Shown piece by piece: positions 1-64,000 of a DNA stretch of 64,000 nt (positions are counted from its first letter, which is position 1; each line of letters starts with the position of its first letter). The position numbers and the translations under genes are program-made. The stretch is from Dehalococcoidia bacterium (lineage in GTDB: Bacteria > Chloroflexota > Dehalococcoidia > Plut-88900), in assembly GCA_965197585.1 (NCBI GenBank), contig OZ240215.1:2592001-2656000 (forward strand), in the 5' to 3' direction. The notes under the pieces are model-generated. The model did not search any database. It was not told where the DNA came from and saw nothing but the letters and a program-made list of their open reading frames with translations.

Positions 1-586
1 AAGTGTAAACGTCATACCCTGTGTATTCGAGGGCCTCTACGATCTTGCGAAAGACAATTGAGTTATCCCCTGAAACCAGGTCCGGGACGTTTTCCATCAA
101 CACAGCCGCAGGCCGGAGCCCTTCTACTATTCTCAGGAATCCTTTCCAGAGGTCTCGTCTGTCGTCTTCTTCTGATCGCACTCCCCTCTGGACCAAGGAA
201 CGGATCTTGCTACTGCCAGCCCTTGAGAAGGGTTGGCAAGGCGGCGAACCCGCAACCAGCGACACTTCTACTCCCTCAAATGCGTCCAGAATGCTGGAAA
301 TCTCATCACAGTCCGACAGATCGGCTCGTAGAGACACTCCACCGAAATGCGCCCGGTGCGTTTCGACTGCGTACTCATCTATATCCACTCCCAGGATTAC
401 TCCAAAGCCTGATTCCTCAAGTCCCAGGCTCAGACCACCTCCACAGCAGAAGAGATCGACCGCGAGTGGCCGGTCACTCTTTTTCGCGTACGCGCGGATG
501 TCGTTGAGGTCGCAGGACTCCTGATGGGGATAAAGCTTCAGCCTTGGCCCCCTTGAGGCTTTGAGTCTGTACTGATCGGTAGTCAT
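1..586 (-). CDS. DNA (cytosine-5) methyltransferase, 5' part (runs off the window edge)
   Basis: Manual minus-strand translation from ATG at 586 gives AVDLFCCGGG (motif I), AGSPPCQPFS (motif IV) and LMENV (motif VI). The ATG overlaps the stop of the upstream glycosylase (ATGA). Not in the ORF track. Confidence 0.92.
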   Translation of the reverse strand, partial: MTTDQYRLKASRGPRLKLYPHQESCDLNDIRAYAKKSDRPLAVDLFCCGGGLSLGLEESGFGVILGVDIDEYAVETHRAHFGGVSLRADLSDCDEISSILDAFEGVEVSLVAGSPPCQPFSRAGSSKIRSLVQRGVRSEEDDRRDLWKGFLRIVEGLRPAAVLMENVPDLVSGDNSIVFRKIVEALEYTGYDVYT

Positions 587-1302
587 CGGTATTCTCCGGT
601 ACGCGCGGAATCCGATAGCAACCGGCGTCCTGTAATGCATCCGGATAGCAGGGGGCACCGCCCGCATTCGGGTTTCTTCGCGTGGCACACCAACGCTGCC
701 AGGTCAAGGAGGGCGTAGTTGTCCTCCGCACACGGATCTGTCCCGCTTGTCGAAAGTCTGGCTACTACTTGTCTTACCCTGCGACTGCGGTGGTGGGTTT
801 GGTTCAGTGGTTCGCCCGTGATCCGACAGGCGAGACGGATTGTGTTGGTATCGACCACTACCTGCCGGCAACCGAAACCGAAGCATTTAACGCTACTCGC
901 AATGTAATGTCCGATACCGGGCAGGGATGTAAGGGCAGTCCACCCTGCTGGCACTTCGCTGTTGTGTAGAGCGACAAGCTGCTCGCATGTAGAGATGAAG
1001 AACTTCGCTCTCCAGGCTAATCCCGCGGAGCGCGTTGCCTTGAGCCATTCAGCCGGCTGTCGAACAACCGACTCTGGTGACGGGAACTGTTTTGAGACAT
1101 CGTTGTACAGCCTCTCCACTGTGGAGGCCTTGGTACGGTGAAGGAGAATCTCCGCCAACAGGATATTCCATGGAGTCGCCCCCGCACGCCACGGCAGTTG
1201 ATGTCGCCCATGTTCGTGATGCCACGATCGGAGGCTAGCCCAGTCTTGTGGCGACAGTGCTAAACCTGATTCAACCATAGCGGTCAATCCATTTTCGAGC
1301 AA
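583..1302 (-). CDS. HhH-GPD DNA glycosylase with [4Fe-4S] loop, MIG (T:G mismatch)/MutY-like
   Basis: RQLPWR, EILLHRT, HhH motif LPGIGHYIA, VVDTN and C-X6-C-X2-C-X5-C; no MutY C-terminal domain. Confidence 0.85.
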   Translation of the reverse strand: MLENGLTAMVESGLALSPQDWASLRSWHHEHGRHQLPWRAGATPWNILLAEILLHRTKASTVERLYNDVSKQFPSPESVVRQPAEWLKATRSAGLAWRAKFFISTCEQLVALHNSEVPAGWTALTSLPGIGHYIASSVKCFGFGCRQVVVDTNTIRLACRITGEPLNQTHHRSRRVRQVVARLSTSGTDPCAEDNYALLDLAALVCHAKKPECGRCPLLSGCITGRRLLSDSARTGEYR

Positions 1303-2008
1303 CTACCCATCCTATTGGCCAAGCATTCTCAAAAGGAGCTAGGAATCAGCGGTTTCTCAATCGCCGATGAGTACCTGAATACGTCGCGTTGCCCAAGGCG
1401 AAGGACCTGTCCGTCCACTAACCAGCCTCTGTGCCGTGACCCATAAAACACCTATTCCACATGGGAGCGCCTCGGACTCCCATACAGTTTTGCGAGGCGG
1501 TTGATTGTCACCCTAACTTCTCAAACATGCGATACACTCCCAACATACAACGAGCAGATGTTATAACTTTCGGCCGATCAACTCAATAAGTGCTACTTGA
1601 GCGTTGCGTAGCGGCTAGAGTAATTTACAGCAATCGGAGAGGGTATGTCGTGGATAACTGAAGGGGGACAGCTAAGCCAACCAGTGTAACCACTTCGTCG
1701 CGTGGTACCACTTATTTGGTAGGTCTTCGCTGCCTGCCTCTCCTGAATGTGTGATCGCCTACCTCGAAGGCAGATCCGAAACGAGTGCGAACTCCTCGAC
1801 TCTGAGGGTGGCTGCCGTCGCGATATCCCGCAAAAGTAAGGACTTGGGTTTCGACTTACCTCTCCATCACGGCATCGCCCAAGCCGTGATGGACGAGCTG
1901 ACATGAAATTACGCCTCCGGTCCGACCTAGACGCTCCCACTGGACCTAGACTGCTATCTCGCCAACAGAAAGGCGGCACACCGGCCACTCAGGGGACGAG
2001 GTGGTCGG

Positions 2009-2400
2009 ATGGAACGAATTGGGAGAGCCTGCAGGCGGGGAGCTGTAGACATAGCCATGATCGGTCTTATGCAGGACGCAAGCCTGAGAGTGAGCGAGGA
2101 TGCGGCGTTGGTCTGGGCTGTCGTCGAGCATGTGCGGGGCGGGTTAGGCTGTGTGTGTTGGGAGCGCTGGCGAGGACAACTACCGCGTGTTGAGTGCCGA
2201 CACAATGAAACTCCTGCTGCCGGTCCGTCGAGACGCTGGCGGGGTCGAGCACGTACTGGCCATGAGACCGAACCAAAATGCCATGCGGACAGGCGCGGCG
2301 GCGAGACAGGCGGGGTTGGGAGAGGACTACTCAGGGGACAGCCCTCCCTCTGGACTAGTGTCAATCCGCAGTTTCGGGCTTGCCCCGCTCGGTCACTAGT
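2009..2400 (+). pseudogene. Degraded tyrosine recombinase remnant
   Basis: DIAMIGLMQDASLRVSEDAALVW resembles box I (LRxSE); AGLGEDYSGDSP in another frame resembles box II (YSGHS) with the His lost; frameshifted. Confidence 0.6.
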
Positions 2401-2580
2401 ACACCGAGGGAGTGTGTGAGCGGATGGTGCAGCGCTAATAACGATGCGGGCTCAGCTGTGCAATGCCCTATTTGAGCTGCAGGCCCAGCTATTCCTAACC
2501 AAGAGGGCCGGTACGGTGCGACCGCCCCATGGGCATCGTTTCGACTCCCTGATCGTTATACTTTATGTAGGATATATAAG

Positions 2581-2749
2581 GTATCAATAAGGAGAAGGGA
2601 GACTCTCAAATGAGGTCGTTGATCAGCTTGGGGAGGGGCCGATAGCGGGGGACGGATTGCCCTCCCCCGCCACCGTCAGCAGTCTCAGCCGCAAAAGTTA
2701 AAGCGTGTATAAATACAGTTATACACGCTTTTGCTTTCTCCTTTGATAC
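2581..2749. other. Structured non-coding element with nested inverted repeats
   Basis: Ends pair (gtatcaa-ta-aggagaa / ttctcctttgatac); gagact 2599-2604 pairs with agtctc 2681-2686; perfect 13-bp hairpin at 2700-2712/2719-2731. Confidence 0.6.
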
Positions 2750-2974
2750 TGACGGAGGCGGTGGTTAGCCGCTGATTGCACCGGGGACCATCACGGTCCA
2801 CTAACCGATGTCAAACTCTCGCATCAGAAAATTCTTCCTGAAGGGGGACCCTTTATGCAACGCTGCGGTATTAGCCGTGGAACTGCGCCACCGCACCTTT
2901 GCCGGCGGTCTCGTTGCGGGTGTAGTGAGCGGGCATTGCGGCATTGCGCCAGCGCCCGGAGTTTATAAGGCTGG

Positions 2975-3934
2975 TCAGCTCGATTCCCACTCTCGCCAGG
3001 TCCCACGCCATGCCTGCCCTCGGTAGTTCCGCCGCAGCTCCGACACGTATCGTCTCCCGAGGCCGTCCGCGTTCCCTGCCAGCCAGTCGCTCAGCCTCGT
3101 CTTGCCAGTCGGCGGTTCCCCGGATGTAAGCACCCCAGCTATCAGGCCGTCAACCTCGTCATGGGTGAGCGCCATGTCACGCATCAGCAAACCCACCAGC
3201 CCGGTCAGCGCGAGCCCCACGCGCGGAGGCGTGTGTAGGAACCACCTTCGGACACCCATTGAGGAGGCCAGTAGGCGAAGCAGGGCCTCGAAGGAGAACG
3301 TGTCCGGCCCGGCAGCGTCGGCCACGGAGTTCTCGCTCTGAGACCCGGCTTCCACCGCATGAGCCGCGAGGTCTTCGACGTAGACGGGCTGGACCGGATA
3401 GTCACCGCTCCCGTAGACGGGGAAGACGGGAAAGCGCCGCAGCGCCCAAGCCATGTTGTTGAGCAGCAGGTCGCCGACTCCGAAGACCAGCGTAGGTCTG
3501 ATGATGGCATGGGGGACTCCGAGACCTTTCAGCATATCCTCCACCTGTGCCTTGCCTCTGAAGTAGGGCAGCGCGGACCCGGAGGAAGCGTTCGTCACCG
3601 AGAAGTGGACTATCCTGCCGACGCCAGCCCTCTTTGCAGCTTCAAACAGTATCCTGGTATTCTCGACCGCGAGGTCGAAAGTTATCCGGCCATGGGCGTA
3701 CCGCACCCAGTAGGTGTTGTAGAAGACGCCCGCTCCCTGCATCGAGCTGCACAGCCCATCGGGGTCGGAGAAGTCCAAGGGGGCCACCTCCACCCGGCCG
3801 CCGAAAGGGTCCTCCGCATCCGGGCTGCGGGTCAGTGTCCTGACGCGGACGCCCTCGTCAAGTAGACGCCGGGTGACATACCTGCCCGTATAGCTGAAAG
3901 CGCCGGTGACGACGGCGAGGTCGGGGTGCGGCAT
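2975..3934 (-). CDS. NAD(P)-binding epimerase/dehydratase (NDUFA9-like atypical SDR)
   Basis: VVTGAFSYTG Rossmann motif, YFRGK, IIRPTLVFG and QPVYVEDLA. Confidence 0.88.
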   Translation of the reverse strand: MPHPDLAVVTGAFSYTGRYVTRRLLDEGVRVRTLTRSPDAEDPFGGRVEVAPLDFSDPDGLCSSMQGAGVFYNTYWVRYAHGRITFDLAVENTRILFEAAKRAGVGRIVHFSVTNASSGSALPYFRGKAQVEDMLKGLGVPHAIIRPTLVFGVGDLLLNNMAWALRRFPVFPVYGSGDYPVQPVYVEDLAAHAVEAGSQSENSVADAAGPDTFSFEALLRLLASSMGVRRWFLHTPPRVGLALTGLVGLLMRDMALTHDEVDGLIAGVLTSGEPPTGKTRLSDWLAGNADGLGRRYVSELRRNYRGQAWRGTWREWESS

Positions 3935-3963
3935 CCTTCTATCACCGTTCGTGAGTGTGATCG

Positions 3964-4641
3964 TCATTCCTCCAACTGCCCCTCAGTCTCCCCCTTCGCC
4001 ATCCGGTAGCCGACGCGAAGCTCAGTCAGGATGTACTTGGGGTCTTCGGTGTCGGCGTCGAGCCCCCACACCCGGGGCAGCAGCGTCTCGTAGGTCAGAA
4101 GACGCCCGGCGTTGACCGACAGTTCGGCCAGCGTCTCGTACTCCTTGGCGGTCAGCTCGACGGGGCGACCGGTGAGGGTCACCTCGCGCTTGTCGCGGTC
4201 GATAGTCAGATCACCCAACGCAAAGGGCTCCGACGGCTTGGGGACCTCTCGTCGGCGCAGAGCGGCCCTGATCCTGGCCGGCAGCTCCGCCGGTGAGAAG
4301 GGCTTGACCATGTAGTCGGCAGTGCCCATGGCGAAGGCATCTCCTACATTCGGCGGATCGGCTTCTCCGACAGCCCTGAGGTGAAGTAGTAGACCATTGG
4401 CACGTGCTGCTCAGCGCATTGGCCGTAGGGTCCCAATCGGCCGGAAGGCTCGACCGCATCGTCGAGGAGCGTCATCGCTCCGTAGCGGGCCTCGGTCAGG
4501 GAGCGGGCGGAGTCCAGGACCCCCAGGAGCACCGTGTCGAAGTCCAAGCTTTCGTTGATGCGCAGGCTGGCCTTGCTCAGCCTGGACAGCCGGCCTCTGA
4601 GGGCCTGTATCTCTAGGTCTCGCGGCATCGTCTCGGTTCAT
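3964..4641 (-). pseudogene. Internally deleted, frameshifted paralog of the hybrid sensor kinase/response regulator at 10615-13020
   Basis: N-terminus RDLEIQALRGRLSRLSKASLRINESLD and C-terminus ADYMVKPFSP...wHTH both match the intact gene; PAS, kinase and most of REC are missing. Confidence 0.88.
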
Positions 4642-5102
4642 TTCTACGCCTCTGTTGGGCTGTGGAAGGCCCTACTCTCCAACCAATGTGCAGCGGCTGG
4701 ATGGGGATTCCGAATTTGACGCTGCCGGGGCCATTATACCAGTTCGGGCCATAACTTACATCAAGATTATATAAAATAGTCGATATTCTCACGGCAATCT
4801 TACATGCATCCCATAAGATGGAATCACCCATCGAGAGGGAGGCATTCGCTTGGCGCTCGACAGACCAGCCCATGCACTTCACACGGCGGACAGGACAACG
4901 GCCCCTGCCGTCGCTACACCAGTCGCGCTTGGCTCCTCCGAACGCGCCGACCTAGTGCAGATGCCCCCAAGTTGACAGTCCTGAAGCTGTCCTGAAACCA
5001 ACTCCAACAAAACGAGTTCAATCTGCTGCCCAAGCTGGCCATTACTACGGGCAGCCCCAGCGAGACCAGGACCTGGGTTGACCTGGCCCGAAGGACCTGG
5101 TT

Positions 5103-8100
5103 ATGGCACCACTATCCCGCCTTGCTTGCCATCCGAACCTGAGGACTCCCCAATATGGGAGCTCCCGGGCCCTGGCGCTGGTCATGGTGCTCACCGGCCT
5201 GCTTATCGCCACTGTGGTCGCGGGAGGTCCCGCAACCCATCTTGCCCATGCGCAAACGGCCGACTCCTCTATCCAGTACGCTGAGAACGGCACGGCCCCG
5301 GTCGGCACCTTCAATGCCCATGACCAGGACGGCGATGTCATCGAGTGGTCTCTTAGCGGTCCCGACGTCGACCTGTTTTCCATCGACGGCGGCGTGCTGA
5401 GCTTCAGGAGCCCGCCCAACTACGAGGACCCGCAGTCCGCGGCAAGGGGCGGCCTGCGGGCGGAGGGACACGTGTACAGGGTGACCATCGAAGCATCCGG
5501 GGGCGTTCATTATGTGGCCGTGAGGGTCACGGATGTGGACGACGCAGGAACGGTGACCATAGACAGACAACAGCCCCAGGTAGACCGGCCCCTGGGAGCA
5601 AGCCTGTCGGACGAGGACGAGGGTGTGAGGTCCGAGAGATGGCAGTGGGCGAGGTCCCGGAACGGAACGGCTTGGACGGACATACGGGGAGCGACGGCGC
5701 CGAGGCGTCCCCCGGCGCCGGATGACGTGGGCATGTACCTGCGTGCGACGGTCGCCTACTCCGACGGGTTCGGCCCAGGCAAGACCGTCTGGGCGGTCAG
5801 CGCCTACCGGGTGGAGGCCAGGACTCTGTACAACGCCGCTCCCTCCTTTGCCGACCGGCACGAGAATGAAGGCCTTCTCTTCACCCGGTCCGTGGCCGAG
5901 AACACGGCCCCCGGCAAGAACGTGGGCAGGCCTGTATCGGCGACGGACGCCGACGCCGACATCCTGTTCTACGAGCTGCTGAACACCCCCGACCTGGAGG
6001 ATGAACATGGTGACGCCAGGTTCACAATCGACAGCGCCTCCGGTCAGATCCGGGTAGGCAAGCCGCTGGGAGCGGACGCCGAGGAGCCGGAGGACGAGGA
6101 TGCTACCGCTCTCTGGGGCGGCGCTGCACCGCCCGAGGAAGATGCCGGGGACGCCCTCAATGGCGAGTACATCCTGCGCGTGAGGGCAAGTGACCCGTCG
6201 ACCTCCTCCGCCACGGTGAGCGTGATCGTTACGGTCGCCAATGTGAACGAGGCTCCTGCCTTCGATGAGGACGCACCGGCGGCGCTGAGAGTTACGGAGG
6301 TCGCAGTTCCTCCGGTCATCACCGTTGGGGATAGCGGCATCCCGGTTGATGTCGATACCTATGCCGCGACCGACCAGGACGGTGACGACACCACCTTCAC
6401 GTACTCGGTGTCCGGCGCCGACAGCGATGTCCTTGCCTTCGACGACGGTGGCATCCTGAGCTTCAGGGCTGGCCACGAGCCCGACCACGAGGAGCAGAGC
6501 TCCTACTCGATAACAGTCGTGGCCCGCTCCGGCGAGGGCGCCCGCAGGCTAACCACCACAATGGACGTGACCATCGATGTTGTGGACGGGGAAGACGCCG
6601 GAGCGGTGGTCCTATCCCAGAGGCAGCCGCAGGTTGGCATTACCGTACATGCCACGGCCCGCGATCCCGACGGGGGCGTGAGAATCGCCGGGTGGGTGTG
6701 GGAACTGTCAGACTATGTCACCGTGAATGAGAGAGGCACACCGTCGGCCGAGTGCCGGGACGACCCGGGCACACCCGATATCGATGTCGTTGTCGGCTGG
6801 GCCACGATAGGCAGAGCCTCGGCGTCGAACTACACCCCGACGCCGGCTGATGTAGGCAGGTGCCTGAGGGTGACGGTCACCTACACAGACAACATAGGCG
6901 ACGCTCAAGATCAGGTAACGGAGGTTGCGGAAGCTCCTGCCCAGAGAGCCAAAACCGCCAACGCTGCACCGAAGTTCGTTGACCAGGACCTGAACTCCCC
7001 GGGAGACCAGTCGGACAGGACGAGCCGGAAGGTGGCGGAGAACACGAAGGCCGGGCAGAGCGTCGGAACACCGGTCAGCGCCTTTGACGAAGACGGTGAC
7101 CTGCTGATCTACACCATCGGCGACGCCGACGCCAGGTTCTTCGGCATAGTGAGGGACGATGGCCAGCTGAAGGCAAAGGCCCCTCTAAACTTCGAGGCAA
7201 GGAGAAGATACACGGTAGTGGTGACCGCCACCGACCCGTCGGGAGCTGCGGACTCAATACAGGTCACAATCAATGTCACAGATGTGGACGACCCCGTGGA
7301 CATAACCGGAATCAGCTCAGCGAACTACGCTGAGAACGGTACGGGCCCGGTCGCCAGCTTCAGTGCGTTTGACGAGGGTGAACATACTATCGAGTGGTCT
7401 CTGAGCGGTCCCGACAACGACCTCTTCACCATCAGTGGTGGCGTACTGGCCTTCAGGGAACCCCCCAACTACGAAGAGCCGCAGTCTGCGGCGGCAGTCG
7501 GTCAGCGAGCGGAGGAGAGCGTGTACAGAGTGACAGTTGAAGCTGCCGGCGGCACCCACGACGTCACCGTCATAGTCACGGACGTGGACGAGGCGGGAGC
7601 GGCGAGCATAGTCAGGCCGCAGCCCCAGGTCGCCCGGCTGCTTGGGGCCAGTCTGTCGGATGAAGATGGCGGGGTGAAGGCCGAGAGGTGGCGGTGGGCG
7701 AGATCCGGAGATGGCACTAACTGGACGGACATAGAGGGGGCGACGGCGCCGGGGCGGAGGCCGGCGCCGGGTGACGTTGGTATGTACCTGCGTGCGACGG
7801 TCACCTACTCCGACAGGTTCGGACCGAACAAGACCGCCTCGGCGGTGAGCGCCTACCGGGTGGAGGCCACGGCCCTGTTCAATGACGCCCCCTCCTTCGC
7901 CGGCCAGGATGACGAAGAGGCCACCTCCTACATCGACGTCGCCCGGTCCCTCTCCGAGAACACGCCCGCGGGCATGAACATAGGCCAGCCGGTGGCGGCG
8001 ACGGACGCCGACAACGACATACTGTTCTACGAGTTGCTGGACACCCCCGACCTTGAGGATCAAGGTGGCCGCGTCAGGTTCACCATCGACAGCGGCTCCG

Positions 8101-9440
8101 GTCAGTTAAGGGTCGGCAGGGCGCTGGGGGCTGACCCCATGGAGACCGAAGACGAGGACTCTACGGCCCTGGCTGGCGGCCCAGCGCTGCCGTCTGGTGA
8201 AGCTGCCGATGCCGCCGGCGACAACAAGTACGTCCTGCGGGTAAGGGTGAGTGACCCGTCCACCGCCTCGGACACGGTGAACGTGATCGTCACGGTCACA
8301 AAGGTGAACGAGGCCCCTCACTTCATCAAAGAGGACGTACCTACGGTACTGCAAGTTACGGAGAATGCGGACACGGTCATCACGATTGGGGACGGCGACA
8401 CGCCGGTGGATGCCGACACCTACGCCGTGGCGGACCAGGACGGCGACGTTACCGGCCCTGACGGCTATGACGACACCACCTACGCATACTCGGTGTCCGG
8501 CGCCGACAGCGACGTCCTTGCCTTCAACACCGCGGGCATCCTGAGCTTCAAGGCGGGCCATGAGCCCGACTTCGAAGAGCAGAGTTCGTACTCGATAGCC
8601 GTCGTAGCCCGCTCAGGCGATGGCCCCCGAGGGCTGACCGCCACACTGGAGGTGACCGTCAACGTGGTGGATGAAGAAGACGCCGGAGCGGTGTTCATGT
8701 CCCAGAGGCAGCCGCAGGTTGGAATTGTGGTACATGCCACGGCCAGCGACGAAGACGGCGGCGTGACCATCACAAGGTGGGTGTGGGAGCGGTCGGAGGA
8801 GGTCGTCGTAAATGAGAGAGGCGCCCCGTCGGCCGAGTGCCGGGATGAGCAGTCTACGCCCGGAATCGATGTCGTCCGCGACTGGACCCCGATAGCTGGA
8901 GCCACGTCGGCAGTCTACGCCCCGAAGCCGGCCGACGTGGGCAGGTGTCTGCGGGCGACGGCGTTCTACACGGACAACATAGGCGGCGCTGAAGAGCCGG
9001 CAACCGGAGCGTTGGAAGTTCCTGCACGAGGCAGCAATCCCGCCGGCACCGCTCCGACAACGGACAGCGGTTTTGTAAATGCCGCACCCGTGTTCCCCGA
9101 TCAGGACTTCCTCACCGAGGGCGACCAGTCGGACAGGACGAGCCGGGAGGTGGCCGAGAACACGAAGGCCGGGCGGAGCATCGGATCGCCGGTCAGGGCC
9201 GGTGACGATGACGGTGACCTGCTGATCTACACCCTGGGTGGTGTGGATGCCGGGTCCTTCGCCATAACCAGGAACGATGGCCAGCTGAAGACGAAAGCAG
9301 ACCTCAACTACGAAGGCAAGAACAGCTACACGGTGGTGGTGACTGCCACCGACCCGTCGGGCGCCATGGACAGCATGACCGTGACCATCGGCGTCACCGA
9401 TGAGGACGACCCCGCGGTAATAAGGGTTCTATATAGGTGA
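5103..9440 (+). CDS. Large secreted cadherin-repeat surface protein (adhesin-like), 1445 aa
   Basis: Signal peptide ending AHA-Q; repeated cadherin motifs (VAENT, ATDAD, LNYE, VTDVDD); two tandem units of about 2 kb. Confidence 0.9.
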   Translation: MAPLSRLACHPNLRTPQYGSSRALALVMVLTGLLIATVVAGGPATHLAHAQTADSSIQYAENGTAPVGTFNAHDQDGDVIEWSLSGPDVDLFSIDGGVLSFRSPPNYEDPQSAARGGLRAEGHVYRVTIEASGGVHYVAVRVTDVDDAGTVTIDRQQPQVDRPLGASLSDEDEGVRSERWQWARSRNGTAWTDIRGATAPRRPPAPDDVGMYLRATVAYSDGFGPGKTVWAVSAYRVEARTLYNAAPSFADRHENEGLLFTRSVAENTAPGKNVGRPVSATDADADILFYELLNTPDLEDEHGDARFTIDSASGQIRVGKPLGADAEEPEDEDATALWGGAAPPEEDAGDALNGEYILRVRASDPSTSSATVSVIVTVANVNEAPAFDEDAPAALRVTEVAVPPVITVGDSGIPVDVDTYAATDQDGDDTTFTYSVSGADSDVLAFDDGGILSFRAGHEPDHEEQSSYSITVVARSGEGARRLTTTMDVTIDVVDGEDAGAVVLSQRQPQVGITVHATARDPDGGVRIAGWVWELSDYVTVNERGTPSAECRDDPGTPDIDVVVGWATIGRASASNYTPTPADVGRCLRVTVTYTDNIGDAQDQVTEVAEAPAQRAKTANAAPKFVDQDLNSPGDQSDRTSRKVAENTKAGQSVGTPVSAFDEDGDLLIYTIGDADARFFGIVRDDGQLKAKAPLNFEARRRYTVVVTATDPSGAADSIQVTINVTDVDDPVDITGISSANYAENGTGPVASFSAFDEGEHTIEWSLSGPDNDLFTISGGVLAFREPPNYEEPQSAAAVGQRAEESVYRVTVEAAGGTHDVTVIVTDVDEAGAASIVRPQPQVARLLGASLSDEDGGVKAERWRWARSGDGTNWTDIEGATAPGRRPAPGDVGMYLRATVTYSDRFGPNKTASAVSAYRVEATALFNDAPSFAGQDDEEATSYIDVARSLSENTPAGMNIGQPVAATDADNDILFYELLDTPDLEDQGGRVRFTIDSGSGQLRVGRALGADPMETEDEDSTALAGGPALPSGEAADAAGDNKYVLRVRVSDPSTASDTVNVIVTVTKVNEAPHFIKEDVPTVLQVTENADTVITIGDGDTPVDADTYAVADQDGDVTGPDGYDDTTYAYSVSGADSDVLAFNTAGILSFKAGHEPDFEEQSSYSIAVVARSGDGPRGLTATLEVTVNVVDEEDAGAVFMSQRQPQVGIVVHATASDEDGGVTITRWVWERSEEVVVNERGAPSAECRDEQSTPGIDVVRDWTPIAGATSAVYAPKPADVGRCLRATAFYTDNIGGAEEPATGALEVPARGSNPAGTAPTTDSGFVNAAPVFPDQDFLTEGDQSDRTSREVAENTKAGRSIGSPVRAGDDDGDLLIYTLGGVDAGSFAITRNDGQLKTKADLNYEGKNSYTVVVTATDPSGAMDSMTVTIGVTDEDDPAVIRVLYR

Positions 9441-9519
9441 GATCAGCGATAGGCCCTGCAAGGATGGGTCCTGTGGATGGGAGCAAGTGCCGAGCCGGGG
9501 CGCTTGGAAACCGGACCCT

Positions 9520-9770
9520 CCGATGCCTTCGAAGCGCAGATCCTTCTGACAGGAGGCGAGTCCCAGTCAGAGGGCCACATGGGTCCTGCGGGCACCGCTG
9601 TTGCCGAAGGTGACAACGTTCTCACGCCTGTCCACGTACTCGCAGCCTTCAAACCGCATGAGTGGGCGCCTGTTCACCGACGGCATGGCCGGCAAGTCAG
9701 AGGCGTCCAGGCTCCTGGAGGCAGGGAAGCGTGCAGCTTCATTCCAGCGCTCCACCGGCAATCCGGGTTG
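9520..9770 (-). pseudogene. istB: IS21-family IstB ATPase remnant
   Basis: ARFPASRSLDASDLPAMPSVN...CEYVDRRENVVTFGNSGARRTHVAL*LGLASCQK matches IstB with a decayed Walker A and an in-frame stop; boundaries approximate. Confidence 0.75.
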
Positions 9771-9888
9771 ACCCTATAGACTCCATCGAACTTCACGATG
9801 GACAGAACCATCTCAGCGATGTGGCTCGTCCCAGCAGGAAGCTCGGCGAAAGTGCAAGTGGAGCTGTGTCTCGCCGCCGTCCCCCACT

Positions 9889-10566
9889 CTAAGCTAGGGT
9901 CACGATGGCCAAGGCCCGTCGCCAAGCCTCCGTATCGTGTCCCCCCATAACCTTGATGGCCAACATCACATTGGCCATCCCGCACTGTACGCGGCCACTG
10001 GCCATTCTTAGGAGCGCCGGACGAGCTCTCATAATCTCCTCCGCTTCCCCGGAGAGGCCAATGGCGTGGTGCAGGACTTCGCTGCCTATCTTGTTGAGCG
10101 ATATGCTGGCTTCCAGGAGCCCGTCCTTCCCATGTGACCCGGTCGCCCACCGATCTATTGCCCCACGAGCGAATTCCACCAACTGCCTCGACCGACCGGT
10201 AAACTTCTTACCGATCTGCGCATTGATGTGCTCTACGTACCTATCCCGAAAACTTGAATCTATAGCAGCCGCGAGGGAGTACTCTGACCGTTCTTGCAGG
10301 GGTCTTATGAGTGACGTAGCTACCGTCCATCGTCCCGCTGCCGCTTCCATGCGTATTGCGCAAGCGAACTCGTAGACATCTCGTGTCACATAGTCGAGAA
10401 ACTCACCTTTGGCCGACGCAGCCCAAGGGGTGTCGCGAACAAGCTGAGAAAAGGCCTTGAGCAGCTGGTCAAGATACCCAAAGTCTGCTCCGGCGTCCTC
10501 CGGCAGCGCCTGCAAGTCAGGGGTGCCTAAGGCGATTTCAAGTGTGAACCGCATCGTATGTTTCAC
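9889..10566 (-). CDS. Hypothetical helical protein (possibly DUF5677/HEPN-like)
   Basis: 225-aa ORF; SLIRPLQE and SEVLH segments are reminiscent of DUF5677. Confidence 0.5.
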   Translation of the reverse strand: MKHTMRFTLEIALGTPDLQALPEDAGADFGYLDQLLKAFSQLVRDTPWAASAKGEFLDYVTRDVYEFACAIRMEAAAGRWTVATSLIRPLQERSEYSLAAAIDSSFRDRYVEHINAQIGKKFTGRSRQLVEFARGAIDRWATGSHGKDGLLEASISLNKIGSEVLHHAIGLSGEAEEIMRARPALLRMASGRVQCGMANVMLAIKVMGGHDTEAWRRALAIVTLA

Positions 10567-10614
10567 AGGCGTCCCTCAACTAGCCAAGTGATTTGAAAAC
10601 CCTCTCCCATTGAA

Positions 10615-13020
10615 TCAGCAAGACACGTTCGTCGCATCATCACGTCCATTTCTCTCGTTCACGGAATCTCCTCCTCCCTGCGACTCCCTCTTCGGCATCC
10701 GGTAGCCGACGCGGAACTGGGTGAAGATGTAGGCGGGGTCTTCGGCGTCGTCGCCCAGCTTGCGACGGATGCTGTTTATGGTGGTCCGCATGGGGCGAAT
10801 GTCGGCGTCGGCGTCGAGCCCCCAGACCCGGCGCAGCAGAGTCTCGTAGGTCAGTACCCGTCCGGCGTTGGTCGAGAGCTCGGCCAGCGTCCCGTACTCC
10901 TTGGCAGTCAGCTCAACCGGGCGACCGGCGAGGGTCACCCGACGCTCGTCATAGTCGATGGTCAGATCGCCCAATATATAGAGCTCCGACGGCTTGGGGA
11001 CCTCGCGCCTGCGCAGAGCGGCCCTGATCCTGGCTAACAGCTCCGTCGGCGAGAAGGGCTTGACCACGTAGTCGGCGGCCCCCATGTCGAAGGCCCTGGC
11101 GACGAGCTTGTCCTGGCCGTAGGCGGACAGGAAGATGACCGGTACGTCTCTCGTCTCGGCGATGTCCTTCATCAGGTCGATCCCGTCGGTCCCCGGCAGC
11201 ACCAGGTCCAGCAGGACCAGGTGGGGCTTATACTCCTCCACGAGACGCAGCGCCTCCCCTGGGTCGGCGGTCACCATCGGTTCGAACCCCGACCTCATGA
11301 GGGTGTCGCGGACGTACCTGAGCGCCTGGGGATCGTCGTCCACAGCCAGGATGCGCAACTGCTCCGCCCGTCGCGGAGCGCGGGACGAGGGCCGAGCGGA
11401 GGTCACCGGAGAGACGTACCCGGCCTGCTCCACCGTCGGAAGGGTGAAGGTGAACCGTGCGCCCAGGCCCGGCCCGTCGCTCTTGGCCCAGATGCGGCCC
11501 CCGAGCGCTTCAACTATCCCCTTGCAGATGGCAAGGCCCAGGCCCGTGTCGCCCCCCTGTTCCTGGGACTCGATCCGGGAGAACTTGCGGAACAGGTGCG
11601 GCAGGCTCTCGGCGGGGATGCCTCTGCCCTGGTCGGATACCGACACCGCGACGTGGACCCCCTCCCCCACGGCGGTCACCCGGATGATGGACGACACAGG
11701 CGAGTGCCTGGCCGCGTTGATCAGCAGGTTGCCCAGCACCTGCACCATGCGCAGCCTGTCGGCCATGACCCAGGGCAGGTCCGGCGCAAGGTCGATTTCG
11801 ATGTCGTGCCGGCCCCCGCCGCTGCGGAATCCGTTGCGGGCCTCGCTAATCAGTATGCCCACGTCGGTCGGTTCAGGTGAGACCGAAAGCGTCCCCGTCT
11901 CGATGCGGGCCACGTCCAGCAGGTCGCTTATCAGCACGTGCATCCTGTCGACCTGCGCGTCGATGATCTGGTGAAACTGCCTCATCTCGGCGGGGTTCAG
12001 CGGAGAGGGCGGGTCCAGCAGCGTCGTGATGGATCCCTTGACCGAGGTGAGCGGGGTGCGCAGCTCGTGGCTCACCATGGCCAGGAACTCAGCTCGCAGA
12101 CGCTCAAGCTCCTCCAGCGCCGTCATGTCCTGCAGGGTCACGACGCAGGACTCGACCTCCCCGTTCCCCGACCGGATGGGAGTGGCGTTCACCAAGGTGG
12201 TGACGCTACGCCCGTCGGGGACCTCGATGACGATCTCCTCGGCCCGCACCGTATCCCCTGCGATCAGCTCCTTAGCTATGTCGAACGGAGAGATCTTCCG
12301 TCCGTCGGCCCGCCGATAAGACAGAACCTCCAGCAACTGCTCCGAGGATTGGTCGGGGTCGCGCAGGCTCTCGACGATTCGCACCGCCTCCTGGTTGAAC
12401 GACACCGGCGCCCCAGTCCTGGCGTCGAAGACCGCCACACCCACCGGAGAGGTGTTGATCAGCGTCTCCAGATCGTTCCTGGCCCGCTGTTCCTCCCGAT
12501 ACCGGCGGGCATTGGCGATCACCATCGCCGCCTGGGACGCGAACATCACCAGCGTCTCCTCGTCCTCCTGGGTATATTCACCTTCCTTCTCGTCAAGGTA
12601 GATGGTGCCCAAGTGCTCGCCCTGGTGGCGGATTGGAGCAGCCAGAAAGGACATGAGGTCCGGGGGGAACTCGGGCAGATCTAGCGTCCGGGCGTGGCTG
12701 GGGAAGTCCCGCAGTCGCAGCGGTTCCTGGATACTGCCAACGTAATCAAAGAACCTAACCCGGTCCGGCTCGGCCCATTGCTTCCGTCCCTGCTCGGGCG
12801 TCATGCCGGAGCCGAAGAATTCCCGCATCTGCCCGGCATCGTCGAGGAGGATGAACACGCCGTAGCGCGACCTGGTCAGGTCACGGGCGGAGTCCAGGAC
12901 CCCCTGGAGCACCGTGTCCAAGTCCAGGGATTCGTTGATGCGCAGGCTGGCCTCGCTCAGCCTGGACAGCCGGTCTCGCAGGGCCTGAATCTCTAGGTCT
13001 CGCGCATCGTCACGGTTCAT
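10615..13020 (-). CDS. Cytoplasmic hybrid GAF-PAS-histidine kinase-receiver-OmpR wHTH regulator
   Basis: SHELRTPL H-box, N/G1/F/G2 boxes, REC motifs (AVDDD, LLDL, KPF) and wHTH (LTAKEY...GYRM); no transmembrane segment. Confidence 0.93.
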   Translation of the reverse strand: MNRDDARDLEIQALRDRLSRLSEASLRINESLDLDTVLQGVLDSARDLTRSRYGVFILLDDAGQMREFFGSGMTPEQGRKQWAEPDRVRFFDYVGSIQEPLRLRDFPSHARTLDLPEFPPDLMSFLAAPIRHQGEHLGTIYLDEKEGEYTQEDEETLVMFASQAAMVIANARRYREEQRARNDLETLINTSPVGVAVFDARTGAPVSFNQEAVRIVESLRDPDQSSEQLLEVLSYRRADGRKISPFDIAKELIAGDTVRAEEIVIEVPDGRSVTTLVNATPIRSGNGEVESCVVTLQDMTALEELERLRAEFLAMVSHELRTPLTSVKGSITTLLDPPSPLNPAEMRQFHQIIDAQVDRMHVLISDLLDVARIETGTLSVSPEPTDVGILISEARNGFRSGGGRHDIEIDLAPDLPWVMADRLRMVQVLGNLLINAARHSPVSSIIRVTAVGEGVHVAVSVSDQGRGIPAESLPHLFRKFSRIESQEQGGDTGLGLAICKGIVEALGGRIWAKSDGPGLGARFTFTLPTVEQAGYVSPVTSARPSSRAPRRAEQLRILAVDDDPQALRYVRDTLMRSGFEPMVTADPGEALRLVEEYKPHLVLLDLVLPGTDGIDLMKDIAETRDVPVIFLSAYGQDKLVARAFDMGAADYVVKPFSPTELLARIRAALRRREVPKPSELYILGDLTIDYDERRVTLAGRPVELTAKEYGTLAELSTNAGRVLTYETLLRRVWGLDADADIRPMRTTINSIRRKLGDDAEDPAYIFTQFRVGYRMPKRESQGGGDSVNERNGRDDATNVSC

Positions 13021-13619
13021 TTCTACGCCTCTCTTGGGCTGTGGAAGGCCCCTAATCTCCAAACCAACGTGCAGCGGCTGGATGTGGATTCCGAATTTGA
13101 CGCTACCGGGCCATTATACCGGCTATTGCCCGAAACTCATACTAACTTAATACCAATTGACCGATAATCTCACGTCCATCTTACATGTCCTCTGTATATT
13201 GGATTGGATTGACCCATCGAGAGGGAGATGCTCACATGGCGCTCGACAGACCGGTACATGCACCCGAGACGGCGGGCGGAACGGCGGCGCGGGCCGTCGC
13301 TGCGTCCGCCGCGCTGGTTAACGGATCGCCGGCCACGCATGCCTGTCCCGTCAGGCCAGCCGGCGGCAACTCGACGCTGACGACCCACCACTCTCGATGG
13401 CGCGGTCGCCAGGGTGACGTTACCCCATCCCGCGAACGCGAGGAGACCAAGCCCTCCGCTGACGCACGCCCGGACGGCGCGCTCCCGGGCTCAGGTGCAG
13501 GTCCAGACTGCTCAGACGCCGGCCTCTTCCACAGGACTGCGTCCCCGGTGTGGCTTATCCGTCCCTTCCAGAGTTCGGCTGCCGAACTCAACTAGGAAAA
13601 AAAGAAGGAGTCAATAGCA

Positions 13620-14489
13620 ATGACAATCAGAAATGCAGTCCCACAGTTCGGCATCCGCTGGGCTGTGGCGTTGGCGGTGGTGGCCGCGGTGGCCCTCGCG
13701 GCCCTGCTGGCCGTGGGCTCGCCGGCGTCGGCGCAGAGCTCACTTAATGAAACAGAGATCTTTTCCTCGACGATTACAGTGGGGAGCCACCCCAGCCTCG
13801 ACATCAAGGGTTACTACGACGTGGGCTCCAATACTTATGGGGCGATGTCGTTTTCTGATTTCCCATCTGTTGTCAACAGCGCTAGCGACCACTACTCCAT
13901 TCAGCACTTAATTGATTCCCCAGCTGGTAACCAACTCCACTTGGGATTATTTATACAGCTTGAGGACTTGGACCAGGAAGCCTACACGCTTCACATCGGC
14001 GAGAGATCGTTTGATTTCGCGCATGCCACCTATTCCTTTGAGACAGCCACAAGCATTCACGCTTACTCATGGTCTCTTTCCCCGCGCTTCGGCTGGGCGA
14101 CTGGGCAGACGGTAGCCGTCAAGATCACCGCGCTGCCGATCGTCACCATCGAGGCGGTCACGACCACGGTGGAATACGGCGGAAATGACAATGCCGCCGA
14201 CTCGGTCGCGGAGTTCCGGTTCACCCGCACCGGGGGCACCGACGAGGCGCTGAGCTTCACATTGAATCATTCTGGTCCGGGCTTCTCAGAGAACGCGACG
14301 CGCACGTTCAATGCGGGGCAATCGAGTTTCAGCAACTTTCACTGGGCCGTCGACGTGGACAACAACGGCAATCCGCAATGCTTTATTTCGTGGCAAATCT
14401 TCGATCGGAGCCATTACGTCCGGGGCACCCCAGCTAGTGCGTTGGTGACCGTCGAAGGGCCGGGCACCACCTGCATGTCGGGCATCTAG
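13620..14489 (+). CDS. Secreted protein, tandem paralog 1 (variable beta domain plus Calx-beta-like C-terminal domain)
   Basis: Signal peptide ...GSPASA-Q; ends GPGTTCMSGI; RBS aaggag. Confidence 0.85.
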   Translation: MTIRNAVPQFGIRWAVALAVVAAVALAALLAVGSPASAQSSLNETEIFSSTITVGSHPSLDIKGYYDVGSNTYGAMSFSDFPSVVNSASDHYSIQHLIDSPAGNQLHLGLFIQLEDLDQEAYTLHIGERSFDFAHATYSFETATSIHAYSWSLSPRFGWATGQTVAVKITALPIVTIEAVTTTVEYGGNDNAADSVAEFRFTRTGGTDEALSFTLNHSGPGFSENATRTFNAGQSSFSNFHWAVDVDNNGNPQCFISWQIFDRSHYVRGTPASALVTVEGPGTTCMSGI

Positions 14490-15570
14490 CTCTAGCGCCG
14501 CGCCCTCCCCAGGCCAGAGAAAACGAAGGAGCCAATAGCAATGACAATGATAAATGCAGTCCCAAGATTCGGCATCCGTTGGGCGGTCGTGTTGGCGGTG
14601 GTGGCCGCAGTGGCCCTCGCGGCCCTGCTGGCCGTGGGCTCGCCGGCGTCGGCGCAGAGCGCGGGTGATGAAATAGAGATCTGGTCCGCGACGATCACGG
14701 TGGGGATGGAAGGCAGCGGCCGTGGTTTCCACAACCGAGGCGTCCCCGAAGACTATGGGTCCATCTCCGACGATGACTTCAGCGTGGGATCTGACGATTA
14801 CGAAATAGACCTCGTCGCTGATACCGCTGGTTTCAATGGCGTACTCATCTTTGCCGTCAGGCCACAGCTTGATGCCACTTCAGAGCTGCTCTTTACGCTT
14901 CACGTCCGCGGGAGGACGTTCGATTTCAACGATGCAACCGTTGTTGTAGACGGCACCCTACACGCCTACCAATGGAGGGGTATCTCCCGCATCGACTGGG
15001 CTGAAAACGACGAGGTTGTCGTGAAGATCACCGAGAAGAAGTCCATCAGCCTCACGGGGGGTTTAACCGCGAGTCACAAAGTCGTGGAATACGGCGGAAA
15101 CAACAATGCCGCCGAGTCGACGGCGATATTCTGGTTCACCCGCACCGGGAACACGGACGAGGCGCTGACCTTCACCTTCCGTCATGTGCAAAGCGGAGAG
15201 ACCGCCACCCGCACGTTCGAGGCCGGGCAATCGGAATTCTTCAATGCCCACTGGGCCATCGACGTGGACGAGAGCAACAACCCGGTCTGCCTCATCACGT
15301 GGGAGATACTCTCCCCCGTCCCCGGGTACGTCTTTAACTTTAACCCGGCTTTTGCGGAAGTCAAAGGCCCCGGCACGACCTGCATGTCGGGCATCTAGCT
15401 CTAGCGCCGCGCCCTCCCCAGGCCAGAGAAAACGAAGGAGCCAATAGAAATTACAATGAGAAATGCAGTCCCAAGGTTCGGCATGCGGTGGGCGGTCGTG
15501 CTGGCGGTGGTTGCCGCAGTGGCCCTCGCGGCCCTGCTGGCCGTGGGCTCGCCGGCGTCGGCGCAGAGTT
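14455..15570 (+). repeat. Direct repeat of about 200 bp (about 14455-14660 and 15365-15570) covering gene end, intergenic spacer and next signal peptide
   Basis: acctgcatgtcgggcatctagctctagcgccgcgccctccccaggccagagaaaacgaaggagccaatag is identical in both copies. Confidence 0.9.
14541..15398 (+). CDS. Secreted protein, tandem paralog 2
   Basis: Same signal peptide and C-terminus as paralog 1, divergent middle. Confidence 0.85.
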   Translation: MTMINAVPRFGIRWAVVLAVVAAVALAALLAVGSPASAQSAGDEIEIWSATITVGMEGSGRGFHNRGVPEDYGSISDDDFSVGSDDYEIDLVADTAGFNGVLIFAVRPQLDATSELLFTLHVRGRTFDFNDATVVVDGTLHAYQWRGISRIDWAENDEVVVKITEKKSISLTGGLTASHKVVEYGGNNNAAESTAIFWFTRTGNTDEALTFTFRHVQSGETATRTFEAGQSEFFNAHWAIDVDESNNPVCLITWEILSPVPGYVFNFNPAFAEVKGPGTTCMSGI

Positions 15571-16289
15571 CGGACGATGGAGAAGAGATCTGGTCCGCGA
15601 CGATGACGGTGGGGGACTTCCCCACCGCCAAAGGGTACGGACAGCCGTCATCGGTTGGGTCCCTCTCCGACGATACCTTCATCCTGGGGCAACACGAGTT
15701 CCAGGTAAACGGAATCATAGACCGCCAGATTGGCTCTCGACTCATTGTGGGATTTGCCCCGAGACAGCCCAATGACGGCGAACTGCGGGCCATGACGCTT
15801 CACCTCGGCGGGCGATCGTTCGCGTTCGAGGATGCCACCTATGCGTCTGATACCACCTATACCCACGTATACTCATGGCCGCTTTCTCCGCGCTTCGATT
15901 GGACGGCCGGGGAGAGGGTTGCCGTGTCCATCAACGCGCTGCCGATGGTCGAGGTCTACGCGAATGACTCTGAGGTGGAATACGGCGGATCGGGAAATAC
16001 CGACGACGCGACGATTGAGTTCTCGTTCAACCGCATCGGGAGCACGGACGAAGCGCTGAGCTTCAACTTCAGCTTTGTCCAAACCGGAGAGACGGCGACA
16101 CGCACGTTCCAAGCCGGGCAAGAGTACTTCTATCTATACCACTGGGTCATCGAGGTGGACGAGAGCAACAACCCGCTCTGCACCATCACGTGGGAAGTGC
16201 TGCCTGGGGACGGGTACGTCCTTGGCAGGGATCCGATAGCGGCGGTGGACGTCGAAGGACCGGGCACGACCTGCATGTCGGGCATGTAG
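15456..16289 (+). CDS. Secreted protein, tandem paralog 3
   Basis: Same signal peptide; ends GPGTTCMSGM. Confidence 0.85.
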   Translation: MRNAVPRFGMRWAVVLAVVAAVALAALLAVGSPASAQSSDDGEEIWSATMTVGDFPTAKGYGQPSSVGSLSDDTFILGQHEFQVNGIIDRQIGSRLIVGFAPRQPNDGELRAMTLHLGGRSFAFEDATYASDTTYTHVYSWPLSPRFDWTAGERVAVSINALPMVEVYANDSEVEYGGSGNTDDATIEFSFNRIGSTDEALSFNFSFVQTGETATRTFQAGQEYFYLYHWVIEVDESNNPLCTITWEVLPGDGYVLGRDPIAAVDVEGPGTTCMSGM

Positions 16290-16379
16290 CTCCGGCGCCG
16301 CTCCAGCCCCTGGCCGGAGAACGGTCTCCGTTAGCCGGGCCCAACAGCCAAATTCACAGATTCCATCGAGAGGATGCAC

Positions 16380-17390
16380 ATGATTGACCGCAAGAGAGGC
16401 TGGGCAGCAATGGCCGTCCTGGCGCTGCTTCTCCTGTCGGCCTGCGGGGACGCGGACGCCGAGCCGGGGCTCACCGCCGCCGAGGTCAGGGAGATAGTGC
16501 GCGCCGAGCTGGCCGAGGCCCCGGCCCCGCCGCAACCGGGAACGGGCGTCACCTCCGCCGAGGCGGAGCGCATCGCCCGCGGGGTGGTGGCCTCCATCCC
16601 CCTCAAGTCTGCCCCCGCCGACTACACCGCGTTCTACGTGGAGAGCGCCATCGCCCTTTACGAGACCCGGGGCCTGGACGCCACCCTGGCCCACTACAGC
16701 CGGAGGGAGAGCATCGACGGCCAGTGGTACGTCTTCATCATCGACGGAGACGACCGCATAGTCGCCCATCCCGACCCCCAGCGGGTGGGGCTGGACGTGA
16801 ATGGCTGGGTGGGCACCGACACCAACGGCTACAACTTCGCCCCCGAGCTGCTGTCGGCCACCGAGGAGGGCAGGTGGGTGACCTACGTGTTCGCCAACCC
16901 GGAGAGCGGGGACTTCGGTTCCGGCTACACCGGCGAGTTCGATCTGAAGAACGTCTGGGTGGTGAAGCACGAGGGGCTGCTCTTCGCCTCGGGCTGGTAC
17001 GTCAACGCCGACGAGTTCACCCAGGCCATGGTGGCCACGGCCGCCCATGTGTTCCGTCAGGTGGGGCTGGAGGGCACCATTGCGTACTTCGCCAGTCCCG
17101 AGACCGATTTTGCGGGGCTGTGGGCGGTCATCGGCTACTACAACAGCGCCGCCAACGTTGAAGGAGAGTGGTTCGCGTTCATAGCCGACGAGAACGGCAC
17201 GGTCATAGACCACTACGACAAGGCGCTGGTTGGAACGGACATCAAGGACCTGCTCGGTACGGACAGCTTCGAGGTCACCGCGGAGGGCAATTGGGTGACC
17301 ACGGAGGACGCGCGCGTCTGGGTGGTCGGCCAGGACGGGATGATCTTCGGTTCGGGCTGGCGCAGCGGCCACGACGAGACGGGCGATTGA
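16380..17390 (+). CDS. Cache-domain lipoprotein 1
   Basis: Lipobox LLLSAC; Cache motifs WYVFII, AHP, DTNG, WVTYVFANP and FASGWY; second partial Cache repeat. Confidence 0.85.
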   Translation: MIDRKRGWAAMAVLALLLLSACGDADAEPGLTAAEVREIVRAELAEAPAPPQPGTGVTSAEAERIARGVVASIPLKSAPADYTAFYVESAIALYETRGLDATLAHYSRRESIDGQWYVFIIDGDDRIVAHPDPQRVGLDVNGWVGTDTNGYNFAPELLSATEEGRWVTYVFANPESGDFGSGYTGEFDLKNVWVVKHEGLLFASGWYVNADEFTQAMVATAAHVFRQVGLEGTIAYFASPETDFAGLWAVIGYYNSAANVEGEWFAFIADENGTVIDHYDKALVGTDIKDLLGTDSFEVTAEGNWVTTEDARVWVVGQDGMIFGSGWRSGHDETGD

Positions 17391-17569
17391 GGCTGAGAGG
17401 CCGTTTCCGACGCCCATGCATGCACGGAGATTGAAACCATGACCAGGGCCAGGCCCCATTTCAGGCGACCCGTTCCAGCCGGCGTCCCGCGGTCCGCAAA
17501 CCATTCTCAGGGGCCAGGGCGGCGAGGCGGGGCAGGCAGCAACAAGAAGTTCCGAAAAAGGAGGCATCG

Positions 17570-18175
17570 ATGAGACAGGAAGTAATCAGCACATCACCCG
17601 TTGGCGGCGGAGGCGTCCGGCACCGGCTGTTCCGGCTGCCAAGGCTGGCGGTGGCCGCTCTCGTCCTGGCGGTCGCCGTGGTCGCAGTGGTCGCGGGCTC
17701 CGCGCAGGCGCAGACGACGACCGAGCTGAGCATCGTCTATCACTCCAACGGCGACAGAATCGCCGTCCCGGGCAAGCTCAACTCCAGCACCACTCTCAGT
17801 GGATTCCCCGTAGCGCACCATGACTCCATAGCGTATTTCCGCGTCACGCGCAGCGGCGGAGAAAACCTGTTCCAGGGGGATTCCGACGGGGTCGTGGCGC
17901 GCTTCGAATACAGCTATGCAAACGGCTTCGGGTCCCCAGCGTCCGCTGACCGGGGTCTCATTGGAAGATTCGGCCCACCCTGGGACCTTGAGGAAGTCAT
18001 CCGGATGGCGAATTCAGGTCCGCCCAATTATGCGAAGACCACGGGTCCGCTGACCATCGAGCTGGTCCCGCTGGAGGGGCAGCTGTACACGGTCGGCACG
18101 AACAGCTCGCTCTGCATCGTCCTCCACGACCTGGACGGCAACGTCACGGGGGACAACTGCACAGGCGGCTCGTAG
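17570..18175 (+). CDS. Secreted hypothetical protein
   Basis: RBS aaggagg; signal peptide AQA-Q; C-terminal Cys pair. Confidence 0.75.
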   Translation: MRQEVISTSPVGGGGVRHRLFRLPRLAVAALVLAVAVVAVVAGSAQAQTTTELSIVYHSNGDRIAVPGKLNSSTTLSGFPVAHHDSIAYFRVTRSGGENLFQGDSDGVVARFEYSYANGFGSPASADRGLIGRFGPPWDLEEVIRMANSGPPNYAKTTGPLTIELVPLEGQLYTVGTNSSLCIVLHDLDGNVTGDNCTGGS

Positions 18176-18241
18176 CGGCCGAAGGGTTGACCGATAGCCC
18201 ATGCGACGACGGGCGGCAATGCCGATGAAAGCGGAGGGTAC

Positions 18242-19255
18242 ATGGAATTCCGGAAGCTGAGCGCTATCGCCTCGGTGGCGATGGCCGTCCTGGCGCTGCT
18301 CCTCCTTGCGGCCTGCGGGGACGCGGACGCCGGGCCGGGCCTCACCCGGTCCGAGGTGGAAGAGATAGTGCGCGCCGAGCTCGCCGACGCTGCGGTTTCG
18401 TCACAGCCGGGACCGGGCCTCACCCCCGCCGAGGTCGAGCTGATAGCCCGCGGCGTGGTGGCCTCCATCCCATCCAGGTCCGACCCCGCCGGGTACACCA
18501 GGTTCTTCGTAGATGGGGCCATCGGCCGCTACGAGACCTTGGGCCTCGAGGCCACCCTCGCCCACTACAACCGGGAGGAGAGCATCGACGGCCAGTGGTA
18601 CGTCTTCATCATCGGCGAGGACGACCGGCTGATCGCGCACCCCAACCCCTACCGCCTGGGGCTGGACCTGAAGGGATGGGTGGGCACCGACGCCAACGGC
18701 TACAACTACGGATCGGAGATGCTGTCCGCTACCGAGGAGGGGAAGTGGGTGTCCTACGTCTACCGGAACCCGGAGAGCGGGGACCTGGGGCCCGGCTACA
18801 CCGGCGAGCTTGAGCTGAAGAACGCCTGGGTGGTGAAGCACGACGGGCTGCTGTTCGCCTCGGGCTGGTATGTCAACGCCGACGAGTTCAGCAAGGCCAT
18901 GGTCGCCACAGCCGCCCACGTGTTCCGTGAGGTTGGGCTGGAGGGGACCATCGCCTACTTCGCCAACCCCGAGAGCGATTTTGCGGGACTGGCGGCGACC
19001 ATCGAGTACTACAACAACACCGCGAACGTTGAAGGGGAATGGTTCGCGTTCATAGCCGACGAGAGCGGCACGGTCATAGACCACTACGACAAAGCACTGG
19101 TCGGAACGGACCTGAATGACCTGCTCGGCACGGATGCGTTCGAGGCCACCCCGGAGGGCAACTGGGTGACCGCGGAGGACGTGCGCGTCTGGGTGGTCGG
19201 CCAGGACGGGATGATCTTCGGGTCGGGCTGGCGCAGCGACGAATCGGGGAGCTGA
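18242..19255 (+). CDS. Cache-domain lipoprotein 2 (paralog of 16380-17390)
   Basis: Lipobox LLLAAC; high identity to copy 1. Confidence 0.85.
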   Translation: MEFRKLSAIASVAMAVLALLLLAACGDADAGPGLTRSEVEEIVRAELADAAVSSQPGPGLTPAEVELIARGVVASIPSRSDPAGYTRFFVDGAIGRYETLGLEATLAHYNREESIDGQWYVFIIGEDDRLIAHPNPYRLGLDLKGWVGTDANGYNYGSEMLSATEEGKWVSYVYRNPESGDLGPGYTGELELKNAWVVKHDGLLFASGWYVNADEFSKAMVATAAHVFREVGLEGTIAYFANPESDFAGLAATIEYYNNTANVEGEWFAFIADESGTVIDHYDKALVGTDLNDLLGTDAFEATPEGNWVTAEDVRVWVVGQDGMIFGSGWRSDESGS

Positions 19256-19460
19256 GGCGGTGGGTCCGGTAGAGACAGGGCTAGAGCGATTCGACCAGGT
19301 CATGCAGATAGAACTAAATACGGGACGATCCGGCTTTGCGGCACGGGCGATACCTCAACGTTGGGACAAGTGCAGCCGCAGGCAACCGGCCCGGCGCACC
19401 CACCGGGCTGCGAGCAACGGCCATCCCGTCGGGGGAAGCCCCCCAGAGAGGACGACACAA

Positions 19461-19679
19461 TTGAGATTCCAACTGAACGTTGATCACCCGACAAAAAGGG
19501 CGATCCTGCACCGCAACGATTCCCGGGACCCTCGCTGCCAGCCGGCTGAGAAGAAGCCCAAGTACGGCTACTGGCGTAGCTTCGACGACCCCCGCAGGGT
19601 CCTGGCCTTCGTCGACGGCATCGGCGAGCGCCTGCATCCGTGCTCGAAGTGCAGGCCCGTGGTAACGGGAATTGGATAG
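19461..19679 (+). CDS. Small hypothetical protein, possibly metal-binding
   Basis: RBS gagagga before a TTG start; H...C...CSKC pattern. Confidence 0.55.
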   Translation: MRFQLNVDHPTKRAILHRNDSRDPRCQPAEKKPKYGYWRSFDDPRRVLAFVDGIGERLHPCSKCRPVVTGIG

Positions 19680-19776
19680 AGGCAGCAAGTCAGCGCTCCC
19701 CCCGGCCCTGGCCCCTCTTTTCGCGGGGGACCGCCCGGGGGAGCTGCGACGAGTGAGACGGAAGGAGGAGTGCCCC

Positions 19777-20057
19777 ATGCCGCGACAGCGCATCTCTTAC
19801 ATAAGGAAGACCTACGTCTTCCCCGCCAACTTCCATGAGCGGCTTGAGCGGTTCAAGGAGGAGTCGGACCTGCACGGGCGGAGCTGAACCGGCGCCTCGG
19901 CGTCTATCCCCAGACCTTGCAGCGCTGGAAGCGGGGCCTGTCGCGCCCCAGCGCGCGGCACATGATGGCGCTGCTGGAGTTGGCTGGGAGCCTTGGATTT
20001 GGCCATCTGCTGACCGGCCGCCCCAACGGTGAGGCGGTCTCCGGCCGGCCTCAATGA
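19777..20057 (+). pseudogene. Frameshifted XRE-family HTH regulator
   Basis: RBS aaggagga; FHERLERFKEESDL continues in another frame as AELNRRLGVYPQTLQRWKRGLSRPS. Confidence 0.75.
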
Positions 20058-20105
20058 CCGCCGTGCTCGCCGTGCAGGAAGACCGCCCCTGAAGAGAGCA
20101 TCACG

Positions 20106-20804
20106 ATGATCTGCGCCATCAGCCGAAGATTGCCCGTCCCGCTGGCCGCCCTTGTCGCGACCCTCCTGCTCCTCCCAAGCGCGCCGGCCGTGGCACACGT
20201 CGGTCCCGCACCGACCAGGCCCACGGGACTGACCGCCATGGGGTTCCACGGGGACATAGCGCTGGCCCACGAGATGGCGAGTCCCCACGTGAGGCTGAGC
20301 TGGGACGAACCGGGCGGCGCCGGCTTTCTCGGGTTCCAGCATGCGGAGGTCATCGACGTCTGGATTCCCCTCTTCCTGTTCTCCGTCCTCTTCGGCCTCT
20401 CTATGGACTACCACGTCTTCCTCCTGAGCCGTATCCGAGAGCGCTACGACCAGACCGGCGACAACACCGAGGCCGTGGCCTACGGTCTCCGCTCCACCGC
20501 CGGTTTGATCACCGGAGCCGCCCTCATAATGGTCGCCGTGTTCGGCGCTTTCGCCAGCGGCAGGACCATCATCAACCAGCAAGTCGGGTTCGGGCTTTCC
20601 GTAGCCGTGCTCCTGGACGCCACCCTCGTTCGCTCCGTTCTTGTCTCCGCCAGTATGGATATGCTCGGTAAACGCAACTGGTATCTGCCGTCATGGCTGA
20701 ACTGGCTGCCGGACCTGAGAATAGAAGCGGAAGAAATGCCCGCTCCTGATGTTCAAGGTCAAGCCTTACAGGGAGGGGCTACCGCCAATGAAAGTCCCGA
20801 CTGA
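20106..20804 (+). pseudogene. Chimera: signal peptide and FnIII-like start fused to the C-terminal TM segments of an MMPL/RND transporter
   Basis: PTRPTGLTA...VRLSWDEPG joined to LFGLSMDYHVFLLSRIRE...LDATLVR...NWYLPSWL. Confidence 0.75.
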
Positions 20805-21963
20805 CTACACAATTGGTTATGAAAAGGCCCGAGCTATTGCACCCGATATCGCAGACAAATACATCGCTCACACCCTTATTGGGGACCCCCTGGGCGAAGA
20901 GATGGCGGCGGACCTTGAGGCGTTCAGCGCATCTGAATCAGAGAGGCTCATTCAAGCGGCCATGAATGAGGAAGGTGAGGAGGCCCTGAGAGACGCCCCG
21001 GACTCCCTTCGGAGGTTCTTCAAAGAAGCGGAAACCCCGCCCGAGTGGCTCGACTATTCTGCATTCGCCCCGAGTGTCCGCATGTTTTACAGAAACTCGC
21101 AGATAGTCCTGGCTGCATTCGTCGCAGGAGTTCTCATAGAAGGCTTTACAACCAACATCGCAAAATCCTTCTTCATCACCGGACGGGTGCGTGACCAGGG
21201 CATCCGGCGTCTGGGGCAGAACAACCGTCACATGATGGAGATATTCCTCCCTGGCGGCATGTACAGGCATGGGGACGGCTGGAAGCTTTCCCTCCGCATC
21301 AGGATGGTTCACGCACGGCTTAGACGCCTCCTCAGCGCTTCCGAAGACTGGGATAAGGAGGCTTGGGGAGAGCCCATCAGTGCCGCTCACTTGGGCTACG
21401 CCATTTCCGCTTTCTCGGCAAGGCTGCTCAAGCACATGAAGACCCTCGGCGCCACTTACAATAAGGAAGAGTACGATAGCTTCATGGCCGTCTGGCGCTA
21501 CAGCGGTCACATAATGGGCATCCCTCAAACCATCCTGTTCCAGGATGCCGATGAAGCTCTGAAACTGTGGAAAATCGCCCTCATGTGCGAGCCCGATTCC
21601 CCAATCGAATCGATCGTGATGGCCCACGCGCTGGTCAACTCGGCCCCATTGATTGCCGGAGCCACCGAGCCGGAAGCCCGTCGCAGCCTGGCCCGGTACG
21701 TGTACCGCTTGTCCCGGGGACTCATCGGAAAAGAGTACGCCGAATCGCTGATGTATCCGCCCATCTCCCCCTTTGGAGCGGTATGGTGGTTCAGGACGCA
21801 GCAGCGCTACGGCCACGTCCTGAACAAGCTGTTGCCGGGCCGCCGCGAAGACAGCAACTTCTCTAAATTCACGTCGCTGCTCAGTACCTCATTGTTCGAC
21901 GAGGAAGGGATACGCTACACATTGCCCGACCGCGTGTACGCGGAAGAGTCGGTCCACTACTAG
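20788..21963 (+). CDS. DUF2236/MpaB-Lcp (latex clearing protein-like) oxygenase family protein
   Basis: GDPL, PEWLD, RIRMVHARLR, WGEPIS and WRYSGHIMGI motifs. Confidence 0.85.
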   Translation: MKVPTDYTIGYEKARAIAPDIADKYIAHTLIGDPLGEEMAADLEAFSASESERLIQAAMNEEGEEALRDAPDSLRRFFKEAETPPEWLDYSAFAPSVRMFYRNSQIVLAAFVAGVLIEGFTTNIAKSFFITGRVRDQGIRRLGQNNRHMMEIFLPGGMYRHGDGWKLSLRIRMVHARLRRLLSASEDWDKEAWGEPISAAHLGYAISAFSARLLKHMKTLGATYNKEEYDSFMAVWRYSGHIMGIPQTILFQDADEALKLWKIALMCEPDSPIESIVMAHALVNSAPLIAGATEPEARRSLARYVYRLSRGLIGKEYAESLMYPPISPFGAVWWFRTQQRYGHVLNKLLPGRREDSNFSKFTSLLSTSLFDEEGIRYTLPDRVYAEESVHY

Positions 21964-22244
21964 CGGGCGTGTCCGCCTACTGCCGATTGCACTCCCTGCG
22001 CCAGCTCCCCCAACTGTGCATTACGTCGGCGGTGTTCCATGTCGGCACGGAGATGCTATAACCCCGAGAAGTAACTCGCAAGTCTAAACCGCACCCTCGC
22101 TTAGCCCTCCGGCAAGGAGGTGTGCCCAGGGCAGTGGAGTCGGGTGTTGCATAGCCATCTAGGGAGACGGTCTCAATGGACACCAACGGTCAGGAAGATG
22201 GAGCGACCACTTGGGCGGTCGCCGACACCAAGAATCTGACGATA

Positions 22245-22560
22245 CAACGGTGAAGATGCCGCCGAGGCCCTCAACGGCGAGTACGTCCTGCGCGTAAGGG
22301 TGAGAGACCCGTCGACCGCATCTGCCACGGTGAATGTGATCGTTACGGTCACCGAGGTGAACGAGGCCCCTCTCTTCAAGGAGGACGCACCGACGGTGCT
22401 GAGAGTCAGGGAGAACACGGACCCGCCAGTCTTCACTCTAGATGACGGCGACACCCTGGTGCGTCCCAAGACCTACGCCGCTACCGACCAGGACGGTGGT
22501 AACACCTGCTGCACGTACTCGGTGACGGGCGTCGACCGCAGTGCTTTCGCCATCGACAGC
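22245..22560 (+). pseudogene. Fragment of a cadherin-repeat gene paralogous to 5103-9440
   Basis: ALNGEYVLRVRVRDPSTASATVNVIVTVTEVNEAP matches about 6150-6430; truncated at both ends. Confidence 0.85.
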
Positions 22561-22874
22561 ACCATCTTTGAGATGTGGATGGGGCTGTCAGCCTGCGGAC
22601 GGATTCCGTTCAATCCGATCTTGGGATGAAAAGCGTATTGAGGAGATTCAGTCCGAAACACTTTGTGGAGCATTTCCCTCCGGGTTCAGGAATTCCGCCC
22701 CTAGCCACCTACAAGGGCGCATTCCACAGATTCCTCCAAAGCTTAGCGATGTTTGTAGTCCTAACTTGACGGCTGCAGTAGTTGAGCATTGGCGGATACG
22801 TCACGCGTTCTCAATAACAAAGAGCGCTTTCGCCGCGAGGCCTGTTGAGTAGTATTTGCTGGCATAGTTCAAGA

Positions 22875-23818
22875 TCAACCATCGTCTTGGAACCGAACCT
22901 CAATCCGTTCATCCGTCACATCTGCTAGCGAGTTCTCCGTCGCCCTACTCATTCCTAGGTCGGCCAGTAAATTATGAAAGAAACGGCCATCAGCGATTTT
23001 GAAATCTGTTCTCCGCTTAGAAAGCCTCACGAGCATACGGGATGTTTCATCAGTCGGCTGGCCCAGAAGTTGCCTTCCCCGAATATAAGCGTGTAGATCG
23101 GACAATTAAAGCGCAGGGTCAAATATTGAGTCTTGGAACTCTATGGTAGCGAATCTCGTCTCACCTGGGTGGAACAGTGGCACCCACGATCTCCCAAAGT
23201 AATCGGCGACATTCGCCTCTAGGGGAGTGTTTCTATCTAGGACCACATGTAAAACAGAGTTCTCGGGTACCAGGTCATGCGCCTCTTCGAGGAAGAGGTT
23301 TAATGCCATCAGATATGGACGGTTGGTTGCTCCTGTAGTCTTGAACTTGCGATGCATAGTCGGTTTAAAGGAGTTTGAATCTTCGTCTCTCTTCAAGGAA
23401 ATGGACGTTTCAATGTAACCACCTGTGAAGTACCTTCTTTACTCCGTTGTCAGGTTGTTGAAAGTTTCCACATGCACGGCGCCTCCAATGGGGAGCAGAG
23501 CACACGATTCCGCAACTCCCACTAGCTCATCTAGGAATTGGAGTTTGCGCCTGTCAGGCCAACCACGGTAGGGATTTGTAGAGCTCTTCTGACGGCTCCG
23601 CTGGGGAAAATCAATAGAATGGAACTCGTCAACGTTGTGACGTTGTTGTGACGTTCCAACACGTCACTCCAGAGCCTGTTGAAAAACTCCCATTGGTTGT
23701 CGGAAGATACGCTCCCCAGAAGCAAGCAGTACTTCGCACCTTCCTGAGTGCCGCTTTCATACCCGTAGGCCCACAGGTGGGCCTCTCCTTTAGAAGGTCT
23801 TTGTAGAGGTGCTAACAC
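22875..23818 (-). pseudogene. Degraded DUF3800-family gene
   Basis: AYGYESG (decayed YxDESG) at the start and FQDS..PAL*LSDLHAY (LQLADxxAY) near the end; split by stops. Confidence 0.65.
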
Positions 23819-24016
23819 TTGTCTAGTTCTTGTCCGATGGTAGGGTATGAGTTAGGAAACTTACGGGACTCTGTTGTTGGGGCATAAAAAGTCGAGCCTA
23901 TCAAAGCCAATCGGATAGTGTTAAGTGGGTCGAACGGAACTGTGTTGCAAACGTTTGAATCTGCGCTGGCCCTTTGAATCTTGGCGGATGGATTGGCGAT
24001 CGTAGTGCGAAGGTAT

Positions 24017-25243
24017 TCAATGCCCTAGCATCCCTGCTGCCACATAATACCCGGTTGCCCCATCAGGGACATGCTCGTAGGTTTGTACTTGGCCTAGAGT
24101 GTTTAGTAGTTGGCCTACTAGCGTTGCCAGACCCACCGGAACTGCCATGAACAGATGGACCTTTCCTCGCACGTGAAACTGTTGTCTGACATTCCGCGCC
24201 GCTTCTACGATCCGGTGCGCCACCTCAACTGCCTCTCCACCAGACTTCAGATCTGCAGTAGTGGAAGGTTCCAAAGGTTTAACGTGAACATAGGCTCGAA
24301 ACCGTGGCAAAGATTGGTAGGAAACACCCACCGCTTGCGATACGTCCGCGTTAACGGAAACAAGTATGGCAAGGTCATCGGCAGCTGCGTCGCCAGCGGT
24401 TATGACTGCATCAAATTTAGAATCCACACGAGAATCCTGCAGTGACCACAGTTGATTGGCCCTGCCTGGAGTGTATTGCTCCCACGAGAGGTCTGACCTT
24501 CTCGGAGCCATGAAGTAGTAACCCAGGGCAATAGCTGCCGGTATTGAAAGCAAGCCACTAGCCTGTACCGTCCTCCCGGGCGCTCTCTGCTGGATCTGCG
24601 CACTTATTTCAGCCAAGGCGGGAAGCAAGTAAGCTCGCCACGTTTCGTCTGTTGCTATCCTATCCTCAAATCTGTGCGTCCAGTCGATTGCCAATGCAGG
24701 GGGGCCATCAGAGGCGAAGCGGCTTCGTGTATTCATTACAAGTTTGAGTGGCTGTCCAACGGGTAGATAATGGTGTAGTGCCTCCAAACGCCTTGCTAAC
24801 GTTCTAATCGCGATAGAGCGGATTTCATGCTCTGCAGCAGGGTCAGATGACACTTTTCGAATGTTCCACCGTCGCAAGTCTGCGATTCCTATGTCCCCTT
24901 GCATCAGGGTTCCTACGCTCTCATAGCTCAGCCCTCCCGCCGCAACGGGCACAACGAAAAACTCGTCACCTCTGTTGTGGCGGTTAAGTATTAACGGAGC
25001 CTCTACCCTTCGAATCATGCTAGATTCAGCAACATCTGGAGTAAGCCACATGACAGCGCTGGCCGTGTTGGAATCGGACAACACAGACCGAATTGCGTCT
25101 TCCGTGGGCTCTTCATCCAGATTTTCGATGTCTTGCCACGTGGGAATCCCAATGTCGTGCTGATAAGCAATCAATGTTTGGGCTTCACTGAGACGGGATC
25201 TGCGGTAGCTCAGAAAAGACCGGCCTGTCGGGTCTGTCATCAC
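24017..25243 (-). CDS. CBASS effector, TIR-SAVED
   Basis: TIR-like SFLSYRR..TWQD..IRRVE; C-terminal SAVED motif VHLFMAVPVGLATLVGQLLN. Confidence 0.9.
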   Translation of the reverse strand: MMTDPTGRSFLSYRRSRLSEAQTLIAYQHDIGIPTWQDIENLDEEPTEDAIRSVLSDSNTASAVMWLTPDVAESSMIRRVEAPLILNRHNRGDEFFVVPVAAGGLSYESVGTLMQGDIGIADLRRWNIRKVSSDPAAEHEIRSIAIRTLARRLEALHHYLPVGQPLKLVMNTRSRFASDGPPALAIDWTHRFEDRIATDETWRAYLLPALAEISAQIQQRAPGRTVQASGLLSIPAAIALGYYFMAPRRSDLSWEQYTPGRANQLWSLQDSRVDSKFDAVITAGDAAADDLAILVSVNADVSQAVGVSYQSLPRFRAYVHVKPLEPSTTADLKSGGEAVEVAHRIVEAARNVRQQFHVRGKVHLFMAVPVGLATLVGQLLNTLGQVQTYEHVPDGATGYYVAAGMLGH

Positions 25244-26175
25244 GTATCGTCCCCGTTCCTGAATGGAGGAGCGGGTGTAAATTCTTTGGCCTGAGCCTTC
25301 ACGCGTTCGAAATCTATTGGAGAACCGGGGAAAGCATCAAGAAGGATGTCCGGCAAGAACCTTGCGGTCAAATCGGAATAGGTGCAACCGTACCCAAGTC
25401 CGTTCGAGTCTCCAAGCAATTGGGCCAACCCCTGGATTTGCCCGTTATCGAACCCCAAACCCGCCAGACTACAACCCAAAATCGTCAACCGTTGTTCCAG
25501 ATTGGGCCTCTTGAAGTGAAATATGTCGGCAGCTCTCCTTACAATCGCGGGGTCAAGTGCCTCTACCCGGTTGGTACACAGCACCACAATCGCCGGGTGA
25601 TTGCCGCCGCCAATGCGATCAATCCCCCTGATCAAAGCATTTACACCGGCACGATCCTCGTGGTGCATTTGACTGAGTTCCCTAGATTGAGCCAATGCGT
25701 CAGCTTCATCAATGAGGAGAACAATTGCACCTTGCGGGCCGGAATCATCAAAGGCAATTTTCCGTGCCGCCTCCTCTATCCGCGAGAAAGCTGTGGTAAT
25801 CAGGCTCGTCATCTGTCCTACCGCACCAGTGCCGCGAGCCCCCAGGCTGAGCCTGTAAAGCGTCGTCGCAATTTTCAGATCGCGCGCAACCTTATCGGGG
25901 AAAGATTCAGCGAGAGAAGTCTTTCCGGTCCCAATGTCGCCGGAGAACAGAAGCAGTGGCATCCTCTCATCGAAAGATCTGGCAAGAGGTACGACGCTCC
26001 CATAATATTGTTTGCTCCAGTTCTCAATCTCTTTCGGCCGCAAGAGGATCCGCGCTTCTTTGGAAATGCGATCCTTCTCCTGGTCGAGTCCAACAAGACG
26101 TGCATACTTGTCTTGAAGCCGAGGGTTCGGGTACTCCTCTACCGCATCGAACAGGTCATCTTCGGTGTAGTTCAT
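25240..26175 (-). CDS. cap6: CBASS TRIP13/Pch2-like AAA+ ATPase
   Basis: GDIGTGKT, LIDEADALAQSR..QMHHEDRAGVN and LDPAIVRR. Confidence 0.92.
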   Translation of the reverse strand: MNYTEDDLFDAVEEYPNPRLQDKYARLVGLDQEKDRISKEARILLRPKEIENWSKQYYGSVVPLARSFDERMPLLLFSGDIGTGKTSLAESFPDKVARDLKIATTLYRLSLGARGTGAVGQMTSLITTAFSRIEEAARKIAFDDSGPQGAIVLLIDEADALAQSRELSQMHHEDRAGVNALIRGIDRIGGGNHPAIVVLCTNRVEALDPAIVRRAADIFHFKRPNLEQRLTILGCSLAGLGFDNGQIQGLAQLLGDSNGLGYGCTYSDLTARFLPDILLDAFPGSPIDFERVKAQAKEFTPAPPFRNGDDT

Positions 26176-26678
26176 CAGGTTAAGTAAACACCTCTTTCAA
26201 GAGCAGTTCCGTTCCTGGAATACGTCTTGTCAAAACTCCAGCCTCCCAGACCAAAGTTCGGCTCGTTACCGTATGTTCTTTGAAAGGGCAATGAGTTACG
26301 GATTTTCTGGCGTTCGCTCTCACTAAGATTAGACCAAGTGTTGCTGTATTCGAGGAACGAGTGCCACGAGGCACCTGAAATATTTGCGCCGGCCGGAACC
26401 CTTCCAGACCGATCGTCCGCTAACGAGATTCCATCGGACCTAACCGTGTATCGGACAACCACTACCCAACCGTCGCCTCTCTTGAATCCGTATTCGACCA
26501 TCTTAAGACACTTGTTCAGCAACAAGAGCACAAGTTCGCCGATGTAGGCCTCGATGTTCCCGTCGGACGGTTTGCCGTAGAACAATTGCATCTGCTTAAG
26601 GTCTGCCGCGACCTTAGAGGCGAGATAGACAGCATGGGTCTTGGTAAATGTATCGGAGGTGGAGTAGCTATAGGTCAT
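26175..26678 (-). CDS. cap7: CBASS bacterial HORMA-domain protein
   Basis: MTYSYSTSDTFT..AVYLASKVAADLKQMQ..YGKP; lies between the CD-NTase and TRIP13. Confidence 0.88.
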   Translation of the reverse strand: MTYSYSTSDTFTKTHAVYLASKVAADLKQMQLFYGKPSDGNIEAYIGELVLLLLNKCLKMVEYGFKRGDGWVVVVRYTVRSDGISLADDRSGRVPAGANISGASWHSFLEYSNTWSNLSESERQKIRNSLPFQRTYGNEPNFGLGGWSFDKTYSRNGTALERGVYLT

Positions 26679-26680
26679 TT

Positions 26681-27646
26681 TTACACCTTGAAAGAGGGAC
26701 CGAGGACCTCTTTCCATAAACTAACAGCGCGCCCTTTCGTATCGGAAAACTGTGCCTCTGTGAGCGCATCCAACGCATCTGCGCAAGCTTCAACAAGAGC
26801 AATCCTGTCGTGGTCAGAGTAATTCTCCGCCACGTTATTGTCAGCGTTAACCGGGTCGAAGATTCTTACGGGACTTGAACCCGATTTTGGCAAACTCGAT
26901 GCCGGGTAGTAGTCAGCAAACGCGATTCTTGTCTTCAATTGGGATTGAACTATCAAGGAGAAGAACTCCTGAAGTATCCGGGAGTAGTCCTTGAAGTCGG
27001 CTCCGTGGTCTAACATGTAAGCGCAAATCAACTCGACCATAAATGATTTGAAGCGAAAGTCAGGGTAGTGTGATTTCCTGAGGCGAACCCACCACTTGAG
27101 GAGCCTAACCACCTGAGAAAAATGTTGCGGCGTCAGCCGCTTCCGTTTCCGGATGAACTCCAAGTGAAGGCGGACGCTGGTTTCCAGCCATGTCCCGGTG
27201 TCTCGGTTCAGGAGATATCCCCGGTCATCGGGGTCGTCCTCGTATAACACTGGAACGACATCTACATCCAGACCACTACCGCGGAAGTTGACAGAGACAC
27301 AATGGGTTCCACGGCTGAACTGCTCAGGGTGCATGTTGGGGTTCGCTTCCCGAAGACGGTCAGCTAACCAGTTGAGGAGTTCCGAATCATCTCCCGGAGC
27401 GTCGGCTTTCCGCAAATATACTGCAACATCCATGTCGTTGATGGTGCTTAGTGCCGTTCCCTTGGCCACACTACCAGAGTGCAGCATTTTGACCAGCGCG
27501 AAGTCGGGGTTGTCCCGGATCTTGGCAGCCAGCCTGTCCCTAAGGTCATTTACTTGCTTTCGGTATCTCCGAACCCTGTCCTGGTGAAGATTTACGACTT
27601 CATTCCCGAATCTTACGATGTCTGAGTGTTGTACGTGAGGTGCCAT
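26681..27646 (-). CDS. cdnC: CBASS cyclic oligonucleotide synthase (CD-NTase, CdnC-like)
   Basis: SGSVAKGTAL...DMDVAVY, DVDVVP, RLLKWW, FKSFMVELI and DPVNADNNV. Confidence 0.92.
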   Translation of the reverse strand: MAPHVQHSDIVRFGNEVVNLHQDRVRRYRKQVNDLRDRLAAKIRDNPDFALVKMLHSGSVAKGTALSTINDMDVAVYLRKADAPGDDSELLNWLADRLREANPNMHPEQFSRGTHCVSVNFRGSGLDVDVVPVLYEDDPDDRGYLLNRDTGTWLETSVRLHLEFIRKRKRLTPQHFSQVVRLLKWWVRLRKSHYPDFRFKSFMVELICAYMLDHGADFKDYSRILQEFFSLIVQSQLKTRIAFADYYPASSLPKSGSSPVRIFDPVNADNNVAENYSDHDRIALVEACADALDALTEAQFSDTKGRAVSLWKEVLGPSFKV

Positions 27647-27822
27647 ACCTTATCCTTATGTTCCATCGCTGGGCCTGGTTAATGTCCTCAATTGGGCCAA
27701 AACCTGCATCCGACCGAGAATGGCATTCCTATGGGAGCGATGGCGCTTGAGGTCCTCTGCATCCTTCCAATCGGCTCCTCTGTCGATTTCCTGGTGCACT
27801 CCGTTTCCAGCCCGGGTGGATT

Positions 27823-27871
27823 GTTGAATATTAAGTCAACATTATATTCGACTTGATAGTTGAAATTCAAC
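27823..27871. promoter_or_regulatory. AT-rich divergent promoter with palindromic operator candidates
   Basis: gttgaatat..atattcgac (27823-27852) and gttgaa-a-ttcaac (27859-27871), between the CD-NTase and the HTH gene. Confidence 0.6.
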
Positions 27872-27904
27872 ACAAGTTTTGAGAAACTAACTACGGAGGT
27901 TCCA

Positions 27905-28279
27905 ATGCCTTTTCCCGACCGGTTGCGCGAATTGCGGAGGGCTGCCCGGCTAAGCCAGCGGGCGCTGGCAGAGCAGGTCGGGGTAGATTTCACCTATTTG
28001 AGCAAGATCGAGAACGGCCGCGTCGAACCACCCAGCGAGGGCGTTCTCCAGAGAATCGCCAAGGAACTGGCTGACAAACTGGGGAAGGACGAGACCGCGT
28101 TGGCCGATGAATTGATCACCCTAGCGGGCAAAATTCCTTCAGACTTGGCGGAAACCTTGTCCCGTAACCCTGAGGTTGTCCGGCTTCTACGGTCCGTCGG
28201 GAGTGATGTACATTCATCAGCCGATTGGCGAAAGCTCTTTTCGGGTCAGTCGCCAGAAGAACAACCGGAGGAAGGATGA
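27905..28279 (+). CDS. XRE HTH repressor (CapH-like)
   Basis: LRELRRAARLSQRALAEQVGVDFTYLSKIENG; divergent from CBASS. Confidence 0.88.
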   Translation: MPFPDRLRELRRAARLSQRALAEQVGVDFTYLSKIENGRVEPPSEGVLQRIAKELADKLGKDETALADELITLAGKIPSDLAETLSRNPEVVRLLRSVGSDVHSSADWRKLFSGQSPEEQPEEG

Positions 28280-28923
28280 CTACAAGGTACTTGCCCGATG
28301 TTCATATAGAGAGGCAGGCAACCCGGTTGTTGAATCGGTATGAGCGTGAGTTCGAGGCTGTAACAGAGCCACCAGTGCCGGTTGAGGACATCGCCGATGG
28401 CCTGCTGGAATTAGGGATCCTATGGGATTCAGTGTACGAGGCGGCCGGCACATCCACGCTGGCCGGCTTTGAACCCCGTGAATACATGATTAAGTTCAAC
28501 GAATCCCGTCGTCAGGTCTTCGAGGAGACCCCGGGCTTATACAACACCGTGTTGGGCCACGAAATCGGTCACTGGGAGTTGCACGTTGACCATAACCTGG
28601 CAGCCCAGCAACAACTGCCAAACCTCGACCACGTTTACGAGTGCCTCTACCAAGATTGCACCTGTGCTCAAGGGCCCAAGGAAACTCAGGCCCATAGATT
28701 CATGGCTTTCCTTCTAATGCCTTCCAGCCTGTTGTGGGAAGCCGTCAGCGATGTCGAACTTACCAGTTGGCCTAACCTGTACAGGTTGCGAGAACTCTTT
28801 CAGGTTACTATTTCGGCTCTAACAATAAGGCTCGAACGGCTAGGGGTCCTTTACGTTGCTACCGACGGGCAGCTTTACCCGTCCTTGCAGGAATACCACG
28901 GCCAGACGCGACTGGCGCTTTAG
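28276..28923 (+). CDS. ImmA/IrrE-family metallopeptidase (CapP-like)
   Basis: HEIGH motif and ETQAHRFMAFLLMP; ATGA-coupled to the HTH gene. Confidence 0.88.
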   Translation: MTTRYLPDVHIERQATRLLNRYEREFEAVTEPPVPVEDIADGLLELGILWDSVYEAAGTSTLAGFEPREYMIKFNESRRQVFEETPGLYNTVLGHEIGHWELHVDHNLAAQQQLPNLDHVYECLYQDCTCAQGPKETQAHRFMAFLLMPSSLLWEAVSDVELTSWPNLYRLRELFQVTISALTIRLERLGVLYVATDGQLYPSLQEYHGQTRLAL

Positions 28924-28976
28924 GGAATCTGGCCCTTCAAATGGTGGTCTTATGACCGCCCCAAAAGAGGCACGTC

Positions 28977-31900
28977 ATGGCAAACCCCTTCTTTGACCAA
29001 CCCATCATCAACTCCCCATACGATCCCCCCTCCCGCCATTGGGAGCTGGACAAGGATGGCCAGCCGACTCAAAAGATAATCGAGAGTCGGCGTGGAGCCG
29101 AGTTCATCACCCCAATTCCGAAGCCCAAACAAAAGGGAAAAAAGAGGCAGCAGCAGCTTGTCTTTGAGGAAGGTCTGGGGCTTTCAACTCAAGAACAGCA
29201 ATATGAAGTCACGGCGGCAGTGACCGAGATTCGCCGACGCGTCGACGAGTGGCGCAAAATACCGGGCCCCAATAACTGGGGAGTCACGACGCACACGGCT
29301 AGATTGCTATTGCACTGGCGGCAACATAAGTTCAGCAACTACCAACCCTTCTTTTGCCAGGTCGAAGCAGCAGAGACCCTGATTTGGCTTACCGAAGTTG
29401 CTCCCAGGATGGGGCCGGAAGTGAAGAGGGTATTGGATCGGCTGGCCAACGTGAATCAGGAGGCCAACCCGGAGTTGTTCCGCATTGCCTTGAAGCTGGC
29501 CACAGGTGCCGGTAAGACCGCAGTGATGGCTATGATCATCGCTTGGCAGACAATCAATGCCGTCCGGCACCCGAACAGCCGACGCTTCACCCGGGGCTTC
29601 TTGGTGGTCACCCCCGGCCTTACCATCAAGGACCGGCTGCGGGTACTCCAGCCCAACGACCCCGACAGCTACTACGCAAGCAGGGAACTGGTACCCGCCG
29701 ACATGCTGGAGGACCTGCAGCGGGCGAGGATAGTCATCACCAATTACCACGCTCTTCGACGGCGTGAACGACTGGAAGTTTCCAGTGGAGGGAGAGCGTT
29801 GCTGCAAGGCCGAGGCGAGCCTTTGGAAACGCTGGAAACCGAAGGACAAATGGTTCAACGGGTAATGCCGGAGCTCATGGGTATGAGAAATCCAATGGTT
29901 CTTAATGACGAAGCACACCATTGTTATCGGCGGAAACCGGGTGAAGGCGACGAAGGTGCTTTGACCGGAGAGGAGCGGCGGGAAGCCGAAAAAAACAACG
30001 AGGAGGCTCGGGTCTGGATATCCGGGCTGGAGATAGTCAAACGAAAGCTGGGTATTCGCCAGGTCGTGGACCTTTCGGCTACGCCCTTCTTCTTGAGCGG
30101 CTCCGGCTACGCCGAGGGGACACTGTTTCCCTGGACCGTAAGCGATTTCTCGCTTATGGACGCGATCGAATGCGGCATCGTCAAGCTGCCCAGGGTGCCG
30201 GTAGCCGACAACATTCCTGGAGAGGAAGTGCCTATTTTCCGCAACCTCTGGGAGCACATTCGACCCAATATGCCCAAAGCGGGAAAACGGAAATCCGTTA
30301 ACCTGGATCCCCTAAGTCTACCTGTCGAGCTGCAAACGGCACTGGAGGCTCTCTATGGACACTACAAGACCACTTTCGCCCTATGGGAAGAAGGCGGCTC
30401 CGAAGTCCCGCCCTGCTTCATTATCGTCTGTAATAACACTGCGACTTCCAAACTGATCTATGACTATATATCCGGCTTTGAGCGTGTCAGTGAAGATGGC
30501 TCTACTACGCTGCAGCCCGGCAAATTGGACCTGTTCCGTAACTTCGACGATTACAGCAATCGCCTTCCGATTCCACACACGTTGTTGATCGACAGCACAC
30601 AGCTAGAGTCCGGCGACAAGCTCAGCGACGAATTCCGCAAGGCTGCGGCGCCGTTAATTGAGAGGTTCCGCCGGGAACGGCAGGAGCGATCCGGCAACAT
30701 CCAAGATGCCGACAACATTACCGAACAGGAACTCCTTCGCGAGGTTATGAACACGGTTGGGAAGAAGGGTCGGCTGGGTGAGTCCATCCGTTGTGTTGTG
30801 TCGGTCTCCATGCTGACTGAGGGCTGGGACGCCAACACCGTCACTCACATCCTGGGAGTTCGAGCCTTTGGCACCCAGCTCTTGTGCGAGCAGGTCATTG
30901 GACGAGCACTTCGGCGCCAGTCATACACATTGAACGAGGACAAACTTTTCGATGTCGAATATGCCGACGTTCTCGGCATTCCTTTCGATTTCACCTCGAG
31001 GCCCGTAGTGGTTGCCCCAGGCAAGCCACGACAAACCGTCCAGGTTAATGCCGTTCGCCCTGAGCGCGACCACCTGGAGATAACCTTCCCCCGAGTCTCA
31101 GGCTACCGTGAAGATCCTCCAAAGGAAGAGCTAATAGCCAACTTCACCAAGGATTCCAAGCTCGAATTGACCCCGCTCCTTGTCGGTCCAACGCAGACCA
31201 GGAACGAAGGGATTATCGGAGAAGGGGTTGACTTAAATTTGGTTCACACTGGTGACCTACGCATATCCAGCCTGGTCTTGCACCTGACCAAGCGGCTATT
31301 GGAAACCAAGTGGAGAGACCCCAACCAGGACCTAAAGTTGCACCTGTTCGGCAAGTTGAGGAACGTGGTTAAACAGTGGCTTGACACTTGCCTAATCTGC
31401 CGAGGCGGTACCTACCCAGCCCAGTTAATGTACCAGTCATTGGCCGACATGGCCTGTAATCGGATAACCGCTGCCATCACCAGCCGACATGGAGAGAGGT
31501 CCATTAAGGCGCTGCTCGATGCCTACAACCCTACCGGCTCGACGAGGCACGTGAATTTTACAACATCCAAAGCCGACCTTTGGCGCACCGACTCCCGGAA
31601 GTGCCATGTCAATTACGCTGTGCTCGACCTAAGTTGGGAGGCGGAATTCTGCCGGGTGGCCGAGTCTCACCCCCGAGTAAAGTCCTACGTCAAGAACCAC
31701 AACCTGGGCCTTGAAGTCCCTTATCTGTATGGCTCAACTCCCCGCACCTATATCCCCGACTTTATCTTGCAGGTGGATGATGGCCGAGAGGAGCCGTTGA
31801 ACCTTATCGTGGAGATCAAGGGATACCGGGGTGAAGACGCAAAGGATAAGAAAAACACGATGGACTCGTACTGGGTGCCCGGTGTTAATGGCCTCGGTGT

Positions 31901-32141
31901 ATATGGCCGCTGGGCCTTCGCCGAATTTACCGCCGTACATGATATTCAGGATAACTTGCGCGAACTGATTGATTCCTGCCGGATCAGAGACGATAAACGC
32001 CCTGACAGCTACAAGAGTTCCGATACGCACAAATACTCCGACGATGATGGGCGACAAACTGTGGCCGCCAGTTGGCTGGCCGACGCAGGAGGGACTGCCC
32101 CGCAAATTGAGGGCATCCCGAGACGCAGAAGCGAGCTGTAA
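28977..32141 (+). CDS. res: Type III restriction endonuclease Res subunit with a C-terminal VapB-like tail
   Basis: LATGAGKT, NDEAHH, LSATP, MLTEGWD, QVIGRALR and nuclease motif YIPDF..VEIKG; extra tail of about 55 aa. Confidence 0.92.
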   Translation: MANPFFDQPIINSPYDPPSRHWELDKDGQPTQKIIESRRGAEFITPIPKPKQKGKKRQQQLVFEEGLGLSTQEQQYEVTAAVTEIRRRVDEWRKIPGPNNWGVTTHTARLLLHWRQHKFSNYQPFFCQVEAAETLIWLTEVAPRMGPEVKRVLDRLANVNQEANPELFRIALKLATGAGKTAVMAMIIAWQTINAVRHPNSRRFTRGFLVVTPGLTIKDRLRVLQPNDPDSYYASRELVPADMLEDLQRARIVITNYHALRRRERLEVSSGGRALLQGRGEPLETLETEGQMVQRVMPELMGMRNPMVLNDEAHHCYRRKPGEGDEGALTGEERREAEKNNEEARVWISGLEIVKRKLGIRQVVDLSATPFFLSGSGYAEGTLFPWTVSDFSLMDAIECGIVKLPRVPVADNIPGEEVPIFRNLWEHIRPNMPKAGKRKSVNLDPLSLPVELQTALEALYGHYKTTFALWEEGGSEVPPCFIIVCNNTATSKLIYDYISGFERVSEDGSTTLQPGKLDLFRNFDDYSNRLPIPHTLLIDSTQLESGDKLSDEFRKAAAPLIERFRRERQERSGNIQDADNITEQELLREVMNTVGKKGRLGESIRCVVSVSMLTEGWDANTVTHILGVRAFGTQLLCEQVIGRALRRQSYTLNEDKLFDVEYADVLGIPFDFTSRPVVVAPGKPRQTVQVNAVRPERDHLEITFPRVSGYREDPPKEELIANFTKDSKLELTPLLVGPTQTRNEGIIGEGVDLNLVHTGDLRISSLVLHLTKRLLETKWRDPNQDLKLHLFGKLRNVVKQWLDTCLICRGGTYPAQLMYQSLADMACNRITAAITSRHGERSIKALLDAYNPTGSTRHVNFTTSKADLWRTDSRKCHVNYAVLDLSWEAEFCRVAESHPRVKSYVKNHNLGLEVPYLYGSTPRTYIPDFILQVDDGREEPLNLIVEIKGYRGEDAKDKKNTMDSYWVPGVNGLGVYGRWAFAEFTAVHDIQDNLRELIDSCRIRDDKRPDSYKSSDTHKYSDDDGRQTVAASWLADAGGTAPQIEGIPRRRSEL

Positions 32142-32143
32142 GT

Positions 32144-32518
32144 TTGAATCTTGTGGATACCTCAGTTTGGGTTGATCATTTGCGTTCCCCGGTGCCGGTG
32201 CTTCAGTCCCAACTGAGGGCCGGCCAAGTGTTGACCCATCCGATGGTCATTGGAGAACTCGCCTGTGGGATGATTAGTCGAAGAGGCGAATTCCTGTCCT
32301 ATTTGACGGCGCTTCCGGGTATTGCTCTCTTGGACAATGAGCGGATTCTTCGGGACATTGAAAAGAATCGGATGATGGGTCGCGGCATCGGTTTTATAGA
32401 TGCCCATCTGCTCTGTTCCGTTATCGCCCGGGGCGGCACAACTCTGTGGACCAGAGATCAACGTCTCAAGCGGATTGCTGAAGAAATGGGAGTCGCATTT
32501 CTTGAGGAAGCCCTGTAG
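32144..32518 (+). CDS. vapC: PIN-domain VapC toxin
   Basis: VDTSVW, VIGELACG, GFIDAHLL and WTRD; the acidic catalytic residues appear intact. TTG start 2 nt after the res stop. Confidence 0.9.
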   Translation: MNLVDTSVWVDHLRSPVPVLQSQLRAGQVLTHPMVIGELACGMISRRGEFLSYLTALPGIALLDNERILRDIEKNRMMGRGIGFIDAHLLCSVIARGGTTLWTRDQRLKRIAEEMGVAFLEEAL

Positions 32519-32527
32519 GAGGAACCC

Positions 32528-35341
32528 ATGCCCCGAGCCAAGCGCACGAAGAAACCCAAGTCTGTGTACAGCCTGCGGCACGAGGGAGAAACTCGCACCA
32601 ACATACCCACCGCCGAGTACCAGTCGCTGGTGCGGGAAGAAGAGAGCAGCCCCCTTAGGGTGGCCTATGACCGTCGCAACCGGGACCTGGACCCGCAGCT
32701 TGTTTGGCGGGGGAAGGACGAGCAGGACCTCGCCGACCTAGTAGTCAATGTACCACCCCTCTACATCCAGGAGAAAGTCCACCCCAAGGCGCTCATCGCC
32801 GACCTGATGCGCCAGTCCAAGAAGAGCCGGGAAGCGGAAGAGCACCAGATAGACATGTTCGCCGATTTCAACGGCTTGCCCGAAGGCGCAGACCGCACCG
32901 AGTTCTACCGTCACGATGCCAACTGGGCCAACCGAATGATCCTGGGAGACAGCCTGCAGGTCATGGCCTCCCTGGCCGAACGAGAAGGGCTGCAGGGCAA
33001 GGTGCAGTGCATCTATATCGACCCGCCCTACGGCATCAAATTCAACTCCAACTTCCAGTGGTCCACCACCAGCCGGGACGTTAAGGACGGCAAGGCTGCC
33101 CACATAACCAGAGAGCCGGAGCAGGTTAAGGCATTCCGCGACACATGGCGAGAAGGCATTCACTCCTACATGACCTACCTGCGGGACCGCCTCACAGTGG
33201 CTCGCGACCTTCTGGCTGAGTCCGGCTCTATCTTTGTTCAAATTGGCGACGAGAATGTCCACAGAGTCCGGACACTAATGGATGAAGTATTTGACGACGA
33301 AAATTTCATAACGCAGATTACATACAAGACAAACTCGCCTTTGGGAGCAGATTTTCTCCCATCAAACAGTGATTATGTGTTGTGGTATGCGCGAAACAAA
33401 GGCAATGCCAAATGGCGGAAGGTCTTGCTCGAAAAAGGCGTAGGAGAAGGCACGCTATTCAACTACGTCGAACTACCTGGGCTACGTCGCAGATATGCAA
33501 CGCCTGAGGAGAAACGAGACCCAGCTACTGCACCGCTAGGATCCCGGTTCTTTTACTACAACGTGTTGATCTCTAGCGGGTATACCCCCTCATGTACATA
33601 TGACTTCATGTTCCAAGGCAAAATCGTTAAGGCCCAAAGAAAATCATGGCGTACAACACAGGATGGAATGGCGCGATTGGACAGAGCCAATCGGCTCACA
33701 ATGCCAGGATCGTTGCCTTACATGGTGGGCTACCACGATGATTTCTCAGTTAAAGCATTGACATCCATATGGGACGATACTCGAAGTGCTATGAACAAAG
33801 TATTCGTGGCACAAACCCAAGAATTAATAATCCAACGCTGCATCCTGATGACTACCGATCCCGGCGATATAGTGCTGGATCCCACCTGCGGTTCGGGTAC
33901 CTCCGCCTACATAGCCGAGCGATGGGGACGGCGGTGGATTGTTGTAGATACTTCACGAGTCGCCCTGGCTCTGGCACGGGCTCGCATCATGGGTGCTCGC
34001 TATCCCTACTACCTGTTGGCCGATAGCCCAGAAGGGCAACAGAAGGAGGCCGAACTCTCGCGCAATGCTCCCTCGACAATGCCGACCTACGGCAATCTAC
34101 GGCAAGGGTTTGTCTATGATCGTGTGCCTCACATCACTCTAGGTGCTATCGCCAACAACGTTGAAATTGATGTCATATACGACGAATTTCAGGAGAAGCT
34201 GGAGCCACTGTGCAAGGAGCTCAACGAGACCCTTAACGCCACTTGGGAAGAATGGGAGATTCCCCGGGAAGCCGTAAGCTCATGGCCTAGGCAAGTGAAA
34301 GACCTCCATAAGCAGTGGTGGGAATTGCGCATCGCTCGACAGAAAGAAATTGACGCATCCATCGCAGCCAAAGCAGAGTACGAGTACCTATACGATAGGC
34401 CCTATGATGCCCGAAGCAAGGTGCGCGTCGCAGGGCCCTTTACTGTGGAAAGCATCTCTCCTCACCGGGTTCTGGGTGTAGACGAGAACGGCGAAATCAT
34501 TGATAGCGTCGCCGAATCACAGGACGGCTACGGCACGGGTTACGACTTCGGCCAAATCATACTCGAAAACCTGAAACGTTCCGGTGTTCAGCAGGCCCAC
34601 AAGGAAGACCGGATAACCTTCACCTCGCTGACTCCATGGCCGGGTAAGCTGGTCTGTGCGGAGGGTCGGTACGTTGAGGGAGGCGAAGACAACGAAGATG
34701 ACTCTGCTTCGGCAGGCATGGAAAAGAAAGCGGGCATATTCATCGGGCCGGAGTTTGGCACCGTGTCTCGGCCTGACCTTGTAGAAGCAGCACGGGAGGC
34801 CGCCGAGTGCGGGTTCGACGTGCTTATCGCCTGTGCCTTCAACTATGACGCCCATACAACGGAGTTCGAGAGCCTGGGCCGAATCCCGGTACTCAAAGCT
34901 CGCATGAATGCCGACCTGCACATGGCCGGGGAGTTGAAGAATACCGGCAACGGGAATCTGTTCGTGATCTTCGGCGAGCCGGATATCGACGTGCTGGATA
35001 CCGAGGACGGTCAACTACAGGTCAGGGTCAACGGTGTGGATGTGTTTCACCCCAACACCGGCGAGGTCCGCAGCGACGGACCGGATGGCATCGCCTGCTG
35101 GTTCATCGACACCGATTACGACCAGGAGAGCTTCTTCGTACGCCACGCCTACTTCCTCGGCGCCAACGACCCTTACAAGTCGCTCAAGACAACCCTGAAA
35201 GCCGAGATTGACCCGGATGCCTGGGCAACCCTCAACAGCGACATCTCCCGGCCATTCCCCAAACCGGAGTCTGGACGCATCGCTGTCAAGGTAATCAACC
35301 ACCTTGGGGATGAGGTGATGAAAGTGTTTCGGGTGGGGTGA
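32528..35341 (+). CDS. mod: Type III R-M Mod subunit, N6-adenine methyltransferase
   Basis: IDPPYG and VLDPTCGSGT (beta-class order); RBS aggagg. Confidence 0.93.
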   Translation: MPRAKRTKKPKSVYSLRHEGETRTNIPTAEYQSLVREEESSPLRVAYDRRNRDLDPQLVWRGKDEQDLADLVVNVPPLYIQEKVHPKALIADLMRQSKKSREAEEHQIDMFADFNGLPEGADRTEFYRHDANWANRMILGDSLQVMASLAEREGLQGKVQCIYIDPPYGIKFNSNFQWSTTSRDVKDGKAAHITREPEQVKAFRDTWREGIHSYMTYLRDRLTVARDLLAESGSIFVQIGDENVHRVRTLMDEVFDDENFITQITYKTNSPLGADFLPSNSDYVLWYARNKGNAKWRKVLLEKGVGEGTLFNYVELPGLRRRYATPEEKRDPATAPLGSRFFYYNVLISSGYTPSCTYDFMFQGKIVKAQRKSWRTTQDGMARLDRANRLTMPGSLPYMVGYHDDFSVKALTSIWDDTRSAMNKVFVAQTQELIIQRCILMTTDPGDIVLDPTCGSGTSAYIAERWGRRWIVVDTSRVALALARARIMGARYPYYLLADSPEGQQKEAELSRNAPSTMPTYGNLRQGFVYDRVPHITLGAIANNVEIDVIYDEFQEKLEPLCKELNETLNATWEEWEIPREAVSSWPRQVKDLHKQWWELRIARQKEIDASIAAKAEYEYLYDRPYDARSKVRVAGPFTVESISPHRVLGVDENGEIIDSVAESQDGYGTGYDFGQIILENLKRSGVQQAHKEDRITFTSLTPWPGKLVCAEGRYVEGGEDNEDDSASAGMEKKAGIFIGPEFGTVSRPDLVEAAREAAECGFDVLIACAFNYDAHTTEFESLGRIPVLKARMNADLHMAGELKNTGNGNLFVIFGEPDIDVLDTEDGQLQVRVNGVDVFHPNTGEVRSDGPDGIACWFIDTDYDQESFFVRHAYFLGANDPYKSLKTTLKAEIDPDAWATLNSDISRPFPKPESGRIAVKVINHLGDEVMKVFRVG

Positions 35342-35463
35342 GGGCAGGAACAGTGCCCCTCTGATATAGCTCCTCGCCCACGCAGCTCTCAGCCCCTTCG
35401 TTCTGTACAACAGCATTCGAGCAGAAAAAAGAATGCGAACTCTGACAACCACCCAAATGACGT

Positions 35464-37533
35464 ATGCAATTTCGCATAGCCGACACTTTCACCTCTAGGC
35501 TCGGCAAGCTACCTAACGAGCACCAGAAGGCGGTCAAAACGACTGCTTTTGACTTGCAGACCAATCCGTCCCACCCAAGCCTTAGTTTGCACCGGCTTTC
35601 TGGCACTCGGGACCCAAACTTTTGGTCCGCCAGGGTGAACAGCGACTTACGCATAATCGTCCATCAGACCTACGACGGCATGACGTTGTGCTATGTAGAC
35701 CATCACGAGGAAGCCTATAGATGGGCCGAGCGGAGGAAACTCGTACCCCACCCCACTACAGGCGCTGCCCAGCTGGTAGAACTCCGGGAAGTTATCCAAG
35801 AGATTCCGGTCTTGTCATATGTAACAGTTGAGCGGTCCACGCCACCAAAGCATCCACTCTTCGAGAACATCCCGGATGAACAACTGTTGGGTTATGGTGT
35901 ACCACCGGAATGGTTGGCTGATGTGAGGATCGCCGACGAAGATAGTGTGTTGGATTTGGCAACTCATTTGCCATCGGAAGCGGGAGAAGCGCTGCTGGAA
36001 TTGGCAGTGGGCAAGACGCCACAACCATCCTTGCCTGCTCCGGACGGGGCCGATCCCTTCGATCACCCGGACGCGCTGCGCCGTTTCCGTGTAATGCGAA
36101 ATATTGAGGAGTTGCAGGAAGCCCTCGAATATCCATGGGAGAAGTGGACCATCTTCCTTCATCCCGCTCAACTGGGTCTCGTGGAGCGGGACTACAACGG
36201 GCCGGCACGGGTCTCGGGTTCGGCGGGCACCGGAAAGACTGTAGTGGCTCTACACAGGGCCGCGTATCTGGCCAAGTCAAACCCAGAGGCTCGCATTCTA
36301 CTGACCACGTTCTCAGGCGCTCTTGCCAACTTATTGAAAACAAAGCTCCACCGACTGATGCACAAGGAACTAGAACCGAACGGCATAACAAAAGTCGGTT
36401 CGCTGGACAGCGTCGGTCTTAGCCTGTACAAGAACTTCTTTGGGCCACCGAACTTGGCAAAGCACGAGACCATACGGAGACTTATCGAAGAATCATGCTC
36501 ACTGGAAGGGACCAAGTTCTCCTTGACCTTCCTCACCGCGGAGTGGGAGCGAGTGATAGACGCTTGGCAGTTGGCTAGTTGGGAAGACTATCGTGACATA
36601 GCCCGTATCGGCCGTTACCGCAGGTTATCCGGGTCCCAGCGGCAGGCATTATGGCCGGTCTTTGAGCGTGTCAGGTCGGGATTGGGAGAGCGCGGATTAG
36701 TGACGATGGCTGAGGTGTTTGGAAGGTTGACTTGCGGATTAAAACAACAGGAACAGCCTATATTCGACCACGTTGTAGTTGACGAAGCACAGGATGTCAG
36801 TGTGGCCCAACTGAAGTTCCTTGCTGTACTAGCAGGAGGACGCCCAAACGGACTCTTTTTTGCTGGTGACCTCGGCCAACGCATTTTTCAACAACCATTC
36901 TCTTGGAAGGAGCTGGGAGTGGATGTGAGGGGCCGTTCCCAGACTCTGCGAATAAACTATCGCACTTCACATCAGATTAGAATGCAGGCCGACCGTCTAT
37001 TAGACCCGGAGATGTCCGACGTTGACGGCAACGTGGAAGACCGGCAAGGAACGGTATCGATTTTCAACGGCCCGAGGCCTTCCATTCAAGCCTTTAATGA
37101 CGAGGAGATGGAGCGCGCGAAGGTAAGCGAGTGGTTGAATGCCAAGGTCTTTGAGCATCTCAGTCCCAGCGAGATTTGCGTGTTCGTGAGGTCTGAGGAC
37201 CAACTGGACAGGGCTGTAGAGGCGATCAAGCGCATAGGTATGATGTATGCCGTACTTGACGATGACATGAAAGTGCGGGATGACTGTTTGACGGTCGGCA
37301 CTATGCACCTTGCCAAGGGCCTAGAATTCCGGGCGGTTGTTGTTATGGCTTGTGATGCTGAGGTAATTCCCCTCCAGTCCCGAGTTGAGTCTATTGCTGA
37401 TGAGGCAGATTTGGAGGAGATCTACAACACCGAACGACACCTGCTATATGTTGCCTGCACACGCGCCAGAGACAACCTTCTGGTGACAGGTGTGAAGCCA
37501 ATATCGGAGTTTCTGGACGACATGAGGATGTAA
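35464..37533 (+). CDS. RelE/ParE-like domain fused to a UvrD-like SF1 helicase
   Basis: N-terminus NPSHPSLSLHRL..FWSARVNSDLRII; GSAGTGKT, VDEAQD, NYRT, AKGLEF and LYVACTRAR. Confidence 0.88.
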   Translation: MQFRIADTFTSRLGKLPNEHQKAVKTTAFDLQTNPSHPSLSLHRLSGTRDPNFWSARVNSDLRIIVHQTYDGMTLCYVDHHEEAYRWAERRKLVPHPTTGAAQLVELREVIQEIPVLSYVTVERSTPPKHPLFENIPDEQLLGYGVPPEWLADVRIADEDSVLDLATHLPSEAGEALLELAVGKTPQPSLPAPDGADPFDHPDALRRFRVMRNIEELQEALEYPWEKWTIFLHPAQLGLVERDYNGPARVSGSAGTGKTVVALHRAAYLAKSNPEARILLTTFSGALANLLKTKLHRLMHKELEPNGITKVGSLDSVGLSLYKNFFGPPNLAKHETIRRLIEESCSLEGTKFSLTFLTAEWERVIDAWQLASWEDYRDIARIGRYRRLSGSQRQALWPVFERVRSGLGERGLVTMAEVFGRLTCGLKQQEQPIFDHVVVDEAQDVSVAQLKFLAVLAGGRPNGLFFAGDLGQRIFQQPFSWKELGVDVRGRSQTLRINYRTSHQIRMQADRLLDPEMSDVDGNVEDRQGTVSIFNGPRPSIQAFNDEEMERAKVSEWLNAKVFEHLSPSEICVFVRSEDQLDRAVEAIKRIGMMYAVLDDDMKVRDDCLTVGTMHLAKGLEFRAVVVMACDAEVIPLQSRVESIADEADLEEIYNTERHLLYVACTRARDNLLVTGVKPISEFLDDMRM

Positions 37534-38016
37534 CTGTGCGAAGGGCCTCCCATCTTGCAGAGGTCAATGAAGAACCCTAGGTTTAAAGCCCTGTGTGTAC
37601 AAGACGCGCAAAAACACTCACACATGGACGAACGAGGAGACCATCGAAACGGCGTCAATGGCCTCCCTGTTGCATTTCAGTCCGACCTTGCAGTCCGACT
37701 TTCAGTCAGGCTACCTTCCCCATCGGCTCAACCTTTCGTTCCTCCTGTACGGCGAGAGCCCACTCGAAGAGAAGGGCAGCTAGTTGTGTCTGGTGCTAGC
37801 CCCTCCTCCCGGTTTGGCGGGAACGTCCACGGCAGACTCATTCCAAGAGAAGAGAGGCTTGGCGGTCTCAACGGTATCTTCGAGGAGTCCGTTGCCCTCA
37901 CAAATGCAAAAACGCCGACAAATACGATGGTTGCGCTGGGCAGGTGGCCGCACCTACTGCGTGCGGCCACCTGCCCACTAACTCCCAACCGGGCCCTGGG
38001 AGGCAAGGTCCGGCCC

Positions 38017-38499
38017 CTAGAACAGCCTGGGCGGCTCGGGCTGCTGCTGGTCTGCCCCTCCCTCGGCGGCCCCGGCCTGCGCCGAACCCTGTTCTCGCCG
38101 GTTCCGACGCCTTGCCGGGGGAGCGGGTCTCGCGTAAGCCGGATATTTGGGCTGATCCTCCCATCTGGCCCTCGCCCTTTCGGTCACCGCCAGGACCTCC
38201 TGCGCCAGCCCGGACAGGTCCCAGTCGTCGAACGTCTCGATGTGCGGGTCCGAAGAGGTCCGCTGCACGCCGATGGTGGCCCTGCCTCCCTTTATGGACA
38301 CGACGACCTTCAGGTCTTCCGGCGGACGGGCCTGCTCCTCTACGTCATCGGAGCCCTGCCGGTCCTGTTCGGTCTCCTTATTGGAGTCTTCCCCTTCGAC
38401 AGCCACGGCAGCCGCATCGTCTGCCGTATCGCCAAACAGACTCTCATCGACGCTCGGAGCATCCGAGCGGATTGCTTCCGTTCCAGTTTCGTCAGGCAT
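38017..38499 (-). CDS. Hypothetical protein at the end of the PRTRC cassette (possible protein E analogue)
   Basis: RBS gaggag; acidic low-complexity ends, small beta core, terminal RLF. Confidence 0.55.
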   Translation of the reverse strand: MPDETGTEAIRSDAPSVDESLFGDTADDAAAVAVEGEDSNKETEQDRQGSDDVEEQARPPEDLKVVVSIKGGRATIGVQRTSSDPHIETFDDWDLSGLAQEVLAVTERARARWEDQPKYPAYARPAPPARRRNRREQGSAQAGAAEGGADQQQPEPPRLF

Positions 38500-38549
38500 G
38501 GTCTCTCCTCTCCTTGATTCTTCTCCGACTGGTTCGTGTGCTCTGTTCA

Positions 38550-38945
38550 CTAGGCCGCCATCCATCCCGGCTGTCCCTTGATCTCGCCGATGGTCATCGG
38601 CTCCCAGTACAGGTCGCGCTCCACGGCGGGGACGCCGCCGAACACGGTTACTTCCGCCAGCTCCGTGAGGTCGAAGTATCCAAGTTCCACTTCGAACCCC
38701 TCGACGAGGCCGAAGCACAGTCCGGTCTCGGGGTCCCACTCGGTGATGTACCAGCGCCAGCCGTTGTACGGGCTGAACAGCTTCACCCTGGCAACGACGG
38801 CATCGGGGTCGTCCGCCCCGTCATTGGCGTAGAGGGGCGGGATGGTGTCGGCAAGCTCCCTGGTCATCAGCTTGTGCCTGCGGAGCCCGCTGTGGTTGTC
38901 CTGCCAGATCGTGCCGGTCGTGGCCTTTCCCTTCTTGTCAAACAT
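38550..38945 (-). CDS. DUF2958 domain protein
   Basis: VKLFSP..WRWYITE..FGLV...ELGYFDLTEL..ERDLY. Confidence 0.85.
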   Translation of the reverse strand: MFDKKGKATTGTIWQDNHSGLRRHKLMTRELADTIPPLYANDGADDPDAVVARVKLFSPYNGWRWYITEWDPETGLCFGLVEGFEVELGYFDLTELAEVTVFGGVPAVERDLYWEPMTIGEIKGQPGWMAA

Positions 38946-38999
38946 TGGTTTCTCCTTCTCCTTGTTCTCTTCTCTGGTTTTGTTCATGAACGATGATCG

Positions 39000-39815
39000 C
39001 TAGGCTGCTATCCCCGGCTCGAAGTCAGGCCCCACCACCCGCTCCACTGCCTCCGGGGTGGCGTAGGTCGGGGTGACGGTGCCCTGCTCCATGTCCAGGT
39101 AGAGGCCCATGAAGGGGCAAGAGCCCGCCACCATGCGGCGGACCACCTGCAGCACCAGCGACGCCATCATCTGGTTGATGGTGGGGTCCTGGTCGGTGAG
39201 GTCGAGGGCGGCAGCGCAGTCCACGTCCGGCGGCGCGGTCGACACCGCCGTCAGCAGGTCGGGGCGCTGGAGCGTGGGTGCGGGCAGCAGGTAGCAGGTC
39301 TCGCCCTTGAACGCTGGCTCGTCCCAGGTGATCTCGCCTGAGACGTTACCGACCAGCACCTGCCCCCAGTTGGTGTCGTTGCCCGAGTCGACGAGCCACC
39401 GGCCCGGGTCGCCGGGAAGACACTCGGCCATGGCCCTGCGTGCGGCGGCGTTGTCGGCGCAGCCGATGAGCAGGGAGTTCCCGTAGGAGGGAAGGCCGGG
39501 GTAGCAGTTTCCGTGGGGCCGGGAGTCGTATTCCCTGAAGGGGTAGACCGAGTAGCCGACGGGACGCCGGAAGGCCCTGGCCAGCCGTTCGGCCAGGGCC
39601 TGGCTCTTGAATTTACCGACGTCCTCGGCGTAGAAGTTCTGTCGCAGCAGGTTGTGGGGCTCCACCCGGTCGTGGTCGACCAGGACGATGGTGGCTTCCC
39701 GCCCCTGGAAGAGGCGGCAGAGGCCCTCGGCCACGAAGCCGCCGGTGCCACCGCAGCCGACCACGGTGACCCAGGGGTTGTCCAGCAGGAATGAGTTGTC
39801 CAGGTAATAGGGCAT
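39000..39815 (-). CDS. PRTRC ThiF/E1-like activating enzyme
   Basis: VVGCGGTG, DHDRVEPHNLLRQ, K, GCADN, DSGN and a candidate catalytic Cys in VDCA. Confidence 0.9.
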   Translation of the reverse strand: MPYYLDNSFLLDNPWVTVVGCGGTGGFVAEGLCRLFQGREATIVLVDHDRVEPHNLLRQNFYAEDVGKFKSQALAERLARAFRRPVGYSVYPFREYDSRPHGNCYPGLPSYGNSLLIGCADNAAARRAMAECLPGDPGRWLVDSGNDTNWGQVLVGNVSGEITWDEPAFKGETCYLLPAPTLQRPDLLTAVSTAPPDVDCAAALDLTDQDPTINQMMASLVLQVVRRMVAGSCPFMGLYLDMEQGTVTPTYATPEAVERVVGPDFEPGIAA

Positions 39816-39872
39816 GTTCAGTTCACCTCCTTGGGGTTTGGCAAGTGTTTTGCATCGGATCAGCCTCCTCGA

Positions 39873-40466
39873 CTAGCTGCCGGACGTCCCGATCCGGCCG
39901 GCGATCACCTGCGACCAGTCCACCGGGGCGAAGTGGCCGTAGACCCCCAGCCGGAGGCTCAGCTCGGGCCGGGGAGTATTGAGGCGTCCGACGACGCCGT
40001 AGATGCGGAAGCCCTGCTCGTCCCGGTCGTCGGTGGCCGAGAAGAAGGCGCGGGAGCCTCCGTGGGAGTGGAACTCGGCGACCACCCCATCGGGGGGCCG
40101 GTAGGTGACGGAGGTCGAGGTGCCAGTCTGCGGGGGCACCACCAGCTGGTAGACTTCCCCGTCCCAGCACACGGCGAAGAACCGCTCCGTGTCGGGATCG
40201 GTCCGGAGCCAGCGCAGACCCAATTCGAAGAGGTTTGCCGGGATGGGGCCGTGGGAGAGCGCCACCTTCTCGTACACGGGCTTCAACCCGCGCACCTCGC
40301 AGGGGACGAGCAGGACCCGCGCCGCCAGATGGGCGCTCTCGGACTGGACGTAGAGACCGCCCGCTCCGAGCACGTAGTCGTACCCGATACCCTGAGAGCC
40401 CAGGAGTCCACATGGGTGGTTCACCAGGTAGCCCACAGGGTGGGGCCCGGCGCTAGCGGTAGCCGT
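39873..40466 (-). CDS. PRTRC protein A, JAB/MPN metallo-isopeptidase (start uncertain)
   Basis: E...FHSHG..AFFSATDDRDE. Confidence 0.88.
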   Translation of the reverse strand, partial: TATASAGPHPVGYLVNHPCGLLGSQGIGYDYVLGAGGLYVQSESAHLAARVLLVPCEVRGLKPVYEKVALSHGPIPANLFELGLRWLRTDPDTERFFAVCWDGEVYQLVVPPQTGTSTSVTYRPPDGVVAEFHSHGGSRAFFSATDDRDEQGFRIYGVVGRLNTPRPELSLRLGVYGHFAPVDWSQVIAGRIGTSGS

Positions 40467-41163
40467 AGCCCCGTCTCCCCTCGGAGACCGCCATGGCGTG
40501 GGCCAGGGTGCACTGGGGAACAAGGTCTTCCATCGGGTACTCGGTCTTTCCATTGATCTCCTCCCATAGCGCTTGCAGGTTGTCGGTGTGCTTCTTCGAG
40601 CGGTTCCGGGTGTCTCCGGTAAGGGAGAAGTAGGACTGGAAGAAGGACTCGGGTATCAGCCCCACCTCCTCGGGGAACCGGTGGCTTCCGGGGCAGACCC
40701 GCCCGTCTCCGAAGACGTTGAAGGCCGGGGCCCGGAAGAGTTGCTGCTCGGTGTCGGTGGGCCGGCGCGTTGCGGCGTAGACCCAGGGCGCCCGGCCCGG
40801 CGAGCAGACGAGCACCAGCCCCGGCATGGGGAGCCGGAGCCGGGCGGGGGGCTTGAAGGCCTCCCGCTGCAGGGCAACGGACCAGACCTGCGGCGGCCGC
40901 CAGAGGGCCACCACCTGCCCGGTCTCGCCCTGGTTCCACCAGAGGGCGTCCTGGGGCAGCAGCCCCGAGGAGAACCCCAGGTGCCGGGTGAGGGCATTGG
41001 CGATTTCATCTGCGGAGACGGTTCTTACCCATGTGGAGTCGCTATCGAACCCCCTCAGCAGGATGGTCTCCCTGTAGATCTCCATCTGCATCTGGAGACG
41101 GTCCCTGGGTATTTCCGCGGAGCCCGGCAGGGACCATTGGGTCGAATCTAGTTCAACACTCAT
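40453..41163 (-). CDS. PRTRC protein B, prokaryotic E2 family D
   Basis: LPMPGLV, LFRAPAFNVFGDGRVCPG and FFQSYFS. Confidence 0.88.
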   Translation of the reverse strand: MSVELDSTQWSLPGSAEIPRDRLQMQMEIYRETILLRGFDSDSTWVRTVSADEIANALTRHLGFSSGLLPQDALWWNQGETGQVVALWRPPQVWSVALQREAFKPPARLRLPMPGLVLVCSPGRAPWVYAATRRPTDTEQQLFRAPAFNVFGDGRVCPGSHRFPEEVGLIPESFFQSYFSLTGDTRNRSKKHTDNLQALWEEINGKTEYPMEDLVPQCTLAHAMAVSEGRRGYGYR

Positions 41164-41989
41164 CGTTTACCTCCTGTTCTCGGTTTGGGAGCCTCCCCAG
41201 GACGAAGTCCAGCATCTCGGCGAAGCGGCCGGGGAGGTCCTCCTCCAGCCAGTCGGTCAACTGCGTCACCGAGTCCATGAGGGCGCTGGCCTTGCGCCAC
41301 TCCTCGGTTCCGTCCTCGATTACCTCTTCCTCCCAGGGGTCTGCGAACCCCTCGTACATGCCGTCGTCGTAGCAGTGGTCGAGGAAGAAGTTGCCGGTCT
41401 CGGCCCAGACCCAGGTGCAGGCTTGGGCCGCCCCCTCGAACCTGCTCCTCTCGAGCGCTTCTATGAGGGCGTCCAGGGGTATGCCTCCTTTGGGGATGTT
41501 GAGCAGGGTCTGCTGCGGGATGAGGGCGGCGGCCGATTCAAGCCACGCCACCCGGAGCCCGTCGGGTTCCTCGTAGAAGGTATCGGGGGGCTTGACCAGG
41601 AGGACCAGGGCCGAGAGCCCGTCGCGGTAGCCGTCCCACATCTCGTGGAGGCCGTCGTAGCCGAAGCCCATCAGCTCGAAGGGGATGCCCCTCCGAAGCC
41701 ATGTCCAGGGCGGTTCGTCCCCGTCTTCCATGTAGTAGTCGAAGAACGGGGCGTAGAGGGGGAAGTGCCGCTCTCCGAAGAGATTGGCGAAGCGCTCCAC
41801 CCTCGTGCGCACGTCGGGGGCCGAAAGCACCGCCTCCGCTTCCTCGGGGAAAAGGCGGCGTACCAGAGCCGTGAACCATGCGTAGTCGCCGGCGTGGCCG
41901 GCCAGCGCGACCAGCTCCCGCAGCGACGGCGGACGCCGAAGGAGCAGTTTCGCCAGGCCGCTCAGGCTCGGCGGGGCCACAGATGCCAC
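41153..41989 (-). CDS. Hypothetical protein at the PRTRC protein F position
   Basis: 278-aa ORF overlapping its neighbours, between the Ubl and E2 genes. Confidence 0.6.
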   Translation of the reverse strand: MASVAPPSLSGLAKLLLRRPPSLRELVALAGHAGDYAWFTALVRRLFPEEAEAVLSAPDVRTRVERFANLFGERHFPLYAPFFDYYMEDGDEPPWTWLRRGIPFELMGFGYDGLHEMWDGYRDGLSALVLLVKPPDTFYEEPDGLRVAWLESAAALIPQQTLLNIPKGGIPLDALIEALERSRFEGAAQACTWVWAETGNFFLDHCYDDGMYEGFADPWEEEVIEDGTEEWRKASALMDSVTQLTDWLEEDLPGRFAEMLDFVLGRLPNREQEVNDEC

Positions 41990-42192
41990 CGCAGCGCCTC
42001 CAGTAGCCGCCCCGTAGACGCGGCGTAGTCCTGGGCCTGGACGCAGGCCAGCTCCACGTCACTCTGCCTTGCGGCCGCGGCGTCCAGGTCGAAGGAGCCG
42101 TCGGGCCGTGTGAGCTCCGCCGTGAGCTCAAGGATGCTGAGGTCCGCCGGCGGCGTTGCCGCCAGCAGACCGGCGAAAGTCCGGTTGTCCAT
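41962..42192 (-). CDS. Small hypothetical protein
   Basis: RBS aaggaggg; lies within the operon. Confidence 0.65.
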   Translation of the reverse strand: MDNRTFAGLLAATPPADLSILELTAELTRPDGSFDLDAAAARQSDVELACVQAQDYAASTGRLLEALRWHLWPRRA

Positions 42193-42205
42193 GGGACTCC
42201 CTCCT

Positions 42206-42412
42206 TCAGTTCGGGGCGCAGGTGCAGGCGCCCTTGGTGCCCACCCGCCGCTGGAACTCGTAGATGGTGTCGTCTCCCCTCTTGGTCTCCTTCACCGAGG
42301 CGCCCGTGATCTCCCCGTAGAAGTCGGCCAATGTGCCCTTCACCTGCTCGACGCTCATCTGGGGGTCCGGGTCTGGGAACTCGCGGTCGTCGTAGACGAA
42401 TATGCGTGCCAT
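42206..42412 (-). CDS. PRTRC protein C, ubiquitin-like modifier
   Basis: RIFVY..FPDPDPQMSVEQVK..FYGEI..YEFQRRVGTKG. Confidence 0.88.
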   Translation of the reverse strand: MARIFVYDDREFPDPDPQMSVEQVKGTLADFYGEITGASVKETKRGDDTIYEFQRRVGTKGACTCAPN

Positions 42413-42549
42413 GGTTCATCTCCTTGTGAGTGTTGTGTTCGCTGCGTTGCTTCGTTGGCGGCGCCCCGTTCAGGACACCGTTTGGGCCTCCCTGACCGGC
42501 AGAAGGAGGACACCTGAGGGTAGGTGTCCTCCCCCCGTGCGCTGCGGCC

Positions 42550-44910
42550 TCAGCTTCCCGCGCTGACCGGCACTTCCTCTCTCTCTTGCTCCATGCTCAT
42601 TGCCCACTCGAACATCGAGAGGCTTGCCGGCTGAGGCTTGCTACCCCTGGGCTTCACCGGCTCCTCGGCCATAAACTGCGCCCAGGAGAACAGCGATCCA
42701 CCAGTGGCGGACGGCTCCGGGGCCTCGTCGTGGTGGCCGTTCCGGTTGCCGTTGGCGGGAATCGCGGCGTGGCCGTTCCCGTGGCGGCCGTTGCTCAGGA
42801 CTAGTTCGACCGTCGGCCCGATGTCGTCATGGCGGCCGCTGCCGTTGACCCCTACGGCCTCCGACTCGACCTCGACGACCTTCCAGCCGTCGTCTACCAG
42901 CAACTCCTCGGCGCTGGCCTCGGCGTCCCTGGCATGTGCGAACACCTCCTCCACCGTCTCGGCCCCGTCCTCCTCGCCGCTGACGATCTTGCGGGCCAGG
43001 GCCATCATCAGGTCGTCACCGTCGTCGCCGTAGGCGGCCAGCCCGTCCTCCGGCAGCTCCCCCTCCACCGCAAGCGATGATTGGAGCTTCTTCGCCACCA
43101 GCTTCAGGGCGTCGGCCTGCAGCGTGTTCCGGTAGGACATGAACACCACCTTGACCGGGCGGGTCTGTCCGATGCGCCAGGAGCGGCGGGACGCCTGCCG
43201 CATGACGTAGACCGAGTAGTCGGTCTCGTACCAGCAGAGGGTCTGGAAGTCGATGAGGTCGAGGCCGGTCTGCACCAGCCTGGGATGGCAGATGAGCACG
43301 TCGATGCCTTGCTTGACCTTCTCCGCGACCCACGCCTCCCTCTTGTCAGGGGCCACGGCGTCTGCCTTCATCACCGCAACCCGGAACCCGTGCCGGGTGA
43401 GGATGTCGTCCATCCGCCCGGTGATGTCCCGTGTTCCCGTGTGGGTGGCGTAGACCAGCACCCTGCGGCCCTCCAGCCGCTCGGCGGCCACGAGGTCCAG
43501 CAGGGACTTCTCCTTGGGATAGAGCCGCTCCTCGGAGAGGGGCGGCACCTGGACGATCACCTCCCCGCTCCTGGGGTCGAAGACCGTCTCTCCCCTGGTG
43601 CAGCCGTCGGGGTAGGCCAATAGGGTCTGAAGGTAGGTGGCCAGCAGCCGTTTGGAGCCGCTCCTGAGGGCGTCCGCCAGCTCCTTTCGCAGCTCCTCGA
43701 ACACGGTGTTGTAGGCCGTGCGCTGGGAGTAGCCAGTCGCGTCCTCTTCGGAGTCCATGGAGGACAGCAGTATCTGCTCCTCGTAGGGGGGCAGGCCCGA
43801 GGCCACGTCGGCAAGTTTGAGGAAGACGGTGTTGCCGATGATGTGGAAGAGGGCCGAGGGCACTAGGCCCGGCCGCTCCCTGACCACCTTGCGGAACTTG
43901 CGGCGGCGGCTGTTGCGCCCGTCCTCCAGGGTGTCGTCGTCGGGCTTGCCGATGCTGTGCTCCTCGAAGCCGTACCGCTTTATCCAGCGGTGCTCGTCGG
44001 AGCGGTCGAACTCCGTTCTGAGCTCCGGGCTGAACCTGTAGAGCAGGTGGAAGATGGTCGAGGAGTAGCCACCGAGCAGCGTGCCCGTCAGGCTGAGGGA
44101 CTTGCCGCAAACGTCGGCGAGGACTCCGGCGGCGATGCCCTGGGCCGAGCCCCGCCCCTTGTACTCGTGGACCTCGTCTCCGATGAGCAGGTCGAAGAAG
44201 CCCTTCATCCTGTGCTTCACGTAGTCGGAGAGGGGGTAGCGGGCGGGGCCGGACTTGTCGGCCTGCCACAGGGGGGAGCCACAGTTGGCGCAAGTGTGCT
44301 TCCTGCGGTTCAGGTCGGCGTCCGTCAGGGGCACGCCGTCCTTATCCACGATCTGCGCCGTGCAGTCGGGGCAGCAGGGGACCCGGAACGGCTCTCCCGT
44401 CTCCTCGTCCCGCACCAGCCTTCCCGCCGCCGCGGCCCACCGCTCTACGATGGCGGGCTTCCAGCGGTAGGAGAGCTTTGCCCTCTCCCTGGACATGACG
44501 GCGAAGAGGGGGCCTGAGCCTGCGGAGAGGCGGAGCCGCTCAAGGTCGGTGATGGAGGTTACGATGGCAGCCCGTGCGAAGGGCACGGTCTGCTCCACCT
44601 CCCGCTTCCATTTCTTAGTCAGGTGGGGAGGGCAGAGGATGAGTATCCTCCTGAACCCCGCCATGTGCGCGGCCGCCGCGCCGATGAATGTCTTGCCGGT
44701 ACCCATCTCGCCGACCACGGTGGTGCCCCGATGGGCCTTGAGGGAGAGGGCGGCGGCGCGGATGGCGTCGGCCTGCGCCCCCAGGGGAGTGCGGAGCAGG
44801 GAAGGCAGCCCGTGCCCGTCATCCGAGGGCCGGTAGAGGGGCGGGTAGGACTCCACCACCCTGCGGGCGATGGCCTCCCTGTATGTATCGATGAACTCTC
44901 CGAGGTTCAC
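42550..44910 (-). CDS. SF2 (SNF2-like) helicase with Zn ribbon
   Basis: GEMGTGKT, DEVH, LTGT, TGLDL, QASRRSWRIGQ and CxxC pairs. Confidence 0.88.
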   Translation of the reverse strand: MNLGEFIDTYREAIARRVVESYPPLYRPSDDGHGLPSLLRTPLGAQADAIRAAALSLKAHRGTTVVGEMGTGKTFIGAAAAHMAGFRRILILCPPHLTKKWKREVEQTVPFARAAIVTSITDLERLRLSAGSGPLFAVMSRERAKLSYRWKPAIVERWAAAAGRLVRDEETGEPFRVPCCPDCTAQIVDKDGVPLTDADLNRRKHTCANCGSPLWQADKSGPARYPLSDYVKHRMKGFFDLLIGDEVHEYKGRGSAQGIAAGVLADVCGKSLSLTGTLLGGYSSTIFHLLYRFSPELRTEFDRSDEHRWIKRYGFEEHSIGKPDDDTLEDGRNSRRRKFRKVVRERPGLVPSALFHIIGNTVFLKLADVASGLPPYEEQILLSSMDSEEDATGYSQRTAYNTVFEELRKELADALRSGSKRLLATYLQTLLAYPDGCTRGETVFDPRSGEVIVQVPPLSEERLYPKEKSLLDLVAAERLEGRRVLVYATHTGTRDITGRMDDILTRHGFRVAVMKADAVAPDKREAWVAEKVKQGIDVLICHPRLVQTGLDLIDFQTLCWYETDYSVYVMRQASRRSWRIGQTRPVKVVFMSYRNTLQADALKLVAKKLQSSLAVEGELPEDGLAAYGDDGDDLMMALARKIVSGEEDGAETVEEVFAHARDAEASAEELLVDDGWKVVEVESEAVGVNGSGRHDDIGPTVELVLSNGRHGNGHAAIPANGNRNGHHDEAPEPSATGGSLFSWAQFMAEEPVKPRGSKPQPASLSMFEWAMSMEQEREEVPVSAGS

Positions 44911-45029
44911 TGTGCGCCTCCTTACTTATCTATAGATGCGTGTTGTAGTCGTGAAGATGAAGAGAGACCCCGCCGCCCTTTGGAGTGGGCGAGCGGGGTC
45001 TCGGTGTGCGGCCCGGCGGAATGGGCCGG

Positions 45030-46070
45030 CTATGCTGCGATGTCGGTTACCTCGCCGTCGTCCAGGTCCAGGGCCGTGACGGTGGTGCTGAGCCTCTCAC
45101 GGTAGACTTCCTTTTGAGGGGTGTCCTCCACCAGTATCATCTCCTTGGTGGTGCGTCCCTTGACCAGGATTCGCCTGCCTTCTGCCTCCAGCACCAGGTT
45201 GTCCAGGAACCCTGCCGCAACCAGCATGGCCATGTGGCCCCGCCGCAGGGGCATCAGGGGACGGGTGCGGCTGTCCCCGGCGGGCCAGAGGGCGTCGGTG
45301 ACCGCCGTGGTGGCCCACAGCCCCGAGGACCGGGCCTCCCTGGCCGCCGCAACCGGGTCCACCGTGCGGGTGGCGAACAGTATGTCGCCCGCGGGGGTTA
45401 TGGAGGGGGAGTAGGCGGGGTAGTCGTGCGGCGACAGTCCCTCGGGCTCCCCCAGGGCCCACTCCCTCACCCGCCCCTCGGCGTAGGCGTTGGGGGATGG
45501 GTCCGCCTTCCTGTAACCCATGAGCACCACCTGGTCATATGCCTCCCGCTCGGGCCTGGGGAATGCCCAGCAGCGGAGCGTTGCGTAGTGGGTGGCCAGG
45601 TAGCGGGCCGACACCGCCAGCCGCGACCTGGGGACGATGAAGACCAGTAGGCCCTCCTCGGCCAGGTAGCGGGTGCAGTGGGTCAGGAAACGGTGCTCCA
45701 CTCTCTTCTCGTCACCGGCATCCCAGTCGTAGGGCGGGTTGAGGTAGAGGAGTCCGAAGGACCCGTTGGCCATGGAGGTCCGGAACAGGTCGGAGGCCAG
45801 CGAGTGGTCCAGTAAGCCCCGGGCCTCTTCGGCTCTGTCCCTGTGCAGCTCCACGCCGAAGGTCTCGATGGGCAGGCCGTTGGGCCTGCCCAGGCATTCG
45901 GCCAGCAGCGACAACGCCTCGCCGGCCCCGCAGCAGGGGTCGAGGATGCGCAGCGTCTTGCCCCTGCTGTAGTAGGAGAGCCGTGGGGTGTCTACCAGCG
46001 TGGCGATCATCTCCACCACCCTATCGGGTGTGGGATAGAAGCCTCCCTTTGCCTGGGCTGCCAGTCTCAT
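45030..46070 (-). CDS. Orphan adenine DNA methyltransferase (DUF6094-like)
   Basis: GFYPTP, LDPCCGAG and LNPPY. Confidence 0.88.
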   Translation of the reverse strand: MRLAAQAKGGFYPTPDRVVEMIATLVDTPRLSYYSRGKTLRILDPCCGAGEALSLLAECLGRPNGLPIETFGVELHRDRAEEARGLLDHSLASDLFRTSMANGSFGLLYLNPPYDWDAGDEKRVEHRFLTHCTRYLAEEGLLVFIVPRSRLAVSARYLATHYATLRCWAFPRPEREAYDQVVLMGYRKADPSPNAYAEGRVREWALGEPEGLSPHDYPAYSPSITPAGDILFATRTVDPVAAAREARSSGLWATTAVTDALWPAGDSRTRPLMPLRRGHMAMLVAAGFLDNLVLEAEGRRILVKGRTTKEMILVEDTPQKEVYRERLSTTVTALDLDDGEVTDIAA

Positions 46071-46345
46071 CTTGCACCTCCTATCTCAATGTCCATTAGG
46101 GTCGAGGATTCGTGCTCGCGCCGGTCGGCGAGGCAGCAGCAGTCGACGTTGCCGTTCACCGTCTCCAGGTAGCGCTCCACGCTGAGGGCCTGGAAGACCA
46201 CCTCTCCCCCGCAGGCGGCGCAGTGGTGGATGACCCCGGCGTGGACGTAGACGCCGCGCTCTCCCGTGACCGCCGAGGGTCCGCCGCACAGGGGACAGTC
46301 GAATACCAGGGTCCTGTCCCGGTTCCTGTCGTTTGCTTTGGTCAT
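46067..46345 (-). CDS. Small Zn-ribbon protein
   Basis: CPLC...CAAC; ATGA-coupled on both sides. Confidence 0.7.
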   Translation of the reverse strand: MTKANDRNRDRTLVFDCPLCGGPSAVTGERGVYVHAGVIHHCAACGGEVVFQALSVERYLETVNGNVDCCCLADRREHESSTLMDIEIGGAR

Positions 46346-46749
46346 GGCCTTTCTCCTTTCTCTGGTTCGTTGCCGTTCCCGATGCCGACGGCCTCGCCGG
46401 TGGCCAGGTTGCGCTGGAAGCAGAGGACCTGGTGGGTGCCCAGCTCCCGGGCGCAGGGCCGGCAAAAGGCGGTGATGAGTTCGGCGTCTCTGGCGACTAC
46501 AATCCTTCTTACGAGGACTGGCCCACCGGGCACGTTGTGCCTGTAGAGGGGCAGGAAGGGATCCCTCTCCTCCTCCGGGGTGGCTTTCCTGAAGAAATGG
46601 GGCTGGCCCGAGGTACAGAGGTGTCTCGATGAGTCGTGGGGGCAGTAGCGGCAGGTGACGCCGTCGGGGGAGAAGCGCAGCCATGCCCTCCCATGGCGTG
46701 CCTGCCTTCTCTTGTTAGGGCGTTTGGCCGGACTCAGGGTTTTATCCAT
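46342..46749 (-). CDS. Hypothetical Cys-rich protein
   Basis: CRYCPH..H and CRPC; RBS ggagg. Confidence 0.65.
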   Translation of the reverse strand: MDKTLSPAKRPNKRRQARHGRAWLRFSPDGVTCRYCPHDSSRHLCTSGQPHFFRKATPEEERDPFLPLYRHNVPGGPVLVRRIVVARDAELITAFCRPCARELGTHQVLCFQRNLATGEAVGIGNGNEPEKGERP

Positions 46750-47380
46750 CGCCAACCTCCTCCTTTAAGGTAAGAGTGCCCAGGGCCACGGCATCAGACA
46801 GGTCGCCCCTGAGCCGCTCCGCGTTGGGAGAGCAGACGTAGGCTGTTATCCCCGCGGACTGGAGGGGCACTATCTCACCGTTGCGCAGCCCCCGGCGCCA
46901 GAGCCAGGGGGCCCAGGAGCGGTGGAGAGGCAGGGGACTGCGCCGGTCGAGGAACCGGCGGTGGAGGTCCGGGGCCTCATCCCCGGAGCGGGCAAGCAGC
47001 AGGAAGTCGTCCCTCTCGAAGGAGAACTCCGCCAAGCGGGTGTAGACCAGGGCGTGCCAGCCGCCCGTGGTGGGAAGCCGGGCTATCTTCGTGGTCCAGG
47101 TGCCGATGGTGTGATGGGGTATTGAGCTGCGCAGGAAGTCCCCGGTGAACTCCCCGCCGTCGGCCCCCCGGATGAGGTGGGCCGCCTCCGGGGGCTGCTT
47201 GAGCAGGGAGGCCCATATGGCCTTGAGGGCGGTCTGGGGGCCGACCATGGAAAGGAACCACAGCTCCCCGGAGTCTTGCTTCCGGGCGAAGGCGTCGGCG
47301 GTGGCGGAGTAGCCTCCGGCGCTGACGGTGTAGAGCTCCTCGGGGTTCACCGGCTCGATGGTGCGTCGGGTTGTTGCCAT
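46742..47380 (-). CDS. Hypothetical ICE backbone protein
   Basis: 212-aa ORF overlapping the downstream gene; LPLHRSWAPWLW motif. Confidence 0.7.
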   Translation of the reverse strand: MATTRRTIEPVNPEELYTVSAGGYSATADAFARKQDSGELWFLSMVGPQTALKAIWASLLKQPPEAAHLIRGADGGEFTGDFLRSSIPHHTIGTWTTKIARLPTTGGWHALVYTRLAEFSFERDDFLLLARSGDEAPDLHRRFLDRRSPLPLHRSWAPWLWRRGLRNGEIVPLQSAGITAYVCSPNAERLRGDLSDAVALGTLTLKEEVGDG

Positions 47381-47423
47381 GCGTTTTTTCCTCTCTTGTT
47401 CTCATTGGGCGATGTGGGAGTAG

Positions 47424-47933
47424 TTACTCGGGGAAGCAGCCCAGCTCCTTGAGGCTGACGGCCCTGTCGTGCCCGATAACCACGTGGTCCAGCAGGTCTA
47501 TGTCCAGGAGCCTGGCGGCCCGGTACAGGTCGCCGGTGAGGGCCCTGTCCTGGGAGCTGGGGGTGGGGTCTCCGCTGGGGTGGTTGTGGACCAGGATGAA
47601 GTGGGGAGCGGATTCGGCTACGGCGGGGCGCAGCACCTCGGCGGGCCTTACCATCACCGAGTTCACGTTCCCCTGGTAGACCACCCTCTGGCCCATGACC
47701 CGGTTCTTGACGTCGAGTAGCAGGACCCTGAGCTGCTCCTGGGCCAGGGGCGTCATCTCGGGGCCGAGGAGCCGGTGCACGTCCCCGGGGCAGGTGATGG
47801 CCGGGGCGTCGTCGTGGTGCGGGGGCCGGGTGTCGACCTGGTACCTGACGGCCAGCTCTGATAGCAGGCCCAGGTTGCTCCTCAGGGCCTCCAGCAGGAC
47901 GTCGTTCTCGGTGGGCGCCTTGTGTCGTTTCAT
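47424..47933 (-). CDS. radC: RadC-like JAB domain protein
   Basis: QEQLRV, HNHPSGDPTPSSQD and LLDHVVIG. Confidence 0.92.
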   Translation of the reverse strand: MKRHKAPTENDVLLEALRSNLGLLSELAVRYQVDTRPPHHDDAPAITCPGDVHRLLGPEMTPLAQEQLRVLLLDVKNRVMGQRVVYQGNVNSVMVRPAEVLRPAVAESAPHFILVHNHPSGDPTPSSQDRALTGDLYRAARLLDIDLLDHVVIGHDRAVSLKELGCFPE

Positions 47934-48042
47934 GTTGGTTCTCCCGTAGGGTTGATGGTGCCAAGAAAAGCAGCGGGGCCGCTCCCTGCACAGGAGTGCG
48001 GCCCCGTGGTGCGCCCCGGCTCCCGGGGCGTCGGCGTGAGGG

Positions 48043-48438
48043 CTAGAACGGGGACCCGGCAACCGCCTCCGAGGCGTGGGCCGGGCTGCCGTTGCCGTTC
48101 CTCTCGCTCCGGCCGTTGCGGGAGTCGAGGAAGACGACCTCCCCGGCGTGGACCTCGGTGCGGCGCCGGCGCTGCCCGTCTTCCGTCTCCCAGCAGTTCT
48201 GCACCAGCCGTCCCGCAACGTAGATGCGGTCGCCCTTGCCAACGTACTCGTTCACCGCCTCGGCCTGTTTGCTCCAGCACACGATGTCGTGCCAGTCCGT
48301 TTCCTTCTCCCCGTCCTGGCGCCGCCGGTCGGTGGCCAGGCTGAGGCGTGTGACGGCGGTGCCGTTCGGGGTGTAGCGCATCTCGGGCTGGGCGCCAACG
48401 CGTCCCAGTAGCTCTACCTTGTTAACTGTCCTGGACAT
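48043..48438 (-). CDS. ssb: Single-stranded DNA-binding protein
   Basis: VNKVELLGR..PEMRYTPNG..TDWHDIV..KGDRIYVAGRL; ends in PF. Confidence 0.93.
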   Translation of the reverse strand: MSRTVNKVELLGRVGAQPEMRYTPNGTAVTRLSLATDRRRQDGEKETDWHDIVCWSKQAEAVNEYVGKGDRIYVAGRLVQNCWETEDGQRRRRTEVHAGEVVFLDSRNGRSERNGNGSPAHASEAVAGSPF

Positions 48439-48562
48439 CTCGGTCCTCCTTCTTGGGTCTTGGGGTGCGGGTTCACCCGCACCCGGTGCTTGATAGACGC
48501 CGGGGCCGCCCTTCCCGCAGGGGAAGAGGCGGCCCCGTTGTGCGCTCCCCTGGGGGAAGCGT

Positions 48563-49006
48563 CTATGCGACCCGCACGAACTCGGCGTCCCGCTCGGCCA
48601 CCGAGGGCCGTACTGCAGGTGCGGGTCGTGACTGATCCCCTGCGCTCAGTTCGTCCTTCACGAAGCCCTGCAGGATGTGGGCGATGCCGTCTCCCAGGCC
48701 CTGGACGAACACCGACCTGCCGCCGGGCAGCTTGTTGAGCCGGGGCTCCATGCCGCCGACGCCCCGGCACTGGTCGACGACGTCCTCGATGGGCGTACCC
48801 CGCCGCAGGTGCAGCGAGATGAGCCGGCAGGCCAGCTCGGTGACGCCCTGCTCGAAGGTGCCGCTCTTGCCCATCCTTCCGAAGACCTCGAAGGGATCGC
48901 CGCCGCCGTCGATGGCCACGGTCAGGCAGAGGTCGCCGTGGGACGTGGCCAGCACTGCGGTGCTGCTGGGCAGGACTCTCGGCCTGGGGCTTGTGGTCTT
49001 ATCCAT
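48563..49006 (-). CDS. Stand-alone class II ribonucleotide reductase C-terminal (TSCPD/NrdJb-like) domain
   Basis: RPRVL, PFEVF..GKSG, RLISLHLRRG and DGIAHIL. Confidence 0.75.
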   Translation of the reverse strand: MDKTTSPRPRVLPSSTAVLATSHGDLCLTVAIDGGGDPFEVFGRMGKSGTFEQGVTELACRLISLHLRRGTPIEDVVDQCRGVGGMEPRLNKLPGGRSVFVQGLGDGIAHILQGFVKDELSAGDQSRPAPAVRPSVAERDAEFVRVA

Positions 49007-49289
49007 CTTCCTTTACCTCCTCTCCCCGGCAGTGGGGGCAGCGGACAAGCCGCAGCCCCAGCCGGGTCTGTATCTCTTGGGTATATTTGGCGTGCACCCG
49101 CCGGAACACCTCGTGAGCGTTCTCTATGTCCTTGTCGTTGATGGCTGTGTCGCCGGGGAACATGAACCGGTCGGCGACCTCCTCGATCTCCCTCCGCAGG
49201 CCGCGGTCGCCGGCCCGGTCTACCTGGTACCAGAGCATGGCCAGCCGTTCGTCCACCAAGCCGGCTAACGTCGGGCTTGTTTCCGTCAT
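48999..49289 (-). CDS. Small hypothetical protein
   Basis: RBS aaggag; C-terminal CPHC. Confidence 0.6.
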   Translation of the reverse strand: MTETSPTLAGLVDERLAMLWYQVDRAGDRGLRREIEEVADRFMFPGDTAINDKDIENAHEVFRRVHAKYTQEIQTRLGLRLVRCPHCRGEEVKEDG

Positions 49290-49367
49290 TGCTAGTCTCC
49301 TTTCCATCCGGTAAGGAAAGAGTGGACCTGTCCCCAGGGGGACGATCCCGCTCTATTCCCCTACCCG

Positions 49368-50150
49368 CTAGGCCGCCTGCTCCTGCTGCCTCTCCTTCAG
49401 CTTCCGGGCGGCGCTCTTCACCAGGGGCTCCAGCTCGTCGACGGTTAGCTCCTCGAGCTCCTTGCCCGTCCGGCTCCTCGTGGCCTCCCTGACCTGTGCC
49501 TCTTCGAACCCCTGCTCGGCTCCCAGGTTGATGAGACTCGTCCTCAGGGCCTCAAGCTGCGACCCGGCCGGGTCGTCGTCACGGCCGCCGCCTTGGGGGA
49601 CCTCCTGGGGGGGCCTCGCCGGTGTCTGCTTTGCCGGGTTGCCGTAGAGGGCGTTCCCGAACTGGTCGCCGAAGCTCCTGAGCGCCCTCTTCAGGGCGTC
49701 GGTGACGGCGCCCTTGTATGCGGTCTCGTGGCCCTCCACCGTATCGTCGTTCACGGCGTGGAATCCCACGTCGGTGCGGGAGGGGGCGCCGGGCACGCCT
49801 ACCCTGACCGTGGCGGCGCAGGCGTGGGAGGTCCTCACCTCCCCGGTCTTGGGGTCGACGCTCCGCATCTCCCGGAGGGTCACGTCTCCCACTACCTCGT
49901 AGCCCCAACCCCCGTGGCCGAAGACCCGGTTGGCCTGTGAGATGGCGACGTGGCCCTCCAGGTAGGGGTAGGTGCGGTTCCCCCGTCCCCTGCGGCTGGA
50001 TACCAGGGCCGGGTCGAGGGGCTGGGACAGCTTTTTGGTCACCCTTGGTGGCAGACTGTCCCAGAGAAGGTCCAGTTCCCTGTCGCCCATCGGGGCGGCG
50101 TCGGGCCGGGTGCCGTTGTTGCTTGCGTTCCTGTGCGTTCCGTTCGTCAT
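49368..50150 (-). CDS. Rad52/Rad22-family (Sak-like) ssDNA annealing protein
   Basis: YLEGHVAISQANRVFGHGGW, DVG, and AYKGAVTDALKRALRSFGDQFGNALY. Confidence 0.9.
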   Translation of the reverse strand: MTNGTHRNASNNGTRPDAAPMGDRELDLLWDSLPPRVTKKLSQPLDPALVSSRRGRGNRTYPYLEGHVAISQANRVFGHGGWGYEVVGDVTLREMRSVDPKTGEVRTSHACAATVRVGVPGAPSRTDVGFHAVNDDTVEGHETAYKGAVTDALKRALRSFGDQFGNALYGNPAKQTPARPPQEVPQGGGRDDDPAGSQLEALRTSLINLGAEQGFEEAQVREATRSRTGKELEELTVDELEPLVKSAARKLKERQQEQAA

Positions 50151-50430
50151 GATGTGTCTCCTTTGCGGTGTGGTTGATGGTGTTTGCCAAGGCCAAGGCG
50201 GGCCTCTTTTAAGGCCCGTGGGCGGCGTCCATTCCAAGCAGGTTGGGGTGGGCGCCGTAGTAAGTGGAGGGGATGCCTCCCATGTGCAGACGCGCGTGGG
50301 CGCGGGTCGACGGGGAGGTGTGGGAGAGGGGCTATGGGAAGGGACGGGGTGGGAGTTGAAAGGGGGGAATTAAGTAGGCGGGAGTGAGGGAGGGTGGGGC
50401 TCTGGAGCGGTGTGGGGCAGGGGTGGCCCT

Positions 50431-51483
50431 CTACCGGGCGGAGCCGGCCGCCAGCCAGAGCAGGCGGAGGAAGACAGTGCGACCCTGGGGAAGGGCCGCA
50501 AGCTCGGCCACGTCGCCGACACCGGGGGGAAGGGCGACGGCGACGGCCCTGCGTCCGAGCAGGTTCCCGAGCCGCTCCGTAGCCTCCCGGCCCGCGTCGT
50601 CCGAGTCGAAGGCGAGGAAGACGCGGGCGCAGCCCCGGAGGGCGTCGGCGACCCGCTCCATGCCCTGGGTTCCCAGGGCGGCGCAGGCGGGGAACTTCCA
50701 GCCGGCAAGGGCGAGCCAGTCGAAGACGCCCTCGGTGACGATCGCCCACAGGGGAGCGCGGCCGAGACGCCCAAGTCCCAGCGCCGGCTTGGGACCGGGC
50801 AACGCCTGGAACCGGGGCGTCCGGTCGGGGTCTATGGCCCGTCCGACGAGCCAGTGGACAAGGCCGCCGGAGACGTCCGGAACGACGACCGTGCCGGCGA
50901 ACCGCTCCGCGCCCCGCGCCATGAACAGCCCGGAGTCCCTGAGACGTTTCTCGGAGAAGCCCAGGGATTCCAGGACATCCCGCAGCCCGCTGCCCGGCGC
51001 AGAGCCGAGACCCAGGCGGGCTGCGGCGGCCGGGCCGACGCCCCGCGAGGCCAGGTACGCCTGAGCATTGGAGTCGAGGCGCAGCTGCCCGGCGTAGAAG
51101 CGCGCCGCCGCCGTCAGCAGGTTGGAATCCCTGGGAGGCAGCGCGGCGTCCGAAGGCGGACGCGGACCGGCTGGACGGTTGACGGCCCTGGGTTTGCACC
51201 CAGGGCTGCCATCCAGCCGTGCGATGGCCTCCGGCAGGCTCAGGCCCTCGGCCCGCCGGATGAAGTCCAGGACGTCGCCCCCTTCGCCGCACCCGAAGCA
51301 GTAGAACCGCTCCGAGTCGGCGTACACCGTGAAACTGCCCTCCACCTCGTCGTGGAAGGGGCAGACGCCCTGGCGGACCCGGCCCCTGCCTCTCAGCCTC
51401 ACTCCCGAGTCCTCCACGACGGCGCCCAGGGGGTGACGGGCCTTCAGAGCTGGAATGTCCACCGGAGCCGTGGCTAGGACCAT
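50431..51483 (-). CDS. DnaG-like primase (CHC2 zinc finger plus TOPRIM)
   Basis: CPFH..SF..CFGC..GGDV, VTEGVFD and AFDSDDAG. Confidence 0.9.
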   Translation of the reverse strand: MVLATAPVDIPALKARHPLGAVVEDSGVRLRGRGRVRQGVCPFHDEVEGSFTVYADSERFYCFGCGEGGDVLDFIRRAEGLSLPEAIARLDGSPGCKPRAVNRPAGPRPPSDAALPPRDSNLLTAAARFYAGQLRLDSNAQAYLASRGVGPAAAARLGLGSAPGSGLRDVLESLGFSEKRLRDSGLFMARGAERFAGTVVVPDVSGGLVHWLVGRAIDPDRTPRFQALPGPKPALGLGRLGRAPLWAIVTEGVFDWLALAGWKFPACAALGTQGMERVADALRGCARVFLAFDSDDAGREATERLGNLLGRRAVAVALPPGVGDVAELAALPQGRTVFLRLLWLAAGSAR

Positions 51484-51947
51484 GACGAACCTCCCTTCCC
51501 CAGGGTTTTCAATCCCCGGAGGCTGTCCCTGGAGACCACCTTGCCGGGCAGCCAGCGCATCCCCAGTACCGCCACCACCTCCAGGGTGGCACTGTCCCGG
51601 GATACCAGGGCCGCAGCCCGGCCGGCGCCGGGGCTGTAGTTCAGCACCCCCTTCTTCCCGAAACGGCGCCGCACGAGGTCCAGCCACTCGGAGTACGCCC
51701 AGCAGGCATCCCTCACGGGAGCGTTGGGAGTATCCACCTCGGACAGAACTGCCAGGGCCCCGTCCAGGTCCGCGGCCTTCCTCAACCTCCGGGCATCGTG
51801 GATGCTCTTCGCCACCGTAGGCGCCGGTACTGCGACTTCCTCATCGTTCGCCCCGAACAGGGCCTCGATCACCCGGTCGACCAGGTCTTCCAGGCTCGCC
51901 CGAGTCCTCACTACCCCACCGCTCACCGTTATCGCTTGCGTTGTCAT
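51474..51947 (-). CDS. Hypothetical protein
   Basis: RBS aaggag; overlaps the primase start. Confidence 0.7.
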   Translation of the reverse strand: MTTQAITVSGGVVRTRASLEDLVDRVIEALFGANDEEVAVPAPTVAKSIHDARRLRKAADLDGALAVLSEVDTPNAPVRDACWAYSEWLDLVRRRFGKKGVLNYSPGAGRAAALVSRDSATLEVVAVLGMRWLPGKVVSRDSLRGLKTLGKGGSSWS

Positions 51948-51987
51948 ATCGAACTCCTTTCCTTGTCTTGTTGGTCTTCCTTCTCTC

Positions 51988-52200
51988 TTACCTTCTGCCT
52001 ATGAGCCTTGTGAGCTGTCTTGCCAACACCAGCCAGGAGAAGATCCCCAGCCCGTTGAGGGCGAAGACCTCCAGGCTCCACGTGATGACCAGCGGCGCTA
52101 CGACGAGCAGGGCGATGACGGGCCACTTGAACCTCAGCAGACACCGGCCAACCCTGAGGGCGGCGCCCATGACCATGAAGAGCACTCCGAGAACTTGCAT
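51988..52200 (-). CDS. Small membrane protein
   Basis: RBS aaggagg; hydrophobic, 70 aa. Confidence 0.65.
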   Translation of the reverse strand: MQVLGVLFMVMGAALRVGRCLLRFKWPVIALLVVAPLVITWSLEVFALNGLGIFSWLVLARQLTRLIGRR

Positions 52201-52594
52201 ATGGACCTCCTTTGCTTTTTCCCGCACCGGCATCCGCAGCGCAGGGCATGACTGGGTGAAGGACTGACGATGGAATGAAAGTGGACGAGCTTCTCCCCGG
52301 ACCGGATGCAGGCATGGGGAGAGATGGGGGGATTAGAAGTATCCCTGGGAAGTCAACGGCGGTCGGGAACTGGGGAGCATTGCCGCTGCTTCAGAGACCT
52401 GTGCCCCGGTTGCTAAGGACATAAGTAACCAGCCGGGGTCCTGGGGGGAACCTGTCGTATGAACACCCGGGCGGATGACGCAGGACGTGAAGAACCGGCC
52501 GGTGTGCAGTGCGCACTCCAACCAATGTATCCGAGGGCCGAAGGGAAGGACATAACTCGACCACTACGGACGTGTCCCTGCGGGGAGACCATCG

Positions 52595-52662
52595 GGAGAG
52601 CGAGGCTCGATCCTTCCGGTCATGACCCCTGGGCGGCTGTTCGGAGAGCGAGGCTCGATCCT
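52595..52662. repeat. 20-bp direct repeat ggagagcgaggctcgatcct, two copies
   Basis: Copies at 52595-52614 and 52643-52662, each containing the palindrome gagc-gag-gctc. Confidence 0.85.
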
Positions 52663-52754
52663 ATGCAGCCGGTCCCGGATTTGAGGGGCGGTAATCCTCC
52701 AGGTTTCTAGGGCATGAAACGCTGGGAAAAGCCAGACAACAATTTCAGTATTGC

Positions 52755-52768
52755 CGAACACCTGCTCG
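52755..52768. promoter_or_regulatory. Putative LexA (Gram-positive-type SOS) box
   Basis: CGAAC-ACCT-GCTCG, one mismatch from CGAAC-N4-GTTCG, upstream of the leftward backbone operon. Confidence 0.4.
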
Positions 52769-52888
52769 AATGGAAGGGCTTGGGCGGGCTTTCGGGGACA
52801 GCCGCCCCATATCACTCGCAGCTACGTCGCTCCTAGGCCGCACCAACGCAGCACCCGTCAAAACAGCCGCGGTCCCCGGCCCCCGGGT

Positions 52889-53791
52889 CTACCGCCACCA
52901 CAGTCCCAGGGTGAGGGCCCTGCGCACCCACCGGAGCAGTCCCCGCCTTCCCAACGCCCTCCGGGTGTCGTCCAGCGCCGTCCAGCGCCACGTGGTCTGT
53001 CCCCGGCGCCCGAACCCCCGCAGGGGCTGGGTCTCCGGCGGCAGCGTCAGCCCGTGCTCCTCCAGCATGGCCAGCTCCAGCGTCAGCAGCCTCTCCTCCG
53101 TCACCAGCCACGTCAGGCTCCTGCCCCTGTTGGGATGATCGGCCCGCAACCGGCGCCACTCCTCCACCAGGGGCCACGCTGGACCGTAGACCCCCGGGTC
53201 GTCCCCGGCGGGCTCCTCGGTGACCACCTCGGGGTCCAGCCGCCGCTCCGTGAAAGGCTCCCTCGACCGAATGCCCGGTACCGGAGGAGTCTCCCTGTCA
53301 TCTGATTGATCCACCACGTCAGGCCCATTGATGGTCTCCTCGGCGTCCTCACCCTCCGCCTGTTGCCCAACACTTCCCGCAACCGCGCCCCGGATCTCGT
53401 CGAGGCCGTCCCGAAGCTCCTTCGCCAGTGTCTCCATGCCCTCCTCCAACGCACCGACCCGCTCCCGCAGCCGCGCAACCTCGGCGCCCTCCGTCACCCC
53501 CAGCAACCCTTCCAATGCACGGCCCACGTGTTCGGTGACCTGGCCCGACTCCTCGGCCCGCACCACGGTCTTGTAGTTGACGCCCAGCAGCCTGGCAGCC
53601 TCCGTCCGGCCCTCCTGCCGCACCAGTTCCCGCAGAAACCCGTTCAGCCGAATCCGCCGCAGCTTCTCCGCATCTGGGCCGCTGTCTCCCTCGCCCTCCG
53701 CCTGCTTACCGTCCGCCATGCCCTCATGGGCAATCTCATCATCAATCGTCTGCCTGTCGGCCTGGGCATCATTAACCGGGTTCTCGTTCAT
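52889..53791 (-). CDS. HTH/coiled-coil protein, possible ICE regulator
   Basis: GRTEAARLLGVNYKTVVRA HTH followed by a coiled coil. Confidence 0.7.
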   Translation of the reverse strand: MNENPVNDAQADRQTIDDEIAHEGMADGKQAEGEGDSGPDAEKLRRIRLNGFLRELVRQEGRTEAARLLGVNYKTVVRAEESGQVTEHVGRALEGLLGVTEGAEVARLRERVGALEEGMETLAKELRDGLDEIRGAVAGSVGQQAEGEDAEETINGPDVVDQSDDRETPPVPGIRSREPFTERRLDPEVVTEEPAGDDPGVYGPAWPLVEEWRRLRADHPNRGRSLTWLVTEERLLTLELAMLEEHGLTLPPETQPLRGFGRRGQTTWRWTALDDTRRALGRRGLLRWVRRALTLGLWWR

Positions 53792-54234
53792 GGGTCCGCC
53801 TCCATCGCTTCCGACGTCCTATAGGGGGCCGTCCTGTAGGGCGTTGTTTCTCCGTAGGTAGGGCCCCGCTCCACCAATCGCTCGCTCCGACGTAGCAGTC
53901 ATTTGCCCGGTCGCCCCGATTTCCGACTTCCCTTTCGGGAACTCCGACCCTCAATCGGTGGAACCGGCCCTTACCTCGAAGTGCTCGCAACCACCCCCAA
54001 AACTTCCATTGTTCTTCCCTTGTTTCACGCCTGAAACCGCCCAAATACTTCCCTCCTGGGAACTGATGCAGATCCCTGTACACGGGTAGTACATCACATC
54101 CGGCCCCCGATGGTGCAGGCCCCGTGAGGGTAGCCCCCGCGCGCGGCCCCCTCACGGACCATGACATTCCGTTCCCCGGCTCCTCAGACTCGGTGACAGA
54201 GGTCCGAGTCCATCACCGGTGAGAAGGAGACGGT

Positions 54235-54828
54235 TTGTCACCCCGGTCAAAACGCAGACGACTTTGCAAATTAGCGGCCACTGCCGTAGCCCTGGCAACG
54301 GCGGTCCTGCTGACGGTATCCGCACTTGCCCCCGCCCTGGCCCAGGACGCCGGCCTCACCCTGGTCAACTCCGACAGGGACCTGGTGGAGAGGAAGAAGG
54401 ACGGGAGGTTCATCGCCCGTCCCGTCTTCAGCCGGGAGCTCGACTCCCTCTACTACGCAATCCGCGACGCCGACAACGGAGACTGGGTGACCCTGATGTA
54501 CCGGGTGCAGGGCGGCGAGAAGAAGCTGAAGGACGGCTGGGAGTACTCCTGGGAGTACCCGGCCCTCTCCGAACAGCCCGACCTGGACCCCGGGAAGGCC
54601 TACCTGCTGGTGATCGGCGTCCCCGCCGACGCCCAGGGCGGCCCCTACGTCTTCCACGCCCTTGTACCCGTGTACCAGCCCAGCGGGATTTTCGACCGGA
54701 TCCTGGCGGCCCTCAACCCCGCCAGGTGGGCAAAGGCCTTCGCCCGCTGGGTGATAGAGGGCGTCCACGGCGGCCTGTGTGGGGTCGTTGAGCGGGCCAC
54801 AAGGACCGAGATCGACAACTGCGGCTAA
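54235..54828 (+). CDS. Exported protein at the start of the conjugation operon
   Basis: Signal peptide ALA-Q; RBS aaggag. Confidence 0.7.
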   Translation: MSPRSKRRRLCKLAATAVALATAVLLTVSALAPALAQDAGLTLVNSDRDLVERKKDGRFIARPVFSRELDSLYYAIRDADNGDWVTLMYRVQGGEKKLKDGWEYSWEYPALSEQPDLDPGKAYLLVIGVPADAQGGPYVFHALVPVYQPSGIFDRILAALNPARWAKAFARWVIEGVHGGLCGVVERATRTEIDNCG

Positions 54829-54842
54829 GGACTCTATATGCC

Positions 54843-55829
54843 ATGAACGACATCCTCACCGGAACTCCCCCCGAGCTGACCTACCTGCACCCCATGGTGC
54901 GGGAGGCCTGGATGGTGGTCTGGGGCATCACCTCCGGGGCCCTCATCGTCATCCTGGGCTGGATGGGCCTGAGCCTCATCATGCAGAACCTCCTGGGCCA
55001 TACCAGCACCGGGTGGCGGGAGACGGTGCCCCGGCTGGTGCTGGGCCTTGTGGCCGCCGCCACCTCCTACTGGTGGTGCGCCCTGGTCATCGACGTGGCC
55101 CATCACGTCTCCAAGTACATCGCCGCGGAACTGGACGTCACCCCAGGCGACCTGCTGAGGGCGCCCCTGGAGACGTTCCTCATGACCGTGGAGGCGGGGA
55201 GCGTGGGCATGGCCCAGCTGGTGGCCCTGCTCTACGTGGTCTACGGGTTCTTCGTCCTCTACGTGCTGGTGCAGCTGGTATTGAGGCTGGCCCTCATAGA
55301 CATCCTGCTGGCCCTGGCGCCCATCGCGTTGGGCCTCTGGATACTGCCCCACACGGCGGGCTGGGGACGTCACTGGCTGAGGCTCTTCCTGACCACGGTG
55401 TTCCAGCAGTCGATCCAGCTGATAGCCCTGGCGTTGGGGTTCGGGTTCCTGAGGCAGTACGCCGCCATAGAGGCCTTCGAACCGGCCCAGGACCTGGTGT
55501 GGAAGCTGCTGATGTCGGTGGCCTTCGTCTACATGGCGACGAGAGTGCCCTCGATGCTGGGCAACGCCGGCACCTTCGACTCCTGGGTCAGCACCCTCTA
55601 CTTCGGCCTGAACCTGCCGGGGACATTGATGAGGTCCGCCAAGACAGTCGGGCTGCTCTCCGGGGGAATGGGAGGAGGGCCTGCGGCTGCGGTGGGAGCG
55701 GTGGCTGCAACGGCGGCGGGGACCGGTGCGGGTGCGGCGGCCTCGGGCCTGAGATCGGCGGCGGAAGGTGCAACCGCCGGTGGAGATGCAACCGGAGCCG
55801 GGCCTGCCCCCAGGAGCAGCGGCGAGTGA
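54843..55829 (+). CDS. VirB6/TrbL-like polytopic T4SS membrane protein
   Basis: Multiple TM helices, LAPIAL..WILP..W.R.W motif and a Gly/Ala-rich tail. Confidence 0.8.
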   Translation: MNDILTGTPPELTYLHPMVREAWMVVWGITSGALIVILGWMGLSLIMQNLLGHTSTGWRETVPRLVLGLVAAATSYWWCALVIDVAHHVSKYIAAELDVTPGDLLRAPLETFLMTVEAGSVGMAQLVALLYVVYGFFVLYVLVQLVLRLALIDILLALAPIALGLWILPHTAGWGRHWLRLFLTTVFQQSIQLIALALGFGFLRQYAAIEAFEPAQDLVWKLLMSVAFVYMATRVPSMLGNAGTFDSWVSTLYFGLNLPGTLMRSAKTVGLLSGGMGGGPAAAVGAVAATAAGTGAGAAASGLRSAAEGATAGGDATGAGPAPRSSGE

Positions 55830-55994
55830 GCACTCTTATTTCGATAGACGGGACTTCGACACATACACGAAACGGACAGATGGACGAGAAGGCACGAGGA
55901 GGTCAAGAGATGTGCAGCTAGACAGGCGAAAACGACGTGACCCCTGGACCAGGGATAAAGACTCCCAAACAGCAACGGAAACAGGAGAAAGCGA

Positions 55995-56285
55995 ATGGAA
56001 CAGCTGACCCAGACCATATCGAACATAGTGGGGATCATGATGGGGGTGGTGGGTGCCGTGGGCGTGGCCTACTTCGTCTACGGGTCCTTCCTCTACCTCA
56101 CGGCAGGCGGCGGGCCGCAGCAGATGGACCGGGGCAAGAGCGCCATGCTCACCGCCCTGGCGGGCGTCGTGCTGGCCCTGCTTGCCTACGTGGTCGTAGA
56201 GGTGGTGACGGGTGCAATCGTCGACCCGGCAATCGAGGTGGATATCCCAGAGCCCGCTACTCCGACCCCCACTCCCGACAGCTAG
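55995..56285 (+). CDS. VirB2/TrbC-like pilin
   Basis: Two TM helices around YLTAGGGPQQMDRGK. Confidence 0.8.
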   Translation: MEQLTQTISNIVGIMMGVVGAVGVAYFVYGSFLYLTAGGGPQQMDRGKSAMLTALAGVVLALLAYVVVEVVTGAIVDPAIEVDIPEPATPTPTPDS

Positions 56286-56318
56286 AGAAGAGTTGAGGAG
56301 TCAAGGAAGGAGACAACC

Positions 56319-57995
56319 ATGAGAGAACACGAGGTGCCGACCCACCTGCAGGCCGAGGACAAGGTGCTGCTGTGGTTCACCTTCCAACAGCTGGTGGCCA
56401 TCACCGCTGTGGCCGCGCTGGCCTACGGAGCGTACCGCTACGCACCCGTGGGGCCCTCCGAGGTGAGGATAGTGCTGGCCGTCCTCCTGGGGCTGGCGGG
56501 ATTGGCGATGATCGTGGGGAAGGTGGGAGGCCGGCGGCTGCCCCTGGTGGCCGCCGACCTCCTGCGGTTCCGGCTGGGTCCCCGGCGCTACGCCGGACCC
56601 CCTGCCCAGCTGGTGCGCCCCGAAGCGCCGACGCCGGTCAGGACTGCGCCGAGCCCTCTAACCCTGTTGGTCAGGAAGGCCAGACGGATCATCATGCGCC
56701 GCCGCAACGGTAGGATGCCACTGCGTCCCCGCGGCCGGTCCGGCAAGGGCCGCCGCAGGCGCCGGGGGAAGCGCAAGTACCCAAAGCAGGACAGGAAGAA
56801 GACCGGGAGAAGCAGGGGCGGGAGGAACCTGCTGGCCGTCCTGGCCGTCGCCCTTACGGCGGCGGCCGGGGCGGTGTCCCCCGTTGCCCTGGCTGACGAC
56901 CATCATCCCGAGGAGATCGGCTTCGAACTGAGGGAGCCCGTCCCCGGAAGAAGGATCTACGTCGAGAGATTGCATGTGTCGGGCGACTCCGCCGGGGTAA
57001 CCGTCAGGGCCGCCGCTGACATCGACCTGCAGGTGAGAGGCTACGGCGGACCCGAGGGCCGGATATCCGTGTTCCGGGCGACGGCCAGGCTGCAGGGGGG
57101 AGAGACCAGGAGCTACACATTCCCACTCTCCGGTGACTCGCCTTCCCTCACCCTCTCCTGGCGGGACGGGCTGGGGCAGGCGGGCGCTCTCAGCCTGAAG
57201 GGAGACCAGATCCCGTATCCCCTGCCCTCCGTCGAGGGAGAGCTGTGCGACCTGGAGCTCGATTACCTGCTTTGGACGCCTGGACGGGTGGATGGAGCCA
57301 TAGACTCCAGCTGCGAGGACTCCGTCGAAGAACCGGTGGACCTTACGACGGTGTCCGGGCACGAGAGCGTGATGGTGACGGCGTTGATGGATGCGGATGT
57401 CACTGCAGTTGCCGGGACTGTAATAGTCACCGTCGGCGGGGCCCAGGGACCAGTCCCCTTCGTTCCGAACGGGTTCACGGCCTTCCGGGTCAATGTGCCC
57501 GCTGGCGAGGCGGTCCACAAGGTCACCTTGCAAGCCGTCCTGGAAGGGGCCCTGCGGATCGACCTCCCTCCCCTGGTTGCCCTGACCCACCACCCCAAGA
57601 GGGACGAGGAGATAACCACGAGAGTCAAGCTGTACCGTCCCGGAACTAGCAGGACGGTCTCCGAGACGGTGACTGTCTCCCACCCCGACGGGACAACCAC
57701 CCAGCACGTCATCTCGGCCATCCTGTCCGTACCCGGCACAACGGTGGCCAGGGACGTGACCGTCACCGTGGAACATGAGGAGCACGTGAGGGCTGAGGTC
57801 ATGGAACGGGCGCCCCTGGCCCGAACGAGGATAGAGGCCCTGGACATGGCGTCGACCATCGGCGCCGACGACAGCTTCGAGCTCCTCACCCTGCCCGAGC
57901 CGGAGCCCACCCCCGAGCCCGCCGAGCAGAGCCCCGCGGACACCGATGAGCTGAGGCGGCTGTTCGAGCTGTTGGGCTGGAGTTGGCCGTGGTGA
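56319..57995 (+). CDS. PrgI-like membrane domain fused to a large extracellular beta-rich domain
   Basis: HEVPTHLQAEDKVLLWFTFQQL with two TMs, Arg/Lys-rich linker, a third hydrophobic segment, then a Val/Thr-rich domain. Confidence 0.7.
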   Translation: MREHEVPTHLQAEDKVLLWFTFQQLVAITAVAALAYGAYRYAPVGPSEVRIVLAVLLGLAGLAMIVGKVGGRRLPLVAADLLRFRLGPRRYAGPPAQLVRPEAPTPVRTAPSPLTLLVRKARRIIMRRRNGRMPLRPRGRSGKGRRRRRGKRKYPKQDRKKTGRSRGGRNLLAVLAVALTAAAGAVSPVALADDHHPEEIGFELREPVPGRRIYVERLHVSGDSAGVTVRAAADIDLQVRGYGGPEGRISVFRATARLQGGETRSYTFPLSGDSPSLTLSWRDGLGQAGALSLKGDQIPYPLPSVEGELCDLELDYLLWTPGRVDGAIDSSCEDSVEEPVDLTTVSGHESVMVTALMDADVTAVAGTVIVTVGGAQGPVPFVPNGFTAFRVNVPAGEAVHKVTLQAVLEGALRIDLPPLVALTHHPKRDEEITTRVKLYRPGTSRTVSETVTVSHPDGTTTQHVISAILSVPGTTVARDVTVTVEHEEHVRAEVMERAPLARTRIEALDMASTIGADDSFELLTLPEPEPTPEPAEQSPADTDELRRLFELLGWSWPW

Positions 57996-58306
57996 TACGC
58001 GTACTGTGGATGGTCTTGCTGGCGGGTGCGGCGTTTGCCTCCATGGGCGCGGGGACGGACATCGAGAAGGGGAACATGCTTCTCAAGTTCGTCGAGGTGG
58101 TGGACGCGATGGCCTATGCCGCTGTAGGACTCTGCCTCTTTGCCGTCGTCTGGGCCGGGTTCCTGCTCATGGCAGAGGGGGCCGAGGAGCGGAGCTCGGG
58201 CAGGGCCAGGAGCGCGGTGGTCCTGGCTATCACGGGCCTGGTCCTCACGCTCTCGGCCAAAGGGATAGCCCTGGCCCTGCTGAAGGTCACCCCAACGCTC
58301 CCATAG
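57983..58306 (+). CDS. Second pilin-like membrane protein
   Basis: TM-AEGAEERSSGRAR-TM pattern. Confidence 0.65.
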   Translation: MAVVIRVLWMVLLAGAAFASMGAGTDIEKGNMLLKFVEVVDAMAYAAVGLCLFAVVWAGFLLMAEGAEERSSGRARSAVVLAITGLVLTLSAKGIALALLKVTPTLP

Positions 58307-58327
58307 CGGCAAGAAAAGGACAACGAT

Positions 58328-60583
58328 TTGAAACGTGTATTTGAAAAACTCACCCGGTCCATCCCCCGAGCTGACAAGCAAAAGCCCGGCCTGGGCAAGC
58401 CATCGCCTGTGCACCCGCCCAAGCCACCCGTCCCCCTGCCGGCGTTCTACATGCTGTCCCACCTGGAGGAGGACGGGCCCGTTCGGCTGGACGGTGTCAA
58501 GCTGGGCGTCTGCGAGGTGATGGGCTTGGAACTGGACGAGCCGAGACTCGGCTCCTTCGCGGGGGCGCTGAACGCCCTGGACTTCCCGGTGCAACTACTC
58601 GTCAGGCAGCACCCGCCGGTGCTGGACAGCTTGAGGGAGACCCTCAGGAAGGCCCAGCCCGAAGACCTGCCGCCGAAGACCGAACAAGCCGCCGAGTCCC
58701 TCCGGGGTTTGCTCAGGGACCTCGAGACCCGGGAGGGGGTGCTGGACCGGCGGTTCTACGTAGTCTGCAAACACGACCGGGCCGACGACTTGGCATCCCT
58801 ACTCTCGCGGGTCGGCCTGAGCGTCCAACCCCTCAGTGGCCGGACCCTCAGGATGTTCATGCTGGCTTGTACCCTGGGCGGGTCGCCGCGGGACATAAAC
58901 GAGGACGAGCCGGTGGAGGTGGAGGTCAACCGCCGGGACCTGCGCATCGGCCCCGGGCTCACCCGCTCCCTCCACCTGAGCCGCTGGCCCCGCACCCTTG
59001 TTCCCGGGTTCCTCCAGGCCCTCATGAACTCGGGCATCACCATGGACATATCCGTCCACCTGGCCCCCATCACGGCAGACCAGGCGGCCCGCACACTGGA
59101 GTGGCAGAAGGTGCGCTTCGAATCGGCCCGCTCCATGTCCTTCCGCAAGGGCCGCAGCCTCTCCCCCGAGGCGGAGATAGCCCTGGAGGACGTCACCCGC
59201 CTCAGAGACGACGTTCAGCGGGGCCGGGAGCGTCTCTTCCACTCTTCCCTTTCCCTGACTCTTCATGCAGACGATCACAAGAGCTTGAAGGAGATGACCC
59301 AGAGGACCAGGGCCCACTTTGCCGCCACGTTGGGCAAGCTGGACGTCCTCCCCTTCCGCCAGAGGGAGGGGCTCCTGTCGACCCTGCCCCTGAATATCAA
59401 CTCCGTGGCCCTGTGGAGAACCCTGGACACCTCCTCCCTGGCGCGGCTGTTTCCCTTCTCTCCTCCCGACATGGACACCCGCAGCGGCACCCTCTATGGC
59501 CTGGACCTCAGGGCCCGGGCGCCCATCGTCTACGACCCCTGGGACGGCACACACCTGAACGCCAATACCGCTGTCCTGGCCCGCTCGGGCAGCGGAAAAT
59601 CCTTCGCCACCAAGCTGGGGGTGCTCCGCAGCCTCTGCCGGGGCATCACCGCCTACGTCATAGACCCCGAAGGAGAGTACGCCGACATGGCCAGGGCCGC
59701 GGGGGGCAGGGTGCTGTCGCCGGGCGTACCGGGCCAGGGGATGAACCCCTTCGTCATGGACCGGAGGGACTCGGAGGAGCTGCTGCAGCGCATCGGCAGC
59801 CTGAGGAGGCTGATAGAGGTCATGGTGGGGGAGAAGCTCGGCGCGGAGCGGCGTGCAGACCTGGACCACGCCCTGGCCGGCTACTACGCCGAGGCCAGGG
59901 AGCGCACCGGGTTCCGGGACTTCTACGGCTACCTGCAGAGCGGGGAGAACGACGAGGCCGATCTCGATTCGGGGCAGGCCCTGGCCAGGCTGCTGAGGCC
60001 CTTCGCCACGGGTAGCCTCCGCCATCTCCTGTCCGATGAGGGCGACGACCTGCTCCACAACGAGGCCCTCGTCACTGTATTCGACCTGAGGTTGCTGGAG
60101 CCGGAGCTGAGGCCCGCCGCCGCCATGGTCTGCACCGAGACGGTGTGGGCGTCCGCCGCACGGGACCCCAAGCCGAGGCTGCTGGTGGTGGACGAGGTGT
60201 GGAGCATCATGCAGCACCCCGAAGGAGCGGCCTTCATGGTCTCCATGGCCAAGAGGGCCCGCAAACACCGGCTCGGGTTGCAGTTCATCACCCAGGACGT
60301 CCAGGACCTGCTCAGCGAGGACACCTCCCGCACCATCACCGGCCACTCGGGACGGGCGCTATTGCAGAACGCCGCCTTCAAGCTGCTGCTCCAGCAGGAC
60401 GCCGCCGCCATCTCCACCGTGGGGGAGGCCTTCGACCTGCCCCAGGACCTGCAGAAATGGCTTCTGTCCTGTCCACGAGGTGACGGCCTCCTGCTGGCCA
60501 GGGGCAACCGGTTCCCGGTGCGCATCGAGGCCACGCCGGAGGAGACGGACATCATCGAGTGGAGGCCAGGACGCCACAGGTAG
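58328..60583 (+). CDS. virB4: VirB4-like conjugation ATPase
   Basis: ARSGSGKS, IDPEGEY, VVDEVW, KRARKH and ITQDV. Confidence 0.92.
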   Translation: MKRVFEKLTRSIPRADKQKPGLGKPSPVHPPKPPVPLPAFYMLSHLEEDGPVRLDGVKLGVCEVMGLELDEPRLGSFAGALNALDFPVQLLVRQHPPVLDSLRETLRKAQPEDLPPKTEQAAESLRGLLRDLETREGVLDRRFYVVCKHDRADDLASLLSRVGLSVQPLSGRTLRMFMLACTLGGSPRDINEDEPVEVEVNRRDLRIGPGLTRSLHLSRWPRTLVPGFLQALMNSGITMDISVHLAPITADQAARTLEWQKVRFESARSMSFRKGRSLSPEAEIALEDVTRLRDDVQRGRERLFHSSLSLTLHADDHKSLKEMTQRTRAHFAATLGKLDVLPFRQREGLLSTLPLNINSVALWRTLDTSSLARLFPFSPPDMDTRSGTLYGLDLRARAPIVYDPWDGTHLNANTAVLARSGSGKSFATKLGVLRSLCRGITAYVIDPEGEYADMARAAGGRVLSPGVPGQGMNPFVMDRRDSEELLQRIGSLRRLIEVMVGEKLGAERRADLDHALAGYYAEARERTGFRDFYGYLQSGENDEADLDSGQALARLLRPFATGSLRHLLSDEGDDLLHNEALVTVFDLRLLEPELRPAAAMVCTETVWASAARDPKPRLLVVDEVWSIMQHPEGAAFMVSMAKRARKHRLGLQFITQDVQDLLSEDTSRTITGHSGRALLQNAAFKLLLQQDAAAISTVGEAFDLPQDLQKWLLSCPRGDGLLLARGNRFPVRIEATPEETDIIEWRPGRHR

Positions 60584-60630
60584 AGCGAGGTCGTTTAGAC
60601 ACAGTTCTCAAGAGAAGAGGGGAAGACATA

Positions 60631-63210
60631 ATGAGATTGAACCCGTTGAAAATACTGTCCAACAAGTCGCGTTCCAAGCCGCCGGTGCTGCTGGCGGTGA
60701 CGCCTCCCCGCACCGGGGAGCGCACCCTGCTGGGGGTGGAGAACATGCTCTCCTCCATTGCCGTCCCCGAGCCCTTCTCCCTGGAGTTGGCCGGGGACGC
60801 CCACGGGGTCACCCTCATGGCCCGCTGCCTCGACGGCAAGGTGGTCCGCGGGCAGATCGCCGCCCACTATCCCCAGGCCCTCATCCACGAAGTTCCCCGG
60901 GAGGATGACCCGCTGCACCTGAAGGAGGGAGAACAGGCCTGGGGCCTGACCCTGCGGTCCTCGGGCCCCGAGCACGTCCCGTTGCGGGTCTTCCGGGACG
61001 ACGACCTCCTGGACCCCGGCTCCGACCCCCTCATCGCCCTGCTGGGTGCAATGACCAATCTAAACGATGACGAACGGGTGGTCTCCCGCCTCCTGCTCCG
61101 CTCCCTGGGCCCCGACTGGTCGCGGCACCACATGGAGTTGGCTCACGGCAGGCCCGGGCCTGTCCCACAAACTCCTCAGACCGGGGCCCAGCAGACCAAT
61201 GGCAAGGCCATGGCCGCCCTGGGCATCGGTGCTCTTGCCGCCTTCCAGGGCTACACCTGGGTGCAGACCGGAGAGGCGTGGAAGACCGTGCTGTTGGGCC
61301 TGGGCATTGCTCTCGCCCTGGCTGCGGGCGGCTGGGCCTGGCACCGTTGGAAGGCTTCCCGGTCCCGCGTCCACGACCCCCTGCTCATCAGGGAGAAGGT
61401 ATCCCGAATCGCCTTCGACGCCGAGATACAGGTGGTTGCCGTCCTTCCCCGGGAGGGCCGTATCCAGCGGGCCGGTGAGCTGCTGGAGCCGGTGGCCGCC
61501 GCCTACCGGCACTACGACAACCCCGGCGGAGCCCGCCTCAGGGTGAGCAGGGTGAGACCCGTGCTGCCCGACCCGTCTATGATGCAGCCCTCGGGCCCCG
61601 GACTGTTCGGCGCCCGGAGCGTTATCGGCGTTCGCGAAGCCGCCTGCCTGTGGCACCCGCCGGGGGCGCGGGACGAGACGCCCCTGGTGGCCAGGGCGGG
61701 GGCGAAAGTGCTGCTTCCAACTTCGCGAAACGTGAGGGCAGGCGCCCACGTCGGCGACACCGTGACCGGTGCCCCCCGGAAGATCCACTTCCCCGACGAC
61801 CTTCTGAGGAGACACCACCTCTACGTGGCCCGCACCCGCATGGGAAAGTCCACCCTCATGCACCACATCGTCTGCCACAAGATGCGCGAAAAGGCCCAGG
61901 GCAGGGACGGAGACGCCATCGTCGTCGTCGACCCCCACGCCGACCTGGTGGGCGGCCTGCTGGAGCACGTACCCGAGAACCTGGTGGACCGAGTGAGGCT
62001 CATCGACCTGGCGGACGAGCGGGGAGCGCCCGGGATCAACCTGCTGGACACCCGCGTCTTCGCCGACCGGGACCGCACCGCCGACTCTGTGGTGCGCGTG
62101 GCGAAGGGGCTGTGGCAGCAGTGGGGGCCGAGGATGCAGTCCATCCTGGAGCAGACCGTCAAGAGTCTCCACGAGGCCAACGAGCGGACCGACGCCGATG
62201 AGCAGTACACCATCCTCGACGGGCTCAAGCTGCTGTCCGACCAGGAATTCCGCAGCAAGGTCTTGGCCAAGGTGGACGACCCCTACCTTATGGAGTGGTG
62301 GGGCAGGGACTTCGGCAAGTGGCGGCACGAGACCCGGGCCGACGCCCTGGCCCCCGTCCAGACCCGTCTCTCCTACTACGCATCCTCCAAGCGGGCACGG
62401 GCCGTCCTCGGCCAGTCCCGCTCCACCGTCGACCTGCGCCGGACGATCCATGATGGCGGCATCCTGCTGGTCTCCACCGCCCAGGGAAGCGTCGGCAGGG
62501 ACGTTGCCGCCCTGGTCGGCGCCTCCCTGCTCAACCTTGTGGACGCCGTTATACGGGAGCAGGGCGGGCTGCCCTTCGAGAAGCGGCGGGGCGCTCTCGT
62601 GGTGGTGGACGAGATGCAGTCGATGCCGGGGGTGGACTACGAGTCGATGCTGTCGGAGCTGGGCAAGTTCGGCGCCTCCTTCATCCTCGCCACCCAGAGC
62701 CTCGCCAAGCTCGACGACCTCTCCCGCACCATGTGCGACACCATTCTCGCCAACGTGGGCTGCCTGGCCGTCTTCCAGGTGTCCGGGTCGGATGCCCGCC
62801 ACCTGGTCTGGGAGCTGGGCAAGGAGCGGGTTACCGAGGACGACATCACGTCGCTGCCGGTGCACCAGTGCTACGTCAGGGCCACCGTGGGAACGGAGCG
62901 GATGGACGCGTTCTCGATGAAGGTCAGGAAGCCTGAGCCGGGAGACGCCGCCGTCGCCGGGCGCATCCGTACCGAGGCGGAGAGCTACATCACGACGGCC
63001 AGCGACATGGCCGAGAGGGAGGCGGGGCTGCAGGACCTGGTGGAGAAGTACCGGCGGGAGCTGGAGGAGTTGAGGAACGGCCAGGAAACCGAGGTGGTGG
63101 GCGGGGCCGGGCAGTCCCAGGATGCGGCGCGACGCAAGCAGCGGACCAAGCGCGACCAGGGCCCCGGGGCCGAGCCGTCGCTCGAACCGGTAGAGGAGCG
63201 TGAAGAATGA
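60631..63210 (+). CDS. virD4: VirD4/TraG-like type IV coupling protein
   Basis: Two TMs, ARTRMGKS, VDPHAD, VDEMQ, ATQSL and ILANVG. Confidence 0.88.
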   Translation: MRLNPLKILSNKSRSKPPVLLAVTPPRTGERTLLGVENMLSSIAVPEPFSLELAGDAHGVTLMARCLDGKVVRGQIAAHYPQALIHEVPREDDPLHLKEGEQAWGLTLRSSGPEHVPLRVFRDDDLLDPGSDPLIALLGAMTNLNDDERVVSRLLLRSLGPDWSRHHMELAHGRPGPVPQTPQTGAQQTNGKAMAALGIGALAAFQGYTWVQTGEAWKTVLLGLGIALALAAGGWAWHRWKASRSRVHDPLLIREKVSRIAFDAEIQVVAVLPREGRIQRAGELLEPVAAAYRHYDNPGGARLRVSRVRPVLPDPSMMQPSGPGLFGARSVIGVREAACLWHPPGARDETPLVARAGAKVLLPTSRNVRAGAHVGDTVTGAPRKIHFPDDLLRRHHLYVARTRMGKSTLMHHIVCHKMREKAQGRDGDAIVVVDPHADLVGGLLEHVPENLVDRVRLIDLADERGAPGINLLDTRVFADRDRTADSVVRVAKGLWQQWGPRMQSILEQTVKSLHEANERTDADEQYTILDGLKLLSDQEFRSKVLAKVDDPYLMEWWGRDFGKWRHETRADALAPVQTRLSYYASSKRARAVLGQSRSTVDLRRTIHDGGILLVSTAQGSVGRDVAALVGASLLNLVDAVIREQGGLPFEKRRGALVVVDEMQSMPGVDYESMLSELGKFGASFILATQSLAKLDDLSRTMCDTILANVGCLAVFQVSGSDARHLVWELGKERVTEDDITSLPVHQCYVRATVGTERMDAFSMKVRKPEPGDAAVAGRIRTEAESYITTASDMAEREAGLQDLVEKYRRELEELRNGQETEVVGGAGQSQDAARRKQRTKRDQGPGAEPSLEPVEEREE

Positions 63211-64000
63211 GACCCGTGGACGGGGAGATGCTGCGGCTGATGGCCGACATGCCCTTCCTCGACCGGCTGGAGGCGGTTGCCGTCTCCGGCTGGTCCAGGG
63301 GTGCGGTCTACGAGGCCGTCCACGGGTTGGAGGACGCGGGATTCATCGCCTCCGTCCCCCACGGGACCGAGCTGGTCCCCCCGACCCGCCGGTTCCACCT
63401 CACCACCGCCGGGCTGCGGTACATTGCGAAGGACGGGAATACGGCCCTGGAGGACCTGCTACGCGACCGGCCCGTCTCGGCCCGGTGGCGGCGCGTCCTG
63501 CTGGAACGGCTCGACGCCGTGGCCGTCATCTACCGCCTCGCCTCAACCATATCGAACATTGCCTATCCCATTCGCTTTCGATGGTACCGCGCCATGCCGA
63601 TGGACGCCGCCATAACCCTTCCCGGAGACAGCACCGTCGGCATCGTCCGGCAGGGAGCCGCCACCGACAGGACCGGGTTCTCCAAGCGGCTCTGGCGGCT
63701 CAGGCAGGGGCCGCTCCCCGGGGTAGTCCTTCTTCTCATGCCCGACGAGGTGCGGTTGCGCCACGCCCGAAGGCTTCTCTCCCACTCCCGCGTTGCAGCA
63801 CTCTTCGCGCTGGAGAGCGAGGCGGCGTCCGCCGCCACCGGCGACCCCGTGTGGCGGTTGGGCTCCGTCAATGCTCCCGTTAGCCTGCGGGATGCAATCG
63901 ACCGGTTGGAGCGCAGGGGTGCTCTCCCCGCGGAGCGGCCTCTGGTGCGGGGGGCCTCCTTGCCCCCGGACATCGACCATCAAGCCCCGGGTGGGGACGT
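63207..64000 (+). CDS. Probable replication-relaxation (MOBC-like) relaxase, 5' part
   Basis: Manual translation from an ATGA-coupled start: MRPVDGEMLRLMADMPFLDRLE...RRFHLTTAGL (wHTH) then MPMDAAITL; directly follows the coupling protein. Not in the ORF track. Confidence 0.6.
   Translation, partial: MRPVDGEMLRLMADMPFLDRLEAVAVSGWSRGAVYEAVHGLEDAGFIASVPHGTELVPPTRRFHLTTAGLRYIAKDGNTALEDLLRDRPVSARWRRVLLERLDAVAVIYRLASTISNIAYPIRFRWYRAMPMDAAITLPGDSTVGIVRQGAATDRTGFSKRLWRLRQGPLPGVVLLLMPDEVRLRHARRLLSHSRVAALFALESEAASAATGDPVWRLGSVNAPVSLRDAIDRLERRGALPAERPLVRGASLPPDIDHQAPGGD

Follow-up and report, generated by a model that had tools for sequence, protein, structure and literature searches.

The restriction subunit (Res) of a type III-like restriction-modification (R-M) operon from a Dehalococcoidia bacterium ends in a 25-residue tail that is, judging from sequence, homologous to the C-termini of cognate free VapB antitoxins, and the next gene encodes a VapC toxin. 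We consider it likely, with a probability of roughly 0.65, that Res is the tethered and sole cognate antitoxin of this VapC, and that the module is chiefly a safeguard which makes the cell dependent on an intact res gene. The window referred to below is the whole stretch of 64,000 nucleotides that was analysed, in which the locus is laid out as follows:

28977-32141, + strand: res, 1054 aa, with the C-terminus ...RQTVAASWLADAGGTAPQIEGIPRRRSEL and then TAA
28977..31967, + strand: res core, residues 1-997, with NCBIfam NF046055 over residues 6-997
31968..32063, + strand: polar linker of 32 aa, Res residues 998-1029 (SCRIRDDKRPDSYKSSDTHKYSDDDGRQTV), past the end of the family profile
32064..32141, + strand: putative VapB-type toxin-binding tail of 25 aa, Res residues 1030-1054 (AASWLADAGGTAPQIEGIPRRRSEL), plus the TAA stop, with the free-VapB profile match
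32144-32518, + strand: vapC, 124 aa, TTG start, PIN domain PF01850
32528-35341, + strand: mod, 937 aa, N6/N4 DNA methyltransferase, type III-like

These coordinates confirm the order given in a first-pass annotation, which had described a polar linker of about 30 aa and a tail at the end of Res, vapC 2 nt behind the res stop and mod 9 nt behind the vapC stop. Its statement that there is no separate vapB gene holds as well, the ORF list of the window containing no free vapB ORF between res and mod. Given its TTG start 2 nt past the res stop, translation of vapC is probably coupled to that of res. The res-mod operon with the embedded vapC sits in a 16-kb low-GC defence island together with CBASS genes. 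A scan for promoter-like sites on the + strand returned none at 28600-35700, a result of little weight in this organism; terminator-like sites did not exceed their frequency in shuffled sequence, and the 64-kb window has no tRNA genes. A look for RNA sequencing runs that contain the locus returned none.

Profile matches place the operon among the type III-like systems, in the BPTD_3080 family. The NCBIfam BPTD_3080 restriction endonuclease model (NF046055, equivalog) aligns to Res 6-997 over profile positions 1-969 of 970 with 1320.8 bits (cut-off 800), and since this profile ends at residue 997, residues 998-1054 form an extension of the family core, whose conserved end reads ...GRWAFAEF...ELID. 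As expected of a type III-like restriction subunit, Res joins an SF2 helicase-type ATPase (GAGKT at residue 177, DEAH box in LNDEAHH at 309) to a PD-(D/E)xK nuclease (IPDF at 926, VEIKG at 945); Pfam ResIII matches with an E-value of 1.4e-8, and RE_endonuc scores 18.2 bits, under its cut-off. The partner Mod in the same operon matches PF01555 (E 5.7e-29) and, over its full length, the PADLOC model MTase_III PDLC03632 (1376.9 bits). The classic type III order is mod then res; here it is res then mod.

The free VapBs encoded 5' of the relatives of this VapC end in ...ESARRLARLGGSEPxLxxxPRRR. Positions 40-63 of a 65-position profile made from 64 of them align to Res 1030-1053 at 18.9 bits, a modest score, compared with about 13 bits for the best of 2000 shuffles of the window tail, and none of 1194 six-frame fragments from the window reaches 6 bits. 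Counting the 13 further fused loci described below, seven of 14 fused tails beat the best of 2800 shuffles (17.2 bits, obtained with a shuffle of a tail other than the window's), and the seven tails from Gemmatimonadota score only -1.6 to 12.8 bits. Four residues of the tail (P1042, P1048, R1049, and R1051) are invariant across all 14, and while the linker differs in length and sequence among these Res proteins, the tail beyond it is conserved. PF09957 matches the free VapBs (E 1e-18 to 2.8e-11) and not the Res tail, and the tail alone has no match in Pfam, NCBIfam, or PADLOC; the lack of a Pfam match is explained by PF09957 modeling the VapB N-terminal domain only. The first-pass annotation had regarded the tail as VapB-like, with the DNA-binding N-terminus of VapB gone, and had named tail and toxin ‘VapB32-type’ and ‘VapC32-type’. 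The comparison of the Res end with VapBs that it had proposed supports the first point, family models being silent and the profile of 64 free VapBs aligning to a shared ...ARRLARLGGSEPxLxxxPRRR end, and the PF09957 matches support the second. By sequence, the nearest solved antitoxins are M. tuberculosis VapB11, VapB15, and VapB26, in the N-terminal domain only. When the last 57 aa of Res were used in a word-index search, proteins of 31-100 aa gave no candidate, the method being too insensitive for a 25-aa motif, and the 13 matches among longer proteins were all Res; that no carrier family other than Res was seen in this search is weak evidence.

The toxin itself matches the PIN domain PF01850 (E 6.1e-10) and scores below the cut-offs of the NCBIfam VapC models; all 14 Res-linked VapCs share its acidic residues D5, E38, D86, and D105 without exception. 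Among the sequences in the PDB, nothing matches it at E <= 0.01. A structure prediction of the tail with VapC, which had also been suggested as a check, gave 0.85 vs 0.00 for the best of three controls and favors binding, in the form of a predicted interface. In a calibration that is rough because the alignments used were our own, 58 of 80 solved complexes and two of 110 mismatched pairs attain this mark; since VapBC complexes are among those solved, resemblance to them may account for the high score. At least 84% of contacts recur between runs, and the partner pLDDT is at least 62. In the predicted complex, Res 1026-1053 contacts VapC residues including 6-7, 38-39, 81-86, and 105, and thereby covers active-site residues, which suggests that the tail would bind at the active site of the toxin.

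Of 81 loci with related VapCs, 13 show the order res::tail-vapC-mod again; they belong to Chloroflexota, Acidobacteriota, and Gemmatimonadota. In each of the 13, res and mod are both present with vapC between them, the Res frame measures 1040-1188 aa with the tail at its end, and vapC follows after a 2-nt gap or a 4-nt overlap. Together with that of the window, these Res-linked VapCs form a single bipartition (support 100/97; 1 change, with none of 500 shuffles as low), and their identity to the window VapC goes down to 48%. The survey of genomes recommended with the first-pass annotation has thus extended the arrangement to three phyla, and the deletion accident in a single genome that had been named as one possible refutation of its reading is excluded by this recurrence and by the single VapC grouping. 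One of 60 relative genomes has a relative of this VapC, which is paired with a free VapB. When metagenomes were scanned with residues 860-1000 of the Res core, 80 loci came up, none with a VapC match or this tail, and 20 further loci of the class yielded no additional tail-bearing Res, many of them being distant Res types without an adjacent mod. In the literature as far as it was accessible, no account of a restriction subunit bearing a fused antitoxin tail was found; supplementary tables could list such cases.

An assembly artefact at the res-vapC junction is ruled out by Logan contigs from two samples of one study that span it with zero differences (X1 record 2, 31907-32491; X3 record 12, 31710-32240); the window may itself come from one of these samples. 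No cognate free VapB was found at another place in the genome: only two PF09957 VapB genes are present, each beside another PIN gene and with a C-terminus unrelated to the Res tail. The genome yielded neither a paralogue of this VapC at E <= 0.01 nor another copy of the tail. The earlier description of vapC as an orphan stands for a genome with about 92% completeness and 24 further PIN matches, so that an antitoxin acting in trans, or cross-talk, is conceivable.

The preferred reading, with Res as antitoxin, can be put as a sequence of proposed steps. A vapBC cassette of the PF09957/PF01850 kind would have entered the res-mod gap of a BPTD_3080-type operon, and an in-frame fusion would then have stripped VapB of its ribbon-helix-helix DNA-binding domain and attached the remaining toxin-binding C-terminal tail to the Res C-terminus by a flexible linker. 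The tail would wrap the PIN domain of VapC and place its conserved P-R-R-R end at the acidic active site, keeping the RNase inactive. As the only cognate antitoxin would be the last 25 residues of a 1054-aa protein, VapC should stay silent only while full-length Res is made. VapC would be expected to be freed, and growth to stop, upon any nonsense mutation, frameshift, or insertion in res, and equally if the locus were deleted, Res synthesis halted, or the tail clipped off. Because truncation anywhere in res would free the toxin, the module is read mainly as a safeguard of intact res; as a second effect, it could possibly act as an abortive response in reserve, for the case that Res is destroyed or ceases to be produced. 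The toxicity of VapC, its neutralisation by the tail, and this biological role are what we infer from sequence.

Other antitoxins have been joined to the same Res family. Five loci carry a Phd/YefM-type antitoxin tail on Res together with a second kind of PIN gene, four of these five tails scoring above all of 2000 shuffles, and in two loci a whole MNT domain is fused to Res and followed by HepT. At least three unrelated antitoxin types (RHH-VapB tail, Phd-type tail, and whole MNT domain) have been recruited in this way, and some Res proteins bear two or three tail modules in tandem. In the BPTD_3080 family the res-mod gap also holds free MNT+HepT pairs, PIN pairs, DUF262-like genes, and other cargo, much of it of defence type. 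Tentatively, and with rather less confidence than for the window itself, Res subunits might be seen as carriers of exchangeable antitoxin tails, the 3' end of res and the toxin gene forming a plug-in cassette that would be swapped by recombination between the WAFAEF end and the conserved start of mod. This would amount to a distinct class of toxin-antitoxin (TA) system, in which the antitoxin has no existence apart from the defence enzyme to which it is attached and either polices the res frame or reports destruction of Res, coupling restriction to an RNase second line. The presence of three unrelated antitoxin types in one Res family and the persistence across phyla argue for selection.

We regard as very improbable a neutral relic, i.e., a deletion that happened to fuse a vapB remnant to res and left a functionless tail beside a VapC that is inactive or silenced otherwise. 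TA cassettes do enter the res-mod gap and deletions do happen there, as two decayed loci illustrate, and the modest profile score of the window tail would also suit such an origin. One of these loci (G004, from the same genus) has kept the tail and lost vapC down to its last 16 codons, with a TGG to TGA change in res at W101, which may be a sequencing error; the other (L014, gammaproteobacterial) combines a frameshifted res that lacks the tail with a free vapB, a vapC, and a truncated mod. However, the arrangement is kept in 14 genomes of three phyla with VapC identities down to 48%, neither the catalytic residues nor the tail motif varies among them, the linker diverges and the tail does not, and two more antitoxin types are fused to the same Res family. 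That Res lends no more than a reading frame, the tail being released as a small separate peptide by internal initiation or proteolytic clipping, is hardly credible: an in-frame GTG exists at Res V1029, just 5' of AASWLADAGG, but the other fused tails show no conservation of this valine codon, a 26-aa product without an upstream ribosome-binding signal is unlikely, and the empty promoter scan, for what it is worth in this organism, offers no separate start. Res might also use the tail to bring in VapC as an additional effector, switched on once Res is engaged with foreign DNA. The predicted physical linkage of the two proteins would allow this, and HEPN and other R-M-associated RNases have been proposed, in the part of that work available, to act jointly with R-M (PMC3710099). 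We judge such an accessory nuclease improbable, as the predicted interface covers the VapC active site, so that the bound form should be inhibited, and the free homologues are ordinary VapBC pairs.

The reading originally put forward was one of phage-triggered release, in which the Res tail masks VapC and a phage that inhibits, degrades, or shuts off Res frees the RNase, so that the infection is aborted. It is compatible with a safeguard of res, and both roles are possible on the present data; taken for itself we find it rather doubtful. The toxin gene is embedded in an R-M operon within a defence island with CBASS genes, the many defence-type genes in the res-mod gap of this Res family point the same way, and there is a precedent in PrrC, which is described in the available text as silenced by EcoprrI and freed by T4 Stp (PMC12707154, PMC3710099). 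The evidence for tail binding, i.e., the profile match and the complex prediction, applies equally to it. On the other hand, the linker is long and variable, and there is no sign that the tail responds to the state of Res or that an anti-restriction protein on Res would shift it. Comparative evidence, namely the joint loss of vapC and res integrity in G004 and the decay of L014, which are single cases each, fits dependence on intact res at least as well as phage-triggered release. In the class sample, internal stops in Res occur in none of eight loci with a fused antitoxin and a toxin gene (a group that includes one locus whose second PIN gene is cut short) vs five of 22 other loci, a difference that is not statistically supported.

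R-M systems often decay to orphan methyltransferases through loss of the restriction gene. If Res is indeed the antitoxin of VapC, any mutation truncating res would unmask a toxin, which would provide a means of keeping a costly restriction gene intact. The module would bear on two open questions, the upkeep of the restriction gene and the way in which second-line abortive systems sense the failure of the first line. Annotation pipelines would label such vapC genes as orphan toxins and overlook the antitoxin, and the 25-aa tail would be a portable VapC-inhibiting tag.

Compared with known systems, the locus resembles type II VapBC modules in its PIN toxin with four conserved acidic active-site residues, in the antitoxin tail placed immediately 5' of it (2-nt gap or 4-nt overlap), and in the motif which this tail has in common with 64 free VapBs. 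In contrast to those modules there is no separate antitoxin gene 5' of the toxin, the upstream gene being res with only its last 25 codons VapB-like, and no N-terminal DNA-binding domain (RHH, AbrB, Phd, or HTH) for autoregulation; the antitoxin element is the C-terminus of a 1054-aa restriction subunit, and the pair should therefore not autoregulate. A parallel in defence is PrrC, an anticodon nuclease whose gene lies within the type Ic R-M locus EcoprrI; according to the portions of these papers at hand, EcoprrI keeps it inactive and the T4 peptide Stp sets it free (PMC12707154, PMC3710099). In both cases an RNase toxin gene lies within an R-M operon, here between res and mod, and is thought to be silenced by contact with the restriction enzyme. 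However, PrrC is described as an ABC-ATPase-HEPN protein that is masked non-covalently by a type I enzyme, whereas the toxin here is a 124-aa PIN domain without that architecture and the antitoxin peptide is covalently part of a type III-like Res, the masking being predicted; the present locus would be a covalent version of the PrrC-EcoprrI masking. It would likewise be a protein-level counterpart of CreTA, toxin-antitoxin RNA pairs which, in the text available, make cells addicted to CRISPR-Cas effectors (PMC9458426). In CreTA, as proposed here, the toxin is silent only with an intact defence effector and loss of the defence gene is punished, but CreTA is described as RNA-based and acts by transcriptional repression through Cascade, while a protein-protein block via the fused tail is predicted for Res. 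HepT-MntA (HEPN-MNT) pairs and other TA/Abi genes embedded in defence operons have been reported (PMC3710099; bioRxiv 10.1101/2024.01.29.577857), and the free MNT+HepT pairs, PIN pairs, and DUF262-like genes in the res-mod gap follow that pattern; as far as these accounts could be consulted, the embedded systems are self-contained genes, and in no case does a subunit of the host system serve as antitoxin, as it is proposed to do here. Finally, single-gene modules in which toxin and antitoxin are fused have been described, in the accessible part of that source (PMC11980606). They share with Res an antitoxin element joined to another polypeptide; in those modules the antitoxin is carried by its own toxin, whereas here it is carried by an unrelated defence enzyme and the toxin is a separate protein.

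The restriction subunit Res, the PIN toxin VapC and the type III-like methyltransferase Mod are encoded head to tail on the + strand, flanked by other defence genes:

26681-28923, CBASS-type genes upstream of res, including on the - strand a SMODS oligonucleotide cyclase (PADLOC Cyclase, E 7.4e-123)
27860-28279, CapH-like HTH regulator
28225-28923, CapP-like M78 peptidase
28977-32141, + strand, res, 1054 aa
32144-32518, + strand, vapC, 124 aa, TTG start 2 nt past the res stop
32528-35341, + strand, mod, 937 aa, 9 nt past the vapC stop
35464-37533, UvrD-like helicase, 689 aa, downstream of the operon, GajB-like in PADLOC

Res is a full-length restriction endonuclease of the BPTD_3080 family, in which a PD...ExK nuclease accompanies ResIII helicase motifs; its residues 6-997 match positions 1-969 of the 970 in the NCBIfam profile (1320.8 bits, cut-off 800). 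Beyond this profile lie residues 998-1054, a polar linker of 32 aa followed by the tail AASWLADAGGTAPQIEGIPRRRSEL. VapC has a PIN domain (E 6.1e-10), and PADLOC's model for type III methyltransferases, PDLC03632, matches the whole of Mod. A promoter scan, which is weak evidence, found no + strand promoter-like site within the operon. The locus lies in a segment at about 22-38 kb with a GC content of 0.51-0.56, against 0.60-0.69 in the flanking DNA; this stretch of about 16 kb (22000-38000), in which the defence genes lie, was probably acquired horizontally as a defence island. The 64-kb window contains no tRNA genes. The N-terminal ~230 aa of the helicase have no Pfam match, and homologues starting MQFRIADTFT... 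also stand 3' of mod in loci L004, L005 and L086 and in G008, a genome of the window's own genus; the helicase may be a third partner of BPTD_3080-type R-M systems.

The first-pass annotation had proposed that Res ends in a VapB-like antitoxin tail stripped of its N-terminal DNA-binding domain. Scans of the Pfam, NCBIfam and PADLOC libraries gave no match for the tail, whereas a profile built from the free antitoxins of the VapC family did. For this, the frame ending at the vapC start was read in 81 loci of VapC relatives, 80 from species-representative genomes and one from a relative in the class Dehalococcoidia. In 64 of them the frame encodes a 65-75-aa protein of the form MRTTLNIDD...ERESARRLARLGGSEPxLxxxPRRR, and the three scanned are PF09957 VapB_antitoxin, a model that spans the N-terminal domain only. 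The 64-sequence profile matches Res 1030-1053 through its positions 40-63 only, scoring 18.9 bits (E 2.2e-4 among 3196 sequences); the top score of 2000 shuffled tails was about 13 bits, and none of 1194 other six-frame fragments of the window reached 6 bits. Because of this match and its controls, the tail is, by sequence, the end of the cognate antitoxin of this VapC family that binds the toxin, with the DNA-binding domain missing.

The fusion is not an accident of one genome, since 13 of the 81 loci (L004, L005, L010, L016, L018, L035, L039, L040, L045, L050, L075, L081, L082) share it: the frame 5' of vapC encodes a BPTD_3080-type Res, 1040-1188 aa long and ending in the same kind of tail, and mod follows in all 13 (split over two frames in L018). 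Of the remaining four loci, two end at a contig edge (L032, L053) and two gave another frame (L019, L026). By record title, the hosts of the 13 fused loci belong to Dehalococcoidia and Caldilineaceae (Chloroflexota), Bryobacterales (Acidobacteriota), and Longimicrobiales and Palauibacter (Gemmatimonadota). With the window included, 7 of 14 fused tails outscore all 2800 shuffles when compared with the profile of free VapBs; those of Gemmatimonadota are more divergent (-1.6 to 12.8 bits). Two prolines and two arginines (P, P, R, R) are invariant among the tails, and the linker varies in sequence and length. Of the 120 nearest Res homologues in the protein collection, 35 also end in the motif when a strict pattern is applied. 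The Res-linked VapCs, down to 48% identical to that of the window, retain D5, E38, D86 and D105 throughout. In a maximum-likelihood tree of 82 VapCs, all 14 form one side of a branch (support 100/97), which is a clade or not depending on where the root falls; one change accounts for the label, as few as in none of 500 shuffles.

Structure prediction supports binding of the tail to VapC. VapC with Res 1000-1054 (alignments of 14 rows each) gave a median score of 0.85 (0.83-0.87), while the highest of three controls scored 0.00. Among solved complexes 58 of 80 attain this mark, as do 2 of 110 mismatched pairs; the counts apply roughly, since the alignments were custom-made. At least 84% of contacts are shared between runs, and the partner pLDDT is at least 62. 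The confident interface would place Res 1026-1053 against VapC residues including 6-7, 38-39, 81-86 and 105, among them acidic active-site positions. VapC has no PDB relative by sequence; likeness to solved VapBC complexes may contribute to the score.

In a FastTree of Res cores (144 sequences, tails removed), 52 VapB-tailed Res are scattered, with at least 22 changes of state (shuffled mean 42.7, minimum 32). Because tailed Res are scattered while the linked VapCs need a single change, tail and vapC appear to act as a unit gained, lost or exchanged among Res lineages, likely by recombination at two conserved stretches, where the res core ends and where mod starts. In G008, a tail-less res directly precedes mod, with 76% DNA identity up to where the core ends. 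A second genome of the genus, G004, keeps the tail; its res has a TGA at the window's W101 position, and a ~330-nt deletion leaves the last 16 vapC codons. The gammaproteobacterial locus L014 has a tail-less, frameshifted res, then free vapB, vapC and a truncated mod; it looks like the unfused precursor state, with a self-sufficient TA pair beside decayed R-M genes.

Other antitoxins have been fused to Res as well. The Res family occurs in 62 of 401 genomes of the class at E <= 1e-50 (50 above cut-off), and 30 loci from this search were examined. In five (L170, L173, L174, L180, L188) Res bears another type of tail, ...F[KT]ELLAAAPLEGIDLxRxRDFPRDxEF, and the next gene is a distinct PIN (PF01850, E 2.4e-14), whose free relatives are preceded by Phd/YefM-like antitoxins with the same motif at their C-termini; a profile of 11 such antitoxins scored four of the five tails above all 2000 shuffles. 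In L176 and L177 a whole MNT nucleotidyltransferase domain is fused in frame to Res (PF01909, E 5.9e-13) and HepT follows (PF01934, E 6.3e-24); pairs of this kind are unfused in L167, L168, L171 and L181. As VapB-type tails, Phd-type tails and an MNT domain are all seen, fusion to Res has involved three or more unrelated kinds of antitoxin. Interrupted res genes number 0 of 8 with a fused antitoxin versus 5 of 22 without, a difference that is not significant; TAG interrupts four of the five (L165, L172, L182, L186).

Unusual C-terminal modules occur in further Res homologues (P0018, P0020, P0030, P0031, P0035, P0036, P0040, P0046; P0011-P0013). Some (P0011-13, P0040, P0018, others) have two or three tail modules one after another, or an additional ~90-aa extension; the latter is conserved (...EEYADHLAEQHRRQ...LSQRERYLLFLEHESH...) and follows a degenerate VapB-like motif, and elsewhere Phd-type and VapB-type tails stand in tandem. 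A different ~130-aa extension without Pfam match (L088 4730-5874, L117, L118) is overlapped by 4 nt by a 204-218-aa gene, also without Pfam match, and the two may be another Res-tethered partner pair. In L142 (3275-4140), the res-mod gap encodes a free antitoxin-like protein of 158 aa that has an internal motif AGTEPDAKNIPRRR and then a second tail, precedes a PIN gene and looks like a composite two-tailed antitoxin. The res-mod gap is a cargo hotspot in the family (L084-L163, L164-L193), holding DUF262/GmrSD-like genes, MNT+HepT pairs, PIN pairs, RelE-like pairs with HTH partners, DUF4062/TIR-like genes and RhuM-like genes.

No other cognate vapB is found: the single-contig genome, ~92% complete, lacks a second tail copy and a close VapC paralogue, and its two PF09957 VapBs adjoin their own PIN genes and differ from the Res tail at their C-termini. 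Cross-talk with other PIN systems is possible, given 25 PIN matches in the genome. The data support Res as carrier of the sole cognate antitoxin element; tail homology, recurrence and the lack of another copy favour the earlier proposal that Res itself is the antitoxin, and binding is predicted. Because Res carries the only such element, VapC would be silent only while full-length Res is translated. The fusion could then be a safeguard that penalises truncation or loss of res, or, along the lines first proposed, a back-up of the PrrC kind that would act once a phage has destroyed Res or halted its synthesis; the two roles are mutually compatible. We slightly favour the safeguard, because the antitoxin sits at the extreme C-terminus, as a check of frame integrity needs, because the variable linker shows no hint of allosteric coupling, and because the natural contrasts in G004 and L014, single cases each, fit it; the counts of interrupted res genes, however, do not differ significantly between loci with and without a fused antitoxin.

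The type III-like R-M system, the VapC and the VapB tail are each ordinary components. With neither an antitoxin gene nor a DNA-binding domain, the system falls outside canonical VapBC pairs, and it is not a PrrC homologue. The safeguard would be analogous to CreTA for CRISPR-Cas (PMC9458426), and the back-up would resemble the release of PrrC (PMC12707154, PMC3710099). The literature searched, supplementary files aside, describes no restriction subunit that incorporates an antitoxin peptide. The tail-fused arrangement is recurrent and apparently under selection. Toxin and defence genes embedded in R-M operons are already known, as two reports describe (PMC3710099; bioRxiv 10.1101/2024.01.29.577857); compared with such embedding, what appears new is an antitoxin peptide that is part of the restriction subunit.
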